DNA from: Paramecium tetraurelia
Taxonomy: Eukaryota
Direction of reading: 5' to 3'
NCBI GenBank assembly: GCA_000165425.1
Contig: CT868119.1
Location: 186,001 to 250,000 of the forward strand
DNA length: 64,000 bases
Positions 1 through 64,000 of this stretch are shown here, piece after piece. Below the pieces are notes generated by a model, which saw only the letters and a program-made list of their open reading frames with translations, was not told the DNA's origin and ran no database searches. Position numbers and translations under genes: made by a program. The first letter of the stretch is position 1, and each line of letters begins with the position of its first letter.

Positions 1-28
1 GTTTATAAAATGATTGATAGATTACTAT

Positions 29-825
29 ATGTTCCAAAAATATAAATGCTCTTCACCAGCAATTTTAGGGGATGTCTTTCGTTGTAATACACCAGTCTAA
101 TCTTAACTATCACCTATCGAAAATTAATAAAAAAGTTGTTTTTCACTTTTATCAGACAACTTTGATATTTCTGTTAAAGATGTATCTCGAAAATATAATA
201 ATGTATCTCGACAGTTAAGCATTTAAAAGGAAAATGAAGATGAAATAAATAAAATATAGAGAATTATCAAACAGGAATAAATTATTCTCGAAGAATAAGA
301 AATTTTAAATAAAAAATTGAAAAATATCCGATTTGATACAAACAAAAAATTAGAAGAACTTGATCAATGTAAATCATATTAAAATATTTAAGAATATCTT
401 AAAAGGAGATTAGAAATCATAAAATAATTATAATAATCAATAGGTTAATATATTAGCAACTCTAAAGATATTTAATTTAAAGAGCCTCCATTAAAAAGTG
501 CACTAAAAAAAAAAGAAAATAAAAGATAACATACATAAGATAAATACGAAGATGGATTTAATGATGAAGATTCCTAAGATGATTGGAACTTTATACATTA
601 AGCTAAAATAAACCTTGAAAAATAGCGAACTCATTAAAATACTGATGATGAACGAACTCCCTCCAAAGTTCGATTTGTTAGTACTAGAGATGCTAATTAA
701 AAGAAGAAAATGCGAAAGAGCATTAATCTATCTGATCTAAATGTATTCATAAAATTTAGGCATTGACACAATTAAAAAATCTATCAATAATGCAAATTCA
801 ACAGTATGGCTTATGTTAATGAAGT
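29..825 (+). CDS. Hypothetical protein, coiled-coil/low complexity
   Basis: Code-6 ORF from ATG 29 (MFQKYKCSSPAILGDVFRCNTPVQSQLSPIEN...) stays open to about 740; the 3' end depends on a possible tiny intron. Confidence 0.5.
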
Positions 826-2468
826 CATTACTAAAAGAGAAGGTTTATATTCTATTATTCTTCGTTAAAATTATATTACAAAAGAGTTTCCTACTACTTA
901 TTTCAATCTATATGTTTTATATTTTTCTTGCTATATTTTTAAGTATACTATTTCAACCATTTTCTTACTAATATTTTTGTGAATTACAATTATGATCTTA
1001 GTTTTTGATAAAAATGAATTAAATGTTGATATATTTCTTGGATATAAATATCAACACTTTCTTTTATGAATGATTTCTTTCAGAAGCATAGAGAATGATT
1101 GTGGATTTAACATAGTTGCCCTTAGGTATTAAATGAACACCTATAAGATAAATTCTTCAATTTATTATTTTTCTCGATTTATGTTTTGTAGTTTATACCT
1201 TAAAGAACCTTTATGATAAAGAAAAGCATAATATTATTAACCTATTTTTTAAGCAGCTATTATTATACTCCTAAATTTTATTCTTCCTTTTAGAAACGAA
1301 GAGCATGATTCTGATGAAAATAATCGCTTTAATTTAAATTCCTGTGAATAAAATAAAGAATCAAAGACTTGAAAAATTCAGCAAAACAAACTAATTTTCG
1401 AAGTAAAATTTTTATGCTTCTGAAACTTAAATTATACAAATATGGTCAAGTTAGCCTAAAGGAGGATTTTTAATATAAAATTTTTATTAATAATTATAAT
1501 TCCTATAAAAAGACATAATTTCTGGAATATATACAAAGTATCATCATCCATAGGACGAGAGGTGATGATAACTATTGTCTTTTAAGTTTTAAAAGTAACA
1601 GAGGGATTGAAAAAAAGAAACCATTCAATTTTAATAAATAGATCAACATTACGATATCACTCCTATTTATGTCAATAGAAATAAATTTATTAATTGATCA
1701 ATCTCAAGCTGTTCGATAGCCGTACTTTCCATACTTTAGACTTACTTAAACTTATATTTTGAAACTATGCAAAACAAAGGTTTAATTCCCATTTCATAGT
1801 TTATGAAAGTTTTATAAATCTTACATAAACTTGAAACTAAGCAACTAATATCTAATAATAATTTAATGATTACCGAAGTAGGCAAGATTATCATCCAATA
1901 TTTCCAAAAAATCTTATAGTAAAAAGCTAGAAGCTGTGCAGAAATTCAATATAACCCGTAATTTCCTTTAAAATCATCTTTCATTTTCTACAAAATAAAA
2001 TTTAAGACTTGTCTAATAGAACAGAATTGTAGTATGAAGTTAATAGATAAAGTTTTTATTATATTTATACTATTTCTTAAAAATTTTCTTCTTATTCTAA
2101 TAATTTGAAAATGCTTTAGTTTATAAAAATGTTAACAGGTTTAATTCAATATTTGATTTTATCCTTTTGAGTAATTGTTTCTATTCAACAATATTTTTAG
2201 AAAATCTTCTATAAATATTAATTATTTTAAATAAGAAAATGTGGGAATTTTTAACTTATATTATAATGCTTGCCATTATGGGGGAGATTTTAAATTGTAA
2301 TTAATTGATTGCTCAAAGTTTAAAATCATGTGAAAACATAATGTTTAACTAAAATACTTGAGATTGAATATATTAAATTTCTTAGTCTTCTTCTCATTAT
2401 AAAAATTAATTTTCCTTTGTAAATTTTTCACAAATAAAATAGAGTTAACAATTTTAGGCATACAGGTG

Positions 2469-2618
2469 NNNNNNNNNNNNNNNNNNNNNNNNNNNNNNNN
2501 NNNNNNNNNNNNNNNNNNNNNNNNNNNNNNNNNNNNNNNNNNNNNNNNNNNNNNNNNNNNNNNNNNNNNNNNNNNNNNNNNNNNNNNNNNNNNNNNNNNN
2601 NNNNNNNNNNNNNNNNNN
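2469..2618. other. Assembly gap (150 N)
   Basis: Run of 150 N. Confidence 0.99.
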
Positions 2619-2622
2619 GAAG

Positions 2623-2737
2623 CCCAACCCCAAACCCAACCCCAACCCCAAACCCCAACCCCTATCCCAAACCCAAACCCAAACCCAAACCCAAACCCAA
2701 ACCCAAACCCAACCCCAAACCCAAACCCAAACCCAAA
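2623..2737 (+). repeat. Telomeric repeat tract (CCCAAA/CCCCAA mix), left end of a macronuclear chromosome
   Basis: Tandem C3A3 and C4A2 units right after the gap, the C-rich strand of Paramecium-type T2G4/T3G3 telomeres. Confidence 0.95.
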
Positions 2738-3163
2738 TTCAAAAGTTTTATAAATATCATTATAACTATCCCAACCATCTTCTTCTTGTACTATATCTAC
2801 TTCTCCTCTTCTTTAATAATTATTTTAACTAAAATTTTAGCCATATTTTTAAGCCTCATTTTATCCTTTCGGCTCTATCATGTTCTTTTTCATAGATTTT
2901 TCTCTATTTTATGAGAATAGTCGTTTTAATTAATCATTTCCCAACTACCCTCTGAAATTTTCCCTTTTGTTTCTGCACATGTACACTTGCTCTGATTATC
3001 TATTAGTATTATTTTATGACACCAAGTTATTTTCTACTTCCTAATTTAGCAATTCAGGGGGTTTGTTTACTATCAAATATTCCCCACTATGAATCTCAAA
3101 ACTCGATTAGAATATAATGTTGTAAAACAGAGAGAATTTCCTCATAAAGGAGAAATATAACAT
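2738..3163 (-). pseudogene. ORF truncated by telomere addition (hypothetical protein)
   Basis: Minus-strand code-6 ORF (MLYFSFMRKFSLFYNIIFQSSFEIHSGEY...RRGEVDIVQEEDGWDSYNDIYKTFE) runs into TTTGGG repeats with no TGA. Confidence 0.55.
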
Positions 3164-3255
3164 AATTTTCAATCACCATTGTTTCAACAAAAACTTTAAA
3201 TCAAAATCAATAATTACATGAATATTTCGATTATTAGTTTTTAAATATTTCATTA

Positions 3256-4928
3256 ATGATTTTTGTTTAATTGTTTTTTTTAGCCGTGAATGCCATAATG
3301 CCAATGCCTAACTCAATAATATAAGGTTATTAAACAGCCAGAATTTCTAGCATATGCTAAGTCAAATTTTTTTCAAATTAAGAATTTCCAGATCATGTAA
3401 TATAACTATTACTTCATTATCATGAATTAATAACCTAAGATGAAGATTGTGAATTTGAGGAATCTATTTAGAATACTAATATAAAAATTGAAGGAGCTCT
3501 AAAGTTTGAGATTAGTATAGAAAATTATGAGCAATTATATTGGGTTACAAGTACAAAAGAAGAAGCTTATGAATTACAAATAGATGAAAACTTAAATGTG
3601 AAGATATAGGCAAAGAATCATTGGGGTTTAGCTAGAGCTCTTGATACCGTAAATCAATTAGCAATAAATAATGAAATTTAGAATGTAATGTAAATACATA
3701 TGATATTAGTTACCAATCTAAATAAGTGATGAACCATAGTATGTTCATAGAGGAATAATGATAGACACAGCCAGAAACTATTTACCTGTAAAATTAATTA
3801 AGAGAACTATTGATGCTTTGGTAATTAATAAATTAAATGTATTGCATTGGCATATTACCGATGATGAAAGCTTTCCATTACTTCTAAGTAAATATAGTTA
3901 AATAACTAATAATTCTAAATTTTGGAAGGATGGGTTTTTTACAAAAAAAGATGTATAAGAAATTATAGAATATGCATCAATTAGAGCAGTTTAAATCATA
4001 CCTGAAATAGATACACCAGCACATGTACATTCTTGGGGAATATCTCCAGATTTATAATCAATTGTGATTACATGTGATACTAATATCAGATAATATGGTT
4101 AATTAGATCCAACTTTAGATTAAACATATGAAGTCTTAACTTCTATCTTATAAGATTTAAATGATATGTTTGATAAAGTATAATTCATTCATTTTGGTGG
4201 TGATGAAGCTAGTAATTAATGTTTTGAATAAAAACCATCAATTAAAGAATTCATGAATCAACATGGAATTTCCAATTATTTTGATCTTTAAGTTTATTAT
4301 AGAAAAAAATAAAAAGATATTTGGAAAAATTAAATTAAATCTAAAAAGAAAATTATTTATTGGTATAACAAAAATGATTAGCTTCCTGCAGATTAAGATG
4401 ACATTATTTAATGGTGGGGTCTTTCCTCTTAGCTTAGCGAAGTAAAAGGTAGGTCTAATTAATTCATACTAAGCGATTATCATCCCTTATATTTGGACAC
4501 TGGAGTTGGAAATGCTTTTGGGGATAGATATGATAGATATCAAGCCTGGAAAGATGTTTATAAATGGAGACCAAGTATTCCACGTAATTTTGAAGGAACT
4601 ATATTGGGGGGTGAAAGTCTACTTTGGGGTGAAACTAATAATTAAAATACTCACTTTTAAAAATTATTTTTAAGATCTTCAATTTTAGCTGACACGTAAA
4701 TAAAATTTATAGAATAGTCTATGGAACCCAGACTAAAAGCAAGATGAATTGTTTCCAAAATTCACAAAGAGATTGAGCGACATGGAAGATAGAATGAACA
4801 AGTATGGTTTTCCTGTCTCTCCTTTTACTCATAGTTATTGTAAAAGACAGCTAGATTTATGTTTTCCAGAGCTTTATTCAACAAAATTAAAATTGTTCTT
4901 CATGTTTGTTTTATTTTATTCAATATGA
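3256..4928 (+). CDS. Beta-N-acetylhexosaminidase (GH20) with signal peptide and hydrophobic C-terminus
   Basis: Motifs [45 protein letters not shown] (catalytic DE), [11 protein letters not shown]; two tiny introns. Confidence 0.93.
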
Positions 4929-5345
4929 AACTGTGTTTGAATATATAAATAATTTATTTTATGTATGTTTTGATAAAGGGAAAATTGATTTTATTCTAAA
5001 AACTATTGAGGTCGAGTATTTTATTAAAAATTAATGAAAGATTGTTCGATTTTCATTTTTTATTATACTTACTGATATATTAAAATATATTTATTTTTTA
5101 ATCAATTATTTATACTAAAAACACTTGACCGCAATTCCAATTATTTAGAGGCTAAAATTTAAGTATTATTGTAATATTTTCCCTTACGATATTAATATTA
5201 TATGCAATAGTCAAAGAAAAAAGATGCGAATTATTTTATTTTACATTATTGAAATGAGTTAAACATGATCTAGATAAAGTTTCAAAAGCTTTAGGTAGTG
5301 CTCATCTTCTCGTTTTCATGGTTTTAGAGCATTCATCTTTTTGTT

Positions 5346-5495
5346 NNNNNNNNNNNNNNNNNNNNNNNNNNNNNNNNNNNNNNNNNNNNNNNNNNNNNNN
5401 NNNNNNNNNNNNNNNNNNNNNNNNNNNNNNNNNNNNNNNNNNNNNNNNNNNNNNNNNNNNNNNNNNNNNNNNNNNNNNNNNNNNNNNNNNNNNNN
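5346..5495. other. Assembly gap (150 N placeholder)
   Basis: Run of 150 N; the gene resuming afterwards lacks over 1 kb of its 5' part relative to its paralog. Confidence 0.99.
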
Positions 5496-6005
5496 GCGAT
5501 TATGATCCATTATCACTAGATATTGGTATAGGAGATTCTTATGGAGATGTAGATGATTTTTATTTGAGTTGGAAGGATGTTTATAGTTGGGTTCCAAAGT
5601 TGCCAGATGACTATAAAGGATAAATTTTAGGAGCTGAAGCACTCTTGTGGGGATATACAAATAATCGAAATACACATTTTTAAAAATTATTCTTAAGATC
5701 GTCAATTTTAGGGGATATGTATATTTATTTTTATCAAACTAGTTTATGGAATTCAAATTCAAAATAATCAGAATACTTTTGGTTTTTTACTTAAAGGCTT
5801 AGTGAAATGGAAGATAGAATGAACAAATATAAATTTCCTGTGACACCATTTACTAGCGGCTATTGTAAAAGTTAAACTTAAGTGTGCTTTCCATATTTTT
5901 ATAAAATATAATAAAACGAAACTGCCAAAAATTGATAATTTTGATATTATTTTATTGATATCAGTATTTAAATTTAACATTCAATGTTTTATATTTTTCT
6001 CTTGA
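5496..6005 (+). CDS. Second GH20 hexosaminidase, 3' part only (tandem paralog)
   Basis: [51 protein letters not shown] aligns with the upstream copy and has the intron at the same position. Confidence 0.85.
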
Positions 6006-6457
6006 TATGCTTTTGTTGTTTTGATAATTTGTTTAAAAACTTTTTTATTCACTTCTTAATCAGACCCTCTCTATTTCAAATGGTTGAGATTATACAAAAT
6101 ATTTAATTTTTAAATAGTTTCTAAAAGATATTTTCTCATTTGTTTTCAAACTTAGTTTAATTTAATACTATTTTATGTGTTACATAATCTTTCTTAATCA
6201 TTCTCTAAATATGCAGTAAATTTAATTTTAGATATGATTTAGATAGAAACATTATATTTAAGAATCTATGATAATCAATGACCTAAATTCTGGAATTATT
6301 AAAATATTTAATGATTAATTATTATAATAAGATTGTTATTAAGAATGATGATATCACCAAAAAAGCCATTATTAGCTTTGCATATATTCCTAAAGATTTC
6401 AATAACTGTAAAAAAAATTTAAATTGCACAATAATTAAATGAATATATATAAATGGG

Positions 6458-9313
6458 TCATATTTATTATAAATTTTTTTTCTAAAATTCTCTAAGAATC
6501 GAAAAATATTAATATGATTGTTCTTTGGTTCCACCAAATTTTCCAGGAAATCCTGCGTATCTTATTTTAGCATTTCTAAATAATTCATCATCTGAATAAC
6601 CCTATTCAATATTTTATAAGACAAATCCATGAAATCCTCTTGGGTAGAGATCTTACCAATTATGTAAATGTTTTCTAAAAACAACAGTTTCCATCGGTTA
6701 TAAATAAAATGGGCATTGTTTTGCCATGCAACAATTTTTGGTCATTCCTATGGCTTCATTAAAGACAATCTATTGGAAATTTACTCCTTTTTTTTAACAT
6801 TCCTCGATTAACTCTTGTTTTGTGAATGGAGGAATAATTAAATGAGTATCTAAATAAATCTATAAGTATTTCTCCTCCATTTACTATCTTAAATAATCTA
6901 AGTTACTATATTGCTATTCATTAAGAGTAATTAATTTATTGATTTAATCATCAGCAGTAAAATCTATTGGTTTAGTCAGAACTTCATGTTAATTGTTATT
7001 GAATACATGATTAAAATAATACTTGTACTAGTTGATGTCAAATTATTTTTTTAAAACTAATTAGTAAAGACTTTCAATTGATTTCAAATTAAATTTTGAG
7101 TCAATGTTATAAAGTATATCATCATTAATTTTAATGGAAGAATCTATTTAAAAGACTGACTCTTTTATGGCTTACTTAAAATTTTTTTGTAAAGAATTTC
7201 TAAAATCTTTTAAATACAAACATTTTGAGAAATATTTTTCAAGATATTCTTTTTATTTTATTTCACCTTCCTTGCTTAATTGGGTCTTAAAGCAATTATT
7301 TTTTATTTAAGGACTTCTGGAGTAAACTATAAAAATACTATAGACAATTAGGTCTTTAATATATTTCTCAAAGTCTTAAATCTATATCAATCCGCTTCTA
7401 AATGCATAAAATATATAGATTATAGCTTTTGGTAAAGAAATAAACTGTTCATATTCTTAATCTTTTTCCATCAATGCCAAATTTGTTTTATTAATTATTT
7501 TATTTAAATAATCTTCAAATTATTTAGTTCCACTATAAACAATTTTAATAGTGTTATAAATCAATTCTAAATGTTCAAATTTCCATTAACTATCTGGTTC
7601 TTATAAAATATATGTTAGAGAGTTAGCCAACAATGCTAAATATGATTCTTCATAAAGTGTATCTACATTTTACTATACCATAAAGGTCATGAGTAACTTA
7701 ATAATTCTTGATCTTAAAATTGGTTATAAATCTTGATCTGTTTCATTGAACAAAGGAAGTATACAATTTATTTCTTCCGGTTATTAACCTCCTACATTTA
7801 ATTGAATCTAAAAATTATTCTTAATCAAATAACCAGAGTCTATAACTTTATTTTGCTTTGCAAAATTTATTACATTTACCAACCATGGATTTACTTGAGA
7901 TCCTTCCAATCTTTTGACTTTTATACCTTAACCAATCAAAGGGAAGGTTTCTACAAAGTCATATTGAGATTTAATGTATTTCATTGATTCCTCCATTTAA
8001 GCATGATCCCTTAATATATCTCTAAAATTCTCAAGTGTAATAACTGATCTTTCTTATCCCTGATCATTTTACTAGTTAAATTATGTATTTTTAACGATGT
8101 TGATGAATTCTTATTTAATAATTTAAAATTCTTCTATAGTGATTCCTTTTAGAGCTAAAGCTTTTTACAAATGCTTTCCTGTAATTGTGCCAATCATCAA
8201 TCTTTTTGCTTATTCAAATTCGCTCAATTATTTTGGATTTACTCCTTTCATTAGAGCCTCAATCTCATTGATAAAATATAAAATTTTTGTGCAATACTTA
8301 TAAACAAAACCCTCCTTCACTCTAACGTGGAATGATTTATCGGAGTTCAGGATATCATTCTAAGAAACTGATAATATGTCAAATCCTAATTTTGCATTAA
8401 GGTGTCCAACGATTCTCTTCATAATATCTAAGCATTATTAGCATTATCCAGGTAACTCTTGTTTTTATTGAATGATTTTGAGTTATAGATTTTAAACCCA
8501 TGATCTGAAAATATCAATAGCATCTTCAATAGTGATTTAATCTTCTTTTATGCTTTCCAATTAAATACTCAATCCATTACTAATTATTTTAAGATCATTT
8601 TTATAACATATACACCATTAACCTTCGAATACTTCTTTAGTGATTTACTCATCATAAGGGTACAAATTGACATATTAATTTAGCTACAAAACTCTTGCAG
8701 GGTAGAAATATTATTTCATAGTTTCAAACTTATTAAAAAAGGCCTATTCACTTGAGTATTCAATTAAATAGATAGCAGGTATTTGAGGATCTCCTCTATG
8801 ATAAAGTTCTCTTAAATTCATTGCTAGATTAGTGGGAAAGCCTTTTTCTACTCCTAAGCATATGAAATTAATGCGGTGATTCAACAAATTACCTTTGAGT
8901 TGATTTTTCATTCTGGTATCCAAAGTTTTTACTGAATTATCCTACCCATCACTAATGAAGATCACAGTTACATTATTCTGTGTAGGAACATTAGCTAATT
9001 ATTTTTCAAATTCAACGAAAGCAGGAACGATTTCAGTTCCACCACCTCCATGTTTTCCAATATCTAAATTTAGTTCTTTATTATCTTTCAATACGGTTGG
9101 GTTATTTGAGAATGTAATTGCGATCAAATTATCCTTAGGAATACTCTTGTTCCAGAAATTAGCCAACCATGCCCAACAATTACTCATAGAACCTGAAGCA
9201 TCAATTACTCCAATAATTGTTAGATCTCCTTTATTAATTGTTGCTGTTTTCTCATTCTTTGTTAATTCCTCTAGAAAAGGAATTTTGTATAGATTCATAT
9301 TACTCTAATCCAT
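6458..9313 (-). CDS. Large protein (about 950 aa) with N-terminal von Willebrand factor A domain
   Basis: IIGVIDASGSM (MIDAS DxSxS), GGGGTEIVPAF and VTVIFISDGQD; long code-6 ORF with a Cys/His cluster (CCMAKQCPFY..RKHLHNW) near the C-terminus. Confidence 0.8.
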
Positions 9314-9465
9314 TTAAAATATATATGACTTATGAAAAATTTTTATTACTTTTAAAGCAAGAATTAATTCTTTCATAATGATAAATTATTTATTATCATT
9401 ATTATAATAATTATTATAATGCTGTGATATCCATTTATAAATTCATTATTTTATCTTATATAACT

Positions 9466-10448
9466 TCATCTAACAAGCTTTACACAATTTTATTTGATTG
9501 ATTTGGCTTAGATTCCTCCTTTTATTAAATCAATTTGAGTTCTTTTAACTTTTTTTATTTCTAGCTTATCATATCAGCAATTTCATGATTTGGTTCAAAG
9601 AATTCCTAATCTGAATATGTTGAATAAAAGTTTGATTAAGCTTTATATGAATTCTATTTAATTGAATCATTTTCATTTCTGAGAAACTAATTTTCCATAA
9701 TTAGTTAATTCACTATATTGTCTAAGCTTAAAATTTATTGAGTCAGCTATTGATTGGCTTAATAGGTATCTTTATTGTCATTCAAAAGCCGAGCAATTTA
9801 GGTATCTTAATATATGCATTTTTCTTCAAAATCCTTCAATTATTATTTTAGTTATTCTTATTCATTCATTTGTAATTTAAAATTCTAACATTTTATTATG
9901 TTTTATTTATTATATATAAATATTAACTCTTGATATTCAAAGCTTTGATTAAAGTGAATTAAAAAAGAAGTAAGCTTTGAAAAATCTAAACTAATATAAT
10001 TATAAGCTAAGGTAAGCATTATTGAATGTAACCAGTGAATTTATAAACAAAACATAATATATATATATAATACTCATTGTTCTGTTTTGAGTCTTCTGGA
10101 TACCTTCATTTCGTTGTAAAAATGACTTTTTGGTTACTCTTGTCTTAGTTTTTATACAATATTTCTAATTTTTTCTTTGGAAGGTTGGCTTTGTGATTTA
10201 ACTGATTGATTTATTTCGCCCTCTTCATGTTGGATTACTTTGAGCTTTTTAATTTGATTAGTGAAAGTTAACATTTTGGTTTCTAAACGTGGTGATATTT
10301 AAATATAGTAGTCTTCTTTGGATGATTCAGTTTTAAGGCTTTTTGGTGAATCTGTATGGTTAATCAAACTATTGTTAAGTGATTTTTTCAAATTGTTGCT
10401 TTTCTTCATCATAGTTAAATTCATTGAGTTTTTAATACTATATGACAT
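9466..10448 (-). CDS. Hypothetical coiled-coil protein
   Basis: Code-6 ORF MSYSIKNSMNLTMMKKSNNLKKS..., Q/E/K-rich, with tiny introns. Confidence 0.55.
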
Positions 10449-11287
10449 TTAAGGTTTAAATCTTGTTTATTTTTAATTAATTATTAATCTGTTTAAATTG
10501 GCTATTCTTCCCTTATTAATTTAAGTTTATTTAATGAATCTAGTATTTTTATATGCATTTTGAATTTATATAGTTTAGATTTTGCATATTTGTAAAATAT
10601 AAGAATCAATTAGCGCAAAATTAATTAATAAAAATGGAACTAATTTTTCAAAATTAAGGTTCAATATCCAATTCCTACTTAGTAAAAGGTATTTAAATCA
10701 AAAATTACATATAATGTATCTTTGTTTTGAGAATTTTAAGTATAATAAAATATATTCAATAGTGAAAAAGATTAACTTCAGAATGCATTATATTAAAACT
10801 CTTAGAATGAAAATTTTCGGATATTTTAAAATAAAAATGGAAATGATTTCTCGTTTTATTGTTGAGGTTTTCATTATAATTTAACAGAATTAACTTTGAG
10901 ATTCATCAATTCGATCCTTTTATTTTTATAGTGAATTGGAAGAATTAAACATTCCTCATATTGAAGGTTATCATTTGCGGTCAGCTTTTGGAATAATCAA
11001 TTTACTGGAATAATAATATTCCTTATAAAAAAAAATTGAAAATTTATCAGAAAGAAAAATTTCAAAGGATGAGAAGTAGTAATCAAATTTCGATTTGAAT
11101 ACCTAACATCACTTTAACTATTCTTTTTCTAAAGGAAATCTGTATTTAATTTCTTCTAATTGCATTTTTGATGATAAGTAACATTTAACAATGAAATTGA
11201 TATCAATAATAATTATAAAGGTACTTGACAAGCATAAATTAACAATAGCTATTAAAATTAATATTCATTTCCTTGTAATTGGTTTAT

Positions 11288-12340
11288 TCATAATTCTTGT
11301 AAGACATCGCTTCTAATATGTCTAAATTAACCAGGATCAGTGTATTTAGAATGTAAAGTGTAGACACCATCTAGATTACATATTTTATAAAATTTTACCT
11401 CCTAAAGGCAAACTGGTAGCAATATCATGTGGATGTACTTAACTAGCATTCTTTTTATAATTTTCCATACTGCTTTATCTTAAGTTATTTTAGGCAGTCG
11501 TCAATCCTGCATCTCCACAATGAATCCATTACCTTTATACTTGAGTATTCTCTTTTGGATCGATGGCTAAAATTAGATATAGGATTATACAGTTTCTGTA
11601 TTTTTCTCCTGTAATAACCGAAGTCATTTTCAAGCCTTAATCAAAGGGATCTCTTTCTCTACAACCAGCTGCTTATGGCTTCTTCTTTTTATCAGTCAGA
11701 ATTTCTGCCACATTATTTTCAGGTTGTTAAAAGGATTATTAGTATGTAGTAATGGCATAAAATTTATTATGTTATTCGGGATGGTTTTGGAATGTGGAAC
11801 CAAAATCTGTATAATTTTGATGTACTGCTCGATCCACCAATATTTAATGCATATTTGTTTGGTCTAATTATTTAATTGATTTAGCTCCTGAAGTTTATGC
11901 AACTGTTGTATTACATTCTGGGAAGCTAACCTTATCACCATTTGTTTTAATCAAAGATCTGCAATCTCCTAATTACATGTTCTGAATATTTTTAGCATCA
12001 AACTTTGTTTAGAATTCAGTTCTAAATTCTCTCTGTTGAATTATTTATATAATTATACATATCCATCATCTGGCACTATGATCTCTTTAGTAATATATGG
12101 TGGATTGGCGATTCACTCTTGGCAAAGGAAGTAAACATCCATTATCTCCTGGAATGGAAATGCCTTCCTCAACTCCTCTTAACTGAATATATGTTAAAAT
12201 CTATTACTGATTTTGTAGCATTAGGATCTCTCTGTAATTATTGAGGGGCCAATCTGTCTTCATACCAGTTGCCTAAATTATCTTTACAAAATACCCATTA
12301 AAGCAGTTTTACTAAATTCAACTTCATTTGGCCTTCTCAT
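11288..12340 (-). CDS. Ciliary microtubule inner protein, CFAP95/C9orf135-like (NWE motif)
   Basis: After splicing, N-terminus MRRPNEVEFSKNCFNGNWYEDRL; internal DFGSTFQNHPEQHNKFYAITTYQQSF resembles the CFAP95 FG..F..HP......TTY motif. Confidence 0.55.
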
Positions 12341-12519
12341 TGATACTATTAATTTATTTATATATTGAAAATATATTAGATCTGGCGTAATGAAATATAA
12401 TCAATTGAGTTTTTATTATCATAAGCTTTACACCTATATTATGCAACTATATTTCAATAGATAGATACTAGATTATTCAAATAAATAAAATAAGTTACAA
12501 ACTGTTTAATAAATAAAAA

Positions 12520-15500
12520 ATGGATAACTATTTAAGTAGTATATTTGTTGCTAGTTATTGAATCTAAAGAATTTTATATTACATATATTATAGACCTAAT
12601 ATTATTGAGAAAACCGAACTCTAAAAGACAGATTCATTAAAGTATATATATATTTTTAACTATAGAACATATATATATAAATCAAATAAAAATATAAATC
12701 AACAAGCAGAGGCAATTTTTAATAATTGAACTCAGCGTTCTACAAGAAAATTAAGATTGTCAAATTAATTTAAACATTTAAGATATTTTTACTATCTTTC
12801 AGAATTTAATAATATAAACTATTTCAATTAATTAATCTTATAAAAAAAGAACTGTTCAAATTTCTCAATTTAAATAAGATTAGATCATAGTAACTAGAAA
12901 TTGAGATCTAGCTTCTCTATAGTTATTTAATTTTGCTACTTATTGTTTTTATAAGTTTGTTTGGATTCTATGCTATATAACTATTTAGTTTATAAATATA
13001 TATTCTATTTAGGATGAATATGATAATATTACAGGGCCTACAGCTAATGATGAGTAGAAAACATCTTATTTACTTAAGATAAATTAGTAATTCGATTAGC
13101 TATTTGCAAAATCATCAAAAATTTAATGATCTTCTTAATAATTTTAGCAGATTTGATTCAGTCAAAGAAGGCTTTGTATTTAACAAAGAGATTATGCTTA
13201 TTGTTTAATTAGCGGAAAGTCTCATCTTGTAATTTTATTAGTTTTTGTATTGTATAAAATAAATTAATAAATAAAATAAAATGATTGATAACATTGAGAA
13301 GAATGAATCTATACAAAGCTATATGAATTACTCAGAACAAAGACTGATGAATGAAGACTCTTTTTTAAAGTAGAAACAAACACAAGAGGAGGATCCTTAA
13401 GCATTCGATTAATCTGAAACTCAGTAAGTTATCATTTATGATTAAGTTCATAAAACAAATAGATTGATCCAATGTTACAACAAAATGATGAGGAATAAGA
13501 ATAAGAGATTCAACCCATTGAATTGAATCCGCTTTAAATATTCGAATCTAAGAAAATGGAAATCATATAAAATTGCTAAAAAAGCAAAACTCTCTACACT
13601 GATCCAGATTTCCCAATCAATAATAGTAGTTTATATAAAGACCCTTAAAAGCCTCCCGAATTCGCAAAGGATATCAAATCTGTTAAATGGGTCAGACCAC
13701 ATGAAATTTCTAAAGATGCTAAATTCGTTATTGATTTTGAGGGGGATTACAAATAAGGGGCTTTTGGAGAATCCTGGTTTGTAGGAGCAGTTGTTATAGT
13801 AGGACAAATCAAAAAATACAACGAAAAATAAAATAAATAAACTTAATAGTTATCTTAACAATAAATATCTTAACTTGAAAAATTGATTTTAGATTATGAT
13901 TAATTTGATGAGTGTGGTTTTGTCGCATTCCAATTCTTTAAAAATGGAGAATGGTAATAAGTCATAGTTGATACACTTCTACCTTTTGATTAAGATAGTA
14001 AATAAATATTATTTACTCAATGTGCAAATCCATCTGAATTCTGGTTGCCATTGATGGAAAAAGCTTACTGTAAGTTACACGGAAATTATGAAACTATATG
14101 TGATGGACACATTGGAGAAGGATTAGTTGATTTAACAGGAGGCATTGCTGAAATCAATAATTTAAGAGAACCATAATTAAGCAAAATGATTGAGAATGAT
14201 TAATTATGGTAAGTGTTATTGCAAACACATAAATTATAATTTTTTATGGGATGCATGAATCACAATGAAACTAAAGGAACAAAAAATGCTGATACTGGTA
14301 CTCATGGTATATTGGAAAATCATCATTATGGAATAGTAGATGTAAGAGAATTTCCTAAGGAAAAATTAAGATTGATGAGAATTAGAAATGTTTGGGGACC
14401 AGAAGGGGGATGGAATGGAGCATTTTCAGATGATTCTGAAGAGTGGGATAAACACAGAAATCTAAGAGAAGAATTGAAATTAGTATTTAAATCAAAAAAG
14501 AGTGATGGAACATGGTGGATGTCATATTAAGATTGGCATTAACATTTCAATAAATTTTATATATGTAAGGTGTTCCCAGAAAGTTGGTAATAATATGCAA
14601 TCCAAGGAAACTGGTTTGGTAAAACTTTAGGCGGTGTATGTCCTTTGAAAATGCCATCTGAAGGTTTACCAGAATACGTATAAGTAGACACTGATGAAAA
14701 GTGGTTCAACAATCCTTAATATAAAATTAAAGTGCATAAAGAGACTAAATTATATCTATCATTGATGTTAGAGGATGAAAAAATAACATAACAACCTTAT
14801 GTAGCTTGCAATCTAATGGTCATTGCTAACAAAGCAAGGCTGAGTAGAGTTTGGGAGAGACCACAAAATTAGGATATAATTATTGATATGAATCCTAAAG
14901 GAGATATGCAAGCTTAAAGAGAAATTACTCAATATTTGATATTGAAGAACTTTGAAGGGAAAACCTTTGGTAATTATATGGTTGTTCCTAATATGATTGT
15001 CAATGAAACTAGAAAAGAAGAGAAAAGAAACTTTATCTTAAGAATTTTTAGTTCTGATAAAATTGATGTGGCTGAAATGTCAGAAACATTAGAAATTCAA
15101 TAAGAAGGAAGTTGGAATGAGACATCTGCTGGTGGTAAAAGGAAATATGATAACGGCAAAGAAAATCCTAATTGGTGTAAGAATCCTTAATATTTCTTGA
15201 ATTTATCTGTTAGCACTCATTTAAAGATCATCTTAAGAAGATAGGGACAAGTTAAAAGGGCTAAAGGTACTAAAATTGGCATGACCATTTGTAGATTCGA
15301 TAAAGCACCTACTAATTCATTAAATATCATCAAATAATAAAAAGGAGGAGGAACAAGTATTTTCATTTTATTTACTCTTTTTAGATTTAGTAAGGCTTTT
15401 AAAACAGACCTAATAACAATTGGAAGCCCCTAAAATGGTGGGAATTTAAAGAAAACTCTTAATAGGATCAAATGAAAAATTTAAATAATCTACTTACTTT

Positions 15501-16121
15501 AATGAAGATGTGGCAGCCTTATATTTCCACTTCAATCCAACTGAAGGTCCTTTCATTATAATACCATCATTAGATTAAGAGGATCGTTCTGCCAATTATA
15601 AATTAACCAGTAATTTTCATTGTTTAACTTTTATAGTTTACTCTAATTAGGAAGTAGAATTAACCAAATTGGATGAAACCAAGAATTAAGTTCATATAGG
15701 CAAATGGGAATAGGATATTTCAGATGGAGGGTGTCATCTCTACGAAGATCCTTATGAAAAAGACACTAGCAAAAGAACATGGACGATGAATCCTAAATAT
15801 TCTTTATAGTTTTTTGAGCCCATTCATATTACTATTACGCTTTGTATAGCAGAAAAGAATTGGAAGTCAAAAACAAAGAATACTGTAGGAGGTATGATTG
15901 GAGTATACTTGATTGAAAAATCAGAGAACAAGATTACAACATAATAAATTGTAAGAGTTCCTAATTTCTTACCAATCAATGAAATTTAAGAAGAATTTGA
16001 TCTCTAGCCAACTAAGAATGGTTATTATATAATGCCAACAACCTATCAATCTAAAATACATGGATAGTTTATTTTGGCAGTTTAAGGAGACAAAGAATTT
16101 ACATTATAAGCATTAAAATGA
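12520..16121 (+). CDS. Calpain-family protein: CysPc domain with catalytic Cys replaced by Ser, plus three calpain domain-III repeats
   Basis: YTDPDFP, KWVRP, QGAFGESWF, EFWLPLMEKAYCKLHGNY, GLVDLTGG, GILENHHYGI, RIRNVWG; three GxW..GG..NP(Q/K)Y repeats. The start codon is uncertain. Confidence 0.85.
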
Positions 16122-16683
16122 AATATATCCAATAAATTCTATCATAAATTTATTCTTTTATTAACTACTTTAATTATCAATTATTATCCATCATTTAATT
16201 TGACTACTTCCATATTATATCTATTTTTATGAAATACAATAATTATTATTATCACTATAAGTCTAATATTATTATAAATATAATAGTTGATTAAAAACTT
16301 CTCTTTATGGTTATTTAATTCATAAACCTTTTTGTAATTGATTTATTTGTTTTGATATATATAGATATTCTTATTCATACATAACTTAATTATATATGCT
16401 TAACTTAGATATGATTAAAAATGCAATAGTAAATTAAGCAGTTAATGAATTACTTATAAAGACTCATTATCTTTTTAATTCTCTATTAAGATTTAGTTAA
16501 AATATCTCGTATAAATACATATTAAACAATAAGAAGATGAATTTTTCATCCAAAGTGGTTGTTTTAGATTCTTCTACGATAAGAATTTTATAAATCTATA
16601 AATTTCAGGCAATCAATTGAAATTTTATCTAAATAGTATTGCATAACTAATTTAATTATAAATAAAAGTGATTTATAACACAA

Positions 16684-18158
16684 ATGAGTAACGAAGCAGT
16701 GGCAGGGTTTATAGTTACAAAAACAATATAATAAAATCCTTTGAGATATTATGATGCTAATTTCAATGATTATCGTGATAAAAACATGGTTATGTATATT
16801 TAGAAGAAATATGCGGATCTAAAAAGTAAAGTTTAAATTTCCTGTAGAACGAACTGGAGTTAAAATTTTACCAAAACAAACCTTTGCTAATACTTAATTA
16901 TAAGTGAAATTAAAGGCTTAAGAAGGCAATAAGGATTATTAAGGAAATTATGAATTGTAACCCGAAGTAGTAGAAATCATGCAAAGGGTTCTTGACAAAG
17001 AATAATTGGAAAACTTATTAAATTTTTAAGTGATACCTAAAAGATCTAAAAATTGGAAGAGAAAACCAATATCAGTTTAATAAAAATTAGCAATGTTGAT
17101 GAATGACAAGATAGAATAAGCTTAATTGGATGATCTTTATAAATGTTACAAACGGTAAAATCTGAAACAAAATGTAATTTAAAAAATGAAATTTAGCTTA
17201 AAGAAGTAAAGACATCTGCATCCATGAAAGACACAAAAGATGCAAACAAAAGTAATGGGAAACACAAAGGATATTAAAATATTGAATTAGAAGACTAGGA
17301 ACAAGTTAATTTTTTTATGAAAAAACTCTGTGAAGATCAAAATTTAAATGCTTGCACAGTTTTGGATATCTAAAATAGTAAATGTGAAGTTTAATTGTAA
17401 TTTTAGATGAATTAACTTTTAAAGAAGATTAATGTGATGAAATGGAGAGATGGAGAAACATTGTGTAGAAAAGAATCACATAAGAATAGTTATTAGAGAT
17501 CATGCGTGAAGAAGAGTTAAAACAAAATAAAGAGCTGGTCAAAATTTTCAAAGAAACAAGAATAGATTAATTTGATCCTGATTTTTATAAAAGCAAAGTC
17601 AAAATGACAACTATGAAAAGAGTCAATCAAGCATAAGATTCATAATATCATAAGTTCTTTGTTTCAACTGAAACTTAAGCTAATGGTTTAAGTTAAGAAG
17701 ATTTTAGAAGGAAAACCCAATAGTATCAATCTCCAAAAAGCCACTTCATGGAGAATTTAAGCAAAGTCTCAAGGACTACTAGACCATAGACTAGTGTTAG
17801 TAGAACACTAAAAACCTAGACAAGTATAAAGACGGAGATAGAATTTAATAAATTTTTAAAGTAATGCGATGTTGTTGAGACTAACTTCAAGAAAGAAAAG
17901 CATTTGTTGAAAGAGAAATTTAGTTCTCTTGATAATATAATGGAAAAGGCTAGCCAATACTTATCAATGGATAAACCTTAATTTGAGAGAGAACCTAATT
18001 AAGATTTTGAGAAATTTAAGAAACAAAGACAATTTAAGAAGAAATTTGTGACATATTTGATTGACAAGGTGGAAAAACAATCTGATTTATTGAGTGAAAA
18101 AATAAAGTAATCATCATCGAAATAATTCATTGAGAGAATTCTATCAGAAGAATAATGA
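16684..18158 (+). CDS. Hypothetical protein
   Basis: Code-6 ORF MSNEAVAGFIVTKTIQQNPLRYYDANF... with tiny introns, ending ERILSEEQ-TGA. Confidence 0.6.
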
Positions 18159-18200
18159 TGTATGTAAATATAAACAATTTTTTATTAATATTCAAATTAA

Positions 18201-21200
18201 TCAGAAATTAAGCTTGATATGTTTCTATAATAGATTGATATCTTCTTTAAGCAAATTTTTAAGACAGAATTTTAAATAATCTGGGTCATTCTTAATTAAG
18301 TTTTAGAAAAATTCCTTCAAGGCTTCCTAATATTAATTAAAAAAATGAAGTACCACTAAATTGATATTTAAACAAGGATCTTTAAGATAAGTTAAGTCTT
18401 CTTCAGTAGTTTCATCACATTCTTCTCCAACTTCCTAATTGAAATCTAGGAATTCACTCATATACAATGTTGACCCGGTTTCAAGATCTGCCAATCCCTT
18501 GTCCTTCTTTTCCTTTGGATCCAATGACTTAATAATGAATAAATAAATACAGCAAATCTTTCTGCTATGTCTTATTCTTCATCATCCTTGATCTTTTCAA
18601 TTTCAACATCAACTTAATCTTAAAATTAATCCTTTTTGATCACTTCATCATCATCATCGTCCGCTTCTAATCTTTCATCTTCTTGTTTGATATCATTGTT
18701 ATTTTGAGCATGAGGAGTGATTTCATTATCCAGACATCTAATCAATAAGGACAATATTTTGAAAGGGGCGTAGACATCTAAATAATAATAAATACAATAG
18801 TTATACCACTATTAATATTTTGATGACTGGGGTTGTAGCCTATAACTAATAAATTTTCTAAGGTCTTATCTTTTAATAAGAATAGTTTCATCAGAGCAGA
18901 GAAGGTAGCATTTTTTGTACCTTTTCCTCTAAACAAAGGTTATTGCAATAGCCATTTATCTATAAGGACTTTGAGAGCCATTCTGTTATCGATACTCCAT
19001 GATGTTAGGAAATTGATTGATTCTTTTGGTTTTTCAATAATCATTCTGGCATAGACCAAGACTAAAGATTAGACAGTGGATGGCATTCTAGATCTATATA
19101 TCTTGAAGACAACAGATTTTAATAAATTGATGTCTGGATTTCCATCCAATAAATTGTTTATTGTGATCATCACCAAATTTCCAGCAAATAATGAAGCTGA
19201 TTCATTAGCAGAATTCTGTGGCACTTCCAATAATTTAAGATTTACCTTCATCACATCTTAGACTAGATTCCTTAAATTAATTTATACAATTACATTTTTA
19301 GTATTTGTCCAGTTTCAATAATGATAAAGTTTTTTAGACATTAACTAGTGTGGACTTATAATTGTGGATCTTCATTAATCAGAATTAGATTGACCATAGA
19401 AGGTAATAAATTAATGAATGCTTCTTAAGCCTTGTTGTCAGAGCAATACTTGATAAAAATTGATGTAAGATGCATAATTGCACTCATTAATCCAATGTCT
19501 GTTGGTTTCATTTTACTCTTATCCTAAATCTTATTCATATCTTCATAAAACACTTAAAAGCAATCCATAATAAATGGGCAGAATACCTTATGATACTAAT
19601 ATTATAATTTACATCAAAAATATGTGGATAAGCATCTTTGCATTGACAAATCCTCATAATTAATTCATTAAATTGTTTGATGACAATTGATTCACTATGG
19701 AATATACTGAAGAAGGACAATAAAATCTTAGACCCATTCTTCGCTAAAGTAGCAGCTAGAATAGATGAAAACCTCACTAAATGAATAGTTGATTCCAAGA
19801 CATAAATAATTTGATCCTGACTAGCCTCTTGCAATACTTACAATATCAAATCCATTATTTCAGCCTTATATTGAAAGGGAATGCTGTATTTATTAATTTT
19901 TGTGGCATAACTAAAATTAAGCAAATACTTACTTTCCTAAAGCTTTTACTGATACTATTTTTAATGTAATTGGATATTAAGATTTTAGATAATTAAGGAC
20001 CGATTCAAAGAAAGGGACTAGCAATTCTTTAAATTAATGACTAATCAATTCAGAGTATTTTGTTGTACTCCAAATAGCTCTAGCTTATAGACTACTTGAA
20101 TCTAGATTGAAATTAATTAAGTTTATTACTTTTTCTTTCCAATTCTATAAGTATATTCTACATGCATTTTTTAATATCGAAGGTGCTCTCATGTTTTTAT
20201 TGGAAGACAATAATATCCTCTGAAAAACTACCTAACAATAGATATCCAGTTTCTTTTCGTTTTTAAATAAAGGATTTTAAGTAGAATTAATTAGTGACAT
20301 ATATAGCTGAACTCTTCATGAATTACATAACACTATCTTGATCAAAATCTTTAGATTGTTGTCCTTTCAATTCTTGGAAATTCAATTTTGATATAATTTG
20401 TTGAGCCAACTCAATGAACTCTTTTTCATCACGATTCAATATCAATTTCTCACCTACCATCAATATCTACTGGACAAAGGTGTCTCCATATTTTTCGATG
20501 ATGTCATTAATCAGTCTCAAAGCCAGGGTCCTAACACTTTTCTACAACAACTCCTCTTCGTCATTGAGAATGAAGTAACTAGGGTCTTTAACCCATTATC
20601 TTTCCTAATCTTTGGTAGCAATCAGGAATGTTGCCAATGTATTCAACAATGGGAAGGTACCAAACTTAATTAGGTTATATAGAGCAGGTTTAGTAACTAA
20701 GATAGTAATCAATTCAATTGAATAGGCACAAAGACCCTCAATATGATTATCATAATCATCGTCCTCATTTAAATATTTATATTCGATATCTAAATTCTAT
20801 ATTTTATAAATACCATTTTGCAAATTGATAATTCTCTAATTCGACTAAGGCAATTCTTTGGATTCTTCTGAAAACAAATTGTCAATATGTTCAGTATCAA
20901 TTTGGTATACTATGTGACCAACATATAATTATGTAATTGAATTGAAAAATTTCCAGACTGGAATCAATGACAACGACAATGATTTTCTACTGTAAACACC
21001 GAAGTCTCTAAAAACAACAATCAATATCTTCAACACTAATTTCTTGATGAATATATGTGATTTTGGAGATGTTTGCAATGCAGATAAAAATAAAGACTAA
21101 ATAATGCAAATAAGATCTTACCATCCATATTTAAAATGTAGAATCTAGACATTTGTTTACAAATGAATTATCAGTTCCATCTGCAAATGATATCGATCTA

Positions 21201-21801
21201 AACACCAAATATACTAATAAGAGGATTTTCTCTCTTAGTTTCTCATTCAATTCTGGCTGAGCAAATATACTGAAGCCCTTCTCAAGGACTGATGGGACAA
21301 TCTCTTTACATAAACCTTACTATTCACCATTGGTTTCACTCAGCCTTCCAAATAATTGCAAAAATAGCTCAAGACTTGATTCTATGGCATTAAAGTCATC
21401 CATCCAATTCAACAATTCAATCAAAGGATTAGGCCAAATATGACTTGGGTCAAGACAAATGATTTACACTATTATGGATGACTAACATTATATTTTAATT
21501 AAATTACGATTAACTCAATAATAGGCATATTTGAAACATTCATAACCAGTCCATTCAACAAGAGTTCGCGTATCACTTTTCTTGATGGCTAGATTGATTC
21601 CCATTATTCAATCAAAACCCCCTTCAACAGTATACCAATCTTCAATCTTATTTCGACTGGATATTCAGGAGACACCATCATTTTAGTACTCTCGACCATA
21701 AAATTGGGATACGCAGTATGAAGGATTTCATATGCATTTTACAAATTTTCTAACGCTTACACAAAGACTTAAAGAGTTATTTCTGGTGTAGCTTCAGCCA
21801 T
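18201..21801 (-). CDS. IPO9: Importin-9 / Kap114-like karyopherin beta
   Basis: N-terminal IBN_N-like region (IRLKIGILLKGVLIEQW); C-terminal TVQSLVLVYARM, WLLQQPLFRG and PFKILSLLIRCL plus an acidic loop, all typical of importin-9. Confidence 0.75.
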
Positions 21802-21936
21802 TTTAAATTTTATATAATATATATTATTTATTTCTTGATCTAACAATCGCTAATATATGCTTTTCACTTTCCCTGTGTTTATGCAACTCTCCTGAACAAT
21901 ATTATTCAAGACCTTCTTTTTCTAATATTAATTAAT

Positions 21937-22719
21937 ATGATGATCTATTTCTTATACTTTGAGAATTTAATAATATTCTCAAATAATATCATATTAAAAA
22001 GATAAAAGTACATTCGGAATCATTTAAGAATCCGATTAGAATTCTTTTTGTTTTCCCCTCAAATGTCAGATGGGCTGCTTCATCTATATATTTACAGCTA
22101 CCAAACTTCTACCAGGAACACTATTCAAAGTGTTTCTTGATCCAAAAGGAAGAGTATTATTGGGCAAATTATTTTAATTTTACATTAATCCCATTGATAA
22201 TACAATTTTGGTCATTGTTTATAACCAACAATATTTTGCCTTTAGTGGTTAGGGGAATATTGTATATTTACCTTATCTCTATTGTATTGGAGGATGGTAC
22301 TTGGGGGATTTTGTGTAAAATAGTTAAACCATTTATCTGATATTCATCAAATTATATTACATTTGACTTCATTGTATATGTACAGAGATTCTAATTGGCG
22401 AAATGATGGATACAGAAAACTTGGAGATTAAGCAATAATATGGAATCAAAAACCCTAGCAGAATAAAATAAATTATTAATTAGTGGATGGTGGGGTCTAG
22501 GAAGACATCTCAATTACTCAAGAGAAACTTTGTTTTATCTGTCTATTGCTATGTATGGAGAATTCAAAGCTTTAAACCATTATATCTTACCACTAAGCTT
22601 ATTTTGCCTACTAACATAGGGCTACAAGAGATGATAAGCGTTGCAGAGAAAAATAAGGTAAATTATGGTAAGACTATTTTTAAATATCTAAATTTAAGAT
22701 AACCCTATTCACAATTTGA
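21937..22719 (+). pseudogene. Degenerate sterol reductase (ERG4/ERG24/DHCR7 family)
   Basis: Family motifs fall in different frames: GNIVYLPYLY, YMYRDSNW..IWNQKP, LLISGWWGLGRHLNY, HRATRDDKRCREKQGKLWQDY. Frameshifts and internal TGA are not explained by introns. Confidence 0.75.
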
Positions 22720-22802
22720 ATGATCATTATTATTAATTATTATATGTATCATATTTATTATCAATTTTATAAAACAATTTTTTTATTTATCCTATTGTAG
22801 TG

Positions 22803-25373
22803 TCATTTTTAGATTTTTTTAAACTATTTTTATATACTTAAGTCTTTAAACTAAGTACAGATGGTCTTTACCAAATTTCTGATAATTATTTTGTCATCTG
22901 ACAATTCGTTAGTAATTTCAATGCTCTTATGATCAATTATGGTTCTGAGATCTGTTCCTTACTGGGGATAATTGGAATATTTTCCCCATCTTGAACTTTT
23001 ATTTTTTTAATAAGTAACTTACTCTCTACTTAATCAGTTATTTCTACTCTGTTCAATTCCATTTAATTAGTTAAATATTCTTATAATCGATAATTCTTAT
23101 TAATTTAAAGACTGAATTTCTGAGTTTTATTTTTTATTCCTAAGTATGTGATTAATTCTGGTAAAGGAACCTCATTGTCAATCAAAGTAATTAATCCAGA
23201 TAATATAAATACTTTCAAACCTTCTTTATCTAATTTTTTTGACTATGGCATTTGTTATTTTTACATACTTGTTATTTATCTTTTTGATCTATGACTTACT
23301 TTCCTTACATCAATATTAGGACTATCCTATTAAATTTAGCAAGTGTATAATTACAAGTTTTCTATTATTTTTATTATATTTTCTAAAATAGGCTCATCAT
23401 TAATTTAAGTCTTATTAGTTCTTAATTTAGGAAGTAACACTAATTTGTCCTTCAATTATTCTTTCGCTTTTTCAATTTTCTGGTAATTCTACATCACTTA
23501 AATTAATTGGTTTTAGATGCTATCCCTTTAATTATGAACGACAGTTAGTAATTTTTCAATTAGAACAACATCTCTACCAAATTTATTGTCTAAATGAAAT
23601 TATTATAAAAAAATTTCAAAATCCTCTAATTCTTTAGTAGCCGTATCAGGCAACTCCAAAAGAGATTATAATTATACTTATTCTATTTTAATTTTCAATC
23701 GATTTTCTTATTATAAATAGGGAATTAATCTTTATTTAGAAGGCAATATTTGAACAGAATTTTAACTAATTATCTAACCTTCAACTATTTTTTCCTTATG
23801 TTTTTTGAACCACAAACAAGACAGAATTTCTGGAATAGGAATTTCCTACTCTATGGATTCAATTAAAATCAATTTTACAACTAGTTTAAGCAACCGATAA
23901 TACTTTTTTTAACATTTAATAGGCTTACTTTCATCATCAATTTCACTCTAATTATTTGAATATGTTTTATTTTTGTTTTCAATTTCATTTTTTATTTCTG
24001 CCTTTTTAGTCTCCTCATAGATCAGAAGTAGTGTCTCCAATTTTTCAATAAATTGTTAAACTATTTTAAAATGAGCATCAGATTCTTATATCCTTGATAA
24101 TCTTTTTATTTAATTTTTTAATTAAGGATATTTGACCAATTAAGTTATTTTTGATTTAAGAGATTCTTATTATTGAACTACCAAGTCTATCATACTTATT
24201 AATAGATGATATTCAGTTATTTTAATCCTTTGTTTTCCAATATTGAATTCTTAATTGCTCTTTAATTCTTCTGTATTTTCCTCCTTAATGTTTTTAGTTT
24301 CTGATTAATTTTGTTGAGCCTCATTGTATGAGTGATAATAAAATGCACATATATTCAACATATCTTGATTAGGATTAAAAGTTAAGTTCATTCCATTTCC
24401 TCTATTTTTTAATTCGGCACAAAGTATGATTTCAGGTATAGCAATTTTCTCTTAAATCAACCAATTTACAATCATCTTAATCTTCTCTTTATTCAAAGAA
24501 CTTATAACTAAGGGCTAAATCTATGGAGTTACATCAAAGCCTTCCGACTGAGTTTTTTAACCTGATAATTGTTAGGCAGTTTCTGAGCATTCTAATTTAA
24601 TGGATTTATTTCTTTAAGGATAGATGTTTAAATAGTTAGATTACAATAATTAAATTGATTAAAAGAGTTGATATTTGATTTAATTTTCAGGTAATTCAGA
24701 TTTTGTTAAATCTAAATTTAATGGAAATTAAAACTACTTGTCTTGAAATATTGATTGAAGTTCTTGATTAACTTAAGGGTTATTTATTTATTCTTAAAGC
24801 AATTCTACTTATCTTAAAAATACTTTTTAAACTTAACTCAAATGAGTTTTGAATATCTCTTTTATTAAGTGTTCATAATAGTCTGTAAAATATTCAGAAT
24901 CATTCTAATTATGATTAATAAGATCCTCGATTTATAGTTAATCAGCTATATCTTTCAGAGCTGGATTTACTGCTAATTGTTCTACCAAAATGTAGTTAGG
25001 TTGAAAGAGAAATGAGGATGGTTCATTATTATTGAAGTTTAAGGTAATATAATGAAGAGTATTTGGACATGTTATAAGGTTTAGGTTGGTGTATTTGAGT
25101 AAAATACACCCCACTTCTTAATAAACAATTTCAAATATTGATGGTTCTTCATCTTTTTAAAAAACTTCATCGTCATCAAGAAATATCTCGTCTTAATAGA
25201 CCTCCCCTTATTAATACATTATATAATGTAAAAATTATATCCAAAAATTTGCATCCAAATTTACAAATAAATAACAGGAAATTCTAAATCATTTCAAATA
25301 TCTTACTTTTTGGAATTAGATTAAAATCTCTTCTTGAGTTATCAAAGATTACTTAAATATCATTCATCTTCAT
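22803..25373 (-). CDS. Hypothetical protein (about 840 aa)
   Basis: Long code-6 ORF on the minus strand; 5' exon structure uncertain. Confidence 0.6.
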
Positions 25374-25673
25374 TTTTTGAATTCAACATCTTAATTTAAT
25401 TATAAAAATAAATAAATTTAATCTTTCGTTATCACTAATAGATGATTCCAATTTATTTTGATTTACTATTTTATCTAATCTCTTCTTAAAATCATCATAA
25501 AAATTATGTATTAAAAATATTAGAAAATCAGAAGTTAGCTTAATAATTTAGATACTCATTTGGACTTTAGAATGTTATAGATTTATTAAGTATTTAATTT
25601 TATTTCTATGTAATCATGGTAAGAAATTATAAATGAAGAATCAATTATTTTTTATAAAAATTAATATTGCAAT

Positions 25674-26264
25674 ATGAATCTAGACTACACTAAAATATAG
25701 GACAATGTCAATAAATATCGATATGGTGTGAAGATAGGTAACTATAATGAGGAAACATTTGGAATGGATGTGACTTAAGTATATTTCATTGTTAAAGATA
25801 AAATTAGAATGCTCATAAAATACCCAACAGTACAATGAAAGATACCTATGGTTTATAAAATACTTTACTTAATATGCCTAGACAATAAGAAACAGAGGCA
25901 GAGAAAGAATATTATGAATAAACAACTTTCAGTCATGGTGGGTTACAGAATCATTTATTAGTTGGTCATGGTTAATAATCCTATGTAAATAAATGAATTA
26001 AATAAATAGTTTGAAACTAGATAATTAACATCAACTTATGATCTATCGCATAATCAGCAAGTCAAACCTCAAGTGTAAATACATTCAAAATATGAACCTA
26101 ATAAAACTCAATTTTAATCACAATAAAAAAAAGTTGAAGTGACAGATAAAGTTCAACATTTAGTTCCAGATTTATAATAATCAAATTAAGAAAGACTAGT
26201 AAAAAAGAAAGAATTTACAAATACATTTAACGACAATTATAAAAAAATTCCTTTAAGAAAATGA
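25674..26264 (+). CDS. CFAP107/C1orf158-like ciliary microtubule inner protein
   Basis: KYRYGVKIGNYNEE (NWE-like motif), GLQNHLLVGHG and LTSTYDLSHN match the CFAP107 pattern; two tiny introns. Confidence 0.65.
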
Positions 26265-26657
26265 ATTTACATAGTATAAAAAATTTATGATAAATTTATA
26301 TTCATTATAAATATTAAATCATTATGAGAGATTGCTCTATAATGCTCACTCTAAGTAATGGAAATAACATATTTTTATATATATCAAGAAATTAAATTAA
26401 ATTGAATTAATATTGTAATATTATAACATAAAGAAATAGCAATTCTACATTCCAAAAATAATAAGAGATATAGAAAGTCTAATTATTATTGTAATTAGAG
26501 GCTCTAAATATGTATTAAATATTTTACAGATTCGCATATATAAAAATTGATAATAAGGAACAAAAAACATTTTATGAAGCTTTATAAACGATGATTCTAA
26601 TAATTAGAATGCAAACAGAGTAGATTTATAATATTGTACTTATGCTAAAATATTATT

Positions 26658-27273
26658 TCATTCTTCTTTATTTGGCTTTACTCTCTTTGCATTCTTTCTC
26701 TTTCTTCTTCCTTCTCTGCCTTATCCAAATGGTGAGGTGACAGCAAAGTCAACCAATTTTTCTGATTCTACTCTGACTAAAAAGGATGGAGAATTGACTA
26801 ATCTTTTTCCTACTCTAATAATAAATAAATTGTATTAAATACCTAAAGTGTCGCTATCTAATCAAAGTTCTGGCATGATGAATTGATGATGCTTGATTGC
26901 TTTTGAACACAAAGGTTTAAAGTCTTCTTTCCATCATTTTTTAAGTTGTTAAACCGAGGACATAATCCAACTTTCTCTCTTGTTCGGACAACAAACCAAA
27001 TCTAACCATTCTTCTGATTAATGCTTCTCCTTCAAATAATCTTCTTGGATCCTTTGGGTCAAGAGTCAACAATTCTCTTGCAGCCTTTCTAATTCTAGCC
27101 AAAGTGAGTTAAACTCTCCACACCTCTCTTTTGTTCTTTAATCCATACTTACCAATAATTTGCAATCTAAAAATGAATGATTATTAAAATTACTCATTGT
27201 CAAGACGTTCCTTTTCGAAAGGCTTTCTTGGTGTAGCTGAAGTCTTTGATCTATTTCTGTAATTCTTGCCCAT
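26658..27273 (-). CDS. RPS9: 40S ribosomal protein S9 (uS4)
   Basis: [66 protein letters not shown]; two tiny introns. Confidence 0.97.
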
Positions 27274-27788
27274 AATAAAAAGATTTAAATATATTTAAAT
27301 TTATTCACAATTAAATAAATCTCTCTGTTCATATTTCTTATATGACTTGATTAACCATGCACTCGATTTTGTTTAAAAAAGCAATAGAACGCTAGCTAAA
27401 TTTTAAATAAGAATAATAGTCTCATTATTTTAAGATCCAACCTATAACTAATATGACACAAACATAGCAAAATAGATATTGCTTAAACGTATATTTATAA
27501 TAGTATCAGTTGGAATGATGAGTCAATTTACAACTGAATGATTTTGAAGAATAACTGTTGAATGCATTTTTTAAATACTATCCTATTGAATATAAATTGG
27601 ATGTAAAAAAGAATAACAAATTGTAAACTACTCTTTTATTTTATATGGTTGATGAAATCTGATGGTAATTCAACTTCTTAAATTATAATCAATAAATAAA
27701 TTAAAGAAAAGATGAAGCATAAAAATTATATATCAATCAATAAGCAAAAATAAATAATTTATTATGAGATTATTATTATATTAGTGGA

Positions 27789-28079
27789 ATGGAGAAGACA
27801 TAATTTAAAAATTAAAATAAAATAATTCTAGATATGAAGATACAAATATTATATGGTGATGTATTTAAGAATTTCCAATTCAAGAGTAAAAGAGAGTTTG
27901 TTTTGATACTTATGAAAGCGATTAGAAGTTAAAACTACAGAATAAATCCATTAGATAAGCATTTATTTGCACTTCTCAACTATTTAGGAGATACAATGAA
28001 ATTGATAGAAAAAATATAATTATATTGGCTTTGGGTAGTTTTAATTTTATTATACTATTAATAGATTGTAAAATTATGA
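27789..28079 (+). CDS. Small hypothetical protein
   Basis: Short code-6 ORF MEKTQFKNQNKIILDMKIQILYGDVFKNF..., convergent with the SNARE gene. Confidence 0.3.
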
Positions 28080-28089
28080 TTAAACACCA

Positions 28090-28853
28090 TCAATATATAA
28101 CAAGAAAAACAAAAATCATAAATTCTATAATGATGCTTGTCCATAAACAACAATCATTAGTGTATGACAATAAACTTTTAAGATTAGAATCAGTATCTTT
28201 GATTTCGTGAGTGGCTTGTTCAACCTAAGTTTAGTGTAGCATTTACATTTTCATTCAATCTCCTTAAGATGACTTTATCCTCCCCTAAAGCCAAGTTAAT
28301 ATTTTGAGCATTAAGTTACATTCTCCCAGTGGTATCTATCATTTTGTCTATGGTCTCATTTTGTTTAGAAACTAGCTATTTTTGCATCTAAACCATTTCG
28401 ACATTGGATTTGGAAGTAAAATCAGTTTAGGTATCAGGAGCATCCTATAATAAATATTAATAAATGGTTGAATCTATACTATTTTGAATACTTATTTGAT
28501 ATCCAAAGTTTTTCTTAATTTCTCAGAATTATTTTAAAATTCATCCAATAAGGTTTTAGATCTCTATATATCTTGTTGAGAACTAGTTGATTTACATAGA
28601 ATACAGATTTGGGGATTTATTTAATAAAACTCTAGCTTATTTAATAGAATCATTGATGCCATCAATTTGCATAGCCAGAAGTTTATCTAACTAAGAAGAT
28701 GTAGTTTGAAATTACCATTTGCACAGACTCGTTCTTTTATAATTTAAGGTTTCTATGATAAACAGCATTTGAGATGGTGGCATCCATTTTTCTTATCTAT
28801 TCAATAAAATCTTAGAGTTTTGATCCTCTATCTAGTGTAGTATAATAATTCAT
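28090..28853 (-). CDS. Qc-type SNARE (syntaxin-6/8-like) with C-terminal transmembrane anchor
   Basis: With four tiny introns removed: QKQLVSKQNETIDKMIDTTGRMQLNAQNINLALGEDKVILRRLNENVEQATHEIKDTDSNLKSLL, then CCLWTSIIIEFMIFVFLVIY-stop. Confidence 0.75.
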
Positions 28854-28918
28854 GAATATAAAATAATTTATTATAAATAGTAAATGCAATATATCACAAT
28901 AATTTTGTTTTTTGGTAA

Positions 28919-29577
28919 TCATCTGTTCTATTGACGAGTTTTAATGTGATGTTCTATTATTTGACCTTCTAATATTTATGATTGAGTATGCACAACACAG
29001 AGACGGAGATCACCATGAAAATACCCAGCAAAATACATAGAACAAGGGATATTTGATAAAAGGAAATAGTGTTATCGATGACTATGTTGTAAGTGGATGT
29101 TAATTGAATGATCCCCTCGTCATCATCATTTATCAAAATAAGAATCCAGAGAGATTATTGACTATCATTGATTTCATCATCAAAGTAAATGACTGAAATA
29201 GTGGAACAATTCTGTATGTAAACGTAGGGAGTGGTGAGTTTTGAAGTTGGGAGTGGTACAGTAGGACATGAGCTATTAGTTTATTAGAATCCGCATCTTT
29301 CAGTGTTCTAGGTTTTATTGGGGAATTGGAATTGTTGGATCAGACAAGGGTATTTAGAATCATTGTAGGGCAATAGAATGACTTAAAAGGACTTATTCTC
29401 AGTTGATGTTAAAGTTTAATTGACTTTTAGATTGCCTACTTTGAAGTTTTGTTTCTGATAATCCCCAATAACTTATCCTAATTGCAAATAGCTGTTTGGT
29501 TGAATAATTGGCTATTCGATTATTGTGGTTTGTTGTGAGTATGTCATGGCAATCGATATGAATAATATAATTATCAT
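28919..29577 (-). CDS. Hypothetical type I membrane protein
   Basis: Signal-like MIIILFISIAMTYS, Cys-containing ectodomain, C-terminal hydrophobic helix ISLVLCILLGIFMVISVSVLCIL; no intron. Confidence 0.7.
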
Positions 29578-29651
29578 GGATTAATATATATATTATTATA
29601 GAAGCCAGGAATATTAATAATGATATATAAAATATTTTTTTGTAAAAAAAA

Positions 29652-30719
29652 ATGAATCTAAAACCACCATCAGAAACTGGAAGTGTTGATGATATCAGTG
29701 ATAAAGAAAAGATAAATACTCTCAAAAAGGGAGTGATAGAATTAAGGGAAGAGAAATCTCAATTAATGAAGTATATTACAGAATTAACCCTCAAAAATAA
29801 TTGGCTTATTAAAGAGAAAGAAGGCACAGTATGATATTCATGTTTACGAACAGTAGGAATAGAAGTCTAATATTGGGGATGAATCTAAATAAATACCTAA
29901 ACTCAAACAGTAAATATTTTTAATATTGCAAGAGAATTAGCCTCTACCATTTAGAATTATGAAACTAGCTTTCTATTTTACAAACAGTTTATTAGGATAT
30001 GGGAAGAGAGTTGAAGTGCAAAGAGATTTAAAACTAGAAATTGATAAAAGGAAGCGTAAAAAATACAGCACTGAACAATCAACTCTAAAAGAATATCGAA
30101 GATATTGAGAGAGATTTATATAACAAAATAAAGGATTTAAAAGCAGAGAAGATAGAGATTCAATTGTAATTAAAGACTTTAGATAAGGAAATGCAATAGA
30201 GAGATGACGAATTGAGAGTAATACATAAGGGATTGGATGATTCGAGATTTACAGTGGCACAATTGTAAGGAGAACTTGAAGAATCAAGGGGCAAGTTTAT
30301 TTAATATAAACTCATTTTGCATAATCAATTATTGGATATTGAGTGTCTGTTTATTTTTAGACAAAATCTATTTAATGAGTACATATTCGAATTAGAAACC
30401 GCAGCTTAGAAATTCTAATATAAGGCTAGTGAAATTACAGACTTGAAGATTAAAGATGAATCCTCATTCACTTTGTCTATTAAATCAAGAAATAGAGAAG
30501 AAGTCTTCGTTATTATGCACAATCAGGATTTAAAGAGATCTGCAAATCTATTAAGTATATCTATTCACTATTATAGAAACTTTCTACTAAAAGCAAAAAA
30601 TATTAAATCAATTAGTAGCATACTCATCCATAAAGTCCAAAAAACAATGGGTTCTTGGGAGGACTGATGTCCATTTTTGGAAGTACTCAATTGAAGAATG
30701 GAATCAATACAAATATTGA
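29652..30719 (+). CDS. Hypothetical coiled-coil protein
   Basis: MNLKPPSETGSVDDISDKEKINTLKKGVIELREEK..., heptad-rich, with tiny introns. Confidence 0.65.
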
Positions 30720-30759
30720 AGCTAAACAAAAATGATATTTTTATAATCTAACATATTAT

Positions 30760-31418
30760 ATGAGCTAAGAAGATGAAAATAATGACATTGATGTTCAAGC
30801 TTTATTAGCCAGCATCAATGCTAATTTTGACAATGAGCAAATACTTAATGAGGCATAAAGCAATGCACAAGAAGTGCTTCAGGAAATTGATTAATCGTAA
30901 TAGGGTCCCAGTGAATCGATTGTTATTGTCAGAGACCAACCCATATAGAAAGAATAAGAAGAGGTAGACCCAGTGGTGGAAATATTGAATAGGGTTGAAA
31001 TATAAAATAGTCTCTTAACCAATCCAGAAATTAATTAGCATCAATTAGGTAAACTCTATATAAATTAAAAGAGACTGGTCCATTACAATAAATTATAGAA
31101 TCAATAAAGGACAAATTTGACAAGCAACAAGAAGTAATTGTTAAAAAACAGCGAAATATTTTTACTCAAATAATTGATATCAGAAATATATCGAATTAAT
31201 TAGTTAATGTTTAAATTAACTCTCATGGAGTGAGCAAAATGAAATTGAATGACTTTAAAAACAAGCAAAAAGAGATCGATTAGTTAGACATTTAAGTGTT
31301 TAAGACCAAAGGATACGTCTTATCTATAATTGAGAGATTGGAAATTATGGAGTAGAAATTAGATTACAAGATAGATTCATATGTTAAATAGAAAGTTCAA
31401 GAACTAGCAAAGAAATGA
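30760..31418 (+). CDS. Hypothetical coiled-coil protein
   Basis: MSQEDENNDIDVQALLASINANF... ending YVKQKVQELAKK-TGA. Confidence 0.6.
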
Positions 31419-31646
31419 GGATGATTAAATGACTTATATTCGCATATTTATATTGGAGAAATATATAATTAATTATAAAATCATTACTTTTTTTTATTAT
31501 AACTATCTGCCGTTGATTTCTTCATATGACTATCAATTCTAGTTATACTCATATTTCCATTGGGGCTGCATTGCATAATTTATTTTAATTTTGGATGATT
31601 GTATATTATTATATATTATTAAGATAATATTTAATTTTATATTAAA

Positions 31647-31862
31647 ATGTCTAAAGAGGGCAGTGCTTTATGGTCACCTTTTAAAACAACTAAGGAATTC
31701 ATTGAAAAAGATTAAAAGATTACAAAAGGATTCATTTAAGGGGCATTGTTTGCAGTTGCAGGTTATGGAGTGGGATTCTTGTTATTCAAAGGTAAGACAC
31801 TGAGAGGCTTTAGTGCTGGCACTGCAGCAACTTGGAGATTCAGAGATTAGATTGAATAATGA
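31647..31862 (+). CDS. Small membrane protein, MICOS Mic10-like (71 aa)
   Basis: GFIQGALFAVAGYGVGFLLFKGKTLRGFSAGTAATW: two Gly-rich hydrophobic segments joined by a short basic FKxK linker. Confidence 0.5.
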
Positions 31863-32215
31863 TTTAAATAATATATATATTATTAAGCTCAGCATTTGTT
31901 TTAGCATGTTCATCTAAACAATAAGAATGTGTGAATCAATTATATTCCTTTCAATTTGAAGTGTTTGGTAAGGTGTAAGGAGTCTATTTCAGAAAATATA
32001 CTTAACTCAAAGCATAAGAGTTGGATTTGGTTGGTTGGGTACAAAACACTAAGAAAGGCACAGTCATAGGAGTAGCTTAAGGAAGAAGAACTAATGAGTT
32101 GAAGGAGTGGTTAAAAAATACAGGAAGTCCTAACAGCATCATAAAGAAGACAGAATTCAAGAATGATAAAGTAATAGATGAATTAGAATATGATCAATTT
32201 GATATCATTAAATGA
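31859..32215 (+). CDS. Acylphosphatase with N-terminal signal-peptide-like extension
   Basis: FEVFGKVQGVYFRKYT..LVGWVQNTKKGTV..WLKNTGSPNS (catalytic Arg and Asn present). The only in-frame ATG is at 31859. Confidence 0.88.
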
Positions 32216-33020
32216 TATATATTAAGATAGAAGAAAGACTGAAAATAATTATATACACCATTAACATAAGTTATGCATATTCTTATGATGGAATAGATTA
32301 CTGAAATATTCTTACTCAAGATTAACAGTAGTTAAGTTAAATAATATAAACATATTCTATGATATTCCCTCCTAAACCTACAATGAATTTAATTATTATA
32401 TAAATCAATCTAGATTTTAATTGATAGGTATCTGAATGATGAATATTATTAGTCTATTTGTGTCAAGATATATTCAATTTATCAATTAAAATAAAGTACA
32501 AATTAAAATATATTTTATTCCCTCCTTTTTTAATAGATATCAGTTTTATTCAATGTGTATATCATAAAAACACAGAACTCGAATCAATTCAGATTAAATT
32601 ATACATTACTTTAATTATCAACTAGTTTTAGTAAATAACCAAAGGAATTCTCATCATATTAAAATACTTCTTTTTATTACAATAAAACAAAGAAACACCT
32701 AACAAACGAGAAATTCTGCCATCTCCATTTGGAATTATAAGTAAATGTTCAAAGTTATAGTCTTGTTAGTCTAGATCAAAATAATAATAAAAATGATCAA
32801 TGTTTCATTTGGTGCAATAAAAATTATTATTTATTTGCTTCTGCATTCTTTGATCAATTAGAATTACAGTGAGTATGCAGATTGTGAATTCTCCAGAGTT
32901 TCTATTAGTAATTTGGCTTAATTTAAATGAGAAATTAACATATAAAAATAATCAAAAAAAAACAAGCCATTATTTGACATTCCTTTCAAATATTACTAAA
33001 GCTATTCATTAATTATATTA

Positions 33021-34538
33021 ATGGACAATTCTGAGTTATATGAGATACAATATATATTCGGCTCTTAAATACTAGATAACAAAATGCAATACTGTGTCAA
33101 ATGGAAAAATTATCCTAAATCCCAAAGAACCTGGGAGCCTATTGAGAATCTTGGAGTTCACAACATATCCTCTGTTCGTAGATTCCAAAGACATGCAGAT
33201 TACTTTCTGTTTTATTAGTTCATCTATGAGGATTAGGTGGAAGGATATAGAGTGCATTAAAAATAAAATACACTTGAAAAAATTAAAGTCATACCAGATC
33301 CTTAAGAAGAGGAAGAACAAATAGAACAAGCCAATACAGACAAACTTAACACAACCCTCAAGGAGACAGTTAACAAACCAATCATTACCCCTAAGGAAAC
33401 TACCAAAAGGACTAATAGATCCAGTAGAAAGTAAACATATCAAAAGGAAGAATATGAGTCTCATTCCGATTCTAAAGATTCCGATTTTGGTAGAAGAGGC
33501 AAGAAATCCAGATCCAAGGCTAAATCTTCATAATCCAGAAGGAAATCTCCGACTTCTGCAGGAGATAAATCGAATTAAACCTAACCAAAGAAATCTCAGT
33601 TTGTAAAGTAAGAATAAGTAGAAACTGATGAGATCAATCCTGTTTAATAAAAATCCTAAGAAAGATAACCACTCCCAGACCAAGATAAATAAAATGAGGA
33701 CAATTTAAGTGAAAAGTCTAAGTCTCCTAAAGGACAATAAAAGGTTTAGACAAGACTACGAAATTTGAGGAATTAAAAATCTGTTGAATAGATTAAATCT
33801 CCTGCTTATTTCAATTCAGTTAGAAAATTGATTCAGTCACTTAATGAAGATGAGAGATCACTAGTTGCATCCTACATCAATGACAAAATGAAAGACAACA
33901 TCTTTGAAAATCTGGGAGCTTTGTGTATATTGGATTATATGTAAAGAAAAGACGAAGTATTACAGGAAATTAAATAACAAGAATATGTTTATCCTTAAAA
34001 AGGAGATCCAGATGCCTAATAGAATAAATAAAAGAAGAGGATTAAGAAATTAGAAAAGTCATCTATCAAAATGGAATCCCAGAGATCAACTGACATTGCT
34101 TGTCCTCCCATCTCTAAAAGACTCTTTAGATTGTCTGCCTTTGAATAGAAAAGGAAGTTAATCAAAAAGAAAGAAGATCCTTGTAATATGGCTGATTTCT
34201 TGGCTTCCATCAATCAATTCCCATAATTTGGAGTAGTGTTGACTGAGGTTGACACCAAAGAATAGTATGGATAAATTGGATTCTAAATGGGCGAAGAGAT
34301 AACTGGACATTATTATGGTATTAATGCTAATGAAGTTGGTAAGGCCAATATTTAATTGTATTTCATCATGAAATTCAGAAGAGAAGGGGATAAAACATTT
34401 CTATACAATCATGTCACTAAAGCTGAATGCTAACTCTATGAAAAAGACTTACTCTATGACTATGTCTACAAAAATCAAGACTTACTACCAGAGATGTATA
34501 ATGAACTTATTGTTAGAAGTGTTTATAATTAATAGTGA
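33021..34538 (+). CDS. HP1-like protein: N-terminal chromodomain, long basic hinge, C-terminal chromo-shadow-like domain
   Basis: [39 protein letters not shown] has an intact Y/W/Y aromatic cage; C-terminal [35 protein letters not shown]. Confidence 0.8.
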
Positions 34539-34567
34539 CAATTTTAATTTTATTTTTAGTTTTTCAT

Positions 34568-35436
34568 ATGTTATCCTATAAATCTTTATATGGAATTGCT
34601 AAATTCAACCAACTCAAAGACTACTATGCTATACTAAAAATCTCCAAAACCAATGATCAACCAACCATCAAGAAAGCATACTATGCATTAGCCAAGAAAT
34701 TTCACCCAGATGTTAACCAAGGCAAGGAAGATAAATTCAAAGAAGTTAATGAAGCCTATGAAGTATTCACTGCCTCTATTTTCAGATTTTGTCTGATGAA
34801 AACACAAAAAAGGAGTATGATGCTGCTAGAACACCTCAATCCTAAAATAGTCAAACCTATTAATAGCAATAATATTATGACTCTAAGAAATATTAATCTA
34901 CTTCTCAATAGAGATAAAATTAGAATTATACGTAAACTCATTGGGTGTATTTATTAGTCAAAATCAGTACACTAGAAATCAATTTGAAGAAAACATAAGA
35001 AGAGCATAAGAATACTTAAATTAACAATAACAGTCGGGAATCATTAAATGTAAGATGTTGAGTCAGTAATAGTATAGACAATATGAGAGAATGAGGGCTT
35101 AGTAGGAATATGAGGATAGGATCAGATAGGAAGAAATGTATGCTAGAGCAAAAGATTAATAATATAACGAGTTCTCATAAAGATATTACAATGAAAATAA
35201 AAGAAAAACCTTTTATTCATAGGAGGAAAAGGAAGCATATGATTCATTTGTTAGATAAAGAGAGTTCGAAGAATCCATAAAGGAAAAGATTGTATTTAAG
35301 CATCTATGTCTAGCAAGAATTTAAATAAAAAGGATATCAGGTTAGGGAGGGATTCCAAAATATCTCCAAGAACTTAGCCGATATCAAGGGTAATTTAGGT
35401 TCAATATGGAATACTATCAAAGGAAAAAATAGATGA
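34568..35436 (+). CDS. DnaJ-domain protein, possibly mitochondrial
   Basis: [39 protein letters not shown] (HPD motif). Confidence 0.9.
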
Positions 35437-35559
35437 AAACATAATTAATTATATTTATTATATATTTATTGCTACTATATTATTGCACTTATTCTGTATT
35501 AGTTCTGATGGTTTTCATAAATTAAAAAAGAATAAATTGTAAAATAAATTGAATTATTT

Positions 35560-36531
35560 ATGGATTATTAAGAATTGTACGATTTGAGGAAAAAACTTGT
35601 AGACTGGAAAAAGTTTCCTAAAGAAACTCTTTGTATATTGAAATCGTTAGAACAATCTCCACTCGAATGGGAGAATGTTAATAAATCAAAAATACAAAAA
35701 ACACTATAGGCTCTTACATTAATAGATGATAATAATGATCCTCTAGTCACCACAATTAAAGCCAAAGCGTCAGCATTATAAGATCGCTTCAAAAGACTCT
35801 CCTAGGCCAAAGCTATTTAAAGAACATCATAAGAATAATAGCAGTAAGCGATTGAAGAAATTAAGATCTAAAAGTAAAGCAGTGTTTAGAGCACATAAAG
35901 CAGTAGATCGTTACCTTGTAAGGATCTTTTTGAAAATCATCGAGTACCTTATCCAGCTTATGCGGATAGGCTCAAATATTTAAAGGGAATAAATCAAATG
36001 TTTATTGCGAACATTTTCACCTTTAAAAAGGACAATGTCCTAAATGATTCTGAATATTAGACTATCAAAGAATGTGTAGAAATGATGGAAAACACCATAT
36101 ACCATAAAAGAGCAAAGGATCACACTCCTAGAAAAGCATATGAATAAGATTTGAGAATTTTAGCGGGCTTTTTAAAGAAAGACAAAAATGGTTCTCTCAC
36201 TTACAGAATCTTTACCAAAGCTTTTGATCCTGTTTCGGCAGCTTAACTAAGGTATTTATAAAATAAAGAAATTAGAGCAGCAGATTGGGTTGATGACGAA
36301 ACTAAGCAAGAATAAGCAAGAATAATTAAGGAGAAAATGGAAGCAGAATAAATCGGATTTTATAAGGATTTAAGCAAAAGAGAAATGGAAGGAATTGAAG
36401 GAAAGACATGTAAGGGATGTGGTCAAAAAAAAGTATATCTTGTGGATGAAAAATAAACACGTGCATCAGATGAACCAACAACTAAATTTTTTGAATGTTA
36501 CAATTGTGGAGATAAATTTAGAATTTGTTGA
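35560..36531 (+). CDS. Transcription elongation factor TFIIS family
   Basis: C-terminal zinc ribbon CKGC..QTRASDEPTTKFFECYNC, plus N-terminal TFIIS-like helical domain; one intron. Confidence 0.9.
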
Positions 36532-36614
36532 TTATTAACAAACATTTTATTATAGCTTTCTTGAACAGAATTTAAATTATATCTATAATTTAACTCAAAT
36601 ACAAGTTAAACATA

Positions 36615-37466
36615 TCAATCACATTGTAACCACTGCTTTCTTTTCTCCACTTCTAGCACTCCTTTTGTTAAGTATAAAGATTAGATTTCTTCTTTAGTTT
36701 TTAGTTTCTGATCCTCTTCTGGCTTCCAATAAATAAAATAATTTCTATCTTCCAAGAATTATTTCAAATTATGAAAACTTCCTGAACATGCTTTGAGAAG
36801 TAAGATCATTTTCTCAAATGGTATGTCGTACCATATGCTCAAATCATGTAAAGCATTCTAAAATTATTCCTATTTCAACCTCTATGATTATTAATAGTTA
36901 GGATTCGTGGGAAACCTTTATTCTTAATACGTAGGATTAGCACTATATAAAATATGCTTTTATAGATCAGTTAGTTAATAATAGTTTTAAGGTTAAGGTT
37001 ATACTTCTGGCTAAATTCGAATCTTTTTCTTCAATTAAGGTTCCACAGAATGTTTGATTTCCTTTTTGGTTTAGGTAATATCCTTTTTATTTTTGATTTC
37101 CTCATTGATTTTACAAATTTGTAATCCTTTTTTGTCATAAAATAAAATTCCCTCCAAACCATTATTTTTAATAAATTCTATAATTTATTTTAAATCTTCT
37201 TCTGTTAATTTCTTAATGCAATTAATATATCTAAGTTTTAATTCATCAGGTGTCTTTTTATGGCACTTTAACGATAATTACTCAAAATGTTAATAAGTTA
37301 ATTTTTCATTTAACATTATTTCCAAAATCAACAGGTCTTCATATAATGAAAATTAACTTTATTCTAAATATTAAACTATAATATATTATTAACAAACATC
37401 AATACCAATTTTCTTTTCCTTTTCTTAAGTATGTTCTGAAATTTATTGTTTTATAAATTGTAGCAT
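36615..37466 (-). CDS. RAP1/TERF2IP-like protein (Myb-like domain plus RAP1 C-terminal domain)
   Basis: N-terminal FSLYEDLLILE..HKKTPDELKLRYINCIK; C-terminal LLLKACSGSFHNLKQFLEDRNYFIYWKPEEDQKLKTKEEIQSLYLTKGVLEVEKRKQWL. Confidence 0.7.
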
Positions 37467-37496
37467 TATAATTAAAACAAATTAATAATAATTTTA

Positions 37497-38525
37497 TCAT
37501 TTTTTATTTACTTTTGGTAAATACACATTTTGATATGAAAATGTTCTCGATTATTGATTTTGCCTCTATTGTCTTGATACAGGCCTTAGAAATACATCTA
37601 ACTATCGAATGATCTTTGGGTCCCTATCTATTTACCTTGTACAATCTAAAAAGGACTTTAACAATAATGATCCTCTGCTTTTAGTCTTATTTTCATCATT
37701 TATTTATGTGCTTATCATTTTGCTAGCATTTGATACTTCATCCATTTCTTTGATTTTCTCCATCGCTTTTCTCATGCCATCTTCAAAATCTATAATTTGA
37801 TTTTTGTTAAACTTGGACTTTTGAAACATAGGAGTTTACAACTATTATAAAAGAGTGCTCCCTTTTAATTCTTTATAAACCTGAGCCCTAAGTGGAGTTC
37901 TTTATTAAGAATTTGAAGAATTTGCGTAATTAATATTTTAGTATTCCGCATCATCCTCTAAAGGTAAGAGCCTTATGAAAGAGTATTGTTTAGTTTTCTA
38001 TCTTTAAATTTAAACTCTTTGTTTTGGAATGGGCACAGCATCTGGCATGGTTTTACAAATTTATTACACATTTGATTCAACCTTGCCGTCATATTTTTCA
38101 ATAAGTCTATGCAGCTTCTGAATGTCCCTTTTAGGTTATTCTAATGTAGGACTAATTAATGGCTATTCTGTTATGCTAATATTTTGCACTGTTTTCTTTG
38201 GTGTAATTAAATATAGTAAATTTCTAAGAGCCAATAATGATCAAATGTACTTTGTTATTTTTAATTCATGTGATTATGAAATATAGCTCTACTTAATTTT
38301 TTCGTGTTGAGCGATTAACTTAGGTACAAGCTTTGACTCAATTACTTAGCCTTATTGATACTCCTCCAATTATTTAATGATTCCTCCTCCACACTCTAAA
38401 CATTCACAACTTTTATTTCTTATTAAAATTGGAAAAGTATCAGTTTACTAAGATTATCGATAAGTATGTAATTTTTTCATTTATCTATTATCTTGTAGGA
38501 GATGGTTTAAGATTCTTTTTTGCAT
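37497..38525 (-). CDS. Hypothetical protein
   Basis: Code-6 ORF MQKRILNHLLQDNRQMKKLHTY..CECLECGGG..., with tiny introns. Confidence 0.6.
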
Positions 38526-38809
38526 TTAGTTATATAATATTCATTAAACTATGTTCACTAAGATACTTATTTTTTTGATCGAAATTGTTCTAATTTCACT
38601 CTGGTATGTATTATATGTTAAAATTTTATATCATTGTAATTCTTTAAAGTATATCTAAAGTTATTAGGGGCAATGTTTTTAGAAGTGGGCCCAAGATAAA
38701 AAATGAAAAGATTGAATCTTATTTTAAGGATTATAGTCTTCATTCTTATAGATAAATAATTTTATAATTCAATTTAATAATATTAAAATCAAGATATAAA
38801 TAATTTATT

Positions 38810-40600
38810 CATGGTTCCTATTAAATTTCGAGAAGAAAAATACTTATTATTGAATATAGAGATATTCAAGTTCCTGTGAGAATTTAGAATCAGATTGATT
38901 ATTTTTTTGTAATTGAAATATTATCTTAATACATTATTATATCTTTATTTTAGTAGACTATATATATAAGATCTAAATGAATAATTGATAATTATTTCAA
39001 TTAATGAAGCAATAATGAATATTCACAAAGATCATTTTAGATGATGTGTTTCATCATCAAAATTTTAATAATAATGGTTTTTTTTTCTTTGATACGGTTA
39101 TTAATAAGGGACACTCAAACCTAGATCACGAATTGTTATGATGAATATCTCATTTGGAAGTATTTCATAGAAAAAATTGATTTCCAGTTTCTTCAAAATT
39201 TTATTTTCATTCCATCTTTATATAAAATCATTTATTTCACTAAATGATATCGAAATTTGTAAATAGGAATAGTCCTAATTTGATAAGCTAGTCAATTTTA
39301 GTAGTTTATTACTATTCACATCCATCTGATTAAAAATTTCAAAAATATGATAGAATGCAATTATGAACAGAATTTTATATGTGTGTACTACTAGTTCTAC
39401 TTCATTTGATATGATTTTTATATCATGATGAACAATGGTTTTTAATACTTTCAAAACCTTTAATGCATCAAAAGACTTGATAGTTGATGATTAGAATGTG
39501 AAAGTGGAGGTACAACTTAAATTTAGCCTGATTAAATTTCTAATTATTTTTTATTTTGGCAATTTAAGGATTTTGTAGGTGTTGCTGATATGATTGGTGA
39601 TAAACTATTAAAACTTATTATAGTAATCCTTGATTTGCAGGTATTAACTCAATTCTGTTACATTTGATTTGAAAACTATTAAGAATTAGGTTTTATCGGA
39701 GAATAATTCGGAATAGGATATAATTTGCTTATTTTTAAAGTTAGTTTGTATTTCTAACTCTTATTCCGAGTATTATTGAGCATTCCTTTGTCTCATTCTA
39801 TCAATAATAAATGACTCCAAAGTCTAACCCTAGAATTTGTAGATTCTGAGCATTTATCTCAAACGACACCCTTAACAGTAGTCTAACAAGAGATCGGCTT
39901 AACTAAATTGTTGTTGATGAGCATTTGTTTTAATCAGATGAAATTAAAAACTTTTATATTCAAAATAATAAAATGGTTATTTAATTACAATCGGTATAAA
40001 CTACTCTTTTCATATATGTAATAATTACATTATTAATCCTCTTTTAACTTTAGTAAATATTGCTTCCTCAAAGCCAAATGTAAAAAATAGTAAGTCATTA
40101 TCTATGCTATGATCAAAGAAAAACTTAAAAAATATTACTATGCCATGTATTCATTACCAAGTACAAAGGAAAATAAAATTCTGATTGTTGATATGAAAAT
40201 TATCTAGTGTAAACAATGTTTAAATTCTGTTCCAAATAAAATTATCATCTAAACGACCATAATATTACACCCTTTGGCATATGCCTAATGAATTGAGTAT
40301 GTAGAGTCCAATTAAAAGTACTCTATTGCACAAATATAATTTATCAGTATTAAACATACATGAAGATAAGGTTTTAGTTTAGTGAATAGAATTAATCCAA
40401 TCACACATAAAATTACTATTATTAGTTCAATAGGCCAGGAAGTATTATTTTCATAAACTGAATCAATTATTATTTTGAGTACATTATTTATAAGTACAAT
40501 AGTTATATTTCCTAAGTAAATGACCTTCCTTGCCCATAATCGATTTATTTAATAGTTTTCTTCTAATTATTTAGAATGAAATGTCAACGTAAAATTATTC
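38810..40600 (+). pseudogene. Degenerate gene, possibly a hybrid histidine kinase remnant
   Basis: Coding-like fragments broken by several TGA; weak motifs RILQVLL, FGIGYNL and NKILIVD in kinase-to-receiver order. Confidence 0.3.
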
Positions 40601-41181
40601 ATTATTAAAAATAGATTATTATTATAATCGCTACTTTAAAACTCTCAAATAAAGATATTTTCACTAATTCAATCTCCCTTCTTCTTAATTTGCTCAACTC
40701 ACTCAGAATATTTAAATAATAGCTATCTAAAACATAATTTATCGATTAATTTTTATTTTTACATTCCATGATTAATTATAAAATTTGAATTATGAAATAA
40801 TAATATCAACTCAACAAATAAATAAATAAATAAATAATCAGCTTAATTTATAACATTTTCTCTAAACCTAAAATTATACTCTATATAGAACAATTATGTC
40901 AATTAATTTATTATTTATCTAATATATATTTTATTCAGAAATCAGTTATGAAGGTACAAATAAATTTATAATTTGTATAATTATGGTTATGTAAATTTAC
41001 TTTGCAAATGCAGAATCGACCCAACACAATTGATTATAACCTTTTTTGTAGCGAACCATGAATAATTTCAGAATAGGTGGTTTGATATAAATGAAATATT
41101 TATTTAATTAAATTCCATTTTATAAATTAATATTATAAAAGAAAATGCCTCTGAATTTAAATAAATAAAATTGCGTATTAA

Positions 41182-42938
41182 ATGTCCCAATTCTTATAAC
41201 CCACAATCCTCCTATTGAGAGAAGGCACTGACACATCTCAAGGAAGAGCACAAATTGTCTCCAATATTAATGCAGTCTAAGCTGTGGCTGATGTGGTCAA
41301 GAGCACCCTGGGACCCAGAGGAATGGATAAAATGATTTAGACTGGCCCTAAAGTTACTATTTCCAATGATGGAGCAACAATTCTGAATTTATTAGAAGTT
41401 GTGCATCCTGCTGCAAGAGTTTTAGTAGACATTGCCAAATCCTAAGATGATGAGGTTGGTGATGGTACAACTTCTACTACTCTTTTGGCAGCTGAATTAC
41501 TTAAGGAGGCCAAGCCATTCATAGAGGAAGGAATCCATCCATAAATAGTTATTTAAGGATATAGAAAGGCTTTGGAGTTGGCATTAGAAAAATTAGAGGG
41601 GTTTTCAATTAATATTGCCAAGGATTCTGCACAAGACAAAAGGGATACCTTATTAAAATGTGCTTAAACAGCTTTGAATTCCAAATTAGTATTATGATAT
41701 TTAAATTGCTAGTTAGCTAACACAAAGCACTTTTTTAGTGAATTGGTTGTTTCAGCAGTTGAAAAATTAGATCCTAATATATTGGATAGAGATTTGATAG
41801 GAATAAAGAATGTGACTGGAGGTAGTGTGACTGATTCATTTTTGGTTGATGGAGTAGCATTTAAGAAAACATTCTCTTATGCTGGATTTGAACAATAACC
41901 AAAGAGATTTGAGAATCCAAAGATCTGTCTATTGAATCTAGAATTAGAATTGAAGAGTGAGAAGGAGAATGCTGAAATCAGAATTGAGAAACCTGAAGAG
42001 TATTAATCCATAGTAGATGCTGAATGGGCTTTAATATATGAGAAATTAGAAATTATTGTTAAAGCTGGTGCATAGATTGTGTTATCAAAATTACCCATTG
42101 GAGATTTGGCCACACAATATTTTGCAGATAGAAATATCTTTTGTGCTGGTAGAGTTGCTCAAGAGGATTTGTTAAGAGTACAAAAAGTAAATTCTAAATT
42201 AATAAACTAGGCAACTGGTGGTTAAGTATAAACAACTGTTAATGGATTAAATCCAGAGACCTTTGGAACATGTGGTTTGTTTGAAGAAGTTTAGGTTGGT
42301 GCTGAAAGATATAATTTATTTAAAAATTGTCCTTAAGTAATCAATTTGAATTATGAACATAGTCAAGAACTGCTACTATTGTTTTGAGAGGTGGAGCAGA
42401 ACAATTTATTCAAGAAGCAGAAAGATCTTTGAATGATGCAATCATGATTGTGAGAAGATGTTTCAAAGCAAATAAAATAGTAGCTGGAGGTGGTGCAATT
42501 GAATTAGAAATTTCAAGATTTCTAAGACATTATGCTAGATCAGTCACAGGAAAGACATAATACATAGTCAATTCCTATGCAAAAGCACTTGAAGTCATTC
42601 CCAGAACAATTGCTGAAAATGCTGGTTTGAATTCAATTGAAATCATGAATAAATTGAGATAAAAACATGCATAAGGTGATGAAGAAGGTAGATGGTATGG
42701 TGTTGACATTAATGGTGCATCTGGAGTTTGTGATACACATTCATCATTTGTATGGGAGCCAACCTTAGTCAAAAGAAATGCTCTGTGTTCTGCTACTGAA
42801 GTATTTTCAATTTCAATTTAGGCTGCTTGTGCGATTCTCTCTATTGATGAGACAGTTAAGAATCCTAAATCAGATTAGGATACCAAAATGAAGCCTAAAG
42901 GACAACCAGGAAGACCACCTATGGGTATGAGAAGATGA
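41182..42938 (+). CDS. CCT7: T-complex protein 1 subunit eta
   Basis: [68 protein letters not shown]. Confidence 0.97.
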
Positions 42939-43093
42939 GTGTTTTATAATATAAAAATTAATATTTGAGTATTTGAGAATAAATACTTGGTAATTATGTC
43001 AATGTTGTAGATGAGTTCTGAGTATCGATATTATGAATAATAATGCTTTTAAAAATTATTATGGTTTTATGATGATTATTTTTAACAATTGAA

Positions 43094-43334
43094 TCATTCT
43101 TCTCTTAATGGTACAATTGCTGGTGCTACAATTTTTAATACTTCTACTAATCTTCTGTGGCAATCCAATACAGCTTAATGATCGCTATCTTAAAATTTTC
43201 CGACAGGTCTTTACCCTATTCAATCATTTAATTATTTGTTTACCTGTAATTTATTTATAGCAAACTCTAAATAGTCTATTAACTGTCTCTTGATTTGCAA
43301 TTGATAAGATACGGTCTGCTTAGGCTTCACTCAT
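43094..43334 (-). CDS. Small Tim (Tim8/9/10/13)-like protein with only two cysteines
   Basis: About 70 aa: NQETVNRLFRVCYKQITGQRPVGKFQDSDHQAVLDCHRRLVEVLKIV; helix-loop-helix spacing of small Tims; one intron. Confidence 0.5.
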
Positions 43335-43564
43335 CTTCACAAAAATTAAATTATATATATATTAATATTATATATCTACAAATTTTATCTTTTAATTTAC
43401 CCATATATAAGTTTATTCCTCAATTTGTAATATCAACTCTATATACTGGAGTAGATTAATAATTTAAGATTTGTATTCTTAAAAAATGTCAATATAACTA
43501 CATTATAAATAGATTGTTATCATATGAATATTTTTAATTTGGATTATTATTTATATGAAATAAT

Positions 43565-44005
43565 TCAATCTGTGAAATAAAAGAAATCCTGAGCTGCATT
43601 ATCGTATAATCACATACAAAAACATCCGACTATTTTTTAATAGAATGCTTACGTCCATAGCTAAACACTGCAGGGAACCAGAAATTTCGAATATTCTTTT
43701 TGTACCATGCTCCATAAAAGAGTCTTTTGAATAAATATTCCTTGGGACCTCCAAACATATAATGAAAATTGTGATGTTGATTCGATAATGATCTTGAATG
43801 CTAAATAAAACCCTTAAATGTTTTATCAACCGATTTTTACTCTTTCATAGTTGAATTTATCTTGATAGTTTGATAAATTATTCTTGCTATTATGTGCCAT
43901 TGATTCTGCTCTTTCTGGTAGATGTCTCAAACCACCTCTAAAAGTTCTAAATTCATCAGACTTATATTCACTAACATATGTCAATCCTGCTCCCTTTGCG
44001 TTCAT
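43565..44005 (-). CDS. UQCRQ: Ciliate complex III subunit QCR8/UQCRQ-like, with an in-frame TGA near the 3' end
   Basis: MNAKGAGLTYVSEYKSDEFRTFRGGLRH..YERGFIQHSRS..WYKKNIRNFWFP..GCFCM*LYDNAAQDFFYFTD; closely resembles the Tetrahymena subunit as I recall it; two introns. Confidence 0.65.
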
Positions 44006-44542
44006 TATTTAAGATATTAATGAATTTAATCTAATAACCAAAAATAAATATAAAATCTCTCTCTATTTTAATGTGAATATGCTTAGTAATTTATTCAACT
44101 TAAACATAATATCATTAATCATTTCGTATACACATATGTCGGTAAGAAACTTCTTTAAATTTGTTAAGGTTTGCCTTAGTAGTCAGCTTATTATTATTTC
44201 ATTTCTTAATGGCTATGATAAATTAAACTTTCTATTTTAGAATTCGCTATTGAAAAATATTGATCCAAAATGTTTTTATTCTATTAATTTGTTTGTAAAA
44301 GCATTCTAATTTTTGAATGAGATTTGGGTTGAAAGTAAGAATAAAAATATTTCAAAAATTAAATTCAGTTTTTTATACATATTTTATCTTCTCTTTTAAT
44401 ACTGAAGTAGACTGATATATAGTATAAAAATAAACATAAAGAAGAAACAAAAATTAAAAAGAAAAGAAATGAATAATATAACATAATTTATTTGATTTAT
44501 AATATTTTAACAGATTATTATAATTTTTAACGTATAATTAAA

Positions 44543-45576
44543 ATGCTTCAAGAGCAGTACAGATTCTTTGGTAAGGAAATAGTCAATTCTTCTGGTGAAT
44601 TTTATAAGGAAAACATTGACAGGAATAAATCAAAGCATTTAACAGTGCTACCTAGATATTTAAAACTGAATTTATGGTGTGGGGAAAAGGAAAACTAGAT
44701 GGAAGAGGAGCCCAATATTAATTAATTGTGTCAATTTGATTAATAGATAATAAAGGATCCATAGTTTACACCAATATACAATTAAGAAATATTTTAATAT
44801 CTATTAAGTTAAGAACAGAAATATCTAGTTAATAACAATTATATGAATGAACAGCAATAACCAGACTTAAATGCAAGAATGAGATCTATTTTAGTTGATT
44901 GGTTAGTGGATGTCCACCTTAAATTTAAATTAAGGGATGAAACCTTATATTTAACATCGTATTTAATTGATAGATTTTTGAATATTCAAAAAACAACTAG
45001 ATAACAATTATAATTAGTAGGAGTAGCTTCGTTATTTATAGCTTGTAAATATGAAGAAATATACCCCCCAGATCTAAAGGATTTTGTTTATATAACTGAT
45101 AATGCATATACAAAACAGGATGTTTTGGATATGGAAGGTCAAATTTTATAGACTCTAGGTTTCTCAATTACTCAACCATCTAGCTATAGTTTCCTATAGA
45201 GATTCGGCAGAATAGCCGGATTGGATACAAAAAATTTATTTTTGGCCCAATATTTATTGGAACTGTCAATAGTCGACATCAAATTCATGAATTATAAACC
45301 ATCTTTCTTGACCTCTGCAGCTATTTATTTAGTCCATAAGATAAGGTATCAAACTTATATTTTCATAGAAAGACTCCTTAATCTTGGAATGAAGAGATGC
45401 AAAGCACAACAGGATACAATGAATAAGAACTAAGATTTTGTGCTAAAGAAATGTGTTTGGTCCTTCAATCTTCAGATAAATCAAATCTCTAAGCAGTAAG
45501 AAAGAAGTTTGCTTAGCCAAAATATCTAGAAGTTTCTAGAATCAGAGTTGAAAGACAAACTAAACCATAAAAATGA
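44543..45576 (+). CDS. Mitotic (A/B-type) cyclin
   Basis: Cyclin box [47 protein letters not shown]-terminal D-box-like RFFGKEIVN. Confidence 0.95.
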
Positions 45577-45684
45577 ATTTTTAATTCATTTCTAGTTATA
45601 TTTATACAAATACATATACATGAGTAAATATCAATAATAAAATATTCTATCATAATTTAATTAAAGTAGGATATTCAATTATTA

Positions 45685-46908
45685 TCATTCATATTGTTAA
45701 GTGAATTAACGAGATATGTTAGCACTCTTGGCAACATATGAATTAGCACTTTTGGTTCTAAATCTGTAAGCATCAAAGGATCTTCTTGAAGCCAATGTTA
45801 TGATTTTGTCCTTATTGAATCTCTCATTAATATCTTAAACGCAATGTCTATTGATATTGACCCACCTAGTCTCATTTGCTTATTTTTGCAATAGATGAGT
45901 TGCTTATTCACTTGCAACTTTTTACATAAATGCTGATATCTGACAGGATTATCTTTTTTTCAAAACCATTAATTTATTTTTCACTTTTGATTTTAACTAA
46001 ATATGAATCATTAGAATAATACAATCATTTCTTGTTATTTCTTTTCCAAATACTCAATAAAATCTGCTTCTTCCTTAACTTTTTCTGCCTACTAAAATTC
46101 CTTTAATTTTAAAAGCTATTTCTATTTCTATCTTAAATCTAGAACTTTTTTCGAAACCTTAAACACTTTGGGCTATAGCTCTTCTTAAAATTACTTGCTC
46201 ATCTCTTAAACTGTTTTTTTTTGTTATTCCTAAAAAAATCATTATTGTTATTTACTATTAGCATATTAAATTTATAAAATCTACTATTTTGGAAATCGAT
46301 TACAAACTCATTCCACTTTTTTTATTAATGAAATTAATGTTCAAAGGCAGCTTTTTAGATCAAAGTTTCTTAATATTTTTGTAATTGTTTTATGTAGTTT
46401 TTCCACCTTCTTTACTACTTTGTTTTTACTTCGGATATTCTATTCTCAATTCTATTCATTTCCCTTGCATCCCCATTTTTGCAACAGACTTTATAATAAT
46501 CTTTGAGCATAATTATTAAATCATTTATTTTGGGATTATTTAAATAATCTATTCTCCTTCTATCTCTTTGATTTCCTTCTATTTAAGCTATTAGCATTTC
46601 ACTCTGTATTTAATTTAAACTTAATTCCTGTTATTGTTACATTACAGATTGTCTTAACTCTTCATAATAATCTATTTCTGTAATGAGCATTATAATATCT
46701 TCAATTGCAAATTCCTTGCATTCTTTAAGCAAAAGGTTGTCGAAGTAAATTTTGTCTATAAAATTAGAATCTAAATACAATCCTTATTGCATTCATAAAT
46801 ATTAAACAAAATTTTATCTATCTACTCTAACTATATAAATCCAACTTATTATTCATCCTATTGATTGAAAAGCCTCATAAGAGTGCCTAGTTTCAGAGTA
46901 TTAATCAT
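45685..46908 (-). CDS. Hypothetical protein with EF-hand-like N-terminus
   Basis: MINTLKLGTLMRLFNQQDEQQVGFIQLEQIDKILFNI..., followed by a Q/K/E-rich region. Confidence 0.55.
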
Positions 46909-47862
46909 TTATAAATAATAACAAAAATTAATATTTTTATAGTTTATGATAATAGATTGATTGATTTCAATAAGTATTAAAAGACAATCAAAATAGATAT
47001 GCAAAATTAATGACGGAATAATACTCAATAAAAGATCTAAATCCTACAGTTATAAAATTATATATATTTAAAAGAACATTAGTTTCTCTCATATTTATTA
47101 TAATATTATATGTAGATGCTATATTAGAATAAATAAGTTAATATTTATTATTGTAAGTAACTACTTTTTGAAATTTTATATTTTTCTCTTCTTCTTATTT
47201 ATTATTTATTAAAACTGAAATTTATTAAATTTCTAAAGTGAATCTCTTTCATCTTTTAGGAAAATTTGACTACTAAATCTTTAATTTTAAAAATCTTTAA
47301 CAATTATTTAATAATATCTATTCAAACATCAAAACTATAATATGATTTGAATAATGAATACTTAGGTTTCTAATATAAATTTACACGTGTTTTTTTGAAA
47401 TATTAAATCTTTTTAAAATTATTTCTATTCTGCATAGACTTAAAATAAGAATTCATTATTTTTTCGTTTAGTTGAACACAGCACTAGAATTCAATCTGAT
47501 TTATAAATACTATTAAATTGAAATAATAATGTCATTAAAATAAGCATAGTATTTATTTTTTAAGATGACAAATTTGATATATGTTATCTTTTATATTTTC
47601 TATTTTAAAACAAACAAATGTAAAGGTTAGGCTAATTAAAATGGATTAGATGCAGTAATTATATCTATAAAATAAACAGTTTTATAAATAAAATAATAGA
47701 TCCGTTAAACTTATAGATGCGTTTTTGATGCATCCTTAAAGGAGAAACAATAAATGGATCAATTACTAATGATCATATATTATAATGCTTTCGTAATCTT
47801 GTATCTTAGAGTAATTTGTAATAATTTCTTCGGTGTCTTAGATAACAAATTAAATAATAAAA

Positions 47863-49894
47863 ATGAAAGCTAAAGCAATAATTGAAGTTGTCGTTTTTTT
47901 GGATTCTCTTAAAACCATTGGGATCTTTTTATTGGATGAGGGAATGTATCAAATAAGGATTAACTTATATATATAGAGTGTAAGTGATTTTGAGTATTGC
48001 AGTCCCAAAATTTGAAGATTCCTCTCACTCCGAAAGAAACTTTGTTGTTCAAGAGAAATGAATAACAATACTTGCCACAACACACAATAGATAATTTCTA
48101 CATGAGTGATGCTTTCTTATTGAGATAATGGACAGAAGAAGTACTAAATTATTTAAATTGGAAAGGAAAGATTTGAGATAAAGAACGGGTGTAGGTTCAG
48201 TGGTGCAATTCCACATAATTTGAAAGAGCAACCATGTTTTATGGAGATCGAATTGATGTATTATGATTTAGCATAGAAAATTGTTTCGTTTTAAAGCATA
48301 TCGATAGCAAAGTTTAAAATTGAAAACCTATCCAATGGGATCTATGAATATGTTCCTGTGATACTAGGAGAAGATCACTTCAGTTTATTGAATATCATGG
48401 TATGATTGAATATCTAAGAGATTAGGTCATTTGTTCCTTGACTAGTTTTGATATTTAACTATAGCAAGTGTAAAATGAGGATAAAAAGGGAGCAGATCAA
48501 CATCTACATATAAATATGAGGCAACTGTACAACAAGGTGTTGGAACCTCTGAAAACATCATATCGAAACATGCAGACATTCTATTATAATATGGAGTTGG
48601 AAATGGAAAGACCAAGCAGTAGCGGGGGTATGCAATACCATGTGAGATAAACTAAGAATTTTTAGGTAATGTCATTATCGAGTGCGGATTCATTATTAAA
48701 AAATGAACAAAACACTTAATTAATAAGCAAAGTAATGGCTAATGAGTTTAAAGTGTTACAAAGTACAATAAATCAATTGTGGCATAAAATAATCATTGGA
48801 TTAAAGCTCGGACATTAAAAAATATTAAGATAATTGAAAAAGGAGTCATTAACAAATTTTTAAAGTCGATACTCTGCATTCACTCAAAAAGAAGTAATCC
48901 CTGTGGTAGATCATCAATACACTATGATTCCTTAATAACAGAAATAAAGTCAAGAGTAGGCAGACTTACAAAGCAAAAGATTGGAGTATTAGAAATTGTT
49001 ACTCCAAGGCCCATCTAAAATAGTTGATTTAAAAATAATAGACGAAATCAAAGATAAGTTAATGATTGTTGAAAAGCATTACGTTACTAGACAGACCTTT
49101 TAGTTGTCTAGATCTAAGTTGCACCTTATCGTTTTGGTTCATGGTTATTAGGGACATTCTTATGATATGAGATTATTGGAGAATTACATGTGTTTGAGGT
49201 TTCCTTAGCATATGTTGTTGGTATCATTATGTAATCAACAAAACACAGAAGGAGATATATTACAAATGGGCAAATACCTTAGTGATGAAATTAAAAACTA
49301 CATTGCAACATGGTCTTACACAGATAAACTAGTAATCTCCTTTATTGGGCACTCGTTAGGAGGGTTGATCATAAGAGCAGCATTGCCCTATTTGGATTTT
49401 GAATTTCATACATTTCTAACATTGGGAACACCTCATTTGGGAAATGTTACTAATCAAAGGCCATTAATAAAATTTGGAATGTGGTTTTTTTAAAAACTAA
49501 AGAAATCTCTAAGTTTGTCTCAATTGAATTGCTATGATGATACTTTATTAAAGCTATCACAATTTCCTGGACTGAATAAATTTAAGCATATCATTTTGTT
49601 TGGGTCTTAATAGGATCATTATGTGAATAGTGAAAGTAGTTTGCTCATGAAAGTCTCAGGAATTGAAAATGAGTAACAGCATAACGAAATGGCAACCAAC
49701 ATTTTAAGATAATTACATCAAAACGAAGTTTTAAGGATTAGTATAGATTATAAATTTTATGATGGGTATGTATTATAATCATAATTGTTAGAGATTTTGA
49801 TACGTTTTTAGGAAGAAAAGCACATATTGCAATATTGGAATCACATTTTCTAAATTAATATATAATTTATAACTTGGGAGACTATTTTAAATGA
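47863..49894 (+). CDS. FAM135-like putative serine hydrolase (DUF676)
   Basis: HLIVLVHGYQG, ISFIGHSLGGLIIRAAL (GxSxG), FLTLGTPHLG, FLGRKAHIAILE; FAM135-type N-terminus GMYQIR. Confidence 0.88.
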
Positions 49895-50080
49895 ATTGAT
49901 ACGATTGTATAATAATTAAAAATTATATTCTTTTGTTATTTATATGATGAAAATCATTTGATTCCCAGAACAAGTATCTATTTACAAGTGTTATACAAAT
50001 TTATTTATACGATAAAGTTTAATTAGTAGGAATGTTTACATATAAATCCTTATAGTGTGTTAAAATTCATAATTAAATTT

Positions 50081-51260
50081 ATGTTCACATAATTAAATAA
50101 GAAATTAACATTATCATCTTCCTTCAAAACTGCTCCAAATATTGGACTCATCAAATATTGGGGAAAATGGAATGAAAGGGAAATCATACCATTGAATACT
50201 AATATTGGTGTGACTTTAAATCCTAAGGATATATTCACAACAACAACTTTAACATTGAATCCAGAAACAGATAAGAATTAATTACTTATTAATGGAAAAG
50301 ACTTTCACATTAGTAATAGGATTGAGAGACTCTTCGGTATATTCAGAGAATAAATACTATAATCAAAATAATTCGCATCTAACAAGTACAAAAATTCTCC
50401 TTCAGATAAACCCTTGGGATAGGTTATTCCTGATATAGAAAAGTATGGAATTAGAGTTGAATCAAATAATTCATTTCCAACTGGAAGTGGATTGGCATCA
50501 TCATCATCAGGGTTATCTGCACTTGCATTATGCTTATAGGATATTCTGAAGACTGATATTGATGTTCGATATTTGAGTAGAATTGGATCAGGAAGTGCCT
50601 GCAGATGTTTATATGGAAATCTTGTATTGTTTCCAGGTGTCTAATTATCAAACTTAGATAAATCAGATCCAGAAACTATAAGTTTGGAAAGCAAAAGATG
50701 TTTGCCATATGAAGTTCAAAGTAGCAAATGGTTGAAAGATAAAGTTTCTATTGTCATATTGACTGATACTCATTAAGGATAAAAAGATGTACTTTCGAAA
50801 GATGGAATGAAATTGACATGGGAAACTAGCAAACTCATTTAGGGGAGAGTTAGACAATACGTTGAATAACACATCACTGAATTGCAATCAGCTTTGGAGA
50901 AACAGGACTTTAACAAGGTTATGGAAATAATCATTAAAGATAGTAACCAATTTCATGCTACTTGTATGGATACATACCCACCACTATTATATTTGAATGA
51001 TTTCTCCAGACAAATTATTAAGATGGTTCATATCTTCAATAGAAATGCAAAACATATTGTTGGGTATACATTTGATGCAGGTGCTCATGCTGTATTGTTG
51101 ATTCATAATGATGAATTGCAGTCCTTTAAGAAGTTCTTATCAGAAGCAGGTAAATAAACATATCAATATCTTAGAAAACTTATTTACAAAGTAGAAGTAC
51201 ATCATTCCAAGTTAACAATTTTGGACATCAATTGGAGAGGGTCCAATCAATTTGAATTGA
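50081..51260 (+). CDS. MVD: Diphosphomevalonate decarboxylase
   Basis: APNIGLIKYWGK, NSFPTGSGLASSSSG, SRIGSGSACR, DSNQFHATCMDTYPP, YTFDAGAHA. Confidence 0.96.
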
Positions 51261-51290
51261 ATAATTTGATTGTGTATTTTATATTATTTA

Positions 51291-52244
51291 TCATTATCTT
51301 AAAATACTTCTTTCGCTAGTGCATAATAAATGATGCTATAAGAAATAACATGGAAACACTATGTCACCATCAAAGTACATTTAAGATAACAAATACACGT
51401 TTCCATTCTTGGCCAAGTGTCTTCTGAATTCCACCAATTGCACATTCAATAATATGAAGGTATATAAAGCAAACAGGACTAAGATCCTTATAAAAATGAC
51501 TTTTTATTGTACCAAATTATTGCTGTTGCTGCATCCTGGATATTCAGATATAATCCAACAAATAGGATTTCAAACAGAAGCACAAATGATATTCTAGTTA
51601 ATAATTTAATTACTGAGTAAGTACCTCCATGGTTGATCACAAACGAGGAAGCAGTTTTTAATGCCTTCTGACTTATCCAAGTGGAAACAAAGTAAAATTA
51701 CAAGTAAGTTGATTAAGAGTAAACCAATAACAACTTCCAAATGCAATTATGGGTATAAGACTACTGCATATATAAACCAAAATAATCTCACTAAAGTATT
51801 AACTCCCTATTTTATGGTTATTTAATTTTACAAACAAAAATACGTTTTTAGGCTATTTTTGAGATGATGATTCACTAAATTATACTATTGCAATTGACAA
51901 GAGGTAGAGCATCAAAAGCACAACCCAAATAATAAATGGTATTTGCTATATCTATTCACTAAATTTGAAAAATGTTAATAATCCAATCATCAACAAAGCA
52001 ACAGCAAAATGACTCAATAATACTAATAAATATTTGAATTGATTCTCCTAAATCTAAGCTTACTATTCCTCAATACTAGGTCCTCTATTTATTATTGGTT
52101 CTGTAATTGATATCACCTACTACATAGTATTCGTTATAGCTGATTTTCTAACAAACATGTCTAACAGTCCATCCATTAAAGGCTTCTTGTCCTAATTTAT
52201 TTGTTATTCTTTTCGCTTACTTCTACTTAATCTCGTTATTGCAT
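51291..52244 (-). CDS. Multi-pass membrane protein, Bax inhibitor-1/TMBIM-like
   Basis: Hydrophilic N-terminus then about 6-7 hydrophobic segments ending YLLSQMYFDGDIVFP, reminiscent of the LYxDI end of TMBIM proteins. Confidence 0.45.
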
Positions 52245-52754
52245 TTCTCCAATTTAATAACAATTAATAATTAAATACTAATAAATAATAAATTTTTATT
52301 AATAAATCATTAACTCATTTTCATCCTCTTCAACGATATGCCATTAAAAAGGTTTCTCTTTGCTTATGTGTTTTAGTGAATTGATAGAGTAAATTTAATT
52401 AAAAAGAATTTTAAATGTCAATGTACTAAAAATTAAATATTTATTACAATTACTATTGTTATAAGGATAATTTAAGATAGTTCCTATTGAATTCGAAATA
52501 TTTATTCTTTAAACTCATCTCAATGAAACTTTATCCATTTATCCCTAGTTGATTTATTCTATTAGATGAATTTATAATTTTATATTAATTTAATCATTAG
52601 CTAATGTATGTTACTTTTCTTCTTTATTTATAGATTTTTAATCCATTTAATTTAGCTCTTCTTATAATGAGATTTTTAATGATTTTATAAAATTAATTTT
52701 AGATAAATATTATTTATTGTATGGAAGTTGGATAATACTACATATTTTCTAAAA

Positions 52755-53763
52755 TCAAGTAAACTTGTATCCAATGTCTTCAATTATGCTAAATATTGAT
52801 CCTTATAATTTATTCACTTATTTTTTAAATTCTAAGTACTCCATGTAGTTTGAGATGTAAAATGCTAATGCAATAGTGCCATTCAATTATTTAAGTGGTT
52901 GGCACTTGAGATTGCACTCCATTTCAATTTTATTGCTTTCCTAGGTTTGATACATAATAATTTTACCTATACATAATGAGGGTCCATAAATATTGCATTG
53001 TTTTTTTGAAATCCTATGAGAAAGAATGCTTTATTATTTTTGCCAATTATTGCTCCGGCAAATTGTGAGATCTGCATATGTGATTACAAATTTTGAATTT
53101 CTAATTATCCTAATGATTTATCTCCTATAATAGCATGAATAATCAATAGATGAGGTTTTTTGAATGATAAATCAATTTGAGATTCCAAAACACATTATTC
53201 TAGAAAGTTAACTAGATTTATTTGTTTGATATTCATGTTATTTTTGTTTAGGTCTTCAATCACACTCATAATTTTAGGTCCTGTATACCAATCTCCAATT
53301 TTCATATTCAGATTGATGGATGCTCTTTTGATTATTTATTGGATAGAAAATGGAGCTATGGTCGAATATTCTTGATTATCATCGAATAAATGTATAATCA
53401 TAGCTTTGGTTTTATTAATGGCCAGAATTTTGCATTCTCTCATTAGAGCATTCTATCATATTTCATAGAATAATACTGCCAACATCATCTGACCAACTCG
53501 TACCAAACATCCCCATCCTTAATCTGATATTGCCTTCCCCTCAAACTAAATATTCGCTCTATAACAGAACCAAATGAGAGTGTCCTTCTTCTAATTAAAA
53601 GCTTCGGCATTCTGTATTTCCTAACCAAATATATACATCAGTTCATCAATCTTGATATCCTCACTCCACATTTTATCTAGTTGGAATGCTGTGTTGGTCC
53701 TAATTTATGACAAACTTACATCATTTGCATTAGGCTTTATCCAAATCCTTGCTTTTATTTCAT
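52755..53763 (-). CDS. ATG4: Autophagy cysteine protease ATG4 (peptidase C54)
   Basis: IWFCYR, SDQGWGCLVRVGQMMLA (catalytic Cys), WYTGP, FMDPHY (Asp/His). Confidence 0.93.
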
Positions 53764-53884
53764 TTGAATAATTTATATATATTAGTATACATAATATTGT
53801 TAATTAAAATTAAGTAGAATATAACCATTGTTTAATCTAATGAACAAATAAATTATGTTTATAGATGATATATATGGAATGGTT

Positions 53885-55104
53885 TCAATTTAATAAGCTG
53901 CTTTTTCCAAAAGAAGCTAATTTTGATTAACTCATCGACTGGGATTGTTGGAGATTACCATTGTTGTGTTATATTTATCGAAGAATATAAGGATTTTAAA
54001 TTTGGCTAGGATTAGGATTTGTTAATGGGTTGTAGATATTCGACTAAGAAACTTCAGTGTTTAGGTTTCCACTGCTTTGACTTTGAGATTAGCTCTAGAA
54101 ATAATAAACTTAATAAAGTACCAATGATGATAACTGTGTATGGTATTGTTATTGTATTTCCCTCTTTCTTAATCGATCTAATCTTTGTTATTCTTCAAAT
54201 AATAGGGAAGCTTGCAATATTTCTTATTTTCTTTGTTCTTTCACATTATCTTCCTGTTTCTTCTTTTCATTTTACTCATATATCTGATTGGCCAATCCAT
54301 TTTAATACATTTCTTTCTATTTTTACTATATTGATCTTCGAGTTAAGTATTCTGTCTCCTCTTTGTCTTATCTTTCTTTCACTTGCTTATTGATCATCTA
54401 ATCAAGGTACAACTTCGGATTATCAACCTTTTATCTATAGATGTCTTATAAAGCATTTTATCTTTCTGACAATTTCTGGTAATACTAATTATGTTTGGAA
54501 TTAAGTTACATTTCTATATGAATCTTCCTATTTTTAAATTCGAAGCGATTCATTTTAGGTTTGCTCTTTATAAATTAATTATTCGAATTCTTTGTCCTTC
54601 TTCTCTTTTTCTTTTCTTTATTGCAATTCTTTCATTTATTATTCAACAATCTATTTTTACATTTCTCTCTTCTATCTTCTCATTTGTTCTTCCAATGACA
54701 ATCCATTTATTGCATTGTTGATTATATCATTCTCTATTTTCAGCGTTTCTTGTTTCTAATAAAATACAATAATATCATACCTTCTCATCAATTATTAGTT
54801 TCTGATGATTCAAAATGAGATGGTTCTGTTACTGCAAATTTTATTTCATGGTTTCTTTATTCTATATTTATTAAAACTTTTCTTCTCCTTGCTTTTTACG
54901 TATCAATTGAATTTATTCCTCATCTTCCCTTTACTTTTACAGCTGTAACTCCTTTTTTCTTTGTTCTTACAATTGCGTCTACTCAACCAGTTGCTATTTC
55001 ATAATCTCCTATTTCATCAGTCTCACCTGCTTCTCCTCATCTCTCAACTTTCTATTCATATCAAATTCCTTGTATCCATCATAATTGTTTTGTGATAAAA
55101 TCAT
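53885..55104 (-). CDS. Hypothetical E/Q/R/K-rich coiled-coil protein
   Basis: MILSQNNYDGYKEFDMNRKLRDEEKQVRLMKQEIMKQQL... ending FGKSSLLN-TGA. Confidence 0.65.
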
Positions 55105-55539
55105 AAATTAATAAATAATGTTCAAATTAATCGACTGAAATATATATCAACTTTAAATATCCTCATTCCTTTTCAACAAGATACCTCCTAATCAAATCTA
55201 TGTATGCGATTATCTATATTCCATATACTATTCATTTATTTATAATCCCAAACTCTTGATTACAGTTTCAAGTAAATAATAATAAAACTACCTTTCTTAT
55301 TAAATTACATTACTGCTTTATCTACATTTAGTGAAATGAAACCACATCAGGGTATCTTTCCTATTGATTTATGATGTGATTGTCAAGCTTATTTTGATTG
55401 TTGATAAAATTAGGTAATATATAAATTAATTCAAAAAAAGTCAAGAAATTTGAATCATTTGAAAAACTTACCTTGTTTTTTTTTAATTTAAACTCAGTAA
55501 TTGCATTATGTTGGTATATAATCACTAATTTATATATAA

Positions 55540-56717
55540 ATGAATAAATATTAGCTTAGTTTCAAAGATAAAGAGATAGAGCAAATGTATTAGACTAAGT
55601 AGCATAATGAATTAAGAATATTAACTCTGAATATTATTTCGATAGGTCTCTTTGTTAATTATTTTGTCATCTCCTTGAATTCTGTGATAATGAACAGATT
55701 TGACTTTCTATTTTGGAAATTACTAATGATGGCCTACATGTTGGTTCAATACTACGCTGTGAACAAATATCCTCGACTTTTACGATTGGCTTTTATTCTC
55801 ACAAATCATCTGAATAGTATATTATACATATTTGCATCGGACGATTAATACACCCACGAATTCGACATCATAAAGGGTGCCAATTAAATGGGAATGGAAA
55901 TTATAATAGTATTGTCAGGGGAATTTTTGGACGCAGTTTTTTCGATCCTAAGCTTAAATCTCATACGAGTCATCTATGGTATTATGCACAGTGACATCCA
56001 ATTTTACATACCCCATGTCACAACTGCAATACTTATAATATACTTTGTATTTTTCTTCTACAAATTCCACTATGCAAGGAGATCCCAATTTTTATTAACT
56101 CTAATAGACTCATAATGGGATAATATTTTGTCTAACTTGATTCGGAAACAGTCTTATGTAATTTTTACATTTGAAGAAGACTAATTGCACTACTCCATCA
56201 AATAAATCAATAATTGTGGACAATTCTTCTTTTAGAATCAAGACGTTTTTTCGTTTTTAAGGGAATCCAATTACTAAGGAAAAACAGTAGAGTCAATCAT
56301 TTTGTAGGATATCAAATTATTTTAAATCAATCACCAAAAAAGAATGAACATTGATCTCATTTGCTAATTTCACAAGGAAATATTCCATATCTAATACTCC
56401 ATCTACTCAGGTTAGAATCCAACAATTTTAATAATTTTCAAATAACACAGCATGTCTAGGAGGAAGTACAAACTAAGCAATTTCGATTAGACCTACAATA
56501 ATTTTGTGACCCTATTTCTGAAGGTATTGAATAATATAACTCCAACATAACCAAAGTACTAGGAGTATATACAAATTAAAAGACAATTGTTTCTCTTTAA
56601 GTTATTGAACTTTATTTAAGAACGTTAATTCAATTAAAAATTGGTCAACTTGAGTTAAAACTTGGCGAGTATGGCATCCTTATATCCCGAAAAGAAGATA
56701 TTTTACGAAAGTGTTGA
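55540..56717 (+). CDS. Hypothetical multi-pass membrane protein
   Basis: MNKYQLSFKDKEIEQMY followed by several hydrophobic helices and a cytosolic tail. Confidence 0.6.
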
Positions 56718-57544
56718 TGGTTCCCATTAAATAAAAACGATATCAAATATTTTATATTTTTTCTAAATGATTGTATTGGAGAATTCAATAGGTAGAGGAG
56801 TCAAAATCCAATACAAATCTTAGTAGTAGATATATACTCTCACATTTTTTGGCAGTTTCAATTTTAATAAACTAAAATTTGTTGTCTCTAAATTATCCTA
56901 CCCTCTAAAAATGATATTTTATAAATTTAATATTACAGCCTAAAGTAAGGATTAATTATTAATTTAGGAATTACCTGCGAATTTCATTAGGAACCGCTAA
57001 TACCATTTACGAAGTTGCATGTCAGTAAATATCATTGTAATTGAAATGTACTTAAATTAAATGTATTGAAATTCAATTTATATAAATGAAATTATAGTAT
57101 TTAGTATTTTGAATAATCTCGATAATCTATACTTATGTTGAAGTAAGATAATTCTTTTTTTCTAGAGTTATTTGATTATCATATTATCATATCAGAATAG
57201 AATAGGATGTTATATATATTTAGAAGTTTCCAATATTAAATAACATAAAATAAATCAAATGAATATCATTTTCTTTAAGATATTTCAATTTTAATTTTGA
57301 ATAATTGATTTCCCAGTCTCAACCGATTTGATTTTTTAATTTGTAATTAATTCAAAGAGTTGTACAATTAAGTACTCCTAATTAGAGATATTACTATGAG
57401 CGATCTTGTATAATTGGATGAGTTTCTAAGTAGTTGAGGCTGAGGGAATGATGTAGAAGAGTGTGCTTGTAAGCAGAATTGGATGATATGGGTATATTGG
57501 ATAATAATTTAAAAATAAATTAAAGATTTTAATTATTATTTGAA

Positions 57545-57998
57545 ATGACCAAAAAGACTAAGAAGGTTGGAATCACAGGAAAATATGGTACAAGATATGG
57601 TGCATCATTGAGAAAGATTATTAAGAAGTTCGAAATTTCATAGCACTAAAGATACTTCAATACATTTACTGGAGCCGTACGAATTTGATTTAGCAATTAG
57701 CATTCACTCAAAAGATAAGCTATTGGTATTTGGAGATGCACATAGACTGGTTTATAAATTGCTGGTGGTGCTTGGGAAGTCAAGTAATATTAATAACAAT
57801 CATAGTACTCCTGCTGGATTATCTGCAAAATAAGGCATGTTGAGAATCAAGAAATTGAAGGAGGATGCTGAAGTTGAAGTCAAAGATGAGAAGAAGGAAC
57901 AAAAGAAGCAATAACCTAAGGAATAATAAAAGGAATAACACAAGGAGAAGGAAACTAAGAAACCTCAACCTAAAAAATAATAAGCTAAGAAACAATGA
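57545..57998 (+). CDS. RPL37A: 60S ribosomal protein L37a (eL43), zinc ligands mostly lost, K/E/Q-rich C-terminal extension
   Basis: [40 protein letters not shown]; two tiny introns. Confidence 0.95.
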
Positions 57999-58036
57999 GT
58001 ATATTAATACAATAAATAATAATAATTTAAAATAAT

Positions 58037-58443
58037 ATGAATAAATTAGTATCTACATTAGTTAGGAGTATGCAAACTCAGGTGCCTCTTTACTCTTATC
58101 ATTTCCCCAATGGATCAGTCTACAATAATGTATTCTAGTGACATTAAATTTAGCCAGCGGTGACAGCCAAGAGAATAATCAAGGTTGTCGGAGAAAGATT
58201 AAGAAAAATAGATCCTGAAAGAGTATTTATTGAAATCATTAACCCTTTTAGTGGGAATCGATTCCAATCACATTCAATACCAATTGGAATGATGCTGCAG
58301 GATATGTCGATGTCGCTACATGTATTCATATTCACGATGCCCTTGAAAAAGAATTTGGAATTGAAATCAAGGACAGAGCCTTCTTGGTTTCGAGTATTGA
58401 AACAGCATTCTATATCGTAAACATTCATCACGATAGTCATTGA
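58037..58443 (+). CDS. Mitochondrial acyl-carrier-like protein without the phosphopantetheine Ser (COXAC-like)
   Basis: Presequence-like N-terminus; ITFNTNWNDAAGYVDVATCIHIHDALEKEFGIEIKD..SSIETA has the ACP pattern but no DSL motif. Confidence 0.65.
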
Positions 58444-58484
58444 CACAATATCAAATAAAATAAATTAAAAACATAATTATATTT

Positions 58485-59398
58485 ATGTCATAATAACTAT
58501 TTAAGGCTTATTTTCAATCCATTAGTCATACTTTCAAGGATCTCCCAAAAGGCAACTTCTATTGGCGATTCTTCAAAAGAGATTTGGGTAGAATTATCAA
58601 TATGCCATGTCCAGTTGACAGTCCCAATTAAGAGGCTGACATCGTAATTTTTAAGGAATTAAGAGCTTAAATTGGCATCTCAGAAGAAAATGTTTGTTCT
58701 AATTGCCCTTTTAATGCTAAGTGTGTAAAAGCGTTTTAGTAGTTTGATACTGGTAATATGCAAAATTTGCTTCTTCCCAATCTCTCTAGATTCTTAGAAT
58801 AAATCAGTCTTTATAATTTGAATATGTATCAATTACTAATTAAATAAGTCAAAACTTGGATGATTCCAAAAGCTTTTGGTTAGCAAGCAATAGAATTCTA
58901 GATACTTTTCATGCTATTCTAATTGACTTTTAAAAAAATTAGAACTAGATTAATCAGCTATTTCTATAGGATTAATAAAATGATTCCGATGTCGACACTA
59001 ACAAATATTCTAAACAAACCTAAAAATCGGAAAAATATTATAGGGCTGCTGATTTTTTGAATGAAAATCAAAATAATGAATAACCTTCTGAAGAACATGA
59101 AAAAGTAAGTTCAAAATATGAGAATATTAAACCTAAGAACTCCTTTAAGGATAATCAAAAATTTAACAAAAAGAGTAAGAGTAGTAGTCCAAATAGAAAT
59201 TACTATGAAGGAAAGAAATCTAAGAGTGAAAGATAACATAGAGAATATGATAATAACTAAGATCATATAGATTAGGTAAGATCAGAAAATAAAAAGGAGA
59301 TCTCTTTTAATAAAGAGACATAAAAGAAAGAGAAGGCAATCAAAATAAAAAATGAAAAATAGATTAAAAAAAATATGAAATTTCGTATTGCTTAATGA
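58485..59398 (+). CDS. Hypothetical Cys-motif protein with charged C-terminal tail
   Basis: MPCPVDSPNQEADIVIFKELRAQIGISEENVCSNCPFNAKCVKAF; one intron. Confidence 0.6.
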
Positions 59399-59418
59399 GG
59401 TTGATTCAAATATTACAT

Positions 59419-62400
59419 TCATTCATTATTTTAATTTACCAATCTAACAAACCATCCATTCATTTACATAAGTTCTTCATATGATCCCAATTCAACGATC
59501 TCTCCCTTCTCCAGTACCACAATTCTATCGTATTACTGAATATTTTCTAATCTATGAGTAATAACAAGTAATGTCCTATTATCATTTTAGACGTAATCAA
59601 ATAATGTCTTATGTAATTCTTCATCTGTTTTTGGATCCATGTTTGAAGTGGCTTCATCCAAACAAACAATATCCTTATTTTATAGGATGACCCTCATAAA
59701 ATTGATAACTTATTTTTCACCATTTGATAGGTTGCCTCCAGATTTAGCAATCATGAAATTAATATTAGTTGAGGATTACTAACTTTCCTCCAAACTTGAA
59801 CTATTAGTCTTATTTGAATCCTCCATGATCCCTCTTATCCTAAATTATGTATTGTTGAATGCTTGCTCAATTTATTGATCTGTTAATCTTCCTTGAGGAT
59901 CAATGTTATCTCTGAGAGTAGCATTATACAAAAATCCAAATTAAGGCACTATTGATAATAATTGTCTCACATCTCTCAATTACATGTTTTAAATCTAAAA
60001 TATAATAAGATTCATAAAATACATCATGTCCATTTATGAATATTTGTCCTTGTTGGAAATCATACAATCGGAATAAAATGTTTAGAATGGATGTTTTGCC
60101 TGATCCAGTTCTACCCACAAAGGCAACTTTCTCTCCTTTTTTAATAAAGAGAGAAAAGTTCTTTAAAGCATACTTGACACTTTGGCTTTGTAAGACATCA
60201 TCATAAGTAATGGTGACATCATTGAACACTATAGCAAATTAGTTTGGATCGACATTTTATGGTTTAGGTGGTACTTGTTGTCTAATAATTGATTGGACTT
60301 ATGGATTAATTTTGACAACACTGTCATATTACTCTTAAGGATTATTAAAGTATTATCTAATTCTTTCAACTGAAACCATTTTAGCTTCACTCTAGGTGAA
60401 CCAATTCATTGTATCATTGAATTCATTAGCTATAAGTACAGCATATGTTAAGGTCATAGCACAAGTGGCATAATCAATTTCGATATTAAACAACATCATA
60501 AAGATGATGGTGATTGAAACAGATAAGAAGATCAAGTTACTTAATAAGTGTAATCTTACAGACAACCAGTAACTAACTCTTCTACTATTTACCAAAGAGC
60601 AAATAGATTCAGTTAATTTGACTATGTATTCCTGAATAAAGTATTATTGTTTCTCAAATGCCCTTATTGTTCTTAAGCCTCCAGTAGTTTCAGTGAGATG
60701 GGATATAACTTTGCCTTCATTTGTTGATTGGATTCTCTTAAGATCTCGATTACTTTTTCTAAAGTATTTTTACAGCCATCTAAATGCAAAGATTTCAATG
60801 ATAATAATCACAATCAACCATGGAAAGAGAATGATGATTCCGATAGGATAGCCTATGCATGCGAGTAATGACATAATGAGCACTTCAACGTACCAAGGTA
60901 GTTCATCATCTACAACCAAAGTATCATTGGATATCCTATTGATAATTCTACCTTAAGCATTGTTATCAAAGAATATCATTTTTGAATTCATAATACTTTG
61001 ATTTAATTTTTTGAATGTTCTCCACCCACTTAATAAGATACAGATTTTCATAATACCACCACTTACGAATGTGATCATCACTATGATGGCAATCAACCAA
61101 GAGAATTTACTATTAAATGAGGTTCCAAACCAATCATCAAAAAAGTCAAATGTGTGATTATCAATACTGATCTATGCTCTAATCCAAAAATCAATCATAT
61201 TTCTACTCAACATCAAAACAACAGATAACAAGATTGCTAATATTACTAATGCATATCCCATTTAAGATATATAATATAAAACAGTATCTCCAGCAATCTC
61301 ACCAGATTCCCTTTCTTCCTCTTCTGCTTCGTTTTTCTTTGCACCTTCTGTTTAATTATTCTCCATTTAATCTAAATCAATCTCTTGTGATTATCTCACT
61401 TTGACTTTTTCATGGATCATCTTCTTTTCTTCTTTCTCTTCTTTCTCCAATTTCTCCTATTCTAATTGATGTTGTTTCTCCTTCTCCTGAGACATAAAGT
61501 CATTTAATAGCTATTCATCTTCGCAAATTTAACCATCAATCATGTATATGATATTGCATTTATTGTACATCTCAATGAATCTGAATTAGGAAGTGATCAT
61601 CAAAATGGTTTTTCCTTAATCCAATAACATCTATTTAATTCCTTTATTGAACACATTATCAGCCACATGCATATCTAATGAAGAGAATATATCATCCATT
61701 AAATAGATATCACAATTCTGGTACAAGGCTCTGCACAATGAAATTCTTTGCTTCTATCCTCCACTAATATTCTTAGCATCTGGTCCTAGTATATATTGAT
61801 CTCTTTTGGGGAATGTAAGTAAATCTGGCATCAAATCACAAGCAGCTATACATTGCTTATACAATTATTTATCATAAGTTCTACCAAACAAAATGTTATC
61901 TCTTATTGACATGTTCTATAACCAATGATTCTAACTAACATAAGCGACACTCCCTTTCACTTTCAAACTACTTTGATTCTACTCTTTTATTTCCATCTCA
62001 TTTAAAATTGCATTCAATAAAGCTGTCTTTCCACATCCAATCCTACCAATTATCATGTTGAGAGTATTCTTCCTTATTTTCAGTTCTGCCAACCTCAATT
62101 AGAATGTCTCACTATCATTGGAATTACTCTCCTTCGTTGGCCATTTGAATTTAATCTAAGGTATCTCTATTACATATTCTTCTCCGATACAATTTTTATA
62201 TCTAATTATTTCTTCCTCATTGATTTCCTTAAGGTCTAAATAAGTTTTAATACGCTTGTAGGAAACAGTCGTATTGATTAGTTGGTTAACTGAATAAGGA
62301 ATCACTCCCAAAGGAAATGTCAATAAATTAAATAAGGCTATAATTGTGAAGACGTTAGTTGATTTCAATGCATCCTCTCCATTTTCTTTCACATAACTGG

Positions 62401-63566
62401 ACAAGAAGAAGTAGAGCAATATGTAACTGATACTACTCCATTGGACATTATTTATAATATCTATTATTTTCTACCACCTGATATATCCAAATTCTTTTTC
62501 TCTGATTGCCAAGATTTTATCATTGAAAGTTTGTTCCCATGAAAGATATTTTATTTGTTTCATCCCCTCAATGACATCCGAAGACAATGCTAATCTGCTA
62601 TCCTTTTGGACCAAAGCCTTTCTATAAAACATCTATAAACAAACTGGATAAATTATTTACAATTGTCAAAGTAGTTGTAAAGGAATTAAATATAACCACA
62701 CAGCCCAGTACTATTAAACCAGTCCAAACAGCATTCCCTAATTTAAGGTACAACATGTACAAGGCTATACTGATAGTCACCAAAGATGAAGATACTAATA
62801 CGTATTATAATTTAAATTACATCCAAAAACACCCCAATATATACCGGAGAGTTCTTCGATATCAACTGTCAACAAATTGTTAACGTTGGCTACATACTCC
62901 TCATCTCCATCCTTTTTATCCTTCATTTCTTTTTGCACTGTTTCCTAAAGATACTTTGTTCTTAAGGCCTTTTAATAAATCAGATATTGCCCAACTATTT
63001 TTAATAATGTCGTAAATTAGTTTTAATAATTGTTCGAAATTGACTCCAAGTAAGTTCCAAATGTATAAACAATTGTCATTGTCAATAACAATAAAATGGG
63101 TTTCAAGATTTTGTGTTCGTCTTCGGGATCGTTATAGTCCTTGATTGAATCAGTGACTTTATCTAATAAGTACACCGATCCGATTTGAATTGCTTTGTCC
63201 AAAAAGTTTAGCAATCCTATAAATATGAACTTCCCCATAAACAAGGACTTAAATATGTAAAAGGTAGGAGTTTGATATTCCCTCTCCAGACTAATATTAT
63301 TCTTTTTTCTCCTCTCTAACTCATTTAATTATATCCTACAATTCAATTATGTTTTACCTCTCAACTAGATCTATTGCCTTTTGAGGTTTTAAATTAGGCT
63401 CTAAAAAGTATTGCAAATCCGTATTCTCAAGTTGATCCGATTTCCTATTTATTAGTTCAATCAAAGGAGTAATGTTGGTGAATAAAAAATTGCATTCCTT
63501 GAAGTTCTCATGGCCGAGCAAAGACTCCTAATACTCACTTTCATCCTGTATCCCAACTCTCTTCAT
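59419..63566 (-). CDS. ABC transporter, subfamily C (MRP-like, TMD-NBD-TMD-NBD)
   Basis: NBD1 [26 protein letters not shown]2 [34 protein letters not shown] motif [10 protein letters not shown]. Confidence 0.95.
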
Positions 63567-64000
63567 TTTAGTTAAATTTTAAATCAATAATAAAATTAAA
63601 TTAATCAATTCTCAAAAATATGCGGAATCGTTTATGTAACACTTACAATGTAATAATACCTGTTAATTCTACAATTAATATTTTAAATTCAGGACACTTC
63701 ATACCTGAAAAATTAAAATAATTTAAGGTTTGATTTAAGTAAAAATAATTATACCTTTAATTCAAAGTTTTAAATAAGTTAAAAATTAAATGATAATTTT
63801 TAATAAATTGAATACCGTCTTAATAATTCCATTTCAAAATTGTAATAACAATTCAAATGAAATATATTATATTTGAATGATAATATATCTGGAGACTAAG
63901 TTTAATTCAACCATCTTAATCTTGATTCCAGATGGAGTGCATACTGATGGATTTATTTTAAAATGTCTTATACTTGATTTCTAAATATTAAAGAACAACT

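Follow-up and report, generated by a model that had tools for sequence, protein, structure and literature searches.

Both telomeres and telomerase were first found in ciliates. To our knowledge, the ciliate telomere proteins characterised so far are overhang-binding OB-fold proteins only. TEBP alpha/beta, the Pot1a-Tpt1-Pat1-Pat2 set and Teb1 are described as OB-fold binders of the single-stranded overhang in the available text of PMC8653790 and PMC9498494, in line with the statement in the initial annotation of this DNA that the known ciliate telomere proteins are single-strand binders. The same description applies to the ciliate telomere proteins mentioned in the parts available of PMC8653790, PMC10813129, PMC4748036, PMC9498494, PMC7857110 and PMC9958989. 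A search of full-text literature, made up for the most part of open-access articles and their main text, found no paper describing a ciliate RAP1, and the initial annotation likewise knew of no characterised Paramecium RAP1. The known ciliate proteins belong to the same organism group as the Paramecium RAP1-like protein described here and presumably act at the same chromosome ends, but the RAP1-like protein has no OB fold and, unlike them, would belong to the duplex-side (RAP1) lineage.

The closest described proteins are the RAP1 homologues. In the available sections of Myler et al. 2021 (PMC8653790), the BRCT and Myb domains are given as the most conserved parts of RAP1, and the RAP1 C-terminal domain (RCT) as a poorly conserved six-helix bundle common to mammals and fungi, with helices 1-2 binding partners. 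The review of Li 2024 (PMC10813129), in the part available, describes the RCT as a protein-protein interaction domain and states an N-terminal BRCT domain for all known RAP1 homologues. According to the same two sources, DNA-binding activity is lacking in human and fission-yeast RAP1, which TRF2 or Taz1 recruits to telomeres, and Sir and Rif proteins are partners of the yeast RCT (PMC10813129, PMC8653790). Trypanosoma brucei RAP1, which we set beside the Paramecium protein by its description, is a protist RAP1 with weak homology to the yeast and human proteins (PMC10813129, available part). Its existence indicates that RAP1 predates the animal-fungal lineage.

Human RAP1 (TERF2IP), a shelterin protein whose RCT is seen in complex with TRF2 in 3K6G, has 399 aa and a BRCT domain, whereas the Paramecium protein has 273 aa and no BRCT domain. 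It further differs from human RAP1 in its basic linker and in a Myb domain with an extra helix and a β-hairpin, and the RCT identity between the two is 14% only. We know of no TRF2-like partner in Paramecium. Saccharomyces cerevisiae Rap1 has a BRCT domain and recognises specific DNA sequences through two Myb-type domains (1IGN, 3UKG), compared with no BRCT and one Myb domain in Paramecium, and the Paramecium Myb match to yeast Rap1 was tied with matches to generic Myb domains. The yeast RCT is also larger, at ~150 residues, and is bound to Sir3, Rif1 and Rif2 in 3OWT, 4BJT and 4BJ5.

The Paramecium protein is encoded in a 64-kb window, by which we mean the whole stretch of P. tetraurelia DNA that was analysed. 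Read with NCBI table 6, the minus strand at 36615..37466 is a single open frame ending in TGA (Table 1). The frame contains 28 TAA/TAG codons, each read as Q. These are 28 breaks under the standard or bacterial code, which explains why the frame is missing from ordinary ORF lists and agrees with the earlier remark that the gene was absent from the ORF track. The public P. tetraurelia macronuclear protein P0002 (273 aa), known only as 'unnamed protein product' or 'Myb-like domain-containing', is identical to the translated product minus the 10 residues encoded by a 30-nt segment. Since this segment is absent from P0002 and from three orthologues, the mature product has 273 aa; the initial size estimate of 275-285 aa under code 6 fits the read-through frame of 283 codons. 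Judged by its sequence, the GTA...TAG segment is a typical tiny Paramecium intron. Its length is a multiple of three and it holds no in-frame TGA, only TAA TAA, both sense codons under code 6, so that retention would yield a 283-aa protein and not a truncation. Stopless introns of this 3n type are reportedly under-represented in Paramecium. In the Q/P-rich middle of the gene, two longer stretches bounded by GT and AG were considered as introns and rejected, there being no joint in the RNA reads over 36620..37147 and their residues being kept in P0002. The two motifs on which the initial annotation was built are present in the translation, the N-terminal Myb-like motif as FSLYEDLLILE ... CHKKTPDELKLRY and the C-terminal motif as ACSGSF ... 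YWKPEEDQKL ... SLYLTKGVLEVEKRKQWL / LTKGVLEVEKRKQWL. No second copy of the RAP1-like gene was found elsewhere in the 64-kb window by tblastn. With P0002 as the identical public protein, the window is macronuclear DNA of P. tetraurelia or DNA that cannot be told apart from it.

Table 1. Features of the P. tetraurelia RAP1-like gene and its predicted product (positions in the window)
Feature	Position	Strand	Description and basis
Whole coding region	36615..37466	-	ATG 37466..37464, TGA 36617..36615; code-6 frame; 283 codons read through, 273 aa spliced
Exon 1	37406..37466	-	Codons 1-20 and first base of codon 21; sequence compared with P0002
Intron, 30 nt, GTA...TAG	37376..37405	-	Its 10 residues absent in P0002, 3 orthologues and distant relatives
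Exon 2, including stop codon	36615..37375	-	Compared with P0002; no splice joints in RNA reads, 36620..37147
Predicted Myb/SANT-like three-helix domain	37203..37361	-	Residues 26-78 of the 273-aa product
Predicted N-terminal domain extension (helix, β-hairpin, helix)	37086..37202	-	Residues 79-117; pLDDT of 83-93 for the secondary structure; conservation seen in alignment A2
Predicted disordered basic linker	36888..37085	-	Residues 118-183; net charge +4, contains KKKIR
Predicted RCT (RAP1 C-terminal) six-helix domain	36624..36887	-	Residues 184-271; profile against PDB, fold match, Pfam Rap1_C

Relatives of the protein were sought in two large collections. Searching 5.8 billion protein clusters by word index gave 564 candidates, among which 4 proteins matched at E<=0.001: the identical 273-aa protein of P. 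tetraurelia, two proteins of P. pentaurelia (81% identity) and one of P. sonneborni (73%). Repeating the word-indexed search with profile A2 gave one extra sequence only. When a profile of 5 Paramecium sequences was run exhaustively with HMMER against 1.84 billion representatives, 17 proteins matched at E<=0.001, three of them at <=1e-10 and one at <=1e-30; depending on the protein, these align to the N-terminal half, to the C-terminal 80 residues or to both. P0009 was matched by the Paramecium profile at E 3.5e-8, and a search from P0009 added P0028, with which it shares 84% identity, and P0029. In the ESM Atlas, the best look-up for the whole protein was 0.85, under the 0.9 lead level, and the look-up with the C-domain gave no usable match.

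The most complete distant relative came from a metagenome contig, L002, on which positions 2824..4605 (+) form a 593-aa table-6 frame with 37 in-frame TAA/TAG codons; under table 11 the contig has no ORF of at least 100 aa. The L002 protein has a Myb-type domain in front and an RCT-type domain at its end. By BLASTP, its N-domain is 32% identical to that of the Paramecium protein over 109 residues (E 4e-13) and its C-domain 34% identical (86 residues, E 7e-8). The domain order is unchanged, which indicates that the two-domain plan has been kept in one or more further organisms with TAA/TAG as sense codons. The stretch between the two L002 domains has ~300 residues and is Q/P/M-rich, and linker length among relatives ranges from 66 to more than 300 residues. 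L001, L003 and L004 are grouped with L002, and no Pfam family was found among the neighbours of the L002 relative. P0008 (155 aa) and P0026 (225 aa) are truncated standard-code pieces of an L002-type 593-aa protein. In P0021 (257 aa) the N-terminal Myb domain and its extension are present, with no recognisable RCT; this relative has either another architecture or a wrongly called gene model.

To place the C-terminal domain, we compared the protein and its relatives with the Pfam Rap1_C model (PF11626). The window protein matched at E 0.058 (13.9 bits) in its read-through form and at E 0.051 (14.1 bits) in its spliced form, below the curated gathering score of 24.2 bits, which is an operational cut-off and no biological feature. 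The match is in the right register: the 35 residues at the C-terminal end align to positions 48-84 of the 84-position profile. Rap1_C was also matched at E<=0.1 in 11 of the 20 members of alignment A3, namely all 11 with a complete C-terminus; the other nine are eight fragments without a C-terminus and P0021. Other Pfam families in A3 were generic Myb models, in 5 and 4 members, and families seen in one or two members each. Outside A3, Rap1_C matched P0028 with 26.2 bits, above the cut-off, P0029 with 23.6 bits over profile positions 7-84 of 84, and the L002 ORF with 18.6 bits. Counting these three with the 11 from A3, every relative whose C-terminus is complete matched (14/14, E<=0.1), and 1/14 passed the cut-off. 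The comparison with Rap1_C, proposed in the initial annotation as a check, came out positive for the complete relatives, but the window protein alone stayed sub-threshold.

The family profile was searched against the PDB in several forms. Neither phmmer with the single protein nor the 5-sequence Paramecium-only profile found RAP1 in the PDB. C-domain profiles built from alignments A4 (13 sequences) and A5 (15 sequences) were searched against 177,635 distinct PDB sequences, and with both of them ranks 1-5 were all RAP1 RCT chains, at E 9.3e-5 to 5.2e-3. Human RAP1 was matched as 3k6g_A (E 9.3e-5 with A4 and 1.2e-4 with A5, profile positions 9-85 of 88) and as 8rd4_D (E 4.5e-4 and 8.3e-4), and yeast Rap1 as 3owt, 3cz6 and 4bj5 (E 1.8e-3 to 5.2e-3, over the last 38-41 residues). 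The conserved S-G, W, E-D, K-G and R-K-x-[FWY]-L positions of the family sit on matching columns of human and yeast RAP1. With the full-length profile A2, the best PDB sequence was full-length human RAP1 (8rd4_D, E 1.8e-5), aligned in two colinear stretches, 160-189 in the Myb domain and 318-397 in the RCT. The full-length profile from the 20 members of A3 gave human RAP1 at E 1.1e-3, with 3k6g_A outside the list at E<=0.05, showing that the full-length result is sensitive to the alignment. The best unrelated family was the influenza HA2 helices, which started at E 0.018 (A4), 0.0067 (A5) and 0.0026 (A3), and the RAP1 profile E-values were just 20- to 200-fold better than this. The HA2 matches, which recur with profiles A2-A5, run through the family stretch S-G-D-F-x-x-L-x-x-[FY]-[IL]-E-x-x-D-x-x-L-W and mark the noise level. 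We treated them as chance helical similarity; they cover the first part of the profile only and have no fold support.

The predicted fold of the C-terminal domain was then compared with solved structures. An AlphaFold (AF2) model built on alignment A3 had a mean pLDDT of 73.5 and gave six helices at residues 180-273 with a pLDDT of ~85; a model with 5 near-identical sequences had a mean pLDDT of 44.6 and was unusable. The six helices agree with the description of the RCT in the available text of PMC8653790. Foldseek against 350,542 PDB chains placed RAP1 RCT chains at ranks 1, 2, 3, 4, 6 and 7, with 3k6g_B at a TM-score of 0.76 (normalised to target), an rmsd of 2.4 Å and a probability of 1.00. 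None of the 350,542 chains matched at E<=0.001, the best E being 0.26. The check by AlphaFold and Foldseek thus favoured RAP1 in ranking and TM-score, but its E-values were weak. The C-domain model is superposable on the solved RAP1 RCTs of 3k6g, 3cz6, 3owt, 4bj5 and 4bjt, a match that is not fully independent of known structures because AlphaFold was trained on the PDB, RAP1 RCT included. The initial claim that the C-terminal domain matches the RCT of human TERF2IP and yeast Rap1 is supported by the family profiles and by the predicted fold, and on these grounds we identify residues 184-271 with high confidence as a predicted RCT.

Upstream of the RCT, the AlphaFold model has a Myb fold, which is the order found in RAP1. 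Residues 1-113 had a pLDDT of ~90 (alignment A3), and the N-terminal domain is completed at residues 79-117 by a further helix, a β-hairpin and a short helix, where a motif of the type L-T-E-E-D-L-K-x-I-x-x-F-I-x-x-x-G-L-E-G is among the best-conserved parts of the family. In profile A2 the Myb domain aligns to human RAP1 160-189 with 8.2 bits. The Rap1-specific Myb model PF08914 had no match in the window protein and, among the relatives, matched P0028 alone, weakly (E 0.061); generic Myb models matched the window protein at E 0.12-0.9. For the N-terminal Myb-like part noted in the initial annotation, structure prediction gives a Myb fold in the right position, and the RAP1-specific profile gives no match. 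The domain has a net charge of +1 and a pI of ~8; being nearly neutral, it makes direct DNA binding doubtful and favours recruitment over direct recognition of the repeat. The linker that follows is predicted to be disordered, with pLDDT <50 over residues 114-156 and 165-178.

The initial annotation saw no evident BRCT domain, and none was found here: no such family (pfam16589) matched the window protein even at E<=10, and only 25 residues, in two short helices, lie ahead of the Myb domain. The start at Met-1 is conserved in the orthologues and in the relatives P0007, P0010 and P0020. P0009, a longer relative, has a low-complexity N-terminus with no BRCT match. A fusion to the upstream ORF 37497..38048 was considered as a source of a BRCT domain and rejected, as this ORF is without a Pfam family and the Met-1 start is conserved.

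Expression was examined in stranded oligo-dT RNA reads, which covered 36620..37147 in 3/3 runs (X20-X22). First mates lay on the plus strand over the RAP1-like gene and on the minus strand over the plus-strand neighbour at 36400..36531, and this opposite orientation places the RAP1-like transcript on the minus strand, as predicted. No splice joints were seen in the reads across the covered part, 36620..37147. Coverage is 3'-biased and ends near 37150-37280; 37190..37466, including the intron, is without reads, so that splicing rests on the protein comparison. Read depth at 36972..37059 was 48-53 in X21, 4-6.5 in X20 and 1.3-2 in X22 (three samples of one study), whereas the neighbour was level across the same runs at 36400..36443 (28/38/34). 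This ~8- to 25-fold spread beside a level neighbour makes the RAP1-like gene seem regulated and not housekeeping, and suggests that its expression is possibly condition- or stage-dependent. Collectively, the locus at 36615..37466 is confirmed as a real two-exon gene.

The convergent neighbour, 35560..36531 (+), is a code-6 ORF of 323 aa that matches the TFIIS zinc ribbon (PF01096, E 4.3e-13) and, weakly, the TFIIS central domain. All three RNA runs show its expression, and 84 nt separate its stop codon from that of the RAP1-like gene. The upstream ORF 37497..38048 (-) encodes 183 aa under code 6, ends 30 nt before the RAP1-like ATG and is covered by RNA reads at its 3' end; no Pfam family was found in it. 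Farther away, runs of N occupy 2469..2618 and 5346..5495, and ~115 bp of Paramecium telomeric repeats (CCCAAA/CCCCAA, plus strand) follow directly after the first gap at ~2623..2737, where a pattern search gave 16 matches against 0.08 expected. The N runs and the telomeric repeats show that the window is made of joined scaffolds, with a macronuclear chromosome end ~34 kb from the gene.

From profiles and model together, the predicted protein has the Myb-linker-RCT core of RAP1/TERF2IP. Since a BRCT domain is given for all known RAP1 homologues, we file it as a BRCT-less RAP1-like variant and not as a canonical orthologue. We consider it probable that this expressed P. tetraurelia gene encodes a 273-aa nuclear adaptor related to RAP1/TERF2IP that lacks the BRCT domain, docks a partner through its RCT and is recruited to duplex telomere repeats. 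By analogy with human, fission-yeast and budding-yeast RAP1, the RCT would dock a partner protein by the short helical Rap1-binding motif of that partner. The partner could be a TRF/Taz1-like duplex-telomere binder or a Rif/Sir-like regulator, and the near-neutral Myb domain may supply a second protein contact or a weak DNA contact. The protein would thereby be recruited to the duplex G4T2/G3T3 repeats at macronuclear chromosome ends without itself recognising them. The telomere function is what we infer from these analogies.

A Myb-RCT adaptor of the same RAP1 ancestry may instead serve in transcription or chromatin at sites other than telomeres, with its RCT recruiting non-telomeric partners. 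We regard this, the main rival, as an unlikely reading that still deserves weight. The domain evidence is the same for it as for telomeric recruitment, none of it bearing on location; the BRCT domain is missing, and the spread in RNA depth beside a level neighbour suggests regulated expression. Budding-yeast Rap1 itself acts at ribosomal-protein promoters. RAP1 homologues are also said to diverge in their transcription roles in the available part of PMC10813129. Against this, every studied RCT-bearing protein is a telomere protein in the available accounts (PMC10813129, PMC8653790), and the PDB searches brought up no non-RAP1 family with an RCT domain.

Much less probable is convergence, in which the C-domain would be a small helical bundle of a generic kind, built on a UBA-like core of three helices with extra ones added, and carrying chance motifs in an unrelated Myb protein. 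Matches to the RAP1 RCT fold span 87-88 residues and thus the whole domain, compared with 40-49 for UBA-like folds, and have about twice their Z-score. The sequence and fold searches separately rank human and yeast RAP1 first, the conserved motif positions share columns with both proteins, and P0028 exceeds the curated Pfam cut-off. Hardly credible, in our estimate, is that the frame is a non-functional chance code-6 frame or a decaying pseudogene: code 6 leaves many long frames open in AT-rich DNA (36000..38200 is overlapped by 22 ORFs of 40 aa or more), but this one is conserved in three other Paramecium proteins and in distant two-domain relatives, has confidently predicted domains and is covered by strand-specific poly(A) RNA.

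Together, these results support homology with RAP1, in the form of a Myb-RCT variant that lacks the BRCT domain and whose function would follow by analogy. The RCT could then be the best-kept part of RAP1, instead of the BRCT and Myb domains that are described as most conserved in the available text of Myler et al. (PMC8653790). The truncation of TAA/TAG=Q relatives in protein collections, at 155 and 225 aa compared with 593 aa, indicates that the family is under-counted, and that such collections are blind to families from organisms with reassigned stop codons. More tentatively, and with the balance of our judgement against it, ciliates may keep a minimal BRCT-less RAP1 that bridges a duplex-repeat binder to the cap via its RCT at their very many macronuclear ends, perhaps in de novo telomere addition after programmed chromosome fragmentation; the ancestral core of RAP1 would then be Myb plus RCT, with the BRCT domain dispensable. 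For Paramecium, a Myb-RCT protein would offer a concrete, testable entry to the duplex side of ciliate telomeres.
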